A stretch of 47,731 nt of DNA from Escherichia phage JulesPiccard, in sequence record MZ501087; one strand, written 5' to 3'. A model generated the notes under the pieces. That model did no database searches. It was not told the origin of the DNA and saw only the letters and a program-made list of their open reading frames with translations. Numbering within the stretch: position 1 is the stretch's first letter; each line of letters starts with the position of its first letter. Below are positions 1 to 47,731 of this stretch, one piece after another. The position numbers were made by a program, and so were the translations under genes.

Positions 1-507
1 ATGAGCAAAGCAGCATTAAAGATGGGTGAGGGAAATTTCAAGGCGCTTTACAACAAGAAGTATGGCGATATTGCGATGGTGGCTATTAACCGCAAGTACA
101 CGCCTGAGGAAGTTTTCGATTTCGCTGTTCGATACTTCTCCTGGGCTGAGACTGAGGCAATCAAAGCAATTGAGACGGCGGCATTCCAGGGTGTGGTTAG
201 TGAGAGCCTTGTGCACAAGCCTCGAGTATTCACATTAACCGGGCTGGCGCTCTTTATGGGTGTTAATATCAATAGATTCGCACGCTGGCGTACTGAGGCT
301 GGTTACTCTGATGTGATGGAATTCATTGATAACGTAATCTACGAGCAGAAATACCAGCTTGGCGTTGCTGGTATCATCAACTCCACCATCGTGGGGAAAG
401 AATTGGGAATTGATAAGCCGCAGGAGATTACCATCAGCAACAACTCCACAGCCAACGACGTTGATAGCATGAAGGAAGCGCTGGAATCTGTTATTAGTAA
501 GCTGTGA
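1..507 (+). CDS. putative terminase small subunit (starts at window edge)
   Basis: 168-aa ORF directly upstream of the terminase large subunit; call is positional, no diagnostic motif. Confidence 0.4.
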   Translation: MSKAALKMGEGNFKALYNKKYGDIAMVAINRKYTPEEVFDFAVRYFSWAETEAIKAIETAAFQGVVSESLVHKPRVFTLTGLALFMGVNINRFARWRTEAGYSDVMEFIDNVIYEQKYQLGVAGIINSTIVGKELGIDKPQEITISNNSTANDVDSMKEALESVISKL

Positions 508-608
508 TAAAACGAGGGTATAACAATGAAAGGCTTGATTAAACTATTCATGATGTATTATCTATTAACTAGCGTATCTCTTTGTGTCTTTATGTTGGTG
601 GTTAAATT

Positions 609-2177
609 ATGGCTAATTTAGTATGGGAAGAAATGACCATTCAGGAAAAGATGGCCGTCAAGGCGATATCAGAACACAGCTTCGAGGGCTTTCTTCGTTG
701 CTGGTTCCAAATCACACAGGGCGAGCGATACATCCCTAACTGGCATCACAAATATCTATGCAGAATCATTGACGAGATTATTGCAGGTGAGCGCAAGGAC
801 ACCATCATCAACATAGCGCCGGGCAGCGGAAAGACAGAAATAGCTTCAATTCACTTTCCTGCCTACTCTATGGTTAAGCTGAAGAAGGTGCGGAACCTTA
901 ATATCTCCTTTGCCGACTCATTGGTTAAGCGTAACTCCAAGCGCGTACGTGACCTTATCAAATCTCAAGAATTTCAATCACTCTGGCCATGCAAGTTTGG
1001 TACGTGCAAAGACGATGAGCTTCAGGTTCTTGACGAGAGTGGCAAGGTTAGATTTGAGTCAATATCAAAGGCGGCTGGAGGTCAGATTACAGGCGCTCGA
1101 GGTGGCTATATAACAGAAACATACAGCGGGGCAGTTCTATTAGATGATTTCGACAAGCCGGCCGACATGCTATCTCAGGTCTACCGAACTAACAATCACG
1201 TAATGCTTAAGAACACGATTCGCTCACGTCGAGCTAGTTCTGTAAAAGGCAAGGCGACACCAATCATTTCGATACAGCAGCGATTGCACGTCAATGACTC
1301 AACCTGGTTCATGATGGAAGGAGGGATGGGTATTGATTTCGATCTGATTAAGATACCAGCATTAGTTACTGAGGATTACATCGATTCACTTCCTGACTGG
1401 ATTAAAGAGCAGTTTGCGGAAGACGTTTTGAGTGGTGAGTACATTGAGCGAGATGGGGTAAAGTACTATAGCTACTTCCCTAAAAAGGAATCCGTGCACG
1501 ACCTAGTTGCGATGTGGGATAGTGACCCGTACACTTTCCTTAGCCAGTATCAACAGGAACCTGTAGCTCTCGGCGGCAATCTGATTAACGTGGATTGGTT
1601 CCAGCGCCTTAGTGACACATTCAGACCTCCAGCTAAGTATGATTATCGATTCATCACGGCTGATACGGCGATGACAACTAAAAGCTATAGTGACTTCTCT
1701 GTGTTGCAACTTTGGGGCTATAAGGATGCCAGGATTTACCTTCTTGACCAACGCAGAGGCAAATGGGAGGCACCAGAGTTACAGGCTGAATTGCTTGAGT
1801 TTGAGAAGTCCGCAAGGGCCACCAGTCAGCAAAATGGAATTCTTCGAAAGATTATCGTCGAGAAGAAAGCATCTGGTATCGGTCTTATTCAATCAGCAAG
1901 TCGAGTTATGCGAACGCCAGTCGAGCCATACGTTCCGGATAACGACAAGCTGACCAGGGTAATGAGTGCGCTACCGCAGATTAAGGCCGGTAACGTCGTT
2001 CTTCCAGGGTCAGCGACATGGCTAAATGGTTTGCTTACGGAGATTGCATCTTTCACAGCAGACGACTCACACAAGCATGACGACCAAATTGACTGCCTAA
2101 CAATGGCAATCAACCTGGTACTTAACATTGCAGATGACCCTAAATCGCGGATGTTACGCCTTGCAGGAATTAAATAG
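609..2177 (+). CDS. terL: terminase large subunit
   Basis: 522 aa; N-terminal P-loop-like APGSGKTE; size and position before portal; C-terminal acidic nuclease-like region. Confidence 0.8.
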   Translation: MANLVWEEMTIQEKMAVKAISEHSFEGFLRCWFQITQGERYIPNWHHKYLCRIIDEIIAGERKDTIINIAPGSGKTEIASIHFPAYSMVKLKKVRNLNISFADSLVKRNSKRVRDLIKSQEFQSLWPCKFGTCKDDELQVLDESGKVRFESISKAAGGQITGARGGYITETYSGAVLLDDFDKPADMLSQVYRTNNHVMLKNTIRSRRASSVKGKATPIISIQQRLHVNDSTWFMMEGGMGIDFDLIKIPALVTEDYIDSLPDWIKEQFAEDVLSGEYIERDGVKYYSYFPKKESVHDLVAMWDSDPYTFLSQYQQEPVALGGNLINVDWFQRLSDTFRPPAKYDYRFITADTAMTTKSYSDFSVLQLWGYKDARIYLLDQRRGKWEAPELQAELLEFEKSARATSQQNGILRKIIVEKKASGIGLIQSASRVMRTPVEPYVPDNDKLTRVMSALPQIKAGNVVLPGSATWLNGLLTEIASFTADDSHKHDDQIDCLTMAINLVLNIADDPKSRMLRLAGIK

Positions 2178-2217
2178 CACGAATTGCCAAACACAAAAGC
2201 CACGGATGGCGTATAGT
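2175..2217 (+). promoter_or_regulatory. conserved promoter/operator element (TAGCA-N5-TGCCA ... TATAGT)
   Basis: family motif; TAG is terL stop. Confidence 0.55.
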
Positions 2218-2247
2218 CACTTCACACAAACGAGAGGAGTTAAACAA

Positions 2248-2625
2248 ATGACAAACACTTCAAAGGCTGTATATATTGGGAACAATGATGACAAGTATTG
2301 TGGATTCACTCCGGGAAATGAATACGACGTTTGCGTTCTTGATGATGGATTTTTGGGGGTTTACGATGATGATGATATTCACCGTTGCATTAAAAACGGA
2401 ACGTTACACGAGTTCAAGCTCGATTGTGAGGATGGTCATTTTGTAACTGAGACTGAGTGCGAAGTCATGCCGCCTATCGACAATAAAAAGCCAGAGCTTA
2501 GATATTACATAAATGGTCATGAGGTTGACATGGTTGAGTTCGGAAATGTGCGCTATACTGTAGAGCAGCTTAATGAGGATGGCGTAAAATGCGACACAAT
2601 CAAGTTCGAAGTAAAATTCGAGTAA
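2248..2625 (+). CDS. hypothetical protein, cargo gene (paralog of 14371..14745)
   Basis: ATG 2248 after RBS GAGAGGAG; preceded by promoter element at 2175 and followed by terminator; C-terminus IKFEVKFE matches IDFEVSFE of 14371..14745. Confidence 0.6.
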   Translation: MTNTSKAVYIGNNDDKYCGFTPGNEYDVCVLDDGFLGVYDDDDIHRCIKNGTLHEFKLDCEDGHFVTETECEVMPPIDNKKPELRYYINGHEVDMVEFGNVRYTVEQLNEDGVKCDTIKFEVKFE

Positions 2626-2646
2626 CCACAAAAGCTGTGATAAACT

Positions 2647-2669
2647 AGCCCCTGTTATGGGGCTTTTTA
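2647..2669 (+). terminator. intrinsic terminator
   Basis: hairpin GCCCC-TGTTAT-GGGGC then TTTTT. Confidence 0.7.
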
Positions 2670-2681
2670 TTGGAGAAAAAC

Positions 2682-3944
2682 ATGGTCAAGACAGACAGCT
2701 ACGCCAATATCTTTCTCGGCGGCAGTGATGGTAGTGAGATTTACGGGAGTTTGCAGAATCAGGCGCCCACAATTCTGGCCTCGCTTTATGCTGACAATGC
2801 TCTGGTGCGTCGAATTATCGACACAATACCGGAGACAGCATTAGCGGCAGGATTCCACATTGATGGTATTGATGATGAATCTGAATTCTGGTCTCACTGG
2901 GACGACCTGGAGCTAACAAAACACATCAATGAAGCCTGGTCATGGGCTAGATTGTTCGGTGGGTCTGCAATTGTTGCTATCGTTAAGGACAATAGGGCGC
3001 TAACAAGTCCGGTCAGAGAAGGTGCCGAGCTTGAAACGGTTCGCGTTTACGACCGCACACAAGTAAAAGTACAAACCCGAGAGGAGAACCCACGCAACTC
3101 GCGCTTTGGTAAGCCGCTAACCTATCGCATCACAACAAACGAAAGCGATATGTTCTATGATGTGCATTACACCCGCATTCACATCATTGACGGAGAGCGA
3201 GTCCCTAACGTAATGCGCCGTCAGAATGATGGATGGGGTAGAAGTGTTCTTTCTAGTGATATTCTTGACTCAATCAAGGATTACACGAACTGTGAACGAC
3301 TTGCCACGCAATTACTGAAGCGTAAGCAGCAGGCGGTCTGGAAGGCGAAAGGGCTTGCTGAGTTGTGTGATGACAGCGAAGGATTTGGCGCGGCTCGATT
3401 ACGACTTGCTCAGGTTGATAACAATAGTGGCGTGGGTCAGGCAATTGGCATTGACGCAGAATCTGAAGAGTACAGTGTTCTAAACTCTGATATCGGCGGG
3501 ATTGATGCGTTTCTGGATAAGAAGTTTGACCGAATCGTTGCTCTGAGCGGCATTCATGAAATCATCCTGAAGAACAAGAACGTTGGCGGTGTATCTTCAA
3601 GCCAGAATACGGCGCTTGAGACATTCCACAAGCTGGTTGACCGCAAGCGTAATGCTGAGCTTCTGCCTATTCTTGAGTTCTTAATCCCGTTCATTGTTAA
3701 TGTAGAAGAATGGTCAGTAGAGTTTAATCCTTTAGCGCAGGAGTCGAGCAAGGATAAAGCAGAGATTCTGGAGAAGAACGTAAACAGCATTGCGGCACTA
3801 ATTGCAGCTGGCGCTATGGATACTAACGAGGCTCGTGATACACTACGAACTATCGCACCAGAGATTAAGATTGGTGATGGAAATATCGAACCTGAAGAAC
3901 CATCTAAGGAAGTAATCGCGACGACAGAGGAATCTAATGAATGA
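2682..3944 (+). CDS. portal protein
   Basis: 420 aa, downstream of terL; ATG 2682 after GGAGAAAAAC; acidic C-terminus; size and position typical. Confidence 0.7.
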   Translation: MVKTDSYANIFLGGSDGSEIYGSLQNQAPTILASLYADNALVRRIIDTIPETALAAGFHIDGIDDESEFWSHWDDLELTKHINEAWSWARLFGGSAIVAIVKDNRALTSPVREGAELETVRVYDRTQVKVQTREENPRNSRFGKPLTYRITTNESDMFYDVHYTRIHIIDGERVPNVMRRQNDGWGRSVLSSDILDSIKDYTNCERLATQLLKRKQQAVWKAKGLAELCDDSEGFGAARLRLAQVDNNSGVGQAIGIDAESEEYSVLNSDIGGIDAFLDKKFDRIVALSGIHEIILKNKNVGGVSSSQNTALETFHKLVDRKRNAELLPILEFLIPFIVNVEEWSVEFNPLAQESSKDKAEILEKNVNSIAALIAAGAMDTNEARDTLRTIAPEIKIGDGNIEPEEPSKEVIATTEESNE

Positions 3945-3977
3945 TGAATTTGATGGATTTTAGTGAGGAGAATTGGG

Positions 3978-5066
3978 ATGTATAAAGTCCGCTATGACAG
4001 CGCAAAGTTTAAGGCAACAATCGACGAGAATGGATTCTTAGTCGATACGCCTGTGGTAGCGCGCCTCGGCGTGCAAGTCTACTACATGGAGGATGGTCGC
4101 ACGGTTCGAGAGTTTCGCCCAGCAGAGGAAGTTTTCAAGGATGAATCCCTCGCAAGCTACCAGGGTAAGCCAATGACCCTGGATCACGTCTTCGTTAACT
4201 CTGAGAACGCTAAAGAGGTGGTAGTAGGTTCAGTTTCTGGCAAAGCTGAACCTCTTGGCAGTTCAGTGGTTGCGCCAATCGTTATTTACGACAACGCAGC
4301 CATTCAGGAAGCTATGGCAGGTAACGCCAAGGAGTTGTCAGTCGGATACTCTGCAATTCTTGACGAAACCCCAGGATGGGGAGACCCTGCTACTGGCGAG
4401 TACATCCTTAAATCTGATGCTGATGAGAAATTCGATGCACCAGAAGGATGGCAGGAGTTCGACGCAATTCAGCGTGACATTAAAGTGAACCATCTCGCAA
4501 TGGTATATCGCGGTCGCGCAGGTATTGCCAAATTGAATATGGACGGTGAGCAGGAAAACCCGTATACTACTGACGTTGATATCAATAAAGAGGATAAACA
4601 GGAAATGATTAAGATTAAACTCGACGGCGCGCAGGAATTTGAGGTCGCACCGGAAGTCGCTTCTCACATCGAAGCGCTGAACGCAAAGGCTGATACCGCA
4701 ATCGCAGAGCGCGACGCACTGAAAGCTAAAGTAGACGCAATGCCTGCCGAAATCGAGGCTGCCGTAGCTAAAGCTAAAGCAGACGCTGAAGCACTAGCTG
4801 CCCTGGTTGCTGTTGCCGCTGAAGCTGGTGTGAAAGCTGACGGTCTGGATGCTAAAGGCATTAAAGTTGCTTACGTTAAAGAAGTCTCCGGCCTTGATGT
4901 TGCTGAGAAATCCGACGCGTACATCGACGCAGCGTTCGACATTGCCAAAGATTCTGATAAAATGGCTGAAGTACGTAAAGCAACTAACGCTTCCAACAAA
5001 TCTGACAGCGCCGATGAGCCTAAGAAATTAGACCCGCGTGCTCGTTTAGCTAAAATTAAGAAATAA
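3978..5066 (+). CDS. putative prohead protease / scaffolding protein
   Basis: RBS GAGGAG 7 nt before ATG 3978; C-terminal Ala/Glu/Lys-rich predicted coiled coil typical of scaffolds; between portal and capsid. Confidence 0.55.
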   Translation: MYKVRYDSAKFKATIDENGFLVDTPVVARLGVQVYYMEDGRTVREFRPAEEVFKDESLASYQGKPMTLDHVFVNSENAKEVVVGSVSGKAEPLGSSVVAPIVIYDNAAIQEAMAGNAKELSVGYSAILDETPGWGDPATGEYILKSDADEKFDAPEGWQEFDAIQRDIKVNHLAMVYRGRAGIAKLNMDGEQENPYTTDVDINKEDKQEMIKIKLDGAQEFEVAPEVASHIEALNAKADTAIAERDALKAKVDAMPAEIEAAVAKAKADAEALAALVAVAAEAGVKADGLDAKGIKVAYVKEVSGLDVAEKSDAYIDAAFDIAKDSDKMAEVRKATNASNKSDSADEPKKLDPRARLAKIKK

Positions 5067-5078
5067 GGAGTTATAAAC

Positions 5079-5600
5079 ATGGCAATTCGTTCCGTAGCAC
5101 TGGCTGGTATGGTTTCTGATACCTCTCTGTATAACATCGACGGCGCTTGCGTAGTTGGTGGTAGTGATGCAATTCCGGTTGGTACTGTTGTTGGAGTTAC
5201 ATCCGCTCAGCCTGTGGATGGTCACAAGGTTGTTGGCCTCCCTGCTGTGACTGGCACACCAGTTAAACCTTATGGTGTTGTTGTTAAATCTCATTACGAG
5301 ACACCGGATGGCACCGCTCGCGTAAATGAAGCAGTTAACGTAATGACTCATGGTCGAATCTGGGTTCGAACCACTTTAGAAGCTGCGCCAGATTTTGGTA
5401 GTAAGGTTTTCGTAAACGCAAGTGGCGTTGTTGCTACCGAAGCAGCAGGCACTACTTGGGAGACTGGCTTTACATTTGCTGGCGGTTATGTGTCTGCCTA
5501 TGCTGGCGGCGCCAACCCAATTCAGCAAGGAGAAAGCGTTGATGGTGCACTAGTTGAGGTTCAGCTTATTCAATCCGCAGACTCAACTGTTGCAGCTTAA
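5079..5600 (+). CDS. putative head decoration/structural protein
   Basis: RBS TAAGGAG; Gly/Val/Thr-rich 173 aa in head module; followed by intrinsic terminator. Confidence 0.4.
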   Translation: MAIRSVALAGMVSDTSLYNIDGACVVGGSDAIPVGTVVGVTSAQPVDGHKVVGLPAVTGTPVKPYGVVVKSHYETPDGTARVNEAVNVMTHGRIWVRTTLEAAPDFGSKVFVNASGVVATEAAGTTWETGFTFAGGYVSAYAGGANPIQQGESVDGALVEVQLIQSADSTVAA

Positions 5601-5606
5601 TTAGAT

Positions 5607-5626
5607 GGCCCTTCGGGGCCTTTTTT
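5607..5626 (+). terminator. intrinsic terminator
   Basis: GGCCC-TTCG-GGGCC then TTTTTT. Confidence 0.75.
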
Positions 5627-5642
5627 ACTATATGGGGATTTT

Positions 5643-5867
5643 ATGATAAAAATATTTTCTGGTGACTTCGAGTTCGCACATGAGGCTGATGCATTCCTTA
5701 ATGATGCAATTTCCTCAGGATTCAAATATCTAGTCAGGTCGCTGAGCAAATCACCAATGATTCAGGCCTATAGTCGCAGCGATACAACTCCAGGAAAAGG
5801 GGTTATAAGAAAGGATGGAGTGAGAGTTTTGGGAGTGGCCCTATCTGACGACCCTAGATGTGGATAA
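5643..5867 (+). CDS. hypothetical protein
   Basis: 74-aa ORF between terminators in head module. Confidence 0.35.
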   Translation: MIKIFSGDFEFAHEADAFLNDAISSGFKYLVRSLSKSPMIQAYSRSDTTPGKGVIRKDGVRVLGVALSDDPRCG

Positions 5868-5963
5868 CTGGTTGATGAATTTTCTGTTTTTAAGTCAGCG
5901 GAGTATGAGGAGTATACTCATGAGATTGATGGTGTATGGGTTAACTATATCCACAATGACTTC

Positions 5964-6185
5964 GTGAGTAAATTAAATGATGGTTGGAGAACGGTTACAG
6001 ACAGCGCATCCCCGCTAACCCACCACCCTCAGGTGTTGACGTGGTCATGGGAGTACAACTACTATTACACAAGATCATCATCAACTTATGGTATTTGCTT
6101 TTTAGCTAGGTTTGCAAATCATGATTCAACTAAAAAATCTGGCTGGGCCTTAGTTAAGTACGAAGAGGTAGAAGCGCCACAGTAA
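5964..6185 (+). CDS. hypothetical protein
   Basis: 73-aa ORF followed by terminator hairpin at 6190. Confidence 0.35.
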   Translation: MSKLNDGWRTVTDSASPLTHHPQVLTWSWEYNYYYTRSSSTYGICFLARFANHDSTKKSGWALVKYEEVEAPQ

Positions 6186-6189
6186 ATAA

Positions 6190-6209
6190 AGCCTCCTTCG
6201 GGAGGTTTT
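6190..6209 (+). terminator. intrinsic terminator
   Basis: CCTCC-TTCG-GGAGG then TTTT. Confidence 0.65.
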
Positions 6210-6285
6210 ACCGCCACCATTGCGTGGGCTAAAAACTCGTGTATAATGAACCCGTAGACACCTAACTGAAAAGGAACAATAAAGA

Positions 6286-7230
6286 ATGGCCATTAAATTT
6301 GATGCAGAACAAGCAAAAATCACCGCCCACCTCGAGCAAATGGGCGTAGATAAAGCAGATGCCGCTGGTATCTGGACCGTTAATCAGCTTACCGCTGCAC
6401 TGAATCGTGCTTACGAGAAAGAGTATGCAGAGAACTCTGTCGTTAATATCTTCCCTGTAACAAATGAAATCCCTGGTCACGCGAAGTATTTCGAATATCC
6501 AGAATTCGACGGTGTTGGTATCGCTCAGATTATCGCTGATTACTCTGACGACCTGCCTCTGGTTGACGCTTTCATGACTGAGAAGCAAGGTAAAGTATTC
6601 CGTTTCGGTAACGCATTCCTGATTTCTACTGATGAAATTAAAGCTGGCGCTGCAACTGGTCAGTCTCTGTCAACTCGCAAACAAGCGCTGGCATTCGAAG
6701 CGCACGACAACCTGTTGGACAAACTGGTTTGGTCTGGTTCCGCTCCGCACGGTATCGTAAGCGTATTCGATCAGCCGAACATCAACAACGTTGTTGCAAC
6801 TCCAAACTGGAGCGTCCCGCAGAACGCAATTGATGACGTAACCGCGATGATTGATGCAGTTGAATCTTCAACTCAGGGCTTACATCATGTGACTGACATT
6901 CTGCTTCCAGCCTCTGCTCGCCGAGTAATGCAGCAACTGGTTCCGCAGACAAACCTGAGTTACGGCGAATTGTTCACTCGTAACAACTCGGGCCTGACTA
7001 TTCGCTTCTTGCAGTTCCTGGATAACTACGATGGAGCGGGTGGTAAAGCTGCTCTGGCGTTTGAAAAGAGTCCACTCAATATGTCTATCGAGATTCCAGA
7101 AGCTACTAACGTTCTTCCTGGTCAACCGAAAGATTTGCACTTTAAGTACCCTGTAACATCTAAAGCGACAGGTTTGATTGTTTATCGCCCTCTGACGATG
7201 GCAGTAATCAAAGGCATTACCTTCGCGTAA
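6286..7230 (+). CDS. major capsid protein
   Basis: 314 aa, RBS AAAGGAAC, flanked by strong terminators (high-expression unit), position in head module. Confidence 0.65.
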   Translation: MAIKFDAEQAKITAHLEQMGVDKADAAGIWTVNQLTAALNRAYEKEYAENSVVNIFPVTNEIPGHAKYFEYPEFDGVGIAQIIADYSDDLPLVDAFMTEKQGKVFRFGNAFLISTDEIKAGAATGQSLSTRKQALAFEAHDNLLDKLVWSGSAPHGIVSVFDQPNINNVVATPNWSVPQNAIDDVTAMIDAVESSTQGLHHVTDILLPASARRVMQQLVPQTNLSYGELFTRNNSGLTIRFLQFLDNYDGAGGKAALAFEKSPLNMSIEIPEATNVLPGQPKDLHFKYPVTSKATGLIVYRPLTMAVIKGITFA

Positions 7231-7236
7231 TAAATC

Positions 7237-7258
7237 GCCCTCTTCGGAGGGCTTTTTT
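7237..7258 (+). terminator. intrinsic terminator after capsid gene
   Basis: GCCCTC-TTCG-GAGGGC then TTTTTT. Confidence 0.75.
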
Positions 7259-7323
7259 ACGTCTGTACCAAATGGAATTGTTGGGTTATAATCACTCAAT
7301 CAGATAAACAAAGGAGAAAAAAA

Positions 7324-7569
7324 ATGATTCGCTTAGAACACACTGGCGCTTGCCTTATCGTCTACAAGGGTGAGAAATATTTGCCTGGTGATACTTTCGA
7401 GGTTGATGCAATTTGCGACGGACTCAAGCGCCTAATCGCAGAGGGTAAGCTCACCATTGAGGGTGACGCTAAGGCAACCAAGCAGATCGCGCAGGAAATT
7501 GTTAGCAAGAAGAAGCGCAAAGAACCGAAAACCATCTCCGAAGCTGAGACTGGTAACGAGTACAAATAA
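7324..7569 (+). CDS. hypothetical protein (Lys-rich C-terminus)
   Basis: RBS AAAGGAGAAAAAAA before ATG; own terminator. Confidence 0.45.
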   Translation: MIRLEHTGACLIVYKGEKYLPGDTFEVDAICDGLKRLIAEGKLTIEGDAKATKQIAQEIVSKKKRKEPKTISEAETGNEYK

Positions 7570-7574
7570 CAAAA

Positions 7575-7596
7575 GGGCGCTTCGGCGTCCTTTATT
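7575..7596 (+). terminator. intrinsic terminator
   Basis: GGGCGC-TTCG-GCGTCC then TTTATT. Confidence 0.6.
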
Positions 7597-7609
7597 GTAT
7601 GGAGCTAAT

Positions 7610-8011
7610 ATGAATGATGCAATTTTGGCGTTTATGCGATCGCTTGTTCCTGCGCTTAAAGCGGTGGATGACGAATCAATTAATGTATGGATCGATTTGG
7701 CACGTCTCTACGTATGTGAGAGCAAGTTTGGCAATGATGCTGATCGCGCTGTGGGCCTTTATGCCTTGCACCTGATGCTTTCTGATGGCGCATTTAAGGG
7801 TGAGAATGAAGGCTTGGAAACATACAGTCGTAGAATGGCAAGTTATGCACTGAGCGGTGAGTTCTCTATCACTTATGATAATCAATCAGCAATCCAGGGT
7901 GACTTATCATCTTCCTCATGGGGTCGTATGTACAAGGCACTTCTCCGCAAGAAAGGTGGTGGCTTTGGTTTGATTACTTCCGCTCGTAGCGGTGGGTGCG
8001 GTTGCCGATGA
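7610..8011 (+). CDS. putative head-tail connector protein
   Basis: ATG 7610 after GGAG; position between capsid and tail genes. Confidence 0.45.
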   Translation: MNDAILAFMRSLVPALKAVDDESINVWIDLARLYVCESKFGNDADRAVGLYALHLMLSDGAFKGENEGLETYSRRMASYALSGEFSITYDNQSAIQGDLSSSSWGRMYKALLRKKGGGFGLITSARSGGCGCR

Positions 8012-8379
8012 ACTACAACGAAATAGAATCAATCACTCGTGCTGGCATTAACTTCTTTAGTGATGCCAGCGGCGTTTATGAAATGAGTACGGGAGCTGGA
8101 TATGTTGAAATCGTTAACGGCGTTGAGGTTGAGGTTCCTTCGCAAACATTTCAGCTAAAGGGCTTGGTGCGAGAAATCAAGACGCGAGATATCGATGGCG
8201 AGTTTATCCAGTTTGGCGATAAGCGCGGAATCTTCACGGCCCAGGTGGAAATCAAGCAGGGTTATCAGATTAAGGTTGATGGTGAGACTTTTGTTGTTGT
8301 TGACCCGCGCCCTGTTAAACCAACTGGCACGGTTGTTGGCTACCGTCCAATTCTTCGTAGGGTGGCTACTTATGGCTAG
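8008..8379 (+). CDS. putative head-tail joining protein
   Basis: ATGA overlap with upstream gene (translational coupling). Confidence 0.45.
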   Translation: MNYNEIESITRAGINFFSDASGVYEMSTGAGYVEIVNGVEVEVPSQTFQLKGLVREIKTRDIDGEFIQFGDKRGIFTAQVEIKQGYQIKVDGETFVVVDPRPVKPTGTVVGYRPILRRVATYG

Positions 8380-8809
8380 GAATATTGGAAGCGTGGTTAC
8401 GTTTGAAAAATCTATTGCTGACTGGATTGACAGAGCGGAGGATGGTTTTGGGATTGTGGTAGCCAATACGGTTATCAAGACAGCCAGCGCAATTGTTGAC
8501 CTTTCTCCTGTCGACACTGGTAGGTTTAAGGCTAACTGGCAAATCACCGCAAACTCGCCAGCCCAGCAGTCACTAAACGAGTACGACCAGACTGGCGGTC
8601 AGACAAAAACATACCTCGCCAGACAGGCGAGAGCGGTTGCCAACTCAAAAGCTACAAGTGTTATTTATATTACCAACCGACTTGACTACGCGGCTGATCT
8701 TGAGTACGGCGCATCAAACCAGGCTCCATCCGGTGTTTTAGGTGTGGTGCAAGCAAGGTTGGGTAGGTATTTTCAAGAGGCAGTGGAGGAGGCGCGTCGT
8801 GCAATATGA
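8372..8809 (+). CDS. putative neck/tail completion protein
   Basis: 145 aa, overlaps upstream stop; position in connector module. Confidence 0.45.
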   Translation: MARNIGSVVTFEKSIADWIDRAEDGFGIVVANTVIKTASAIVDLSPVDTGRFKANWQITANSPAQQSLNEYDQTGGQTKTYLARQARAVANSKATSVIYITNRLDYAADLEYGASNQAPSGVLGVVQARLGRYFQEAVEEARRAI

Positions 8810-9200
8810 ATTATCATTAGCAGCAAGGAAGTTCGTCAACGATTTGCTGGTAAGTGAATTTCCAGTCAGGTATCCAGTTGCTTGGGAGAATGCTGCATTT
8901 ACCCCTCCTGCAGACGGATCAATCTGGCTTAAGTACGACTACACAGAGGCAGACACCGTAACCTATGGGCTTAGCCGAAAGTGCAAATACTACGTAGGCA
9001 TGGTGCAGATTTCTGTTTTCTTCAGTCCTGGCACTGGAATTGATAAGCCGAGACAAATCGCTAATCAATTGGCAGAATCTATCGTTGATGGTACAATACT
9101 TGACAGCGGGACCATTTATGAGTCTGGAGTTGTTAACCCGGTTATCAAATCCAAGTCTGGGTGGTTTATCCCGGTTCGTTTTTATGTTCGTCTAGACTAA
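8799..9200 (+). CDS. putative tail terminator/minor tail protein (GTG start uncertain)
   Basis: RBS AGGAGG 6 nt before GTG 8799; alternative ATG 8742 lies inside upstream gene. Confidence 0.4.
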   Translation: MQYELSLAARKFVNDLLVSEFPVRYPVAWENAAFTPPADGSIWLKYDYTEADTVTYGLSRKCKYYVGMVQISVFFSPGTGIDKPRQIANQLAESIVDGTILDSGTIYESGVVNPVIKSKSGWFIPVRFYVRLD

Positions 9201-9214
9201 CAAAAGGAAAATAC

Positions 9215-9871
9215 ATGGCCCATTTATCAAACGGCACCCAAGTCTTCGTAGAAGGCTCTCGTGGTGATGCTATTTCTGTCACTGCAATCTCTAACGCCTC
9301 CAGACCAGTTCTAACCGTTGACGATGCTTCTGGCGTTGTTGTTGGTGATTACCTGTTGTTTACAGCATCTGCTTCTACACTACTTGCTGATAAGCAAGTT
9401 CGAGTTACCGCTGTAACTGGTAACTCAATCACTGTTGAAGGTATCGATACCTCTAACACCACAAAATTCCCAACTGGCTTAACTGGTGAGGTAGTTAAGA
9501 TTCTTTCCTGGTTCGAAGTTCCGTGTGTTCAGGACGTATCCACTGACGGTGGAGAGCAGCAGTTTGTTAACTTCCAGTGCCTTTCTGATGATCGTGAACA
9601 GCAGATTCCGACCTATAAATCTGCCGTAACAAACACCTTTACCTTCGCTCATGAGTACACTAACCCGGTTTATCCGGTTCTGCGTGAATATGATGAGTCT
9701 GGTCAGGTTGTCGCGATTCGACTGTATGTTCCACGCGCCCAGGAAATGCGCTTGCAGTCCGGCACTATCGCTTTCAACGACACCCCCACCATTGGTGTTA
9801 ACGAAATCGAAACGGTATCCATCGCAGTATCCATTCGTGGTCGCTTGTCCTCTGTGGCAGCTGAAGTTTAA
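9215..9871 (+). CDS. major tail protein
   Basis: 218 aa, RBS AAGGA, directly upstream of G/GT chaperones and tape measure, followed by strong terminator. Confidence 0.6.
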   Translation: MAHLSNGTQVFVEGSRGDAISVTAISNASRPVLTVDDASGVVVGDYLLFTASASTLLADKQVRVTAVTGNSITVEGIDTSNTTKFPTGLTGEVVKILSWFEVPCVQDVSTDGGEQQFVNFQCLSDDREQQIPTYKSAVTNTFTFAHEYTNPVYPVLREYDESGQVVAIRLYVPRAQEMRLQSGTIAFNDTPTIGVNEIETVSIAVSIRGRLSSVAAEV

Positions 9872-9878
9872 AACACAA

Positions 9879-9900
9879 ACCCTCTTCGGAGGGTTTTTTA
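9879..9900 (+). terminator. intrinsic terminator after major tail gene
   Basis: ACCCTC-TTCG-GAGGGT then TTTTTT. Confidence 0.75.
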
Positions 9901-9905
9901 TTGCA

Positions 9906-9948
9906 TAGCATTTTTTGATAAAGCATTAATTTAATCTTCCTGTATAGT
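9906..9948 (+). promoter_or_regulatory. conserved promoter/operator element
   Basis: TAGCATTTTTTGATAAA ... TATAGT ... CATCGAAACGAAATGAG leader. Confidence 0.55.
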
Positions 9949-9981
9949 TACCTCATCGAAACGAAATGAGAGATTAAAGAA

Positions 9982-10230
9982 ATGAATAACGTTAAAAACA
10001 TCATCAAGCTCGCTGCGGTTCTGGTTGCTTTTTATGCAGTGATTCAGATTGTTAATCCAACCGGCGAGGCTGATGCAAATAGCAAGGCAAACAAATATGC
10101 CGTTGAATTTGCTAAAGCTGAGCGAGCATGTCAGTCGCTTGTAGGTGGTAAAGTTGACCAAATCATGAAATATGGCAAAGAGGTTTGCAAGGACTCAGCC
10201 GCTAAGATTGCAAAAGAAAACACTAAGTAA
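9982..10230 (+). CDS. small membrane protein
   Basis: hydrophobic N-terminal segment LAAVLVAFYAVIQIV; own promoter element at 9906. Confidence 0.45.
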   Translation: MNNVKNIIKLAAVLVAFYAVIQIVNPTGEADANSKANKYAVEFAKAERACQSLVGGKVDQIMKYGKEVCKDSAAKIAKENTK

Positions 10231-10269
10231 TAGAATACATACTCACAAACAATAAGAGGATTAACTAAG

Positions 10270-10584
10270 ATGGCAAAGTTCAAACTTTCACTGGCGGCAC
10301 TTCCTGACTTTAAGCTGCCTGTAAAATTCAAGCTAGCTAACGACCAGGATGTAGAGGTTATTTTTACAGTCAAGCACAAGAAGACATCGGAACTTCAGGA
10401 GTTGCTACAGAAAGAAGACTTGAGTACCAAAGAATTGATTATGGCAATCGCCTCTGATTGGGATCTGGAAGAAGAATTTAATGAAGAAAACGTCATCGAG
10501 TTTGCTGATTTATTCCCATCCTCCACAGTTGCGCTTACTACCGCTTATATGCAAGCGCTCGCTGGTCAACGAGTAAAAAACTAA
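10270..10584 (+). CDS. tail assembly chaperone (gpG-like)
   Basis: ~100-aa acidic protein just upstream of tape measure; slippery heptamer at its 3' end. Confidence 0.65.
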   Translation: MAKFKLSLAALPDFKLPVKFKLANDQDVEVIFTVKHKKTSELQELLQKEDLSTKELIMAIASDWDLEEEFNEENVIEFADLFPSSTVALTTAYMQALAGQRVKN

Positions 10585-10904
10585 AACGAGCGGTGTATCT
10601 CCAGTACCAGTCAGACCCAACCGATGCCGAGCTGGAAGCTATTGGGATGCGCCGCTCTGATTATGAAGATGAAGAGCCTGAGGTTTTACACTTCGACGAC
10701 AACATGATGAAGGCGTGGGACATTTACTGTTCAATGGCCACGCAATGGAGGGTTGGAGCTAACGGAGCTACAGGGCTAGATTACAACGTGCTAAACTTCC
10801 TCTTTAGAGTGTATAATGTCTCAGAAGAAGAATTGGTGCTCAGCGATTTACGCATCCTTGAAGCTAAGGCTCTTGAGATGATGGATAACCTGAGAAAAAA
10901 ATAA
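10270..10904 (+). CDS. tail assembly chaperone fusion (gpGT-like) via programmed -1 frameshift
   Basis: heptamer A_AAA_AAC at 10575..10581 immediately before G stop; -1 frame stays open to 10904. Confidence 0.55.
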
Positions 10905-10925
10905 CCCGCTTCGGCGGGTTTTCTA
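10904..10925 (+). terminator. terminator/attenuator between GT chaperone and tape measure
   Basis: ACCCGC-TTCG-GCGGGT then TTTCT. Confidence 0.55.
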
Positions 10926-10939
10926 TTATGGAGGCTTAG

Positions 10940-13915
10940 ATGGCAACAAATGAATTAGCCGGAATCACACTAGCCGTAGATGTCTCGCAAGTGGACAGGG
11001 GCACTCAATCCCTGCAAAAGTTCAGACAGGCTAACCAACAAGCGGCCTCTGGGATTAGTGAGTTCGTTGATGCCGAGAAGGTTGCAAGAATCCAGGCGAG
11101 AGACACCGCTAGATCGCTAGCGGAACAGCAAGCGTCACTAGCTAAGTTGCAAACAGCGATTGATCCAACAGCTGCAAAGTTCCGAAAACTTCAGGAAGCT
11201 GCCGCCGCTTTGGACAAGGCTTTCGCCGCTGGAGTGGTTCCTGATGAGGAGTTTTTCCGCTTAGGCGAGGCACTTGAAACGCAGAATGCAAAGCTCGCTC
11301 GCTCTCGCGCAGCTCTCACTGAAGAGGGTAGGGCAGCGGCTCAAGCAGCAAAGGAGAAAGCGAAAGCACAGGCGGCGGCGGATAGATTTATTGCATCACT
11401 TGAACGCCAGGCTCAGGCTGCAACATTGACGCGCGAGGAGTATTTAAAGTTACAGGCAGCACAGCTTGGCGTTAGTTCTCAGGCCGCGCCTATTATTGAC
11501 AGAATCGCCGAAGCTTCAGAGAGGGCTAATGTTCAATTAGCGAACCAAAGCAAGGCCTTTCAGAAGTCAGGGCTAAGCGCCGGTCAATACAAGAATGCCA
11601 TTAGCCAGTTGCCAGCACAGATTACAGATATTGGAACATCACTTGCTGGCGGCATTCCGATTTGGCTTATTGCAATTCAACAGGGTGGGCAGATCAAGGA
11701 TGCATTTGGCGGTATTGGTAACACCTTTAGGTTTGCCCTTGCTGCGCTAAATCCTTTTAATGTTGCCGTTGGTGTTCTTGGTGGTGCCCTTGTAGCTCTC
11801 GGTGTTGGTGCGGCTCAGGCTGAAAGTGAATTTAGAGCATTAAACTCTGCGATTGCATTCTCAAACAACTCGACAATTACGTCAATCTCGCAAGTTAGGC
11901 AGTTAGTTAGCTCTGTTTCTGATGCCACTGGCGCCACCAGGGGCCTTGTGACTAGCATCGCAACAAGCCTTATTGAGCAAGGAAACCTTACGCTAACGCA
12001 GATTGATAAGATTACTAAATCAACCGCGAGATGGGCGCAGTTGACAGGTAGGGATGCGAAGGAGATTGCTGGTTACTATAACCAGATTGCAAGCGACCCA
12101 ATCCAGGGTTTAGTTGATTTGGATAAGCGATTTAACTTCCTCACGCAGGGGCAGTTGACGACAATCGAGAACCTGAGAAAGACAAGGGGAGAAGTTGAGG
12201 CTGTTACCGCTGCTATTGATATTTTCAGTAAGTCGCAGGAAGCCAACCTTAACGACATTGCAGCACAGTTAACTCCGCTTGAGTTAGCCTGGAATGATTT
12301 CAAAAAGTACATCTCTGATATCTGGGATGCAATTAGCCGTAGAACGGTTGGGGCGCTAAACCTGTTTGTTGACGTAATAGCTGGAACCATTGAGCAAATT
12401 AGGGTCTTCATTAACCAGGGCGATGTGCTGATTGGTGAATTCGTAATTAGTGCAACGCAGGCATTGCAGAACATTCCTGGTCTTGATGGTGTTGGTGATG
12501 ATGTTATCAAGAGTCAGCAGAAGATTATCGATGCCGCTAAGAAGCAAAACCTTGAGCTAGAAAAGTCTATCAGGGAGCGAGATGCCAGAATAAGAGAAGG
12601 GGAGCTTGGTTACGTTACTCGCAGAGAAAATCAGAACACCAATGAGCAATCAGGTACTGATGAGGAATTTGCAAAAAGGAAGAAGGCACTTCAGGATGAG
12701 CTTGACGCGATCAAGAAAAACAGGAAAGAAGAAAATGGTAGGGTTAAAGAGCAAAGAGACCTAACAATAGGTTATGAATCTGGCGTTCTGGCGCTTCAGG
12801 CTCAGCTAAAAGTTCTTCAGGAAAACAGGGATATCGGCGCAGTAATAAGTAACGAGCGCAAGCAGTACCTTCAGGAAGAGGCTAAATTCAGGATTCTTGA
12901 GCAGAGACAACTTGATGGCTCAATAACCAAAGAGCAGGCAAGGCTTCTCATTGAAAAGGATAAGGTTCTTGAATTGGCAAGGCAGAAGGCTGAGCTAGGT
13001 GATCAGATTGTTTTGCAGGAGCGAGCCAATAAGTTAGCTGAAGATAACAGGAAGAAGATTCTTCAGATTAACAATGAAGCAAACAACATTGATTTAGGCG
13101 CTGCATTGTCATCTCGCGAGCAGCAAAGACTTAAAGAGATTCAGGCTCTTGAGTCCAATCAGGTTAACGCTGGTGGTTCTCTTGAAGACGTAGATTTTCA
13201 GCAACTCCTCGAAGCAAGACGTAATTTTTATGCTCAGGAAGATGCGCTACGTGAAAACTGGCTTGCTGGCGTGAATCAATCCTTTGCTGACTGGGCTGAG
13301 AGCGCTACAGATGCCTTCTCAATTGCTGGAAGTTTAACCACCACCGTATTTGAGGGTATTACCGACCAGATTACCAACCTGGTAACAACTGGTGAGACTA
13401 ACTTCAGGGAATTTACCGTTAGCATTCTTAAGCAGATTGCTAAGATTGCAACCCAGCTTCTTATTGTCAAGGCTATTGAGTCCAGCTTAAGTAGCTTCGG
13501 TGGTACTGGTGGCGCTATTGGTTCAATTGCTTCTGGTTTAGGGTTCGCTAGCGGCGGCTACACTGGAGATGGTGGAAAATATCAGCCAGCAGGCACGGTT
13601 CATCGTGGAGAGTTTGTATTCACAAAAGAAGCGACAAGCCGAATTGGTGTTAAGAACCTTTATGCATTAATGAAAGGTTACGCAAACGGTGGTATTGTTG
13701 GTGGTACTTCTGGTTATGCTGGTGGCGGATTGGTTTCTGGTGGCCCTAATGTTGATGTTAGCGGTATAACTGTTAACGTGAACTCGGGGGTAGGTAGCGA
13801 CCCAGAGCAAGCTAAGGCATTGCAAAGTGGCGTCAAGGCAATCGTAGCGGAAGAGATTGCTCAGTCCTTCCAGCAGGGTGGGCGAGCTTATCAGTACCTT
13901 CGTGGATTCAACTAA
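10940..13915 (+). CDS. tail tape measure protein
   Basis: 991 aa, Ala/Gln-rich coiled coils, hydrophobic segments, Gly-rich C-terminus; RBS GGAGG. Confidence 0.85.
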   Translation: MATNELAGITLAVDVSQVDRGTQSLQKFRQANQQAASGISEFVDAEKVARIQARDTARSLAEQQASLAKLQTAIDPTAAKFRKLQEAAAALDKAFAAGVVPDEEFFRLGEALETQNAKLARSRAALTEEGRAAAQAAKEKAKAQAAADRFIASLERQAQAATLTREEYLKLQAAQLGVSSQAAPIIDRIAEASERANVQLANQSKAFQKSGLSAGQYKNAISQLPAQITDIGTSLAGGIPIWLIAIQQGGQIKDAFGGIGNTFRFALAALNPFNVAVGVLGGALVALGVGAAQAESEFRALNSAIAFSNNSTITSISQVRQLVSSVSDATGATRGLVTSIATSLIEQGNLTLTQIDKITKSTARWAQLTGRDAKEIAGYYNQIASDPIQGLVDLDKRFNFLTQGQLTTIENLRKTRGEVEAVTAAIDIFSKSQEANLNDIAAQLTPLELAWNDFKKYISDIWDAISRRTVGALNLFVDVIAGTIEQIRVFINQGDVLIGEFVISATQALQNIPGLDGVGDDVIKSQQKIIDAAKKQNLELEKSIRERDARIREGELGYVTRRENQNTNEQSGTDEEFAKRKKALQDELDAIKKNRKEENGRVKEQRDLTIGYESGVLALQAQLKVLQENRDIGAVISNERKQYLQEEAKFRILEQRQLDGSITKEQARLLIEKDKVLELARQKAELGDQIVLQERANKLAEDNRKKILQINNEANNIDLGAALSSREQQRLKEIQALESNQVNAGGSLEDVDFQQLLEARRNFYAQEDALRENWLAGVNQSFADWAESATDAFSIAGSLTTTVFEGITDQITNLVTTGETNFREFTVSILKQIAKIATQLLIVKAIESSLSSFGGTGGAIGSIASGLGFASGGYTGDGGKYQPAGTVHRGEFVFTKEATSRIGVKNLYALMKGYANGGIVGGTSGYAGGGLVSGGPNVDVSGITVNVNSGVGSDPEQAKALQSGVKAIVAEEIAQSFQQGGRAYQYLRGFN

Positions 13916-13920
13916 TTAAT

Positions 13921-13945
13921 GGGGCTTCGGCCCCTAAGGATTTTT
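13921..13945 (+). terminator. hairpin (possible attenuator) after tape measure
   Basis: GGGGC-TTCG-GCCCC followed by TAAGGATTTTT. Confidence 0.4.
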
Positions 13946-14296
13946 ATGGCAATTGATACATTTACCTGGTGTACTCAGATTCAAGGTGGCTCAGCCTCCT
14001 TTAGTAACACGAATAACGTTCGCATAGTTAGCTTTGGCAATGGTTATGAACAGCGTGGGACTGGCGGCTACCGAAGCAACAAGCGAAGTTACCAGATGAC
14101 CTACACTAACAAGGACTGGCGTAATGTGATGGATTTCTGTTTCAACCACATCATCACTCCATTCTTCTGGACTACGCCGCAAGGTGATACGTCAATGTTT
14201 GTGATCCAGCAGGATAGCATTAGCGTTACACCACTCAGTAATGAAGTTCAGACTGTAAGCATGCAATTCGTGGAAGTCTTTAGCTCAATGCGTTAA
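13946..14296 (+). CDS. minor tail protein (lambda gpM-like)
   Basis: 116 aa immediately after tape measure; conserved lambda-like order H-M-L-K-I-J. Confidence 0.6.
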   Translation: MAIDTFTWCTQIQGGSASFSNTNNVRIVSFGNGYEQRGTGGYRSNKRSYQMTYTNKDWRNVMDFCFNHIITPFFWTTPQGDTSMFVIQQDSISVTPLSNEVQTVSMQFVEVFSSMR

Positions 14297-14297
14297 A

Positions 14298-14340
14298 TAG
14301 CACTTTTTGCTAAACAGTATTGACATGGATGTCGTATATT
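14298..14340 (+). promoter_or_regulatory. conserved promoter/operator element
   Basis: TAGCACTTTTTGCTAAA, 22 bp, TATATT; leader ACAAAACGAGAGGAGG. Confidence 0.55.
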
Positions 14341-14370
14341 TAATTCAACAAAACGAGAGGAGGATATGAT

Positions 14371-14745
14371 ATGAAGGCTATTTTTAAAGGATCTGCTGGT
14401 AGTGAATTCCTGGTTAAGCGCAACTTTACAGTTGGCAAGGAGTATGATCTGGAAGATGCCAAATTCGGTTTTTACATAACTCAGGATAATCAAGGCAAAA
14501 GCTTGATTTTTCAGAATGGAGTTGATTACACATTTGATTTAGTTGTTGCTGATAGCTTTATCAAGAGCACTGTATGCGAAGATTCAGGCAATGAGGTGGT
14601 AAAGCGCAATGAGAACAAGATGGTCTACCGAATGAATGGTGTAGATGTGACTTGTGACTACTTTAGCGAAAAGCTGTTAGAGGTTGAGTTACTTAAAGCT
14701 AAAGGCGTTTCGGTATTTATCGACTTCGAAGTTAGTTTTGAATAG
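14371..14745 (+). CDS. hypothetical protein, cargo gene (paralog of 2248..2625)
   Basis: RBS GAGAGGAGG; own promoter element at 14298 and terminator at 14765; C-terminal IDFEVSFE. Confidence 0.6.
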   Translation: MKAIFKGSAGSEFLVKRNFTVGKEYDLEDAKFGFYITQDNQGKSLIFQNGVDYTFDLVVADSFIKSTVCEDSGNEVVKRNENKMVYRMNGVDVTCDYFSEKLLEVELLKAKGVSVFIDFEVSFE

Positions 14746-14763
14746 TTAAGGATGATGTTAAAC

Positions 14764-14793
14764 TAGGTCAATCGAGAGATTGGCCTTTTTTTA
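14764..14793 (+). terminator. intrinsic terminator after cargo gene
   Basis: imperfect hairpin plus TTTTTTT. Confidence 0.5.
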
Positions 14794-14805
14794 TTGGAGA
14801 AAATC

Positions 14806-15561
14806 ATGTTAAGTCCAAAGTTTGAAAATCAGTTGCAAAGCCTTTTCCCTGGCGAGATTGTAACTCTAATCCAGGTTGACGGCACGTCCTTCGGAAGTCT
14901 CGTTTACAATTTCCACAATGAGAACATTTCATACACACCTGAAGAAATCATGCTAGCCCAAATGAATGGTGAGCCACTACCAGAGAAAACCATCACCTTT
15001 CGTGGTGAAGAGTACGGCCCAAGACCTTTTGGAATCTCGGGCATAAATATGACCTCTGACGGCAAGGCAAACAAGGTTACGCTAACAGTATCAAACGTAG
15101 ACCAGCGCATTAGCGCATTGATTCGCACATACAACGGACTTGTTAAAGCTAAGGTTACCATCTGGATTACTACGCGAGATAACATCAATGAAGACGGAAG
15201 CATTGCTGATGGGGATTATCGCAGATTCGTTTACTTCATTGAGCGACCAAAGCAGGTTGACTACAAGACGGCATCATTTGAGCTAAGCAGCCCGATGGAT
15301 ATGGATGGTATTTACATTCCTGCTCGACTTGTTCAGTCTGTTTGCTATTTCGCCTCTAGGGGTTGGTATCGTAGCGGTAATGGTTGCGCTTATGCTGGAA
15401 ACAGATACTTCAACAAGGATGACGAGCCAGTATCAGACCCTTCATTAGACTTCTGCGCAGGAACTGTTAACAGTTGCAAGCTTAGATTTGGTGAGAATAA
15501 TCAGTTAGATTTCGGCGGTTGCGCTGCAGCAAGCCTTCAGGCTAAAGCTAATCAATCATAG
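14806..15561 (+). CDS. minor tail protein (lambda gpL-like)
   Basis: 251 aa with C-terminal Cys cluster (CYFA..CAYAG..CAG..C..CAAA) as in Fe-S binding gpL; position. Confidence 0.7.
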   Translation: MLSPKFENQLQSLFPGEIVTLIQVDGTSFGSLVYNFHNENISYTPEEIMLAQMNGEPLPEKTITFRGEEYGPRPFGISGINMTSDGKANKVTLTVSNVDQRISALIRTYNGLVKAKVTIWITTRDNINEDGSIADGDYRRFVYFIERPKQVDYKTASFELSSPMDMDGIYIPARLVQSVCYFASRGWYRSGNGCAYAGNRYFNKDDEPVSDPSLDFCAGTVNSCKLRFGENNQLDFGGCAAASLQAKANQS

Positions 15562-15606
15562 CACTTTTTGTTAAGAGGATGGTCCAGACTTGGGCTATCC
15601 TATAAT
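15559..15606 (+). promoter_or_regulatory. conserved promoter/operator element (upstream of HNH gene)
   Basis: TAGCACTTTTTGTTAAG ... TATAAT. Confidence 0.5.
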
Positions 15607-15628
15607 CTCTTATATTGGTGGTTAAAAT

Positions 15629-16111
15629 ATGAATTGGAATGATTACTTTAGATATGAAAGCGGCAACCTATACTGGTTGACAAAGAGAAAGGGAGTTAGA
15701 GCAAGTGGACTTGCCGGCTATTCAAGGAAGGACGGTTATGTTCAGGTTAGAGTTTCAGGAAAAGCCTTCCTTGCGCACAGAATTATATGGGAAATGCATA
15801 ATGGATTGATACCAGAAGGCATGGAGATAGATCACATAAACCACAACCCAGGAGACAATTCAATCGAAAATCTTAGGGTCGTCACATGCAAAGACAATCA
15901 AATGAATAGACCAATCAGGCTGTTGAGTAAAAGCGGCTTTAACGGTGTCACTTGGCACAAAAAATCAAAAAAATGGCAGGCAACGGCAAGAGTTAATGGA
16001 AAAACAAGATACTTCGGTCTGTTTGATGATCCAATCGATGCCTCAAAGGCAATGCGTTCATTTTTTATGGAAAATAATTTCCATCCAAATCATGGGGAAA
16101 AACGATGTTAA
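15629..16111 (+). CDS. HNH homing endonuclease (HNH plus AP2-like DNA-binding region)
   Basis: LAHRIIWEMHNGLIPEGMEIDHINHNPGDNSIENLRVVTCKDNQ (HNH motif); GVTWHKKSKKWQA..NGK..YFGLFD (AP2-like); own promoter element. Confidence 0.8.
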   Translation: MNWNDYFRYESGNLYWLTKRKGVRASGLAGYSRKDGYVQVRVSGKAFLAHRIIWEMHNGLIPEGMEIDHINHNPGDNSIENLRVVTCKDNQMNRPIRLLSKSGFNGVTWHKKSKKWQATARVNGKTRYFGLFDDPIDASKAMRSFFMENNFHPNHGEKRC

Positions 16112-16863
16112 CACCAAAAGTTAAACTAGAAATCTTCCAGCACGCAAAGGAAGTTTACCCGCACGAATGCTGTGGGGTTGTCACACAGAAGGGTCGAGCC
16201 CAGAAATATCACAGAATCACCAATGCCAGCAAAGACCCTGAAAATGAGTTTATCCTTGATTCAAATGAGTATGCAGATGTTCTCTTTGAGTTAGCTCACA
16301 ATGAATCTATTGTTTATGTAGTTCACTCTCACACTGGTGACGGTGCCACAACAAGACCCAGTCCTGCGGATATCTGTAGCTGTAATGAATGCGAGATTCC
16401 TTACGTTATTGTAAGCATTCCTGAGGGAGACATGCGGATTCTTGAGCCATCAAAAATGCCACTGATTGGTCGGCCGTGGGGTTTGGGTAGCTTTGATTGC
16501 TGGGAGTTGGTTATGGCATTTCACAAGAAATACGGCGTCAAACTGAATGACTATCGCGTTAATTACCCGTGGTGGGAGAAGAAGTACGGAGAAAATATCT
16601 ATGATGACAACTGGATTAAGGAAGGTTTTGATCTGGTAAAAACTTCGGATATTCCTGTTGGCTCAATGATTATGATGCAGGTGCAAAGCGAGGTTACAAA
16701 CCACGCCGGAATCTACATTGGCAATAACAGGTTCATCCACCATCTCTATGGTAAAATGAGCTCTGTTGATATCTACTCCGATTACTGGCGAGAGCGCACC
16801 GTGAGAATCGTTCGTCACAAGGATTTACCAGAGGATGTAATTTATGACCCAGAAACTGATTGA
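16105..16863 (+). CDS. tail assembly protein (lambda gpK-like; JAB/MPN plus NlpC/P60-like)
   Basis: HSHTGDG..SPAD (JAMM-like) and downstream Cys/His region; position after L. Confidence 0.7.
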   Translation: MLTPKVKLEIFQHAKEVYPHECCGVVTQKGRAQKYHRITNASKDPENEFILDSNEYADVLFELAHNESIVYVVHSHTGDGATTRPSPADICSCNECEIPYVIVSIPEGDMRILEPSKMPLIGRPWGLGSFDCWELVMAFHKKYGVKLNDYRVNYPWWEKKYGENIYDDNWIKEGFDLVKTSDIPVGSMIMMQVQSEVTNHAGIYIGNNRFIHHLYGKMSSVDIYSDYWRERTVRIVRHKDLPEDVIYDPETD

Positions 16864-17416
16864 TATTAAGTTAGGCCTGTCTCTAGGCCGTAAGTTTGGC
16901 AAGATTCACCAAATGGCGGTGAGTAGCGTGCCAGAGGCTATGCGAGCGCTTTGTTCTCAGATTCCAGCATTCAAAGAATTTATGAACAGTCATGTTGGTC
17001 AAAATACTAGATATGCAATTTTCGTTGATGGCAAAAATGTGAATGAACATAGAATTTCTGATTTCAGTGCCGTTCAGGAGATACGCATCTTACCAATACC
17101 TCAAGGTCGAAAGTCTGGCGGTTTGTTTCAGACAATACTAGGCGCCGCGCTTATCACGGTTGGCATCTTCACTGGCCAGATTTATCTTGTCGGTGCTGGT
17201 GTATCTTTGGCTGCTGGTGGTATTGCGCAATTACTTTCACCACAGGCAACTGGTTTGAAGACCCAGGACAACCAAACAAGCAACCGCGCATCATACGCAT
17301 TTGGCTCTGCTGTTAACACGGTAGCTGCTGGTTATCCGGTTTGCTTACCTTATGGATATCGAACGGTTGGCGGATCCGTGTTTAGTGCCGGATCGTATAG
17401 TGAAGACATTGCTTAA
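16844..17416 (+). CDS. tail assembly protein (lambda gpI-like)
   Basis: 190 aa with C-terminal Gly/Ala-rich hydrophobic region; overlaps K; precedes J. Confidence 0.6.
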   Translation: MTQKLIDIKLGLSLGRKFGKIHQMAVSSVPEAMRALCSQIPAFKEFMNSHVGQNTRYAIFVDGKNVNEHRISDFSAVQEIRILPIPQGRKSGGLFQTILGAALITVGIFTGQIYLVGAGVSLAAGGIAQLLSPQATGLKTQDNQTSNRASYAFGSAVNTVAAGYPVCLPYGYRTVGGSVFSAGSYSEDIA

Positions 17417-17424
17417 ATACCATA

Positions 17425-17446
17425 CCCGCCTAGTGCGGGTTTTTTA
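17425..17446 (+). terminator. intrinsic terminator
   Basis: CCCGC-CTAGT-GCGGG then TTTTTT. Confidence 0.7.
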
Positions 17447-17457
17447 TTTAGTGTAGA

Positions 17458-20400
17458 ATGGCGCAAATGATCAAAACAAACATGAGGCTTTGTGATATGG
17501 CTGAAGAGATTAAGATTTATGGTGCTAAAGGCGGTAGCCAGAAGCAACACCAACCAGTGGAGCAGGAAGATAACCTTATTTCACTTAACAAGGTTAAGGT
17601 GTTACTTGCGGTTGCTGACGGAGAGGTGGACCCTAACTTCTCATTGAAGGATTTATACCTTGCTGACGTTCCGGTACAAAACCAGAATGGCACATACAAC
17701 TATGAAGGAGTTCGAGCCGAGTTTAGGGCTGGTACGCAGTATCAGGATTACATCGCTGGGCTTGATGGTGCAAACTCGGAGATTCAGGCTTCAAGGGAAA
17801 TCACAAACGATACCCCGTACATCATTGCGGTTAACAATACTCAGCTATCAGCAATTCGAGTTAAACTCTTTTGGCCCAGACTAGTTAAGCAAGAAAGTAA
17901 CGGAGACCTTGTTGGAACTACTTGCGAGTACGCAATTGACCTGTCTGTTAATGGTGGCGCTTACCAGGAATACACTCGGGGAGTTGCTAACGGCAAGACA
18001 ACTACAGGTTACGATCGCAGCATTCGTGTAAACCTTCCTGCTGAATTTGATAGCGCACTGGTTCGCATCCGCAAGATTACAGCGGACTCAACGAGTAGCA
18101 CACTGGTAAACGGAATGCAAATTACAACCTATCAGGAAGTAATCGACGCTAAATTTCGCTACCCTCTTACGGCTCTGGTTTATGTTGAGTTTGGTTCTGA
18201 CCTTTTTCCTAACGGGATCCCGACAATCTCAATCAAGAAGCGCTGGAAGCTAATTCAGGTTCCGACAAACTACAACCCAGAGACCAGGACTTACAGCGGC
18301 ACATGGAATGGCCTGTTCAAAATGGCATGGTCAAACAACCCAGCCTGGGTTCTTTATGATCTAGTGACAAATCGCCGCTATGGCCTTGACCAGCGAGAGT
18401 TGGGTGTAGAGATTGATAAGTGGGGGCTGTATGAAGCGGCGCAATTCTGTGACCAGATGGTTCCAGATGGCAAGGGTGGCTTAGAGCCGAGATACCTTTG
18501 CGATATGGTTGTTCAAAACAAGGTTGAGGCATACACACTAATTCGTGATATCTGTTCAATCTTCCGTGGACTAACTTTCTATGATGGCGAAAAGATTGGC
18601 ATCGTTGTTGATAAGCCTCGCAATCCATCATACATCTTCACGAATGATAACGTTGTAAACGGATTATTCAGCCGCACATTTGCCAGCGATAAGAGTCTTT
18701 ACACTACCGCGAACGTACAGTTTGACGATGTGGAGAACAACTATCAGCAAGATGTTGAGCCGGTATTTGAACTGGAAGCAACTCGCCGATTCGGGTTTAA
18801 TCCAGTCGATCTTACGGCAATCGGATGTACTCGCAGAAGTGAAGCAAACAGACGCGGCAGGTGGCTCCTGAAAACAAACCTGAGAAGCGAAACTATCAGC
18901 TTCACTACCGGATTGGAAGGCATGATTCCGATGATTGGTGAGGTTATCGCGGTCAACGATGCAGCATGGTCGAGCAACTATCAGTTAAACCTTTCCGGTC
19001 GTATTGAATCAGTGCAGGGATTGCAGGTTTTTACACCGTTTAAAGTTGACGCGGCGCCGGGTGACAGAATTCTTCTGAACAAGCCAGACGGGAGCCCGGA
19101 GGCGAGAACTATTGCAAGCGTTTCGGAAGATGGTAGGACGATTAACCTGAACACGGCGTTCAGCTTTGTAGCTCAACCTGATACTGTGTTCGCAATCGAT
19201 AAGGACAATCTGGCGCTTCAGCAGTATGTTGTGACCGGGATTCAAAAAGCAGATTCTGACGGTTCGGATTCATTCCAGTACACAATTACCGCTGTAGAGT
19301 ATGACCCAAACAAGTACGACGAGATTGATTATGGCGTAAACATTGTTGACCGCCCAACTTCAATTGTAGAGCCTGACAGATTGTCGCCACCTGAGAATTT
19401 AACAGTATCAAGCTACAGCAAGATTGTTCAGGGCTTATCAGTTGAGACGATGGTGATTGGCTGGGACAAGGCGCCATACGCTAAAACCTACAATGTTCAG
19501 TGGAGGAAAGAAAATGGCAACTGGATTAACGTACCAAGAACAGCTAGCACAGAGGTTGATATCGAAGGTATTTACGCAGGAATCTATGACGTTAGGGTTC
19601 GAAGCGTATCAGATACTGAAAACGTGTCTGCCTGGTCTGACATTGTAACGGTATCGCTAACTGGCAAGATTGGTCGCCCGTCGGCACCTACAGTTATCAC
19701 GGCATCAACTGATGAAGTGTTTGGCATCCGTGTTAAGTGGGGATTCCCTGAGGGCTCTGGTGACACTGCTTACACTGAACTTCAGCAGGTTCCTGATAAT
19801 GGTGATGGTACTTATAATCCTGATAATGCAAGTTTACTTACGTTACTTCCGTATCCGGCCTATGAATACTGGCACACGCCAATTCAGCCTGGCAAGGTTA
19901 TCTGGTATCGCGCAAGATTGATTGACAGAATCGGGAACACCTCTGATTGGTCTGATTTCGCGAGAGGCATGAGTACTGATGATGCCAACATAATCAACGA
20001 TTACATCAAGGTTGATATTGAGGGTTCGGAAGGATTCAAATATCTCGAGCAGAATGCGATTCAAAAGAACCAGGATGTTCAGAACCAAGCCGAGGCAATT
20101 ATCGAGAACGCATTGGCAAACGATACTGATGTTCGCCGCATGACAAAGGAGAATGGCGCCAGAAAGGCTGAGTTTGTTCAAGCAGTGAATCTCATAGCTG
20201 ATGAAACTCAGGCGCGTGTAGAGGCTCTTACGCAGCTTAAGTCACAGATTGATGACGAGATTGTTGGTCAGATTACAATGATTGAAACGGCGCTGGCTAC
20301 AGAGACTGAAGCTAGAGCAACGGCTGACACTCAGCTATCAGCAAGGATTGGTGATAACGAGGCCGCTCTAAACCAGAAGCTGGACGCATTCTCTAACGCA

Positions 20401-20853
20401 ACATCAACCGGTGTGCAGTACGGAATTAGTCTTGGCCTGAAATACAATGGACAGACTTATTCATCCGGTATGAGCATGGAGCTTGTTGGAACTGGTGATA
20501 ATGTTCGCAGTCAATTCATTTTTGACGCAAACAGATTCGCAATCAGTAACGGCATTGGTTCTGGTTCCGGTCAGTGGCAACTCCCCTTCGTTGTCGAGAA
20601 CGGAAACGTAATCATCCAGAGCGCGGTAATCGGCGATGGCTCAATCAGTAACGCGAAGATTGGAAACTTTATTCAGTCCAATAACTATGTAGCTAACACT
20701 ACTGGATGGAGACTTGATAAAGGCGGCACATTCGAGAATAACGGGTTCACACCTGGTGAAGGTAGAATGAAGCAGACTAACCAGACAATTTCGGTTGCTG
20801 ATGCTAACGGAAGGCTTCGTGTTCAGATTGGTCGTTTAACTGGAGTGTACTAA
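17458..20853 (+). CDS. central tail fiber / host specificity protein (lambda gpJ-like)
   Basis: 1131 aa, largest tail tip protein after I; internal repeat-like segments; start may be ATG 17498. Confidence 0.8.
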   Translation: MAQMIKTNMRLCDMAEEIKIYGAKGGSQKQHQPVEQEDNLISLNKVKVLLAVADGEVDPNFSLKDLYLADVPVQNQNGTYNYEGVRAEFRAGTQYQDYIAGLDGANSEIQASREITNDTPYIIAVNNTQLSAIRVKLFWPRLVKQESNGDLVGTTCEYAIDLSVNGGAYQEYTRGVANGKTTTGYDRSIRVNLPAEFDSALVRIRKITADSTSSTLVNGMQITTYQEVIDAKFRYPLTALVYVEFGSDLFPNGIPTISIKKRWKLIQVPTNYNPETRTYSGTWNGLFKMAWSNNPAWVLYDLVTNRRYGLDQRELGVEIDKWGLYEAAQFCDQMVPDGKGGLEPRYLCDMVVQNKVEAYTLIRDICSIFRGLTFYDGEKIGIVVDKPRNPSYIFTNDNVVNGLFSRTFASDKSLYTTANVQFDDVENNYQQDVEPVFELEATRRFGFNPVDLTAIGCTRRSEANRRGRWLLKTNLRSETISFTTGLEGMIPMIGEVIAVNDAAWSSNYQLNLSGRIESVQGLQVFTPFKVDAAPGDRILLNKPDGSPEARTIASVSEDGRTINLNTAFSFVAQPDTVFAIDKDNLALQQYVVTGIQKADSDGSDSFQYTITAVEYDPNKYDEIDYGVNIVDRPTSIVEPDRLSPPENLTVSSYSKIVQGLSVETMVIGWDKAPYAKTYNVQWRKENGNWINVPRTASTEVDIEGIYAGIYDVRVRSVSDTENVSAWSDIVTVSLTGKIGRPSAPTVITASTDEVFGIRVKWGFPEGSGDTAYTELQQVPDNGDGTYNPDNASLLTLLPYPAYEYWHTPIQPGKVIWYRARLIDRIGNTSDWSDFARGMSTDDANIINDYIKVDIEGSEGFKYLEQNAIQKNQDVQNQAEAIIENALANDTDVRRMTKENGARKAEFVQAVNLIADETQARVEALTQLKSQIDDEIVGQITMIETALATETEARATADTQLSARIGDNEAALNQKLDAFSNATSTGVQYGISLGLKYNGQTYSSGMSMELVGTGDNVRSQFIFDANRFAISNGIGSGSGQWQLPFVVENGNVIIQSAVIGDGSISNAKIGNFIQSNNYVANTTGWRLDKGGTFENNGFTPGEGRMKQTNQTISVADANGRLRVQIGRLTGVY

Positions 20854-20900
20854 GTGATAGAATTGGCAAATGGATTTGCCTCTTTCAATTGGAGATAATT

Positions 20901-21209
20901 ATGGCTGAGTATGGAATTGCAACATATGATGCAAATGGTAATTACAATAACTATGGGATTAAGCCAGTGACGGTTGTTGGTGTTGTTAAACTCAATGAGG
21001 GTCAAACGTCCGGATCTTATACTTACAGCATCCCTTCTGGATACAAAGTTGGTTACTTTATAACCCTTGATTCCGCAAACACGCCAAACAATGGCAGGAA
21101 CATAAGTGCGTCCGGCAACTCAATAACAATAACACCAAGCAATTCAACAGGACCAAACTACTACGCGGCAAGCGAGTGTGAAATGGTCGTTTATTTGGAG
21201 AAAGCATAA
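20901..21209 (+). CDS. hypothetical tail-associated protein
   Basis: RBS GGAG before ATG 20901; N-terminus MAEYG resembles next gene (MADYG). Confidence 0.45.
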   Translation: MAEYGIATYDANGNYNNYGIKPVTVVGVVKLNEGQTSGSYTYSIPSGYKVGYFITLDSANTPNNGRNISASGNSITITPSNSTGPNYYAASECEMVVYLEKA

Positions 21210-21880
21210 TGGCAGATTACGGAGCTATAATTGATGTGAATGGAAACCCATTTATCACACCTGCATCAACTCCATTTTGTCTATATGGAAAATATACCTA
21301 CCAATCATCTGGCAACAGTGCTGCTCACAGCGTTACTCAATACATACCGATTGATTCAAGCTATCCGGTTTGCGCATTCTTGAAAACCAGCAATACTGAG
21401 CAAGGTACGGCGGTGATAGCATATGCAATACGTAGCGGCGCGAATGCTGGAACTCTGTACGTGAATGGAACGAACTATTCAGGCCAATCATTCACTCTAA
21501 CCGTTTATGTTTTCGCTATATTCCCGCAAACCCTTCCGGCTTGGGGTATGGCGATATGGGATGCTAACGGGAAATTGGTTCTTACGAACGAAAGCAGGGT
21601 TCTTAGCGACCTGGAGACAGTACCAGGCTCAGGTTACACACTTGATTATACATATAATGGTAGTTACGCCGTTTCCCCGAGGGCGCTTGGTGCGGTTAAC
21701 GTTTATCAGGTGCAGAACGGACAGCAGATTATAAGGAGCGCAACGGCTGGTGTTTCTTGCAGATTTGATGGTTCACGAACAAGAATAAATGCGGTCCCTC
21801 TTATTAATGGAAGCGCCGCGAGTGGGGGTACTTCAAACGGTGGGCTTGTAACGGCGATCAATACAGCGGCATACGATTAA
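21209..21880 (+). CDS. hypothetical tail-associated protein
   Basis: 223 aa, Gly/Asn/Ser/Thr-rich; followed by bidirectional terminator. Confidence 0.45.
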   Translation: MADYGAIIDVNGNPFITPASTPFCLYGKYTYQSSGNSAAHSVTQYIPIDSSYPVCAFLKTSNTEQGTAVIAYAIRSGANAGTLYVNGTNYSGQSFTLTVYVFAIFPQTLPAWGMAIWDANGKLVLTNESRVLSDLETVPGSGYTLDYTYNGSYAVSPRALGAVNVYQVQNGQQIIRSATAGVSCRFDGSRTRINAVPLINGSAASGGTSNGGLVTAINTAAYD

Positions 21881-21903
21881 GCCCCTTTCGGGGCTTTTCT
21901 TTT
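21880..21903. terminator. bidirectional terminator between convergent genes
   Basis: GCCCC-TTTC-GGGGC flanked by T-run. Confidence 0.65.
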
Positions 21904-22132
21904 ACATTGAGCAATCGTGAGACTTAAAGTTATTCTCTGATACGTAGTGGAACGAGAATGGGTATCCAGCACGCAATATCATCTCCTCACCGCGCATCTG
22001 AGAGCCAAAAACATAAACCGAGTACTCTGCTCCACCTGATTCATAAATCGCAGTACATGTGCGCTCTGGCATCGTAGAGCAACCACTCAGGAGTAATGCC
22101 GCAATAGTAATGATCTTCTTCATATTTCTCAC
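21902..22132 (-). CDS. small lipoprotein (candidate superinfection-exclusion, Cor/Llp-like)
   Basis: signal peptide plus lipobox LLSGCS; 76 aa; RBS AAGGTGAG; just after tail fiber genes. Confidence 0.6.
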   Translation of the reverse strand: MRNMKKIITIAALLLSGCSTMPERTCTAIYESGGAEYSVYVFGSQMRGEEMILRAGYPFSFHYVSENNFKSHDCSM

Positions 22133-22133
22133 C

Positions 22134-22238
22134 TTAGAAACCGTTAAAATTAGAAGCCAGCATCAGAACCCAAACCAAGAAACCAGTTACAGCAGTGCCG
22201 GCGACCAGGGAGATTGAGTTGTTGATTAAGTTAGTCAT
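22134..22238 (-). CDS. small hydrophobic peptide (34 aa), co-operonic with lipoprotein
   Basis: MTNLINNSISLVAGTAVTGFLVWVLMLASNFNGF; below ORF-track threshold; promoter element upstream on minus strand. Confidence 0.35.
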   Translation of the reverse strand: MTNLINNSISLVAGTAVTGFLVWVLMLASNFNGF

Positions 22239-22277
22239 TTTGTACCCCTCATTAAGTTGTTTCGTTTCGATGGAGTA

Positions 22278-22320
22278 ATAGTATCGCATCCTTGCGAGCA
22301 GTGTTTAGCAATTCGTGCTA
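22278..22320 (-). promoter_or_regulatory. conserved promoter/operator element (drives lipoprotein operon)
   Basis: minus strand TAGCACGAATTGCTAAAC-N-TACTAT-TACTCCATCGAAACGAAAC. Confidence 0.55.
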
Positions 22321-22339
22321 TTGCATACACGTAACCGTT

Positions 22340-22640
22340 GTAACTCGATGTATACAATCTCATCCGCGAAAAATGATATACGCCCTGTTACGCCAATTTA
22401 CGCATTAGTTACATTAAAATATCTATATATATCAACCTTTTACTCTTATTATTATTATTATATATATTACTGTGTATATCATGTAACTACTTCTATAGAG
22501 CGTTCCGGTTATAATTTTAATATCATGTGGATTTATACAGTATTGCGCGGTAGCTATAACAATGCACCATCAGCGATAAACGGTATACACGATATACACA
22601 CTAGTTACATTGAGCTATAGCTGGGCTGAGGTGCTAAAAG
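22340..22640. repeat. AT-rich control-region repeat, copy 1 (contains (TTA)5 at 22446..22460)
   Basis: shares ATATCTATATATATCAACCTTTTA-(TTA)n-TATA core and TACATTGAGCTATAGCTGGGG tail with 39745..40060. Confidence 0.6.
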
Positions 22641-22978
22641 CCGTAACCAATGGCAATGCCTACACGCAATTACAAAGATTCACGCGTAAGTTTGAATCAA
22701 CGATTGGCAAAACCAATTGGACTGGCTACGGTGCCGAATATATAGTTAAATCATCGAAAGCAATCAACCAGAGAGATACAGAAATGACCTACTACATTAT
22801 CAAAGAGAAAAACAACGCACTTTTCGGCGATTGCTATTTTGGTGGCCCTGCTGGATACACCACAAATAAGAGCGAAGCTGACCGATTCGAGACCAAAGAA
22901 GAAGCCCGAGATGTGCTGACCGGGTACTTCACTGAAGAAGATTTGAAGTCTGTTAAAGTGGTTAAGATCAAGGGGTGA
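22610..22978 (+). CDS. hypothetical protein (start uncertain, TTG/GTG)
   Basis: 122-aa ORF heading the recombination operon; no in-frame ATG near 5' end. Confidence 0.4.
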   Translation: MSYSWAEVLKAVTNGNAYTQLQRFTRKFESTIGKTNWTGYGAEYIVKSSKAINQRDTEMTYYIIKEKNNALFGDCYFGGPAGYTTNKSEADRFETKEEARDVLTGYFTEEDLKSVKVVKIKG

Positions 22979-22981
22979 GTT

Positions 22982-23947
22982 ATGAGCTTTAAGGTTTTTA
23001 CGCGAGAGGAGCTAAGTAACGAGGCCTATCACGCTGAGACTGAACACATCTCCGGTAGCTCGCTTGTTGAGATTATCCAGGGCTCACCAGCTAAGTGGAA
23101 GTTCAAGCAACGAAATAATGATAGCAAGGCGCTTAAGTTTGGAACCTTAAGCCACACTATGATTTTGGAACAAGATGTATTCGATAAAGAATACCTTCGC
23201 GCAACAGACCTTGATGCAATCGAGGGATTAATTACAAGCCAGGCTGGATTGTCGGCAGCGCTTAAAAAAGTTGGTGTAGCTGGAGCGTCTGGGAAAGGAT
23301 ATGTCGAACTCATAGAGATGATGTATCGATCTGGTGAGGATTGGCCTGTTAAGTGGCTAATTGAGCAGCAGGAGAGCGCACAGGCGCTTGTGGAGGGTAA
23401 GGAGCTTGTTAGCGCAGCGGACTACGATAAAGTTATGGCAATGCGTGAAGTTCTTTGCAATATTCCTGCTTACGATAAGATTGTTAACAGTGAAACGGCG
23501 CAGAAAGAGTTATCAATATTTGGTGAGATTCTCGGGGTTGGCGTGAAGATTCGAATTGACCATGTTGACGTTGTTGATGGCGTAGTTCGCATCACAGATT
23601 ACAAAACGACAGCAGACGCAAGCCCTGAAGGATTTGGTAAGTCGGCATTCTCACACGGATACCTTGCAAAAATGACCCTTCAGAGAGATCTGTTTGTGAA
23701 GGCGTTTAACGAGAAGCGCAAGGTTGTCGTGGGATTGCTAGCGCAGGAGAAGGTAGAGCCATATCTCCCAATGCTTTACACCTTAACGGATGAGCAACTT
23801 CGAATCGGCCGCTTGCAGTACCTTGAGGCGCTAGCCACTTATAAGAAGTGCAAGGAGCTTGATATTTGGCCTGGCTACTCGAATGGCATTACAGAGCAAG
23901 AGCTATTGGTTCCTGAGTGGGCTCTAAAACAATACAAAGAAATCTAA
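22982..23947 (+). CDS. PD-(D/E)xK family exonuclease (recombination exonuclease)
   Basis: RIDHVDVVDGVVRITDYKTTA motif; adjacent to annealing protein and SSB. Confidence 0.65.
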   Translation: MSFKVFTREELSNEAYHAETEHISGSSLVEIIQGSPAKWKFKQRNNDSKALKFGTLSHTMILEQDVFDKEYLRATDLDAIEGLITSQAGLSAALKKVGVAGASGKGYVELIEMMYRSGEDWPVKWLIEQQESAQALVEGKELVSAADYDKVMAMREVLCNIPAYDKIVNSETAQKELSIFGEILGVGVKIRIDHVDVVDGVVRITDYKTTADASPEGFGKSAFSHGYLAKMTLQRDLFVKAFNEKRKVVVGLLAQEKVEPYLPMLYTLTDEQLRIGRLQYLEALATYKKCKELDIWPGYSNGITEQELLVPEWALKQYKEI

Positions 23948-23948
23948 A

Positions 23949-23991
23949 CAGCACAAATTGCTAAAGACAAAATTAAAAGGTGGGGTATGAT
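23949..23991 (+). promoter_or_regulatory. conserved promoter/operator element
   Basis: CAGCACAAATTGCTAAA ... TATGAT-TACCCCATCAAAAACGAACGAGG. Confidence 0.5.
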
Positions 23992-24020
23992 TACCCCATC
24001 AAAAACGAACGAGGTTAAAG

Positions 24021-24671
24021 ATGCAAATTTCAGAATCATGCAAGTCAATTCTAAACGCACTGCACACTGCTAAATCGCTATTTGCGAAGGCTGAAAAGTC
24101 TAAGCAGAACTCGCACCTAAAAAACAAGTACGCAACCCTTGAAGACGTACTAGCGGCTGTTGAGCCTGGTTTAGATGAGTGCGGTCTTGTTATGTTCCAG
24201 AGCGTTCTTGATGATGAGCAAACGAATCGCATGAAGGTTGAGACAAAGCTGTTCCATGCTGAGTCAGGGGAGTGGGTTAGCTTCTTAATGATAGTCCCAA
24301 TTAGCAAGAATGATGCTCAGGGTTATGGCTCCGCATTAACATACGCTCGACGTTACGGAATCACAGCGGCATTGGGACTTAGTCAAGCAGATGATGATGG
24401 CAATCTCGCAGCGAAAGGTGTTAAGGATTTCAAACGGGAACTTGAGAAGTGCAACACATTAGATGAGCTTCGTAATGTCTGGAAGGATGCCAAGCAGTCA
24501 CTTGACGCGGCAGGATGGAAGGTCTTTGAGCCTCATATTATTGAGCGCAAGGCAGAGATTGAAGCAAATGCAGCAACTGGCTTCAATCCAGCAACACCAA
24601 AGAAAGTTGCAGAAAAAAGTAGTATTGATGAAAAGCCTGAAGCAGAATCACAACAAATCGACACATTCTAA
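24021..24671 (+). CDS. ssDNA annealing protein (ERF-like)
   Basis: KNKYATLEDVL and GSALTYARRYG segments; context between exonuclease and SSB. Confidence 0.5.
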   Translation: MQISESCKSILNALHTAKSLFAKAEKSKQNSHLKNKYATLEDVLAAVEPGLDECGLVMFQSVLDDEQTNRMKVETKLFHAESGEWVSFLMIVPISKNDAQGYGSALTYARRYGITAALGLSQADDDGNLAAKGVKDFKRELEKCNTLDELRNVWKDAKQSLDAAGWKVFEPHIIERKAEIEANAATGFNPATPKKVAEKSSIDEKPEAESQQIDTF

Positions 24672-24713
24672 ATTTAACGGGGCTGCGGCCCCAACAAGCA
24701 GAGAGATAAAAAC

Positions 24714-25133
24714 ATGCACGTAATTACTGGTCAGATTCGCCGCGCTCCATTCACCAAAGAAGGACAGAACGCCAATGGTAGCTGGAAAATGTTTGCGGTT
24801 GATTTGAGTGAGCGATACAAGGATAAGGATGGTAATAATCATTACACCAACTATCGCGCAGTTTTCTTCGCTAAAGAGTCAATGTTAGATTGGTATAATG
24901 AAGCATTTCAAGAGGGTAAAATTGTTAGCGTTAGCGCTGAAAGCCTGGCTGTTGATGTTCGGGATAAAGATGGCAAGACTTACGTAACGGTCAATATGAA
25001 CAACCCTAGACTTGAGTTTAGCCAACGTGGTGATTCAGCACCACAACAGAAGGCGCAAAAGCAACCACAGCAACAGCAGAATCAACAGCAACCGCAACAG
25101 CAACAACAGTTTAATGAAGACATTCCATTCTAA
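24714..25133 (+). CDS. ssb: single-stranded DNA-binding protein
   Basis: OB-fold-sized N-domain, Gln-rich linker, C-terminal acidic tip ending DIPF as in bacterial SSB. Confidence 0.7.
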   Translation: MHVITGQIRRAPFTKEGQNANGSWKMFAVDLSERYKDKDGNNHYTNYRAVFFAKESMLDWYNEAFQEGKIVSVSAESLAVDVRDKDGKTYVTVNMNNPRLEFSQRGDSAPQQKAQKQPQQQQNQQQPQQQQQFNEDIPF

Positions 25134-25135
25134 AT

Positions 25136-25164
25136 ATAAAGCCCCTTTCGGGGCTTTTTTTATT
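25136..25164. terminator. bidirectional terminator (SSB / tailspike convergent)
   Basis: AAA-GCCCC-TTTC-GGGGC-TTTTTTT. Confidence 0.75.
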
Positions 25165-27274
25165 TTGCAATCCAGGTGCCTGGCGTTCCTGATGATGTGC
25201 AAATCCACTTTTCAATAAATGATGTTCCGCTTGGGTTTATGTTGTAAACAATATCACCAGCAACCCAGGTTAATGTTGTCGGAGCCGCTCCACCATAAGC
25301 TGTCGCCCTTGATTTGTTGTCAGTTCTGGTTAAAGATCCAAGTATGCTTGGGTTTGTTGCTGTATCGAATCTATTTCCATAGAAAGTTAAATATGGAAGC
25401 CCATCACCATACATCCTAACTGATGTGTCCGTAGTATTGGCTGATTCATTTCCAATTATAACCATACCTTGTGAATTCCATGTTATATTTCTATAAAAAC
25501 CATCAAAATAACAATTAATTATTGAGTTTTTTGATGTGTTTGCATCTATAGCAACATCCGTAGTTGATTCCCCTCCATGAGTGAATCTACAGCCTTTGTA
25601 TCTTACATTTACACCTCCAAAACCAACTTTTGAACACTCAGCTACAATGTCTGATATCTCAACTCCACCACCTCCAGAGAAAGAGAAAAGCTGCCCAACA
25701 TTTGTCGCAGATGAAGAGCTAAATGAGCAGTTGGTCGCGTTATAAAAAGAAACGCATGGAGTTGCGAGCCTATTTCCAATCTGCTTAAGAACAAAGTTAG
25801 AGCAAACTATGTTAGACCCCTGTATTGAAACCATTGCGCTATTGGGTTGCGAGTTCCTGTAAATTGATGTGTTTGATAAGTTAATGCTATTTAATCCACC
25901 CTCCTCGTTGTAAACATAAACGTCTATTTTTTGGTTGTTTGAAGACTGAACTCCAGATATCAATATTGATGATGAACTGGATACATCATCATTCTGCGAG
26001 TAAACCCTTAATCCATACTCTGTATTGTTGTTTGTCGTGACATTGGAAACAATTGACCCAACACATCGCCACAACAAAATACCCCTACCAAGATTGTTAG
26101 CTGGAGCAACACCAGTGTTACCATTGTAGTTAAACTTTCCTGATAGTATTGAGTTATTGAAACCATCACGATCTTGAATTCCGCAAACTAGATTATTAAA
26201 AGACCTTGCTTTATCAATGATCATGTTGCGACATGATACCATCCTTAATCCATCTTGTGATCCCTTAGTTATGATGCAACCATCAACAAGTCCATACTCG
26301 CAGTTTTCCAATAGAATCATGTGTCCGTTGCCTGACGTGTTATCAAGACCTGTCCCAACAAATCTACCTCCAATTATAGAGAAGTTGTTTGCGTAGCTAG
26401 CTCTCCATGCCGCAGTAACCAATTCACTTGTTAGCTGAATAGTTGAAGTGCCAAGCACTATATAATGCCCTGATCTGATCGTAACCTGCTTGCTTTGAAT
26501 GTAGGTTCCAGCCGGAAAATAAACATTTAGAGAGGAGTTAAGCGCTGAGATAATGGCGTCAGAATCATCAGTAACACCATCACCCTTTGCGCCAAAGTCC
26601 TTAACACTAACGAATCCCCTTGATGATATTTCACCCTTTGAGTAAACATCAAGGTTCTGCCTTGCTAGTGGCTTGTCTGTTAAGTCTGAGAGCGCCAAAT
26701 CTTTTCTTAGTAGGTTCTGCGTGTCAAGTGACGCCGCATAATCTGCCGCCTCCTGCGCTGAAGTTGCTGCCGCGTCTTTGGCTGATAGTGCGCTGGTTGC
26801 ACTTGCTGCCGCTGCATTCTTATCGGTGGTCACTTGGGCGGCATCATTTGCAACCTGTGCCCCAATAGAAACAACATCACCATGCTGCGCGTCTACCTGA
26901 GCTACCTTTGATTCAAAATCCGCAGAGTCAAAGTTATTGAAAGCATCAACAGCATCTGCAATCTCAGTTTCACGTGACTGATAGTAACGCAATGTTTCGG
27001 CAACATCCTGAGCTAAACCCTGAACGGTAATCCCATCATGAGCAAGGATCGCGTAACCAGTCCCAGCAGGAACAGTTTCAGAATTAGGATTATAAACATT
27101 AATCTGCGTATCGCTGATAATTTCTGAGATGGTGTAAATTTGTACTGGTTCAGTTTTAAATACAATTGTGGCGCCTGCCCTGATAAGAGTAAGAGGCGCC
27201 TTCCATGTCGTTCCTACGCCAGTCACCTCGCCATTTTCTACTAGTGACGCTGTTCCTAAGTCATAAATTGCCAT
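25160..27274 (-). CDS. tailspike / depolymerase (right-handed beta-helix, pectate-lyase-like)
   Basis: 704 aa; KDFGAKGDGVTDDSDAI motif; repetitive Asn/Ser/Gly/Ile-rich beta-helix-like segments; Ala-rich N-terminal adapter. Confidence 0.75.
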   Translation of the reverse strand: MAIYDLGTASLVENGEVTGVGTTWKAPLTLIRAGATIVFKTEPVQIYTISEIISDTQINVYNPNSETVPAGTGYAILAHDGITVQGLAQDVAETLRYYQSRETEIADAVDAFNNFDSADFESKVAQVDAQHGDVVSIGAQVANDAAQVTTDKNAAAASATSALSAKDAAATSAQEAADYAASLDTQNLLRKDLALSDLTDKPLARQNLDVYSKGEISSRGFVSVKDFGAKGDGVTDDSDAIISALNSSLNVYFPAGTYIQSKQVTIRSGHYIVLGTSTIQLTSELVTAAWRASYANNFSIIGGRFVGTGLDNTSGNGHMILLENCEYGLVDGCIITKGSQDGLRMVSCRNMIIDKARSFNNLVCGIQDRDGFNNSILSGKFNYNGNTGVAPANNLGRGILLWRCVGSIVSNVTTNNNTEYGLRVYSQNDDVSSSSSILISGVQSSNNQKIDVYVYNEEGGLNSINLSNTSIYRNSQPNSAMVSIQGSNIVCSNFVLKQIGNRLATPCVSFYNATNCSFSSSSATNVGQLFSFSGGGGVEISDIVAECSKVGFGGVNVRYKGCRFTHGGESTTDVAIDANTSKNSIINCYFDGFYRNITWNSQGMVIIGNESANTTDTSVRMYGDGLPYLTFYGNRFDTATNPSILGSLTRTDNKSRATAYGGAAPTTLTWVAGDIVYNINPSGTSFIEKWICTSSGTPGTWIAK

Positions 27275-27296
27275 TGTAAAGTCTCCATTTGTAAAA

Positions 27297-27311
27297 TAGC
27301 ACAGATTGCTA
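27297..27311. promoter_or_regulatory. isolated operator palindrome TAGCA-CAGAT-TGCTA at tailspike 5' end
   Basis: perfect 5-bp inverted repeat with 5-bp spacer, 22 bp upstream of tailspike ATG on minus strand. Confidence 0.45.
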
Positions 27312-27337
27312 AGTTGGATTGTAGCAGCTTTCAGACA

Positions 27338-27360
27338 TAAAAAAACCTCCCGTGGGAGGT
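27338..27360 (-). terminator. minus-strand intrinsic terminator after primase gene
   Basis: plus strand AAAAAA-CCTCCC-GTG-GGAGG. Confidence 0.65.
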
Positions 27361-28283
27361 TAGTCTAATAACTCGCTTGCTTTGTATATTCGCTTTCTTA
27401 TGCCTGACTTGAAAAAATTATCATCATTTGGTAATACCACATCAAGATTGCGATCGTCAGCAACAGCAAGTAATTCAAAATTATGGCGAGTACAAGCGAT
27501 GCGTAACTTGTGGTTTCTAAGCGCGTAAGCAACCATTTCCATATTATAACTGGAGTGACAAACAAGTACGCAGCGGTTGCCAGTACCAAGATGAACGTGA
27601 ACACCATCAATCCAATTGTCGACAAGATAAGCGTACTCATCATCTTTAAGAGAGCCAATAACAGCAACTGACTGGCGAGTGTAATCTTTTGCAGCATAAC
27701 TAACATCTCCCTCTTCATTGATAAACATTACATTGCACATTTCCTCTGATATACCGTCACTATAAGCCATAAAGCACGGTATTGCGTGTATTAGTTCGCC
27801 TGATTTTGCTCTACCAACATCAAATCCAAACTCGCTATAGATTCCCTCGTATGTACTGAGTGGGGTTGATTCTACTCTTTTGGTCCTTCCCATTATCTCC
27901 AGGCATCTTTCGTGGTCAATCTGAGCGCCCATCTTGTATGGTGATGTTCTTGATGCTTGCTTGTTTGCTTTGTTAACCACCTCGACGGGGATTAGGTTTA
28001 ACCACTCACCTAGAGCATCGATACATTCGCTGAACGACTCCCCTCGCAGTTTCTGGACCCAAAGAATTCCATCACCTGAGCCGCATTGGTTGCAAATAAT
28101 ACCACCATCACCAGGCTCGCTAACTTTGTCGGTCCATCTTGCGCGATCGTTTCCGCCGCAATAAATGCATGGTTGATGCTTCTTGGTCTGGAAGAACTTT
28201 GGGTCAGCGCCGCAGATATTAATAAGTGCCTTATCCCACAGGCCGCGCATTCTTGGTAGAACCTCTTTCTTATCGTAGTGCAT
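27360..28283 (-). CDS. putative DNA primase (zinc-ribbon type)
   Basis: CIYCGG..(x25)..CNQCGSGDG zinc-binding pattern near N-terminus; replication-module context. Confidence 0.45.
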   Translation of the reverse strand: MHYDKKEVLPRMRGLWDKALINICGADPKFFQTKKHQPCIYCGGNDRARWTDKVSEPGDGGIICNQCGSGDGILWVQKLRGESFSECIDALGEWLNLIPVEVVNKANKQASRTSPYKMGAQIDHERCLEIMGRTKRVESTPLSTYEGIYSEFGFDVGRAKSGELIHAIPCFMAYSDGISEEMCNVMFINEEGDVSYAAKDYTRQSVAVIGSLKDDEYAYLVDNWIDGVHVHLGTGNRCVLVCHSSYNMEMVAYALRNHKLRIACTRHNFELLAVADDRNLDVVLPNDDNFFKSGIRKRIYKASELLD

Positions 28284-28302
28284 ATCAATCTATCTCTTAA
28301 CA

Positions 28303-28337
28303 AATAAAAAAAGGATGTACCGATTATGGCACATCCC
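28303..28337 (-). terminator. minus-strand hairpin plus T-run upstream of primase gene (possible attenuator)
   Basis: plus strand AAAAAAA-GGATGT-N-ACATCC. Confidence 0.4.
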
Positions 28338-28366
28338 ATTACTTACTCTTTAACTTTTCGTGCTAC

Positions 28367-28555
28367 TTAAATTACAAAGTGATGAGTCATTCTTAGAGAC
28401 AAAAAAGACTCAAGATACCCCTCAATTACTTCCTTTTTACCAGTTTTTTTGTTGTAGGCGTATGGAATTCCTCTGCTGTTATCAACTTTACCAACAAATT
28501 TGTCGCCATCAACGTTAAAGATTGCTACGAATTTACATTTAGGGAATTTGTTCAT
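28367..28555 (-). CDS. hypothetical protein
   Basis: 62-aa ORF between HTH gene and primase. Confidence 0.35.
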   Translation of the reverse strand: MNKFPKCKFVAIFNVDGDKFVGKVDNSRGIPYAYNKKTGKKEVIEGYLESFLSLRMTHHFVI

Positions 28556-28604
28556 TTTGTATATCCTTGTTTAGTTTATCTGCTTTCGATGTGTTAACTA
28601 TACC

Positions 28605-29090
28605 TCATCCATGAGATATGTCTTTAGCTTTTCGTGCTGCTTCGTTAGCAGCCTTAATTTTACGCCATGATCGACATTCTGGTTTGGTTGCTAACTCGGA
28701 TTCAGTAACCACACGCAGCATGTGACGCTTTTTGCAACGCAGCGTAAGAGGCTTTCCATTGCCGTCGAATTGCAGATCTGGTCGGCAGAATGTAGCGCGA
28801 AAACCTTCTCCGGTTCGTTTGTAGTAGTTGTGAGATAGCTGAGCGCCACGTGCAGAGATCATGCCACGCTTAAACCACTCTTCTACAGCCTGCGGCGTCA
28901 CCTTTAACTGCTTTGCGATATTCGCCTTTGTGCCGAAGAAATCAAGGAGCATCTCAAGCCGCGCGCGTAGCCCAGCCCTTACCTCATCTTTCAAAACGTA
29001 GTAACCTGAAGGTCGTTTCCGCTGCTTTTTATCTTCAGTGCGGATGGTTCCGTTATTGCCGTTAGTGGTTCGCTTATCAACTGCATTCAT
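28605..29090 (-). CDS. putative DNA-binding protein (HTH)
   Basis: basic 161-aa protein with HTH-like IAKQLKVTPQAVEEWFKRG; first gene of a divergent operon; palindromic operator in its upstream region. Confidence 0.45.
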   Translation of the reverse strand: MNAVDKRTTNGNNGTIRTEDKKQRKRPSGYYVLKDEVRAGLRARLEMLLDFFGTKANIAKQLKVTPQAVEEWFKRGMISARGAQLSHNYYKRTGEGFRATFCRPDLQFDGNGKPLTLRCKKRHMLRVVTESELATKPECRSWRKIKAANEAARKAKDISHG

Positions 29091-29103
29091 TTTATTACCT
29101 CAA

Positions 29104-29145
29104 TAGCATTTTTTGTTAAAAGTCATTCTGATTTGATGGTAGTAT
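29104..29145 (+). promoter_or_regulatory. conserved promoter/operator element in divergent region (HTH gene / helicase)
   Basis: TAGCATTTTTTGTTAAA ... TAGTAT. Confidence 0.5.
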
Positions 29146-29191
29146 TGTACTCAATTAAACGCTACAAGACAATTTTTATAGGAATTTAGAT

Positions 29192-31186
29192 ATGTTGCCT
29201 ATCGAGAAGCTGGTTGCCAACTTTGATAAAGAGAGAATTAAACAGATTCAGAAAGATTACCAGTTTGGCGAGATAACACCTTACGAGTTCCAGTGCGTTA
29301 CATTTGATGCAATTGGGAAAGCCATTGGCAAGTATGAGGCTCCATTTATCGCAGACCTTTCCGTGTCTGCGGGCAAGACAATAATTCTGGCTATGATTGG
29401 TAAGCGCATGGAGCAATTGGGGTTGCCTTATATGGTGCTCTCTCGCCAGTCAGAGATAATCAGCCAGAACTCAGAAGAGCTTCGCAACTTCGGCATCCGT
29501 AACAGCGTCTATTGCGCTGGTCTTAACGTTAAATCAGTTTACTACCCAACCATAGTTGCTAGTGAGGGTACGGCAGCCAACGGCTTGTTTAAGGGGCTTG
29601 GTGATTATGTTCCGGCAGTTATCGCTATCGATGAATGCCACATGGTCGATCACATGGATATCGTGGAAGCTGAAGAGAACGAAGAAACATTTGAGCAAAT
29701 GAGCACAAAGAAAGGTGAGATGGTATTCAAGGATGGCGTTAACACTGGTTTGATTGGTACAGGTCGCGCACAATACACGCTAATAATTACCGAAATGAAA
29801 CGTCGTTGCCGTGAGAAATACGGGCGGGAGCTTCGCATCTTTGGCCTTACTGGCAGCCCATATCGTAACAACGATCATATCGTCGTTAGTAATCCAAACA
29901 TCCGTGGTTTCTGGCGCAAGACGGTAATACAAGTACCAACCAATTACCTTGTTGATTTGGGGTTCGTTGTGCCAACTGTTTACGGTGAGGTTGGCGATTT
30001 GGGTTACGATCTTAGTGAGTTTGCGCCAGATGGAAGTGACGGAATTAAGGATTTTAGCAAAAAAGAAATGGATGCGATGGAGGAGAAAATCCACCAAAAC
30101 CAATCAATGACTCAAAAGATTATGCAATTTGCCGCAAAGTTCATGGAGACTCGCAACGCAGCGCTTGTGACATGCTCTGGTAAGCGTCACTGTGAAGAAG
30201 CGGCAGCGGCGCTTCCTGAGGGTGTGACCTGGGCTATAGTAACCGACTCTACAGGTGAGAAAAAGCGCCGTGAGATTCTGGCTGACGCTTCAGAAGGTAA
30301 GTATAAGTTCATCTTTCAGATTGGTTGCCTCACAACCGGAGTGAACGTCCCACCGTGGGATACATCAATCATTCTGCGCAAGGTTGGTAGCATCACGTTA
30401 CTTATTCAGCTTTTGGGTCGAGGCATGCGAATTCTTAAGAAGAAGCATAAAGAAATGGGCATGGTTAAGGACGACCACGTGGTTCTAGACTTCGCTGGAA
30501 CACTTGACGACATGGCAGAGTTGTACTTTGACCCAATCATAGAGGAGGTGCAGGACCAGAAGTTTAAATCATCACGCAAGGGAAACGATGAGCCGAGGGT
30601 TTGCCCGGCCTGCAGCTATGAGAACTCACCATTCGCTCGTCGATGCAATAACGTAATTGACGGGAGGCGTTGTGAACATTTTTTTAAATTTCGCTTATGT
30701 GAAGATATAGAGGACCACCAGACAAAAGTTACTGTTAAGAAAGGTTGTGGTGAGAAGAATGATATTGCCGCTAAAAACTGCCGCTGCTGCGGAGAAATGC
30801 TTATTGACCCTAACGCAAAGTTGTCTGGAAAGATGTATCGAAAAGGTGACTGGTTGAGAGTTTACGGATTCAGTATTGGGTTAACTAAAAACCAAGCCGG
30901 AATCGTTGCTCGCTATGAAATAATGGCTCACAGCGGGGATAGGTTTGTTGCTTACGAAACTTTCTTCCCAGAGAGTGACCATCGCGTTTGTTCCGTTAAG
31001 TGGAAGGCATTTTGCCAGGCGCACATCCAGAACAAAACAGAAGCATTTCGCATCGGAAGACTTCGAAACGCCAAAATGATTATGACTAACGCAATTCAAT
31101 TTCGTGAGCCAATGCGAGTGACTCATAGAAAGAACCAGAAGGGGCAGGACATTATTGCAAACAAATCTTTTACTATGGATGATTGA
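29192..31186 (+). CDS. superfamily-2 DNA helicase
   Basis: Walker A SVSAGKT, DECH box (IAIDECHMV), C-terminal Cys-rich zinc-ribbon-like region. Confidence 0.75.
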   Translation: MLPIEKLVANFDKERIKQIQKDYQFGEITPYEFQCVTFDAIGKAIGKYEAPFIADLSVSAGKTIILAMIGKRMEQLGLPYMVLSRQSEIISQNSEELRNFGIRNSVYCAGLNVKSVYYPTIVASEGTAANGLFKGLGDYVPAVIAIDECHMVDHMDIVEAEENEETFEQMSTKKGEMVFKDGVNTGLIGTGRAQYTLIITEMKRRCREKYGRELRIFGLTGSPYRNNDHIVVSNPNIRGFWRKTVIQVPTNYLVDLGFVVPTVYGEVGDLGYDLSEFAPDGSDGIKDFSKKEMDAMEEKIHQNQSMTQKIMQFAAKFMETRNAALVTCSGKRHCEEAAAALPEGVTWAIVTDSTGEKKRREILADASEGKYKFIFQIGCLTTGVNVPPWDTSIILRKVGSITLLIQLLGRGMRILKKKHKEMGMVKDDHVVLDFAGTLDDMAELYFDPIIEEVQDQKFKSSRKGNDEPRVCPACSYENSPFARRCNNVIDGRRCEHFFKFRLCEDIEDHQTKVTVKKGCGEKNDIAAKNCRCCGEMLIDPNAKLSGKMYRKGDWLRVYGFSIGLTKNQAGIVARYEIMAHSGDRFVAYETFFPESDHRVCSVKWKAFCQAHIQNKTEAFRIGRLRNAKMIMTNAIQFREPMRVTHRKNQKGQDIIANKSFTMDD

Positions 31187-31187
31187 T

Positions 31188-31607
31188 ATGAATATTACAG
31201 ACAAAGTTGATTACATTGAGTTTTACCCGGGCCCGGTTAAGTCATGCCCCAAAGAGGACGACGAACAGATCTTTTGCTCTGATTGGGTTAAGTACCATTA
31301 TCCTCAGATTATCTATTGGCATACCGTTAATGAGGGGAAGAAATCAATGTGCGCAGCCAGAAAGGATGCAGCAAAAGGCCTCCTTAAAGGCGTATCAGAC
31401 TGCCTATTTCTAATACCTGAACCATTGCGAGGAAGGTATCCATTTGGCGCAATAGAGCTAAAGAGGGCAGGGAAAACGCAGGCTAGTCCAGTCAGCGAAG
31501 ATCAGAAGGCATTCCTGAAGAGCGTAAGAGAATCAGGCGGCTTCTCGGCTGTGGCCTACGGTCGTGAAGGTTTTCTTGCGGCGTTCAGAGAAATGATTTC
31601 AAAATAG
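31188..31607 (+). CDS. VRR-NUC domain nuclease
   Basis: GVSDCLFLIP..GAIELKR (D..ELK nuclease motif); 1-nt gap after helicase stop. Confidence 0.6.
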   Translation: MNITDKVDYIEFYPGPVKSCPKEDDEQIFCSDWVKYHYPQIIYWHTVNEGKKSMCAARKDAAKGLLKGVSDCLFLIPEPLRGRYPFGAIELKRAGKTQASPVSEDQKAFLKSVRESGGFSAVAYGREGFLAAFREMISK

Positions 31608-31647
31608 CACTAATTGCTAAAGAGATTTCGCAGGGATGCGATATAGT
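31605..31647 (+). promoter_or_regulatory. conserved promoter/operator element
   Basis: TAGCACTAATTGCTAAAG-N-TATAGT-TACTCCATCGAAACGAAAC. Confidence 0.55.
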
Positions 31648-31683
31648 TACTCCATCGAAACGAAACACAGAGAGAGAAACAAA

Positions 31684-31878
31684 ATGGCTACTATCTTTAC
31701 TGGTAAAATCTACGAATCACGCAAGACTGGTTATGAATATGAATTAGTAATCACCGCTGAGGGTTATGTTCTTGACGATGGTGAGGGTTATGCTTTCGAA
31801 GTAAGCCCAACTTACAAGGATGATTTGGAGACTGTTAAAAACGCATTTGGCGAAAAATTTGATGAGGTATCAGAATGA
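31684..31878 (+). CDS. hypothetical protein
   Basis: ATG after conserved leader and RBS GAGAGAGAAAC; promoter element at 31605. Confidence 0.45.
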   Translation: MATIFTGKIYESRKTGYEYELVITAEGYVLDDGEGYAFEVSPTYKDDLETVKNAFGEKFDEVSE

Positions 31879-32033
31879 GAGAGGCAATCGTAAACTGGAA
31901 AAACGGAGAAGATTCAAAGTTCTTCTTCAATACACTCTCACAATACATTGATAAGATTGTTTTCGTAATTGATGGCGGGTGTGAGGTTATTGTGCCTATA
32001 AAGCTAATAGATGGATTGGGAGTATCTGAATAA
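31875..32033 (+). CDS. hypothetical protein (52 aa)
   Basis: ATGA overlap with upstream gene; below ORF-track threshold. Confidence 0.3.
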   Translation: MREAIVNWKNGEDSKFFFNTLSQYIDKIVFVIDGGCEVIVPIKLIDGLGVSE

Positions 32034-32251
32034 TGAAATTAACATTTGATAAGCAATGGGAACTCTTTCAGGCAATGGTGGCTCAGGAGTTGAGCAAAGC
32101 TGGATATAAACATGATGTTTGGGATTTGGCTTGGTGTCTTGATTATAGTTTCGAGGAAGACTACCTGAACACCGATATCGAAACATGGCGCGACCGTATG
32201 GTTTCTGATATCCAAGAAATGAAAAAAGATTGCCCTGAGGATTTCTTATGA
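32033..32251 (+). CDS. hypothetical protein
   Basis: 72-aa ORF, TAATG overlap coupling. Confidence 0.4.
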   Translation: MKLTFDKQWELFQAMVAQELSKAGYKHDVWDLAWCLDYSFEEDYLNTDIETWRDRMVSDIQEMKKDCPEDFL

Positions 32252-32448
32252 TTGGCATCTGCGTAAAAACAAATGGAAGTTTTACTTTATTCGATGAGTA
32301 CGAGATTAATTTTGGCGATGATTTTTATTCAGACAAGATTGTAGTAATGAGCGATGATGGATGGAATTACATTATTGATTATCAAGGTGATGGCTACTAC
32401 GGGTGCGTAGACGCGAAAGGAAAAGAAGTTAGTTTCTTGGTTGAATAG
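32248..32448 (+). CDS. hypothetical protein
   Basis: 66-aa ORF, ATGA overlap; stop TAG forms part of promoter element at 32446. Confidence 0.4.
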   Translation: MIGICVKTNGSFTLFDEYEINFGDDFYSDKIVVMSDDGWNYIIDYQGDGYYGCVDAKGKEVSFLVE

Positions 32449-32488
32449 CATTTTTTGTTAAAACTAAAATCCAGGGATGGATTATATT
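32446..32488 (+). promoter_or_regulatory. conserved promoter/operator element
   Basis: TAGCATTTTTTGTTAAA ... TATATT. Confidence 0.5.
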
Positions 32489-32518
32489 AAACACATCAAC
32501 AACGGAGAGGATTAAGAG

Positions 32519-32644
32519 ATGAAAATTGTAGACAAAGAGATGCTTGACCTTGCTCAAATTTACTCAAAGGCAGCAGTAAATCAGGGTTGTGACTACCTCT
32601 GGATGTGTGCTAAAGAATACCTGAAAATGGCATACGGATTATGA
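32519..32644 (+). CDS. hypothetical protein (41 aa)
   Basis: ATG after RBS GGAGAGG and conserved leader; overlaps next gene by ATGA. Confidence 0.3.
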   Translation: MKIVDKEMLDLAQIYSKAAVNQGCDYLWMCAKEYLKMAYGL

Positions 32645-32889
32645 TAGTTGAAACCGGACGCGCCGCAGTATGGTCGCATTGTGGAGAGGCTGGACTTCAA
32701 GATGATATTAAGCAGATATCCCGCTTCTTTGATATAAAAGATATCAGCGTTGTCTTTAATGGTAAATTATCTTACATGGATGAGCGACCAAGAAAATACG
32801 TAAGAGTTAAGCCGGGCGTCAGGATTGATGTTAACGAGTTCCTCAAGGCTGAGGGATACAAGTTTAAGATAACGAAGCCTAAGGATTAA
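32641..32889 (+). CDS. hypothetical protein
   Basis: 82-aa ORF, translationally coupled. Confidence 0.4.
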   Translation: MIVETGRAAVWSHCGEAGLQDDIKQISRFFDIKDISVVFNGKLSYMDERPRKYVRVKPGVRIDVNEFLKAEGYKFKITKPKD

Positions 32890-32891
32890 GT

Positions 32892-33143
32892 ATGTTGGGT
32901 TTAGATTTTCAGCCAGAGCATTACGATTTGGTTCATGGGCAAAGCGGTGCGAAGTTTAGGGCGATACCTATTGCTGACTGGTTCCCTCCTGACTATGTGG
33001 ATGTGAACGCAAAAACTAAAGACGGAAAGTGGGTGCAGATTTACTACTCTCCAGCGTGCGGAAACCTTTGCATGACCGACCTTGAGCGAAAGTTAGCAAT
33101 TAGTGCGGAAGTGATAGGCTACTGGTTGAAAGAGGTTGAATGA
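32892..33143 (+). CDS. hypothetical protein
   Basis: 83-aa ORF. Confidence 0.4.
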   Translation: MLGLDFQPEHYDLVHGQSGAKFRAIPIADWFPPDYVDVNAKTKDGKWVQIYYSPACGNLCMTDLERKLAISAEVIGYWLKEVE

Positions 33144-33226
33144 CGAGCCTAATACTAGTAGCATCGTTACCACTGTTTAGCTTTACTATCTTATACTTTA
33201 TCGCAATGAATTAAGGAACTTATATA

Positions 33227-34357
33227 ATGGCAACTGCAAAAATTACCAACGAAGAACTGCGCGAAGAACTGGCTAATGGCATGACCAACAAAGCTATCGC
33301 AGAGAAGTACGGAATGAATATTCGCAATGTCGAATTGCGTCGTAGTAAATTAGCTAAGAGTGGAGAGTTGCACGGAAACCCAGGTATCAAGAAGTTAGTT
33401 CCTGACGGTTATTTGGTCAAAGGTACGTCAACCATGATTGATGCGGATGGCAACGAGAAGATTCGCTGGGTTAAGACCTCAATTGATAATGAGCGACTTG
33501 AGGTTTTAATGGAGCAAGCTCGAGAAGCATTCTGCTCTGATTTGCCAAAAGCAGATGCGGTAATCCACTCAGGTAATGAGGTCAACTCTGAGTTAATGAC
33601 TCTTTACCCTATTTTCGATATCCATATTGGCATGATGGCGCATCGCCATGAGTCCGGCGAAAATTATGACACGAACACCGCTGAGAAATTAATGGGATCA
33701 TATTTTGACCATGCAATTTCCGTATCACCAGCCTCAGAGAAAGCCGTGATTTTAGTTGGTGGTGATTTCCTTCACTCCGATGGGTTGGAATCGGTAACTC
33801 CAGCAAGCGGACACTGCCTTGATCAAGATAGTCGATATGCCAAGTTAGTTTATGTTGCTATTCGCTCGATTCGTTGCGCCGTAGAGAAGATGCTTAAGAA
33901 GCATAAGAATGTCGAGATTCAGATTATAGAGGGCAATCACGACCAGAGTGGTATGATTTGGCTCCGTGCGGCAATGGCTGCATTTTATGAAAACGAGAAT
34001 CGCGTGTTTGTTGATACCAGTCCGGCAATCATGCACAAGACGCGATTTGGCTCAACATTACTTGGTTACACTCACGGTCACACCATGAAGAAAGCCGAGG
34101 GTAGACTTGCAGCAATGGCTACCGACTACCGCAAAGACTTTGGTGAATGTGAGTTTGTTTACTGCCACTCCGGCCATTTCCATCACGCAACTGTTACAGA
34201 GTGCACTCTTGGGATTGACGAGGTTCACCCAGCGCTGGCTAGTAAGGATGCGTATGCAGCTCGAGGAGGGTGGCGCTCATATCGCCAAGCTGCCGCAATC
34301 ATCTATCACAAGGAGTTCGGTGAGGTTGGTAGGCATATTTATCGCCCAGGCATGTAA
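33227..34357 (+). CDS. calcineurin-like metallophosphoesterase with N-terminal HTH-like region
   Basis: motifs DIHIG, GGDFLHSDG, EGNHD, GYTHGH, HSGHFHH; N-terminal MTNKAIAEKYGMNIRNVELRRSK. Confidence 0.6.
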   Translation: MATAKITNEELREELANGMTNKAIAEKYGMNIRNVELRRSKLAKSGELHGNPGIKKLVPDGYLVKGTSTMIDADGNEKIRWVKTSIDNERLEVLMEQAREAFCSDLPKADAVIHSGNEVNSELMTLYPIFDIHIGMMAHRHESGENYDTNTAEKLMGSYFDHAISVSPASEKAVILVGGDFLHSDGLESVTPASGHCLDQDSRYAKLVYVAIRSIRCAVEKMLKKHKNVEIQIIEGNHDQSGMIWLRAAMAAFYENENRVFVDTSPAIMHKTRFGSTLLGYTHGHTMKKAEGRLAAMATDYRKDFGECEFVYCHSGHFHHATVTECTLGIDEVHPALASKDAYAARGGWRSYRQAAAIIYHKEFGEVGRHIYRPGM

Positions 34358-34358
34358 G

Positions 34359-34401
34359 TAGCACTTTTTGCCTAAAGGATGCCGTAGAAATACGGCATAA
34401 T
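34359..34401 (+). promoter_or_regulatory. conserved promoter/operator element
   Basis: TAGCACTTTTTGCCTAAA ... CATAAT ... AAATCGAAACGAGATG. Confidence 0.5.
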
Positions 34402-34442
34402 CACCAAATCGAAACGAGATGAACTAAACCAGGAAACACAAA

Positions 34443-34619
34443 ATGACTAAGATGATTTATTGCACCAAGAACAACTCCAAGACTCTGCCGTTTACTGTCA
34501 ACCAGCCGTACAATGCGGAGTACCAGGGTGATGGATATTTCAAGATTTACGGCGATGACATGACGTGGATTTTAGCGCCGATTGATGGTTCGCTGGTTGA
34601 ATTTATTATCGCTGACTAG
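34443..34619 (+). CDS. hypothetical protein (58 aa)
   Basis: ATG after conserved leader; promoter element 34359; terminator follows. Confidence 0.35.
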   Translation: MTKMIYCTKNNSKTLPFTVNQPYNAEYQGDGYFKIYGDDMTWILAPIDGSLVEFIIAD

Positions 34620-34644
34620 CGCAGCAAAAACATAGCGTTAAACA

Positions 34645-34670
34645 CGGGGGGGCTTTTGGCTCCCTTTTTT
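34645..34670 (+). terminator. intrinsic terminator before lysis cassette
   Basis: G-rich hairpin then TTTTTTT. Confidence 0.5.
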
Positions 34671-34749
34671 TATGCTTCTTTTCCGAGCAGGTCTAATGTA
34701 TCATTCTTTTACTAACTTAAGCATTGACAAATAAATAAAGGTGGATCAC

Positions 34750-34965
34750 ATGAGGGAAGTCATTAACGCCGCTACAGCATCAACTGGCGGCGCTGCTTTT
34801 ACTGGTGCGGCAACTGGTCAAATGACTATAGCAATAATCAGCCTTATCGCTCTGATTATTTTTGGTGCCTGGGGAGCGTACTGGAAGTTCAAGGATAGCC
34901 AGGCTATTCGCCGAGCGCTTGAATCAGGGGATCTAAAAACAGCACTAAAGATAAGGAGCAAGTAA
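34750..34965 (+). CDS. holin (probable pinholin)
   Basis: 71 aa, Gly/Ala-rich then hydrophobic TMD, charged C-terminus; directly upstream of SAR endolysin. Confidence 0.6.
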   Translation: MREVINAATASTGGAAFTGAATGQMTIAIISLIALIIFGAWGAYWKFKDSQAIRRALESGDLKTALKIRSK

Positions 34966-35451
34966 ATGAAGCAGAAGATAGCCATTACCGCGGCTACGGC
35001 TGCGGCTATATACATCGCGGCGCCGCTTATTGAACTTGTGGAGGGTGTAGAGAATAAGCCATACATGGACATTGCCGGAATTCCTACGGTCTGCGCAGGT
35101 ATCACTGGGCCTGACGTGACATGGGGTAAAACTTACAGTAACAGAGAGTGTCGCAACCTTCTTGAGAAGCACATCCAGATTCATGGAAAGCATGTTCAGA
35201 ATGCCGTTACCTATCCAATCGCACCTCAGACAAGGGCGGCTTTAATCAGCTTCAGTTATAATGTTGGTGGCTCAGCAATGAGGAATTCTACCGCTGTGAG
35301 ACTAATTAACCAGGGTAAGATTGAGCAGGGTTGTAAGGCTCTCGGGATGTGGAATAAAGCTACCGTTAATGGCAGGAAGGTTGTGGTTAAGGGATTGGTA
35401 AACCGCCGGAATCAGGAGATTAAATTATGTTTAAGTGGATTGCAGCGTTAG
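34966..35451 (+). CDS. SAR endolysin (lysozyme, T4/P1-Lyz-like)
   Basis: N-terminal Ala-rich weak TMD (IAITAATAAAIYIAAPLI) then catalytic E-x8-D-x5-T (VENKPYMDIAGIPT). Confidence 0.75.
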   Translation: MKQKIAITAATAAAIYIAAPLIELVEGVENKPYMDIAGIPTVCAGITGPDVTWGKTYSNRECRNLLEKHIQIHGKHVQNAVTYPIAPQTRAALISFSYNVGGSAMRNSTAVRLINQGKIEQGCKALGMWNKATVNGRKVVVKGLVNRRNQEIKLCLSGLQR

Positions 35452-35816
35452 TAATGTGCGTAGCTTTGTCTGGATGTTCAGCAACTGATGCACTGACCGG
35501 ATTGATTGGCAGCAAGCCGGAGGTTACAGCTCAGGCCGGGGCAGAGAATAACAAGGTTGGAGTTGGGTTAACGAATAAGGTCGACTCTAGTAACTCCAGT
35601 GATGCCACTGTTAAGGATTCCAGCGTAGGCTCTCTGGATAGCTCGAGTGGGAAAAAGACTGCTGACAATTCGATTAAGGCCTCAACAATTACCGCCGAAA
35701 AGATTGAAATTACCAATAACGAATCATCCGCGCTTCCGTGGGTTGGAACAGGAGCAATGGGTTTGTTGGTTTTAATTCTCATGGCATTAATCTTAAGACG
35801 TAAAAAAGCCTCCTAA
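35427..35816 (+). CDS. unimolecular spanin (u-spanin)
   Basis: N-terminal lipoprotein signal with lipobox LSGCS plus C-terminal TMD followed by RRKK; start embedded in end of endolysin gene. Confidence 0.65.
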   Translation: MFKWIAALVMCVALSGCSATDALTGLIGSKPEVTAQAGAENNKVGVGLTNKVDSSNSSDATVKDSSVGSLDSSSGKKTADNSIKASTITAEKIEITNNESSALPWVGTGAMGLLVLILMALILRRKKAS

Positions 35817-35834
35817 TGGAGGCTATATTTTTAT
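35801..35834. terminator. bidirectional terminator (lysis cassette / minus operon)
   Basis: AAAAA-GCCTCC-TAAT-GGAGGC-TATATTTTTA. Confidence 0.7.
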
Positions 35835-36166
35835 CCAAATAACTCGTCGTCCGTCATTGTTCCTATATTCATCATCTCTTTTATGTACTTGCTTTGATAC
35901 CCGTTAAGCGCCTCGAAGTTAAACTCAAATGGTCTTTTCAAGCTACCCTTGCTAACAAACTCACCACACTTACCATCAATGTATCCAGCAGTTAGCATTT
36001 TTGCACAAAATTCCTTTGATGCGGCACTGCAAAACTCTCTGTGCGACAAACCAGCCGCTTTGCTGAATCTCTCAGAGTCCTTGTGTTTGTAGATGAATCG
36101 CGCCAAATGCTGGCGCGTAAAGTAGGAATAAGATTCACAGAATCGGTACACGTCAAGGATGAACAT
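35831..36166 (-). CDS. hypothetical protein
   Basis: 111-aa ORF, RBS AGGAG; last gene of minus-strand operon. Confidence 0.45.
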   Translation of the reverse strand: MFILDVYRFCESYSYFTRQHLARFIYKHKDSERFSKAAGLSHREFCSAASKEFCAKMLTAGYIDGKCGEFVSKGSLKRPFEFNFEALNGYQSKYIKEMMNIGTMTDDELFG

Positions 36167-36168
36167 AA

Positions 36169-36255
36169 TTAACTCCTGAGTACTGCCAAAACAAATAGAA
36201 GCATCGAAATTGTTACAACAACACCAAGTATTATCAATAGTATCGATTCAATCAT
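36169..36255 (-). CDS. possible 28-aa hydrophobic micro-protein
   Basis: MIESILLIILGVVVTISMLLFVLAVLRS between two minus-strand genes; not in ORF track. Confidence 0.25.
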   Translation of the reverse strand: MIESILLIILGVVVTISMLLFVLAVLRS

Positions 36256-36258
36256 AAG

Positions 36259-37842
36259 TCACCCCAGCAATCGTGGATTAATGTAAACTTTATCACCAAT
36301 CAGGCACGTGTAGTTTTTCTCATCAAGCATTGGCAGCAGGTGATCTTTAATCTTAGTCATCACTCCAGCCTGAGCTTCGAATGGTTTGACCTTACGAGCA
36401 GCTTCATATAGAGAACGAACGCCTACTACGCCTTTCCCGTTCCTGCCTTGTTTAATCAGAATATCAATCAGCTTATTCATCTCGGCATTGTCTCCAGCGT
36501 GACCAGCGGCGTTGGCAGATGACAGATAAGTCTTGCTAAGTTCCTGGAACATAATTACAGCCTCCTGCATTGTGTCCAACTCAATCTCCCTGGACTTCTG
36601 TGGACTCCCGCCGTTAGGGTTGAACCAGTTGCGAATAGTGTGAAGAACCGCAGCGATTCTGATAGCCTGCTTATCGAACTTGCCTAACGCACCGCGCAAC
36701 ATTGTGTGTGAATACTTCCCGCCGTCCGCGAGGTGAGGCTCCATTTCCTGACGCGCTCGGTTGAGATATTTCATTGCTGAGTTGCTCACTGTCAACTTAA
36801 CATCTTGCTCATTCATGATTTCGTGAACCAGTCGGAAGTAATCAGCCTTTAGTCCACCATCAATTGGCTCGTATGTTGATTCACCATTTTCATCAACGAA
36901 TACACGCTCGCCCAGGAATGACTTTTCACGTACAAGCAGGAAACGTTCCGACACACCAATACCACGCGCACCAGCATTCATGATCGCGTTTATTGTTTCA
37001 TCCTGCGCAATTACTGAGATGCAACCCATAGCAAAGAAACTCATGTTGTTCTCTGCATTCGCGCGAGCGATAGATACGTGCCCACCATCCCATGCTTTAA
37101 GAACAAGTTCGCTGTTCGTTTTCTTAGAGCCATCACCATAGGTCATGCCAAGCAGTGAGTTAACACTCGTTGCCTCATCCGAGATAACCGCGAAGTTACC
37201 CTGGCGGTTGTTTATTCGTGCCAGGCCTTCAGGTGTGGTGTCTGATACCGGGAATACGATATCGCACAACTTCTCCAGTTTTTCCTCTAGCTCCTCCTTT
37301 TCCTCAAATAGGGAGGCCATCTCTGAAGGAGATTTTTCCTGCTTCATCTCTTTGGATAATGCGGATAGTTTTGCCATAATCTTTTTGCGCTCACGCTTGC
37401 GAACTTCATTCAGTCGCTCGGTCTCAGCAATCATTGGAGCAATCGAAAGTGAGTTGATGGCTGATTTACCAGTTGATGGCGGCTGACTGGTCACGACGTA
37501 AAGCGAAGTCGGTTGCTGAGTTCCATGATACTCGACAGTAAAGCGGCCCAGCATCGCAGCAGAAATACACCCCAGGAAGTGCATATAGGCTGAAGACTCT
37601 GGGAACTGAACGGAGCGGGCAATGTTGGCAGAAAGTTTACCAACAACATCAATATCATTACCGAGTGAGATTACGGGGTACTTGTCATTAGCGGAATCAA
37701 TCTCTACGGGCGCCTTCCAGAACGATTGAGACTGTCGATAGCCATTGGCATTAATAGCGACTCGCAGGGGTGGGAGGTTGTCTGCGGCAGCAATTGCCAT
37801 AACCTGTTCAACAGATAGCTTATCTTCGTTGAAATCAAACAT
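36259..37842 (-). CDS. large hypothetical protein (Walker-A-like STGKS motif)
   Basis: 527 aa; QPPSTGKSA; own promoter element on minus strand at 37873..37915; N- and C-termini duplicated in 40684..41223. Confidence 0.55.
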   Translation of the reverse strand: MFDFNEDKLSVEQVMAIAAADNLPPLRVAINANGYRQSQSFWKAPVEIDSANDKYPVISLGNDIDVVGKLSANIARSVQFPESSAYMHFLGCISAAMLGRFTVEYHGTQQPTSLYVVTSQPPSTGKSAINSLSIAPMIAETERLNEVRKRERKKIMAKLSALSKEMKQEKSPSEMASLFEEKEELEEKLEKLCDIVFPVSDTTPEGLARINNRQGNFAVISDEATSVNSLLGMTYGDGSKKTNSELVLKAWDGGHVSIARANAENNMSFFAMGCISVIAQDETINAIMNAGARGIGVSERFLLVREKSFLGERVFVDENGESTYEPIDGGLKADYFRLVHEIMNEQDVKLTVSNSAMKYLNRARQEMEPHLADGGKYSHTMLRGALGKFDKQAIRIAAVLHTIRNWFNPNGGSPQKSREIELDTMQEAVIMFQELSKTYLSSANAAGHAGDNAEMNKLIDILIKQGRNGKGVVGVRSLYEAARKVKPFEAQAGVMTKIKDHLLPMLDEKNYTCLIGDKVYINPRLLG

Positions 37843-37872
37843 TACTTCTCTCCGTGTTGTTTCTGAGCGGCC

Positions 37873-37915
37873 ATTATATCAACGGCCGCCTATAATTCAT
37901 TATCAATTTGTGCTA
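37873..37915 (-). promoter_or_regulatory. conserved promoter/operator element (drives 527-aa gene)
   Basis: minus strand TAGCACAAATTGATAAT-N-TATAAT; leader CAGAAACAACACGGAGAG. Confidence 0.5.
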
Positions 37916-37916
37916 T

Positions 37917-38270
37917 TTACAGGTATTGCGCTTCAAATCTGTAGTCACCGCACACTGTAACAAAGCCAACCTCTTCGTCACGGTATAGCTGCCAGGCATT
38001 GCCTTCTCTATCGTAAACGTATCCAGCAAACTGCCCAAGACCTGCATGAATGGCAACTTGATACCTCTTCCCTTCGGTAAAGTACTTGCGAATAGATGAG
38101 CGATGGTTAACCTTTGTGCAGTAAATAGTTTTGGTCTTGATATACTTACCGCGCCCTTCAATGTTAATCCATTTGCCATCTTTCTTGATTTGCTCTACAC
38201 CATCTTTAACGCGAGCTTTGTATAATACGTTTTCGTTGCTAATCCAGTTCTTTGTCAGTGTAGTAGTCAT
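37917..38270 (-). CDS. hypothetical protein
   Basis: ORF with ATG MTTTLTKNW; ATGA overlap with upstream gene. Confidence 0.45.
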   Translation of the reverse strand: MTTTLTKNWISNENVLYKARVKDGVEQIKKDGKWINIEGRGKYIKTKTIYCTKVNHRSSIRKYFTEGKRYQVAIHAGLGQFAGYVYDREGNAWQLYRDEEVGFVTVCGDYRFEAQYL

Positions 38271-38431
38271 TTTGTTACTCTCTTCGTTGTCCACATGAAT
38301 TTGTTAGGTACTGATTTGCGCACGATTCGCACAGCAATCTTGTCAAACTTCTGAACTAAACCGTAAATCTTCCCATCAAGTGAGGAGCGGTAAACAGCCT
38401 CTTCCATTGCGTCGTAAAAGTTGTCGAACAT
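38267..38431 (-). CDS. hypothetical protein (54 aa)
   Basis: MFDNFYDAMEEAVY...; fills gap between neighbouring minus genes. Confidence 0.3.
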   Translation of the reverse strand: MFDNFYDAMEEAVYRSSLDGKIYGLVQKFDKIAVRIVRKSVPNKFMWTTKRVTK

Positions 38432-38434
38432 TTT

Positions 38435-38626
38435 CTATCTCTTTGTTGCGTAAGTAATATTGCCCGCTGGAGTTGAGCATGTGATATCAAGTGGTTTGCT
38501 GTTGTGCTTAATTGTCTTGCTCTGCTCTCTAGCTGTCAAAACTGAATCAATAATCCTTTGGATGATAACCTTATCTCGTTTGCTTGACAGCTTCCATCGT
38601 TTCGTTAAAGTTTTTATGTCTTGCAT
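38435..38626 (-). CDS. hypothetical protein
   Basis: 63-aa basic protein, RBS GGGAGATG; promoter element on minus strand upstream. Confidence 0.45.
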   Translation of the reverse strand: MQDIKTLTKRWKLSSKRDKVIIQRIIDSVLTAREQSKTIKHNSKPLDITCSTPAGNITYATKR

Positions 38627-38652
38627 TTCACATCTCCCGTTTCAATGAGATG

Positions 38653-38695
38653 AATATACATGAAAAGCCCCGAAGGGATTTAGCGATTCGTGCTA
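38653..38695 (-). promoter_or_regulatory. conserved promoter/operator element (internal to minus operon)
   Basis: minus strand TAGCACGAATCGCTAAA-(hairpin CCCTTCGGGG)-TATATT-CATCTCATTGAAACGGGAGATG. Confidence 0.5.
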
Positions 38696-38841
38696 TTGCG
38701 TGCTTTTTCTATCGCCCTTAGCATAATCTCATGACTATCAAGCAAGTCTTCTCGGAACCAATCCCCGCATGGCCAGCCCTTTCCGCTGTAGGCGCTGATG
38801 ACCTCCAGATCGAAATAATTTATCTCAGATGGTAATAGCAT
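38680..38841 (-). CDS. hypothetical protein (53 aa)
   Basis: MLLPSEINYFDLEV...; stop codon inside promoter element. Confidence 0.3.
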   Translation of the reverse strand: MLLPSEINYFDLEVISAYSGKGWPCGDWFREDLLDSHEIMLRAIEKARNSTNR

Positions 38842-38844
38842 TAC

Positions 38845-39036
38845 TCAGGCCTCCATAATGTATTCAAACTCTGATGTAAACAGTGGAAGCTCCCTTCCGG
38901 AAGGAGTCTTGATACTAACCCCGCCGGACTCATACTGTCGCATAACCTCGTAAGAACCTCCAATCTCAACTCCGTAGAATTCTCTCTCGTATTTGCCGTG
39001 TTTCGTTTGAAAGCTGATTAATTTAATTTTCATCAT
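38845..39036 (-). CDS. hypothetical protein
   Basis: 63-aa ORF in tightly packed minus operon. Confidence 0.4.
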   Translation of the reverse strand: MMKIKLISFQTKHGKYEREFYGVEIGGSYEVMRQYESGGVSIKTPSGRELPLFTSEFEYIMEA

Positions 39037-39272
39037 TTCACCTCATTAAAGGTTGCAATACCAGGGATAAACATTCCAACCTTCCAGCCCGCAATGGCAA
39101 TCCATCCAGAGTCGTGCTTGTGCGGTCGCTCAGCGCCATTAATCACCCACTCGTTCGGGATTGTCTTGCCGTTAATGATTAGCGGCTCAGCGTCGTATGC
39201 AGAGCCTTTGACGAATGGTGTTAATACCTTCTTGTCTGTACTTGTAATAACGTTAGTGCAGCGAATTTTCAT
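39033..39272 (-). CDS. hypothetical protein
   Basis: start MKIRCT after GAGGA RBS. Confidence 0.4.
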   Translation of the reverse strand: MKIRCTNVITSTDKKVLTPFVKGSAYDAEPLIINGKTIPNEWVINGAERPHKHDSGWIAIAGWKVGMFIPGIATFNEVK

Positions 39273-39282
39273 ATCCAAATCC

Positions 39283-39462
39283 TCAAATAAATGGTAGGCA
39301 TTCGTCACAGCCAAGTCCATCACAGCACAGGAATTCATCTTCTGACTGGAATTGCTTAGCCAAATCTATATCCAACTTTCCTCGCACCACAAGTTCCGTG
39401 TAATCCTCGTTAAGCCCAATCAGTGCGCATTCTTGGCGTAACTCATCTTTATCAATCTTCAT
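39283..39462 (-). CDS. hypothetical protein (Cys-rich C-terminus)
   Basis: MKIDKDEL...; first gene after minus-strand promoter element at 39490..39533. Confidence 0.4.
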   Translation of the reverse strand: MKIDKDELRQECALIGLNEDYTELVVRGKLDIDLAKQFQSEDEFLCCDGLGCDECLPFI

Positions 39463-39489
39463 ATCCACCCCCTCGTTGTTGATGAGTTG

Positions 39490-39533
39490 ACTATACCCTC
39501 GCCAGACCATAACGTCATTAACAAAAAGTGCTA
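39490..39533 (-). promoter_or_regulatory. conserved promoter/operator element (heads minus operon)
   Basis: minus strand TAGCACTTTTTGTTAAT ... TATAGT ... CAACAACGAGGGGG. Confidence 0.5.
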
Positions 39534-39544
39534 TTCGTCAGATT

Positions 39545-39660
39545 TATGGATTGTTGCAGATATTGCAATGATTCACATGATTATTGCACATATAGCAATA
39601 TTGCTTCAGATGCAATGATGTTTTTGATTGTTGCGAAAAGTGAAATGAAGGGGTGAGTGA
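39545..39660. repeat. iteron-like cluster of TTGCA/TGCAA motifs
   Basis: about 7 ATTGCA/TGCAAT units at roughly helical spacing. Confidence 0.45.
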
Positions 39661-39744
39661 GCGAATGATAGATGGATGGACTACCATACAAGTTGATTTT
39701 GATTCTTCTTGAGCAACTTTGCGCATACGCGTTATAAAGGTTAT

Positions 39745-40060
39745 GCCATGTAGATGAAATCTCACTCCGCAGGAATCGTGTACGCCTATCACGCAGGATT
39801 ACGCAATGGTTACGTAATAATATCTATATATATCAACCTTTTAGTGTTATTATTATTATTATTATTATATACGTGTATATAGTGTAGATAGTGGATATTG
39901 GATATTGCGATAGTTTTCTATGATTTTTTCCTACACTTGTAGGAATGTGACTACACTGTAGGAATAAATAGGCATATATGGGCCACCCCTCCATAAAAAC
40001 TTATCTACAATCTGTACACGGCTTTACATTGAGCTATATCTGGGGTTGGTAGCTGAAAAG
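39745..40060. repeat. AT-rich control-region repeat, copy 2 (contains (TTA)6 at 39847..39864)
   Basis: same core and tail as copy 1; lies in 620-bp divergent intergenic region. Confidence 0.6.
39930..39962. promoter_or_regulatory. two adjacent palindromic sites CCTACACTTGTAGG and CTACACTGTAGG
   Basis: direct repeat of an inverted repeat, operator-like. Confidence 0.4.
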
Positions 40061-40094
40061 CGTAAATAAATTGAATTCAACCACAAATAACGCT

Positions 40095-40122
40095 TGATAA
40101 CATGTAACCTCGATGATATTAT
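40095..40122 (+). promoter_or_regulatory. sigma70-like promoter (TTGATA-N16-TATTAT)
   Basis: near-consensus hexamers upstream of 40163 gene. Confidence 0.45.
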
Positions 40123-40162
40123 GCACCCATATTAACGAAGGCAACAATCAGGAGTAATATCT

Positions 40163-40684
40163 ATGTCGAATCGAATTCAGCCAGTAAGCCTTGGTGATGT
40201 TATCCGCTACATGGCCAAGCAGGCACTTAAGACTGACAACCGAACTTTTCATGTCCCAATCCATCTTATAGCTCGCCAGGTGTACGGACTAACGTCTGAT
40301 GATATGGGCCGAATCAGCACTGAAGATCTCGAGACTGGTGGCAAATACAGCTTGGCAAAGTTGAAAGCGTCATATGTCTCTAACACAGTTGCAAGGATGC
40401 CGGAGATTCAGGAGGCGAACGTTCGGGCCAAGCTATCAATCAAGGACGGAGACTTCGGGGATGATGTTGATGTTCGATGCGCATACATCACCTTGGTAGA
40501 TGGGGCAATTCAGAAAGGAAAGAGAGTGAAGGCCAACAACCAGGTTGCAGAGAAGGCGGTGAACGACTTTAAGGATAGAATCCTCAAGCTAATGCCATCC
40601 GTGACTGAGTTTGAAGGAGGCGAGATCACTGGAGCCATTAAGGCAATTAAGATGTACCAGGAAATGATTAAGGAGACAAAATAA
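40163..40684 (+). CDS. hypothetical protein
   Basis: RBS AGGAG; sigma70-like promoter TTGATA-N16-TATTAT upstream. Confidence 0.5.
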   Translation: MSNRIQPVSLGDVIRYMAKQALKTDNRTFHVPIHLIARQVYGLTSDDMGRISTEDLETGGKYSLAKLKASYVSNTVARMPEIQEANVRAKLSIKDGDFGDDVDVRCAYITLVDGAIQKGKRVKANNQVAEKAVNDFKDRILKLMPSVTEFEGGEITGAIKAIKMYQEMIKETK

Positions 40685-41223
40685 TGGGGATGTTTGATTT
40701 TACCGAAGAGAAGCTGACAGATGAGCAGATTATGCAGATTGCTGCGCGGGATGGACTTCCTCCGCTACGAGTTGCAATCAATGCCAATGGATATCGCCAG
40801 TCTCAATCATTCTGGTGTAGTGTTGAGGAGTTGCTCTGCGCAAAGCTCGACAGCAAGTCGGGCGTAGTTGTGCTAAAAATTCACGACCAGAGCAGGAACG
40901 GTAAAGGGGTTGTAGGAATTAGATCAACATATGAAGCGCTGAGAAAGGTCAAGCCATTTGCCGGACTCAACGGAGTCATGCATGACCTGAAAAATAACAT
41001 CCTGCCATCGCTACAGGACGTAGGAATCATCTGCCTCATTGGAGATAAAATTTACGTGCATCCATACATCATTGGCATGCATGCGATAGAAGTTGAAGAG
41101 TGGTGCGACCCATGTCCTGCTGTTGAGCAAGATACTAGACTACCATACCACTTGCGTTATAGTGAGGAAGAGGTGGAGATGGCGATGGACTTGTATCGTA
41201 GATGGAATGCTGTTGGGAAATGA
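40684..41223 (+). CDS. truncated paralog of the 527-aa protein (N- and C-terminal segments only)
   Basis: N-terminus MFDFTEEKLTDEQIMQIAARDGLPPLRVAINANGYRQSQSFW and C-terminus RNGKGVVGIRSTYEALRKVKPF..CLIGDKIYV match ends of 36259..37842. Confidence 0.55.
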   Translation: MGMFDFTEEKLTDEQIMQIAARDGLPPLRVAINANGYRQSQSFWCSVEELLCAKLDSKSGVVVLKIHDQSRNGKGVVGIRSTYEALRKVKPFAGLNGVMHDLKNNILPSLQDVGIICLIGDKIYVHPYIIGMHAIEVEEWCDPCPAVEQDTRLPYHLRYSEEEVEMAMDLYRRWNAVGK

Positions 41224-41243
41224 AGCCAATCCTGAACGGTGAA

Positions 41244-41286
41244 TAGCAATAATTGCTAAACAATTGATCGGGTAGTCAGCTATGAT
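41244..41286 (+). promoter_or_regulatory. conserved promoter/operator element
   Basis: TAGCAATAATTGCTAAAC ... TATGAT-TACCCCATC. Confidence 0.55.
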
Positions 41287-41310
41287 TACCCCATCTACAA
41301 CAAAGAGGAA

Positions 41311-41520
41311 ATGAAGATGGAAAATATTCGTATTGAAGATGTTTACGTTGACCAGGCTGAGGTCAGCATCACAAAAAGAGATCGTGGTGCCGTTGTATCT
41401 CTGGATTTCGACCCTGATGAATACGGAGATTGTCAGACGCTGATGCAATACAGTCCAGACCAGGCGCGCAAGCTGGCGGCGGCATTAATTCTGGCGGCTG
41501 ATGAGGCAGAGAAGCAATGA
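41311..41520 (+). CDS. hypothetical small protein (paralog pair member)
   Basis: C-terminus ARKLAAALILAADEAEKQ resembles next gene. Confidence 0.45.
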   Translation: MKMENIRIEDVYVDQAEVSITKRDRGAVVSLDFDPDEYGDCQTLMQYSPDQARKLAAALILAADEAEKQ

Positions 41521-41631
41521 GTAGTCATCACAATGAGCACGTAATGCAGCTCTACCGACATAATCTCAAGTCACTTGGTCGGTTGGGTAGGTAAAATAAC
41601 GGGCCTTTACAGGCCCATTTAGAGGTGTTAT

Positions 41632-41817
41632 ATGAGCAACGGAATCATTATAAAATCTGGCGACAGGATTCTTATTGAGGCGCGCAGAAATGTCGTTGAA
41701 CTTGAAACAGAAAATGACTATGCGTTCATGACTCCAGAGCAGGCGCTTGAACTTGCAGCCGCCCTTGTATCTGCGGCGAATGAAGCCAACAACCAGCTCG
41801 GGAGCGCCCAGGCATGA
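41632..41817 (+). CDS. hypothetical small protein (paralog pair member)
   Basis: C-terminus ALELAAALVSAANEANNQ; RBS AGAGGTG. Confidence 0.45.
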   Translation: MSNGIIIKSGDRILIEARRNVVELETENDYAFMTPEQALELAAALVSAANEANNQLGSAQA

Positions 41818-42038
41818 AGAAGCATCGCATTGTGATGATCAGGACTGAGACGGCGTTCGGCGATCCGTGTCACAGTACTGTCGATGCGTTCGTGAGTGAG
41901 CTTGCGGCTGGTCCAGGGAAAACCGTCCAAGATGACAAATACGGCGTCGCAGATGAATTGACGAAGAAAAGCAAATTCACTTTCGGTAGCAATTTCGGTG
42001 AAGGCAAAGCGCTTACCATGTCAACTGCGAAAATGTAG
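41814..42038 (+). CDS. hypothetical protein, ends at in-frame TAG
   Basis: 74 aa; same frame as downstream Met-less ORF. Confidence 0.4.
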   Translation: MKKHRIVMIRTETAFGDPCHSTVDAFVSELAAGPGKTVQDDKYGVADELTKKSKFTFGSNFGEGKALTMSTAKM

Positions 42039-42077
42039 CCACGAATCGGCGGTTACGGATATGTCAATCGTCACATA

Positions 42078-42377
42078 TTGGCGGTTAGCGAATGCGAATC
42101 GGCACGCGATCGCAAGGTGGCTGTTTGCTATTGCGTTGGTGGCAATGAGTTCATCAATGGTTGCGAATGCGAGTATGAAGTTGATGAGCGCGAGGCGGGG
42201 TGTGAGCCGCGCATTATTCATATCGTACAAGATGCATTCGTCTCTGACTTAAAAGGTGATCACCGCTGGGAATCTGTTAAGTTTGGAAAGCTTAACATTG
42301 ATGGAAAAGATCTTGGCGATGCATACGCAATCATAAATCCTGATGGCGGCGTAGTGGCTCAGTTCTACATCAAATAG
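42078..42377 (+). CDS. Cys-rich hypothetical protein (no ATG; TTG start or readthrough product)
   Basis: open frame from 42039 with no Met; CYC..C.C motifs; stop TAG forms promoter element 42375. Confidence 0.35.
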   Translation: MAVSECESARDRKVAVCYCVGGNEFINGCECEYEVDEREAGCEPRIIHIVQDAFVSDLKGDHRWESVKFGKLNIDGKDLGDAYAIINPDGGVVAQFYIK

Positions 42378-42417
42378 CACGATTTGTTAAAAGGGGATTC
42401 ATCCTGACTGGTATAAT
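42375..42417 (+). promoter_or_regulatory. conserved promoter/operator element
   Basis: TAGCACGATTTGTTAAA-N22-TATAAT. Confidence 0.55.
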
Positions 42418-42450
42418 CCCCACATCAACCACACGAATGGAAGTTAACAA

Positions 42451-42990
42451 ATGAATCAGATGTACACCATGATTAAGCAACACCTGAACACCGAGGCAAT
42501 CAACAAGCCAGTCTACGTGTTTGACTACGACGGCACGCTGTCGGACGGATCGCATCGCTTGCATAAGTTGCCGACAAAGGATTTACACCTCACTGAGTCA
42601 TGGTCTGAATTCAATCGACTGTCAGAATATGATGAACCTATCGAATCAACCATTCAGGTGATGAATAGCCTGTACGACTCTGGCGCATACATCATCATCC
42701 TAACCGGGCGGTCAGACGAGGTGTGTGAAATTTCGACTCAGTGGCTTCATGATGCTAAAGCAAAATATAACGTAATGGTCATGCGCCAGGCTGATGACAA
42801 CAGAAAGGATACAATCATCAAAGAGGAGTTCTTGCGCTACATTGGCTTGCATCGAATTACGGCAGCATTCGATGATAGCCCTAACGTGGTTGCGCACTTC
42901 CGAAGCCTGGGCATCACTACCTATCAGGTTTGCGACTATGGCGATAAGCTACACGCTGGAGTCGGATCGCATGGCGTTCATCATAAGTGA
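42451..42990 (+). CDS. HAD-family 3'-phosphatase (T4 Pnk phosphatase-domain-like)
   Basis: FDYDGTL (DxDGT), IILTGR, RKDTIIKEEF, AFDDSPNVV collinear with the T4 polynucleotide kinase C-terminal domain as recalled. Confidence 0.65.
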   Translation: MNQMYTMIKQHLNTEAINKPVYVFDYDGTLSDGSHRLHKLPTKDLHLTESWSEFNRLSEYDEPIESTIQVMNSLYDSGAYIIILTGRSDEVCEISTQWLHDAKAKYNVMVMRQADDNRKDTIIKEEFLRYIGLHRITAAFDDSPNVVAHFRSLGITTYQVCDYGDKLHAGVGSHGVHHK

Positions 42991-43110
42991 CGATATACGA
43001 ACATAAATTCAGTAGCAGGGGTATTGATATGCTCCTGCACTATGTAGACGAAAAATACGCAAATCTCATGCTTAAGACGCATGGTGGCACAATAACGAGG
43101 ATTAACATCA

Positions 43111-43743
43111 ATGGCTAAAATAATCATTCTTAATGGACCGGCAGGTATTGGAAAGGACACTATCGGAAACGCGCTTGCAGCAGATTACAATTGCAACCTG
43201 GTAAGTTTCAAGCGTCCTATGTTTGATATCGCATCCTCAATACTAGGCGCTTTAGCCTTCAGCAAATTCATCACCGCTTATAATGACCGAGATCAGAAAG
43301 AGCGTCCTCAGGAATTTCTTGGTGGAAAGACATGCCGTGAGTTCATGATCTGGATTAGCGAATCAGTAGTTAAGCCGCTTTTAGGCGATAGGCAGTTCGG
43401 TAAGTTGATGAGCGAACATATCCAGATGCGTGACGAAGGCTTTACGTTTGTTTGCACTGATGGCGGTTTCCCTGATGAGGTTATTCAGCTAGTGGAAGAT
43501 GGACACGATGTTACCCTTGTACGCTTATTTATGGATGGTAAGACATTCGCTGGCGATAGTCGTGATTACATCCGAATCAAGGAATCGCACTTCCCTGATT
43601 ACCATGCCTACCAGGAGCATGATGTTCATCTAGTCAATGGTGATATTTATGGCGGTGTTCTGTCGGTAGCTGATGCTTGCGGTATTGGCTCACCAGTTCC
43701 AGAGGTTGATGTTTACGAGTGGGAAGATGGATTACCCTGGTAA
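43111..43743 (+). CDS. P-loop nucleotide kinase (dNMP-kinase-like)
   Basis: N-terminal IILNGPAGIGKDT P-loop at residue ~7. Confidence 0.5.
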   Translation: MAKIIILNGPAGIGKDTIGNALAADYNCNLVSFKRPMFDIASSILGALAFSKFITAYNDRDQKERPQEFLGGKTCREFMIWISESVVKPLLGDRQFGKLMSEHIQMRDEGFTFVCTDGGFPDEVIQLVEDGHDVTLVRLFMDGKTFAGDSRDYIRIKESHFPDYHAYQEHDVHLVNGDIYGGVLSVADACGIGSPVPEVDVYEWEDGLPW

Positions 43744-43744
43744 A

Positions 43745-43787
43745 TAGCACGAATCGCCAAAGCCGCTCCGGCGGGTTTTGTTATAGT
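43745..43787 (+). promoter_or_regulatory. conserved promoter/operator element with embedded GC hairpin
   Basis: TAGCACGAATCGCCAAAGCCGCTCCGGCGGGTTTTGTTATAGT. Confidence 0.5.
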
Positions 43788-43819
43788 TAGTTCACACCAA
43801 ACGAGAGGAAGTAGAAGAA

Positions 43820-44011
43820 ATGATTACAATTAACCTGTCAGAAGAAATGGCTGCTGACCTTATTGATTCACTAAGCCTGGTTAAAATTCGATACGGGACT
43901 TACAACAGAAGCGAATCAATAAAGGAAGTGGTAAAGCAAGTTAAACAGCAGGTCGAAGCGGCCAAAATCGAATTGCAGAACACCCCATACGATTTTAATA
44001 AAGGTGAGTAA
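43820..44011 (+). CDS. hypothetical small protein (tandem paralog 1)
   Basis: MITINLSEEMAADL. Confidence 0.45.
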   Translation: MITINLSEEMAADLIDSLSLVKIRYGTYNRSESIKEVVKQVKQQVEAAKIELQNTPYDFNKGE

Positions 44012-44012
44012 G

Positions 44013-44231
44013 ATGATTACAATTAACCTGTCAGACAAGCAAGCAGCAGAACTTAAATCCATGTTATCAATCTTTGAGAAGCCAAATGACCGAGCAATTG
44101 CAAAAGAGGTTATCTCTCAGATCAACAACCAGCAATTCGACGTCAGTGACTTCGAGTCATCACGTCAATATGAAGCGATGAGTGTCAACGCTGCATACCT
44201 GGTTAACTGGGATAAGGCGACTAAGCAATGA
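44013..44231 (+). CDS. hypothetical small protein (tandem paralog 2)
   Basis: MITINLSDKQAAEL; RBS AAGGTGAG. Confidence 0.45.
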   Translation: MITINLSDKQAAELKSMLSIFEKPNDRAIAKEVISQINNQQFDVSDFESSRQYEAMSVNAAYLVNWDKATKQ

Positions 44232-44365
44232 TTTACGTTCACACTTACTACACTGCAAAGTTTAATAGCGTGAAGAATGTTAGTGTTCACGAAAGCTACG
44301 AGAGCGCAAAAGCTCAATGGTTGGTTCTCGGCGGTGATATTAATTCATATAGAGTCGATGAATAG
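44228..44365 (+). CDS. hypothetical protein (45 aa)
   Basis: ATGA overlap; stop TAG forms promoter element 44363. Confidence 0.3.
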   Translation: MIYVHTYYTAKFNSVKNVSVHESYESAKAQWLVLGGDINSYRVDE

Positions 44366-44405
44366 CAAGAATTGCTAAAACAGCATTGGGGTAATTTGTT
44401 ATAGT
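44363..44405 (+). promoter_or_regulatory. conserved promoter/operator element
   Basis: TAGCAAGAATTGCTAAAA ... TATAGT-TACCCCATAGAAACGAATGAGG. Confidence 0.55.
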
Positions 44406-44435
44406 TACCCCATAGAAACGAATGAGGAAGAAGAG

Positions 44436-44648
44436 ATGAAAATTGAAATTATCGACGTGGATTACCAGGTGGACCAGGAAATTCCTACTCTGCGCGACTG
44501 TGGTTTCCGGGTTGGAGATATAGTAGAGGTGATTGGTTACTACGATGATGGCGACATTTCAATCCCTGCAATCCGTGAGACTGAGTTCGCCAATATCGGA
44601 GATGAAATCAGTATTTGCGAGCATGAATACAGGGGGGTAGAGAAATGA
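44436..44648 (+). CDS. hypothetical protein
   Basis: RBS GAGGAAG; 70 aa acidic. Confidence 0.45.
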   Translation: MKIEIIDVDYQVDQEIPTLRDCGFRVGDIVEVIGYYDDGDISIPAIRETEFANIGDEISICEHEYRGVEK

Positions 44649-44827
44649 TTAAGTTCGAGCAAAGCGAACCTAAGCTACAGGCTAACCACTTCGATGGCTA
44701 CTCAACATTCATCATTGCCCAGGCGTACGGAATGCGTGAAGACCCACAGGTCCACACAATCCACTTAACCGAAGAGCAGGCTAGAGAGTTGGCTTACGAA
44801 ATTCTAGAGCAATTGAATAAGATTTAA
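44645..44827 (+). CDS. hypothetical protein
   Basis: 60 aa, ATGA overlap. Confidence 0.4.
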   Translation: MIKFEQSEPKLQANHFDGYSTFIIAQAYGMREDPQVHTIHLTEEQARELAYEILEQLNKI

Positions 44828-44876
44828 CGCGCCTAAAACGCACTATGACGAAAGATAATTTAAGTAAGGTGATTCT

Positions 44877-45162
44877 ATGATTAAAGCTGTTTTTGTTGCT
44901 GAGGATGACGATTATCTAGGCCTAAAGACACATGACGTGATCTATGTTGAACCATTAAAAAATGGTGATGGCTATATCTACACTGATAAATTTGGCGTGC
45001 GTCTTTTTATTGAGCGATGGGAAATTGAGGAGATTAGTGGTGAGTAACGAAAGCCCCGTAGAGTGGTGCAAGAGAATGCAGGACGAGGCCAAGACGAGCG
45101 AAGAGGCAATGGCTTACTACGAGCTTGCGAAAATGTGGATGGAGCGGGAGAAGAAGGAATGA
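44877..45162 (+). CDS. hypothetical protein
   Basis: 95-aa ORF (ATG 44877) extending the tracked 44962 ORF. Confidence 0.4.
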
Positions 45163-45302
45163 GCTTCACTGAATATGTTATCGCATGTGAGAGAATTGTG
45201 TTTGACATGAAAACCTTTCACTGGTTCATCATTAAGGATTTAATCAAGCCTTATAAGCAAGGCGTTACGCCAGAACAGTTTGTTAAGTCATTCTATAAAT
45301 AA
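45159..45302 (+). CDS. hypothetical protein (47 aa)
   Basis: ATGA overlap; MSFTEYVIACERIVF... Confidence 0.3.
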   Translation: MSFTEYVIACERIVFDMKTFHWFIIKDLIKPYKQGVTPEQFVKSFYK

Positions 45303-45328
45303 TCTTATCAGAAAGAGAGAGAAACAAA

Positions 45329-45526
45329 ATGTGGATCAACATTAAAGAAGAGATGCCTGGCAGCGAGGATGTTTTGGTTTATTGCTCAGACACAAGAGAG
45401 CAGATGGTTGGGTTCCACAAGGGGAGAGGTCTTTTTCAGTTCTTTTTCATGAATGGGGTGGAGGGAGTTTGCAAACCAACGCATTGGATGCCGCTACCAG
45501 AAGGTCCAGATAGCACGAATTGCTAA
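45329..45526 (+). CDS. hypothetical protein
   Basis: RBS AGAGAGAGAAAC; 65 aa. Confidence 0.45.
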   Translation: MWINIKEEMPGSEDVLVYCSDTREQMVGFHKGRGLFQFFFMNGVEGVCKPTHWMPLPEGPDSTNC

Positions 45527-45553
45527 ACACGCTCGCCACGGATGGCATATAAT
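45511..45553 (+). promoter_or_regulatory. conserved promoter/operator element
   Basis: TAGCACGAATTGCTAAAC-N-TATAAT-TACCCCATCAACACAACGAGAG. Confidence 0.55.
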
Positions 45554-45583
45554 TACCCCATCAACACAACGAGAGATTGAGAG

Positions 45584-45823
45584 ATGTTTGGATTAAATGA
45601 AGCGATGTTTAATGCTGTAAAGCGCCAGGCTAAAAAGCTCAACGATAAGTATGAGACACTAAGCAAACTGGACCGCAAGAATGACAAGCTAGTTGCTGGA
45701 GTTATAACTGAGATTTGGCAGCCCGTTTCTACGGTAATCAGCAGAGATCGCTTTGTGTGGGTAGCTGGTTACTTGCGAGGCCGGGTTGGTCACGACGAGA
45801 ATGGGAATAGCCTTTATGAGTAA
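45584..45823 (+). CDS. hypothetical protein
   Basis: RBS GAGAGATTGAGAG; promoter element 45511. Confidence 0.45.
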   Translation: MFGLNEAMFNAVKRQAKKLNDKYETLSKLDRKNDKLVAGVITEIWQPVSTVISRDRFVWVAGYLRGRVGHDENGNSLYE

Positions 45824-45923
45824 GTTTATTGATTGTGTTATTTACGCGTGGTGCTTGGCGCTGGCTTCAGCCTCGGTTATGTTAATAATTGCTGCGATTA
45901 TGATGATGGGTGGGTATGTATGA
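45816..45923 (+). CDS. possible 35-aa hydrophobic micro-protein
   Basis: MSKFIDCVIYAWCLALASASVMLIIAAIMMMGGYV; overlaps neighbours by start/stop. Confidence 0.25.
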   Translation: MSKFIDCVIYAWCLALASASVMLIIAAIMMMGGYV

Positions 45924-46108
45924 GTAATTGCAACAAGCACCACTATTACTACGCATACGAGTCGAAATTGGAGAAGTCTGACATTGATGGGATTAGATAT
46001 GGATGGGCTGACGCAACGGCGCCATGCATCTTCGTAGGAATGAAAATGGCATTCTACGTTTGCAGTAAGTGCCACAACATACTTATCACCGAGAGGCTGA
46101 GTAAATGA
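45920..46108 (+). CDS. small zinc-ribbon-like protein (paralog 1)
   Basis: CNKHHY...CSKCHN motif pair. Confidence 0.45.
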   Translation: MSNCNKHHYYYAYESKLEKSDIDGIRYGWADATAPCIFVGMKMAFYVCSKCHNILITERLSK

Positions 46109-46169
46109 GTGAACTAACAATCTGGTTTATCGCAGGGCTGGTTACTTGGGCTTACTTTATGGAGGCAGC

Positions 46170-46406
46170 ATGAGAACATTGAGGCAGATTTTAAACGGAT
46201 GCAAGAAGCATCATTACACTTACTTTCGTGACATTAAATGGTTCGAGGATGCTAATCGTTTAGATGGCTACAAGACAAAGTTAATATGCAAGAAGTGCCA
46301 CCATGTTGAGAACAGTAAGGTAGATATGATGATTTGCCGTAGCACACTCGACGAAGTTCATTATGCAAAGGCCAGAAGGCTCAAAAAACTAGTTGCCAGA
46401 CCGTAA
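46170..46406 (+). CDS. small zinc-ribbon-like protein (paralog 2)
   Basis: CKKHHY...CKKCHH motif pair; RBS GGAGG. Confidence 0.45.
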   Translation: MRTLRQILNGCKKHHYTYFRDIKWFEDANRLDGYKTKLICKKCHHVENSKVDMMICRSTLDEVHYAKARRLKKLVARP

Positions 46407-46448
46407 TTGTTAAAAAGAACTTGCACCACTGACCGGAATTATATAATA
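46401..46448 (+). promoter_or_regulatory. variant promoter element upstream of structured RNA/tRNA region
   Basis: TTGTTAAAA ... TATATAAT ... ACGTAGACAAACGAGG; left half-site degenerate. Confidence 0.35.
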
Positions 46449-46454
46449 TTAACC

Positions 46455-46810
46455 ACGTAGACAAACGAGGCCACTAAGTGGCAACGGCGCACGGAGCGCA
46501 CTACGCGGTAAGTCCGCTGCTCATTAAGTAGCGTATGCGGCGCATCTGGTCCATGAGGATAAGGCGTAAACCTCAACCAACTTCCCAGTATGGGCTTTAT
46601 TCCCTTAGGGACTTGAAGACCTAGCGCAAATAGGCCGACATGGTCCAAGTCGAAAAAACTGACCAGACCTGAGCACGTCATTAAAAGAGCTTTCTGTTAA
46701 TCGGTCGTTTCAGGCGACCCCGGAGCCGTAACCGGGATTTATATGGGTGGCATTTATGTCATCTTGTAAATTGGTCGTAAAGGCGACCCCGGAATCATAA
46801 CCGGGACTCA
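46455..46810 (+). ncRNA. candidate structured non-coding RNA region upstream of tRNA
   Basis: non-coding GC-rich stretch with multiple local hairpins and two ~40-nt direct repeats (46693..46735, 46763..46805: GGTCG-loop-CGACC plus CCCGG-loop-CCGGG); variant promoter upstream. Confidence 0.3.
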
Positions 46811-46816
46811 TTCAAA

Positions 46817-46894
46817 GCTCTGCTAGCTCAATTGGATAGCAGCAACGACCTTCTAAGTCGTAGGTTACTGGTTCGAATCCAGTGCGGAGCGCCA
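46817..46894 (+). tRNA. tRNA-Arg (anticodon UCU), CCA encoded
   Basis: 7-bp acceptor stem GCTCTGC/GCGGAGC (one G-U), anticodon stem ACGAC/GTCGT with loop CTTCTAA, T-arm ACTGG-TTCGAAT-CCAGT, D-loop with GG, 3' GCCA; D-stem has only 3 pairs. Confidence 0.75.
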
Positions 46895-46921
46895 AATTAA
46901 ACCAATAATCCTGGGGGATTT

Positions 46922-47104
46922 ATGAAAACTGTAACATTCATCGTAAAAGATTCAGGGACGGGAACCGTTCAGAAGTTTAACGCGAAATTAACCTACAACA
47001 AAGGTGGAAGTAAAGAAGTTAGAGGCTCACTGGGCGGCGTGATGGTTGAGGCTCGACTCCCGATTATCTACCCTGATGACGAGCGCCGCAATGTGGGACG
47101 TTAA
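46922..47104 (+). CDS. hypothetical protein
   Basis: 60-aa ORF after tRNA, RBS GGGGGATTTATG weak. Confidence 0.35.
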   Translation: MKTVTFIVKDSGTGTVQKFNAKLTYNKGGSKEVRGSLGGVMVEARLPIIYPDDERRNVGR

Positions 47105-47120
47105 ACTTTCAATCAGACTA

Positions 47121-47273
47121 ATGGGCCGAAGTTGCAAGAATTGCACTCAAGATTATATCGCGTCAGTTGCCGCAATCAGCGCTGAGGATGCGGTAGCGAA
47201 AGTAAAAGAGTTGTCAGGCGCTGATCCAGACACTCACAAATTCCTGGTAGCTTACGTTCGTGAGCGAAAGTAA
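47121..47273 (+). CDS. hypothetical protein (50 aa)
   Basis: in-frame ATG of tracked ORF 47046..47273 not overlapping upstream gene; terminator follows. Confidence 0.3.
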   Translation: MGRSCKNCTQDYIASVAAISAEDAVAKVKELSGADPDTHKFLVAYVRERK

Positions 47274-47317
47274 AAAGTGTTATACCCTCGTTAAGTTCCG
47301 TTTCTCTCGTTGTTTTT

Positions 47318-47342
47318 AGCCCTCGCTTGAGGGCTTTTTTTC
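47318..47342 (+). terminator. intrinsic terminator
   Basis: AGCCCTC-GCTTG-AGGGCT then TTTTTT. Confidence 0.7.
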
Positions 47343-47351
47343 GCCCGCATG

Positions 47352-47380
47352 TTGACAACAATATATAGGTGCATTAGTAT
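47352..47380 (+). promoter_or_regulatory. sigma70-like promoter (TTGACA-N17-TAGTAT)
   Basis: consensus -35 with 17-bp spacer. Confidence 0.5.
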
Positions 47381-47421
47381 TAACTCATCGGGGCGACCCA
47401 CTAACCAGAAGGAGATTCAAA

Positions 47422-47658
47422 ATGATTACATTAAAAGCAATTCACAAAGACGGTAGCGAGCAGGTTTTTGAAGTTAAGAATTTTGGCTACAGAGCTACGC
47501 AGAACCGTATTGATGCTGTTGATTGCGATTGCCAACCTTTCAGTATTTACCTTAATGATGACTCAGTTGCTATTGTGTACGCAATGAACTCAAGAGGGGC
47601 AACTATTGGTAAATACTCTCTTATTGAGTCGGTAGGACTACGAGATTACATATCTTAA
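47422..47658 (+). CDS. hypothetical protein
   Basis: RBS AAGGAGA; sigma70-like promoter upstream; terminator downstream. Confidence 0.5.
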   Translation: MITLKAIHKDGSEQVFEVKNFGYRATQNRIDAVDCDCQPFSIYLNDDSVAIVYAMNSRGATIGKYSLIESVGLRDYIS

Positions 47659-47664
47659 ATTAGA

Positions 47665-47687
47665 GCCCCTTAATTGGGGCTTTTTTA
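47665..47687 (+). terminator. intrinsic terminator
   Basis: GCCCC-TTAATT-GGGGC then TTTTTT. Confidence 0.75.
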
Positions 47688-47731
47688 CGCCTGTAACATG
47701 GTATAATATAACATCAACAAAGGAGGATTAA

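Follow-up and report, generated by a model that had tools for sequence, protein, structure and literature searches.

Two separate elements adjoin at the head of the packaging operon of Escherichia phage JulesPiccard, a working tRNA and a conserved leader RNA that probably acts mainly in cis for the operon behind it. As far as sequence comparison can tell, the latter is a structured 5′ leader RNA that holds the same position across all sampled subfamilies of the Drexlerviridae. It has not been described previously: literature searches found no published description, and Rfam 15 (4227 models) gave no match for the leader at the gathering score or a permissive E-value, nor anything inside the leaders of six other subfamily representatives. 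The window analyzed here (47,731 nucleotides; record MZ501087) is the complete genome of this Rtp-like coliphage (Drexlerviridae, Braunvirinae). Its leader is a non-coding structured region of ~360 nt (about 46457-46816), with its conserved core at the 5′ end (46457-46540) and not just in the repeats beside the tRNA.

T1 is a classic coliphage whose relatives are plentiful in phage collections, among phage-therapy candidates and as laboratory contaminants. Almost nothing is known of how the T1-like family times its late genes, and these phages are not known to encode an RNA polymerase, a sigma factor or an antiterminator. With its covariation support and its place at the head of the packaging operon, the leader offers a concrete, easily mutated handle on late-gene control; should the RNA prove to be no more than a stabilizing 5′ UTR, the catalogue of RNA motifs would gain one modest entry. 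The annotation of the leader region is also corrected here. In most records this region is blank or carries spurious ORFs, such as a "transcriptional repressor" or a "30S ribosomal protein S4".

A leader RNA conserved across the family

The features of the region are collected in Table 1. The promoter core (46421-46449) comprises a −35 hexamer, TTGCAC (46421-46426), a 17-nt spacer holding CTGACCGG, and a −10 hexamer, TAATAT (46444-46449); an A-rich stretch, TTGTTAAAAAG, lies upstream of the −35 hexamer. A consensus promoter scanner missed this promoter because its −35 hexamer has only four of six matches; that of locus L056, with an extended −10, was recognized. The variant promoter originally proposed ahead of the region is borne out. 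It is kept in 20 Braunvirinae loci, and TTGAC-N17-TAnnnT equivalents lie upstream of the leader in all other subfamilies. A conserved CTGAnnGG motif lies within the promoter spacer, and in every subfamily exactly 7 nt separate the −10 from the conserved 5′ strand. Transcription would start at 46456/46457, 7-8 nt past the −10. Because no convincing terminator separates leader and tRNA, the promoter plausibly drives both as a single transcript, as had been suggested.

Table 1. Features of the leader region and the transcription unit behind it
Feature	Coordinates	Strand	Basis or remark
Sigma70 promoter, including upstream stretch	46407-46449	+	Read from sequence
Conserved 5′ single strand, GUAGACAAACGAG	46457-46469	+	R1 model positions 1-16 align here
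Hairpin H1, GCCAC-UAA-GUGGC	46470-46482	+	Covariation
AAC linker, G and hairpin H2, GCGC-ACGGA-GCGC	46483-46499	+	Inside R1 match 46454-46504
Hairpin H3, Braunvirinae-specific; outer stem CCGC/GCGG around conserved UGCUCAUUAAGUAGCG	46514-46540	+	RNAalifold prediction
Variable middle region of hairpin modules	46545-46702	+	Minimum-free-energy fold and comparison of relatives
M1, GAGG-AUAAGGCGUAAA-CCUC	46555-46574	+	Minimum-free-energy fold
M2	46584-46594	+	Minimum-free-energy fold
M3	46601-46611	+	Minimum-free-energy fold
M4, CCUA-GCGCAAA-UAGG	46620-46634	+	Minimum-free-energy fold; in most Braunvirinae
M5	46636-46652	+	Minimum-free-energy fold
Canonical 3′ module: AAUCGG, H4, H5	46700-46736	+	Covariation
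H4, GUCG/CGAC	46704-46707/46715-46718	+	In canonical 3′ module
H5, CCCGG-AGCCGUAA-CCGGG	46719-46736	+	Abuts H4 directly; loop with family-wide YGUAA
69-nt extra module	46737-46805	+	Direct repeat; degenerate loops UAAAGG and AAUCAUAA
Spacer hairpin of 69-nt module	about 46738-46772	+	
H4′	46774-46787	+	In 69-nt module
H5′	46788-46805	+	In 69-nt module
Spacer ACUCAUUCAAA	46806-46816	+	Comparison of relatives
tRNA-Arg(UCU), argU-like	46817-46894	+	ARAGORN, Rfam RF00005
orfA	46922-47104	+	phrog_16862; downstream part of leader/tRNA transcription unit
orfB	47088-47273	+	phrog_2919; downstream part of leader/tRNA transcription unit
Intrinsic terminator	47318-47341	+	After orfB; downstream part of leader/tRNA transcription unit

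The same promoter and leader occur in Tunavirus (T1-like), Tlsvirus, Warwickvirus, Nouzillyvirus and Webervirus-like phages. Gene order is identical in every sampled Drexlerviridae subfamily, running from the promoter and leader through two to three small ORFs to the terminase and morphogenesis genes. The leader of the window occupies this position, upstream of orfA/orfB and terS, and the orfB family lies directly 3′ of the leader unit in all relatives. A covariance model, R1, built only from non-Braunvirinae leaders, has its sole real match on both strands of the 47.7 kb at the 5′ core of the window leader (31.3 bits; E=1.9e-7, a rough value given the shortened calibration of the model), and across 68 loci it gives exactly one plus-strand match each. 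Scans of IMG/VR and metagenomes returned only more Drexlerviridae and chance matches. The element extends family-wide, much wider than was first seen from the window.

The 5′ single strand has a 13-nt family consensus, GUrrACAnAmGAG. Family-wide, 98.9% and 99.5% of cells in the R1 helices are paired and seven of nine pairs are compensatory, against 19-54% in slid controls. H1 shows compensatory changes in four of five pairs within Braunvirinae and in three of the four modeled pairs across the family; H2 is without variation in Braunvirinae and covaries strongly across the family (4/5 pairs compensatory). Each stem exists in at least five different versions with pairing kept. The stems accept G-U and U-G pairs but contain no A-C pairs, a pattern that fits an RNA of the plus strand rather than a DNA element. 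H3 has one compensatory pair (GC to AU, in three sequences), one pair with a one-sided change and an invariant inner stem. Toward the 3′ end, 99.2% of H4/H5 cells are paired in Braunvirinae and four of nine pairs are compensatory (slid controls, 17-48% paired); other subfamilies keep the H5 loop motif too. These comparisons establish the homology, covariation, constant position and tRNA-independence of the leader at the level of sequence.

The core of the leader, on this evidence, consists of the 13-nt 5′ strand, H1, AAC, H2, lineage-specific modules, a hairpin starting with AAUCGG and a terminal hairpin with a YGUAA loop. The terminal stem covaries (GCGGG/CCCGC, GUGGG/CCCAC, GCCGC/GCGGC, CCCGG/CCGGG, GCUGG/CCAGC) around a constant YGUAA loop. 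Compared by eye, the loop of the TLS-like terminal hairpin CGGG-AGCCGUAA-CCCG (L052 and L088) matches that of the window, and the YGUAA loop followed by ..AUUCA, which marks the terminal hairpin, is found by eye at 46719-46736. In the window, YGUAA is found again and again in loops (M1, H5 and H4′), and some relatives have it in the H1 or H2 loop; CGTAA reaches 9.4 per kb in leaders and 1.3 per kb in the genome, counts that come from related, non-independent sequences.

The region had been described as structured, GC-rich and non-coding. Its structure is supported by covariation, the folding energy being only moderately better than that of shuffled sequence (z = −2.5), and its GC content, though above that of the genome, is so by a modest amount (50.6% vs. 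44.7%). The non-coding character holds: there is no conserved ORF, and relatives differ by indels of whole hairpin modules, those of the middle region being gained or missing as blocks. The two-hairpin direct repeat is also real (46703-46737 and 46773-46806; starts 69 nt apart), its copies sharing 29 of 35 positions with one gap (83%). An identical 69-nt module is present in A110b (L010) and in metagenome locus L040, where the first copies have another stem type, GGCUG/CAGCC; AugustePiccard, Rtp and other relatives lack it, and most relatives have a single copy. What looks like a tandem repeat is one additional copy of the terminal module, 69 nt long and degenerate in its loops, which two other lineages share.

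In L054, L067-L075, L082 and L083 the terminal hairpin is followed by U4-8 and is terminator-like; such hairpins were called by sequence reading and RNAfold, as a simple scanner misses loops longer than 8 nt. About a third of lineages have a GC-rich terminal stem with a U-tract immediately before the first ribosome-binding site, an attenuator-like arrangement. The terminal hairpin of T1-like and TLS-like phages has the ribosome-binding site within 10-15 nt behind it and no terminator, and neither H5 nor H5′ of the window has a proper U-tract (a weak AUUUAUAU follows H5 only). Since the U-tract is absent from the window, T1-like and TLS-like leaders, attenuation cannot be the universal mechanism. 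A conserved alternative (antiterminator) pairing was not found; the one candidate in terminator-type leaders occurs in L069 only. An intrinsic-terminator attenuator or riboswitch was rejected for the window on both counts.

The tRNA and its place in the leader

The predicted tRNA-Arg(UCU) is upheld by ARAGORN, which reports tRNA-Arg(tct), and by RF00005 (57.4 bits against a gathering score of 29; E=7e-10). The CCA is encoded (46892-46894), and the three-pair D-stem noted originally has three Watson-Crick pairs and one C.C mismatch at 13-22. Aligned with E. coli argU, the tRNA agrees at 62 of 78 positions and has the same anticodon arm and a near-identical D arm. Arginine identity elements include A20 in the D-loop and C35, and both are present, A20 in ..UUGGAUA.. 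and C35 in the anticodon loop CUUCUAA with its UCU anticodon. Relatives' records annotate the same gene as tRNA-Arg. The codon usage suspected of making the tRNA adaptive is indeed heavy: AGA and AGG account for 20.9% and 15.2% of arginine codons (36% together, in 29 long ORFs), about six times their use in E. coli. The gene appears to encode a working argU-like tRNA decoding AGA/AGG, which fits the codon use of the phage.

The leader does not depend on this tRNA, as 47 of the 48 non-Braunvirinae leader loci are tRNA-free by ARAGORN. L064 and P818 display the presence/absence polymorphism and the insertion point. Judged from such comparisons, the tRNA gene of Braunvirinae and of one Nouzillyvirus-like contig went in precisely at the junction of terminal hairpin and first ribosome-binding site, and Rtp-like phages acquired their tRNA-Arg secondarily, in a leader that was already there. 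By comparison with tRNA-less relatives, the spacer ACUCAUUCAAA is what is left of the stretch ahead of their ribosome-binding site (…CAUUCAGGAG).

Contacts between leader and tRNA were considered and rejected. A long-range pairing of H2 with the tRNA acceptor (CGGAGCGC) shows no covariation with the tRNA variants of T145P1, BEK3 and the TR2 group, and pairing of H4 with the anticodon stem (GGUCG/CGACC) does not covary either, as phages with the GGCUG stem keep the same tRNA. Within the leader, putative kissing of the H2 loop (ACGG) and H5 loop (CCGU) would involve 3-4 bp, and neither the TR2-like nor the DTL variants compensate for changes in it; a helix closing the 5′ and 3′ ends gave nothing consistent across subfamilies.

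Proposed function and rival explanations

The leader is most likely a protein-binding cis-regulatory leader. Host RNA polymerase would transcribe it, and its main action would be to regulate, in cis, the downstream operon; a protein would most likely bind the conserved loops and single strands, with their recurring YGUAA, and set either transcription read-through or how strongly the first ORF is translated. In Braunvirinae the tRNA would be co-transcribed with the leader because it is inserted between the terminal hairpin and the ribosome-binding site, and an RNase P cut at 46816/46817 would free a leader RNA of about 360 nt. Such processing would sever the leader from the mRNA, which runs against the cis account: it argues against a purely translational operator in Braunvirinae and somewhat against any mechanism that needs a tethered RNA. 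A more far-reaching version, which we consider unlikely, holds that the leader times the packaging and morphogenesis genes family-wide, via host RNA polymerase in a put-like manner or via protein capture by its YGUAA loops, and that the placement of the Braunvirinae tRNA lets RNase P make the cis leader also a free RNA.

It is possible, if somewhat unlikely, that the real job of the leader is that of a free, trans-acting stable RNA (an sRNA or protein sponge), with YGUAA loops titrating a host or phage RNA-binding protein or a 5′ single strand pairing with a target mRNA. Its 3′ end would come from an intrinsic terminator in Webervirus-like phages, from RNase P at the tRNA in Braunvirinae and from RNase E elsewhere. 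Terminator-type terminal hairpins would yield discrete RNAs of about 100-120 nt, a tRNA directly 3′ of the terminal hairpin would give a precise RNase P-made end, and the leader is conserved in Braunvirinae although processing would part it from the mRNA. The recurrence of YGUAA favors this view, as do the gain of hairpin modules and duplication of the terminal module, as in sponge RNAs. However, each RNA has only one to four motif copies, the T1-like and TLS-like leader, with its nearby ribosome-binding site and no terminator, resembles an ordinary 5′ UTR, and the 5′ strand alternates conserved and variable positions, unlike a continuous seed for a fixed host target. Distinctly unlikely is a processive antitermination element, either of the HK022 put kind, in which RNA suffices, or of the lambda nut kind, in which a phage protein and Nus factors take part as well; the nascent leader would modify its RNA polymerase to read through the packaging and morphogenesis terminators. 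The leader does lie just past a strong promoter at the head of the structural gene block, and H3 holds a boxA-like 13-mer agreeing at 10 of 13 positions with the boxA consensus, GCUCUUUA. This string occurs only in Braunvirinae, however, and varies there at key positions (GCUAAUUAA, GUUCAUUAA, GCUCACUAA), which speaks against a lambda-type nut site or rrn antitermination leader, where boxA adjoins a boxB hairpin and is conserved among relatives. A terminator directly 3′ of the leader in some lineages recalls tR′ after PR′ in lambda; two terminators, that of Table 1 and another at about 47666-47690, lie between the tRNA and terS, and within 1-25 kb the coding strand has at least nine strong ones. 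For phage TLS, 21 terminators were predicted but only three sigma70 promoters (PMC11447400). Read-through may be unneeded, however, given about 20 copies of a promoter-associated repeat in the structural block; the leader is present once per genome, no N-like or Q-like protein was detected among 16 early-region ORFs, and tRNA processing would cut the tether between leader and polymerase.

The original prediction offered a tRNA precursor in which the hairpin pairs are remnants of decayed tRNA genes. Stems of 4-5 bp with 7-8 nt loops, twice beside a tRNA, invite this view, as does the 8-mer CGGAGCGC common to H2 and the 3′ acceptor strand of the tRNA. Yet RF00005 finds no second match in 46300-47000 even at E≤10, and homologous hairpins stand in the same place in 47 tRNA-less loci. 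The conserved loop AGCCGUAA and the loop UUUCAGG are unlike T-loops or anticodon loops, TR2-like phages have an extended stem in place of the first loop, and the 8-mer does not track the acceptor variants of relatives' tRNAs. Because the module occurs independently of the tRNA, the decayed-tRNA view appears refuted as far as sequence analysis can refute it, and we regard it as barely tenable. An element acting as DNA (a pac site, a single-strand initiation signal or replication origin, or an operator array) is very improbable. Proximity to terS, near the usual pac location of headful-packaging phages, the GC-rich palindrome of H2 and the conserved CTGAnnGG of the promoter spacer would suit it, but the free change of stem sequences with pairing kept and the wobble pattern fit a plus-strand RNA, the element always lies directly past the promoter in transcribed orientation, and GC skew gives no origin signal.

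Likeness to known systems

Protein-binding translational operators and attenuator leaders are among the closest known systems; they include ribosomal-protein leaders and the T4 gene 43 operator, a hairpin with a 5-bp stem and 8-nt loop beside the ribosome-binding site. The terminal hairpin likewise has a 5-bp stem and a conserved 8-nt loop, and in tRNA-less relatives the Shine-Dalgarno sequence follows it by 10-15 nt. The Drexlerviridae leader is much larger, with 5 to 12 hairpins; in the window the tRNA parts hairpin from ORF, and the cognate protein of the leader is hypothetical.

A constitutive-looking sigma70 promoter and a short non-coding leader heading late or packaging genes are shared with lambda PR′-tR′ ("6S")/Q, HK022 put and lambda nut. 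The likeness to PR′-tR′ extends to the terminator that follows in some Drexlerviridae lineages, to the many downstream terminators, and to conserved sequence in the promoter spacer and first transcribed bases. There is no sequence or model similarity to the lambda elements, however, and a Q-like or N-like gene was not found; unlike in lambda 6S RNA, the RNA structure itself is under selection. HK022 put consists of two stem-loops with one unpaired base between them, has left and right copies downstream of the early promoters and acts on the β′ zinc-binding domain of RNA polymerase. In the Drexlerviridae leader the gap between H1 and H2 is 4-6 nt, and it occurs once per genome, whereas put and nut each have a left and a right copy.

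Several other candidates were rejected. RNase P RNA, suggested by the strings GGUAAGUCCG and CUGACCAGAC, aligned globally at 166.5 against a shuffled mean of 164.9 ± 8.2 and had no Rfam match, and a host-derived fragment had no blastn match in 5,426 E. coli genomes. The resemblance to an RfaH ops element is a partial GUAGCG in the covarying H2 stem, where sequence is not conserved, and that to the 11-nt tetraloop-receptor motif is confined to terminator-type hairpins. Type III antitoxin-like RNAs (ToxI/pseudo-ToxI) are tandem near-identical repeats of 34-40 nt next to, or directed against, an endoRNase toxin; the window has no more than two copies, which agree at 83% and start 69 nt apart, and no toxin gene was found near the leader.

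The tRNA resembles E. coli argU and the codon-compensating tRNAs of phages T4 and T5 in its cloverleaf, UCU anticodon, A20/C35, argU-identical anticodon arm and AGA/AGG-rich phage setting. It differs from those of T4 and T5 in being a single tRNA rather than part of a cluster, and in its setting, with a conserved leader RNA ahead of it and an operon's first ORF behind. The anticodon loop of the tRNA is the same as that of the host and thus gives no sign of anticodon-nuclease evasion. Processing by RNase P at an adjacent tRNA would set the RNA end in the window as it does in T4 stable RNAs C and D, the E. coli 3′ETS-leuZ sponge and MALAT1-mascRNA, with which there is no sequence relationship; the leader, unlike these, exists without a tRNA in most of the family, and its link to the tRNA is therefore secondary.

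A leader RNA shared across Drexlerviridae

The tandem hairpins that first drew attention to this region are real, but they are the tail of a larger entity, a new, family-wide structured leader RNA in a classic phage family that is in wide use and about whose gene regulation little is understood. The predicted promoter is present, and the two-hairpin unit occurs twice, its copies being 83% identical and starting 69 nt apart. The region upstream of the tRNA, described as GC-rich, is so only modestly (50.6% vs 44.7% for the genome), and it folds only moderately more stably than shuffled sequence (z = -2.5). The leader is well backed by comparative evidence and directly testable, whereas its function is a proposal.

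At the DNA level, 46380-46900 best matches Escherichia phage AugustePiccard (Bas01; 95% coverage, 94% identity); Rtp and further members of Drexlerviridae, subfamily Braunvirinae, come next. Across 20 Braunvirinae loci, later joined by 12 true metagenomic loci, the promoter-to-tRNA interval is conserved yet built of modules. It opens with a 5' domain of some 85 nt that does not vary, continues with a middle in which hairpins are present or missing as whole units, and closes with a 3' module, likewise invariant, whose two hairpins abut directly; the tRNA, with anticodon UCU or CCU, comes right after. RNAalifold resolves the 27 distinct Braunvirinae 5' domains into three hairpins; the first (H1) carries compensatory changes in four of its five pairs (GCCAC/GUGGC, CCAUC/GAUGG, CUAGC/GCUAG), and the second (H2) does not vary. 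Of the cells in the 3' module 99.2% are paired, against 17-48% when the partners are slid, and double changes occur in 4/9 pairs (GUCG/CGAC to GCUG/CAGC; CCCGG/CCGGG to GCUGG/CCAGC). The extra 69-nt module behind the tandem repeat recurs, identical in sequence, in phage A110b and metagenome locus L040, both of which have the other stem type in their first copies; it is thus a shared module rather than a recent duplication private to this phage. The conserved sequence has been lost from its loops, AAUCAUAA replacing AGCCGUAA.

The small gene orfB, which lies 3' of the tRNA, is conserved in 779 phage records spanning the whole family, and its homologues gave access to the corresponding upstream regions in six records of other lineages and 42 IMG/VR contigs. 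All of these loci have a TTGAC-N17-TAnnnT promoter and, exactly 7 nt past its -10 element, GUrrACAnAmGAG, then two hairpins separated by AAC, a further one or two of variable type and a terminal hairpin. The terminal loop ends in YGUAA (AACCGUAA, AGCCGUAA, AGACCCGUAA or ACUCCGUAA), and ..AUUCAGGAG and the start codon of a small ORF follow. R1, a covariance model of the 5' core, was built on 22 leaders, none from Braunvirinae; in its own alignment 98.9% of cells are paired (slid controls, 20-51%) and 7/9 pairs are compensatory. Searched against both strands of the whole window, R1 returned the 5' core of the window's leader and nothing else of note. Over 77 sources (262 kb), it matches exactly once per locus in 68 loci, always oriented as the downstream genes. 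The 52 distinct sequences aligned to R1 have 99.5% of cells paired, in an alignment that is model-fitted and leans towards structure. Because leader helices tolerate G-U pairs and lack A-C pairs, the pattern points to + strand RNA and not to an element of the DNA; the substitution pattern likewise makes a DNA-level role unlikely. The homology and structure of the leader are supported with high confidence. Rfam 15 families gave no match to the window's leader or to the relatives' leaders, even at permissive thresholds, and no description of the element was found in the literature. The leader defines a new RNA family whose general kind, phage 5' leaders or non-coding RNAs, is familiar, and its unusual feature is a secondary association with a tRNA.

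Features of the JulesPiccard genome discussed in the text
Feature	Position	Remark
Small terminase gene (terS)	1..507	first gene of window
Intrinsic terminators	2647-2664, 5607-5620, 7237-7252, 9877-9896, 10903-10920, 14765-14786, 17424-17440, 21879-21896, 25138-25157	coding strand
19-nt repeat, example sites	2174-2192, 9905-9923, 14297-14315, 42374-42392, 45510-45528	ATAGCACnnnTTGnTAAAA
End-healing-type ORFs	42451-42990, 43111-43743	neighbouring pair
Zinc-ribbon-like ORFs	45833-46108, 46146-46406	paralogous pair
3' half of 19-nt repeat	46407-46417	leader promoter
Promoter	46421-46449	TTGCAC-17-TAATAT
CTGAnnGG	46429-46436	promoter spacer
R1 match	46454-46504	31.3 bits, E=1.9e-7
Shared 8-mer	46492-46499, 46883-46890	H2 loop and 3' strand; tRNA 3' acceptor strand
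boxA-like string	46518-46530	H3 loop region
CGUAA	46566-46570, 46727-46731, 46776-46780	M1 loop; H5 loop; H4'
Two-hairpin unit	46703-46737, 46773-46806	
tRNA-Arg(UCU)	46817-46894	CCA encoded
orfB	47088-47273	61 aa, phrog_2919

The tRNA and its point of insertion

Outside Braunvirinae, the tRNA is absent from all six records and from 41 of the 42 contigs. The one contig that differs, L064, combines a P818-like leader with a tRNA-Arg behind it, and P818 itself has no tRNA; the tRNA is therefore an insertion, present or absent, at a single fixed point, which lies after the ..CAUUCA that trails the terminal hairpin and ahead of the ribosome-binding site. The suggestion of decayed tRNA genes fails because the Rfam tRNA model finds nothing else in the region, the hairpins predate the tRNA and exist independently of one, and their loops are not tRNA-like. 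A resemblance to RNase P RNA is chance, and the region has no E. coli match. A ToxI-like antitoxin array was also rejected: the two copies are diverged, a single copy is the rule among relatives, and the neighbourhood lacks a toxin gene.

The tRNA itself is already known and ordinary, and relatives' records annotate it. ARAGORN calls tRNA-Arg(tct), the Rfam tRNA model scores it at 57.4 bits (gathering score 29), and the encoded CCA is present; in the model alignment, the D-stem has a single non-canonical pair. E. coli argU is identical at 62/78 aligned positions; the anticodon arm is the same in both, and the D arm nearly so. Since the anticodon loop matches that of the host argU, the comparison gives no sign of anticodon nuclease evasion. 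In E. coli K-12, AGA and AGG make up roughly 4% and 2% of arginine codons. The corresponding shares in 29 long ORFs of the window, 20.9% and 15.2%, are far higher, so that codon compensation, as originally proposed, is a sufficient explanation for the tRNA. H2 and the tRNA acceptor have the 8-mer CGGAGCGC in common, extended in MM01 and IME542 to the 10-mer CACGGAGCGC; the match is probably chance, since it shows no covariation with tRNA variants among relatives.

Candidate functions of the leader

The window opens at terS and closes ~840 nt past the tRNA, and thus represents a whole Rtp-like genome in which the leader lies, across the ends of the record, just upstream of the packaging genes. 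This constant place, ahead of the block orfA, orfB, terS and terL and with a strong host-type promoter directly 5', indicates a leader that would act in cis on that block. Stem sequences change freely, and what is conserved is single-stranded or in loops: the 5' strand, the linker AAC, the loop of H2 (invariantly ACGGA within Braunvirinae), the AAUCGG that precedes the last hairpin but one, and YGUAA in the terminal loop. Such conservation is typical of RNAs recognised by proteins or folding through tertiary contacts. CGUAA recurs, reaching 9.4 per kb across leaders, which are related sequences, vs 1.3 per kb genome-wide. A protein-binding cis-regulatory leader is the most likely function, and as a whole this account is somewhat favoured; its regulatory mechanism is put forward only tentatively.

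Termination by the leader itself is suggested in Webervirus-like phages and Warwickvirus, where a GC-rich terminal stem of 7-9 bp and four to eight U's directly before the ribosome-binding site look like an attenuator. The U-tract is absent in T1-like, TLS-like and Rtp-like lineages, and the common denominator is therefore hairpin and loop, not termination. In Braunvirinae, a tRNA in the same transcript would necessarily bring RNase P cleavage at 46816/46817, and the leader would then also exist there as a free RNA; a trans-acting role is thus conceivable, if unlikely. Processive antitermination by a put- or nut-like element is attractive in view of the two terminators between tRNA and terS and the many more inside the structural genes, at least nine of them strong, canonical intrinsic terminators between genes, and of the few promoters predicted in phage TLS. 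Some of these terminators leave only a few bases up to the next gene; substantial read-through or re-initiation must therefore take place. The structural block, however, has about 20 copies of a promoter-associated repeat, the leader is single-copy, a boxA-like string is lineage-restricted, and no N-like or Q-like protein was found among 16 early-region ORFs, which leaves antitermination improbable.

Neighbouring elements and database records

The 19-nt repeat occurs at 20 sites in the window, mostly on the + strand, vs 2.4 expected by chance. The 21-nt direct repeat described in phage TLS (PMC11447400) is the same element, which probably serves to mark promoters or enhancers specific to the phage; only its 3' half is found in the leader promoter. 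CTGAnnGG, present in L051-L056 and L064-L105 as in the window, is conserved within the leader-promoter spacer of every subfamily; its distance to the -35 and -10 elements varies, and it may be an operator for some regulator. The boxA-like string, UGCUCAUUAAGUA, agrees at 10/13 positions with the rrn boxA consensus, UGCUCUUUAACAA; it is confined to Braunvirinae, among which several positions differ.

One end-healing-type ORF encodes a PNKP (polynucleotide kinase-phosphatase) phosphatase domain (PF25109, 1.9e-19; phrog_415), and its neighbour is P-loop kinase-like (phrog_139). Enzymes of this type heal RNA or DNA ends, and T4 mends cleaved tRNA with them; no RNA ligase was seen. OrfB has an MGRxCxxC motif and weakly matches heavy-metal-associated (copper-ATPase N-terminal) domains (E about 1e-3). 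The zinc-ribbon-like ORFs (CxKHH...CxKCH), directly 5' of the leader promoter, have homologues labelled 'transcriptional repressor' in TR2 and IMM-001, on a basis that is not visible.

The leader/tRNA region is systematically mis-annotated in databases. Records concerned include L022 (MF630922, IMM-001), L014 (TR2), L015 (DTL) and L009. Several have a CDS drawn over the leader or tRNA, under the names '30S ribosomal protein S4', 'hypothetical protein' or 'transcriptional repressor', and annotation of the tRNA is missing from Rtp, FP, DTL, IME253 and BEK3. MG065688 ('Campylobacter phage A110b', UNVERIFIED; L010) and PP134917 ('Pseudomonas phage PsgS01F') are Rtp-like coliphage genomes, about 90% identical here to E. 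coli phages; their stated hosts look doubtful, through contamination or carry-over.
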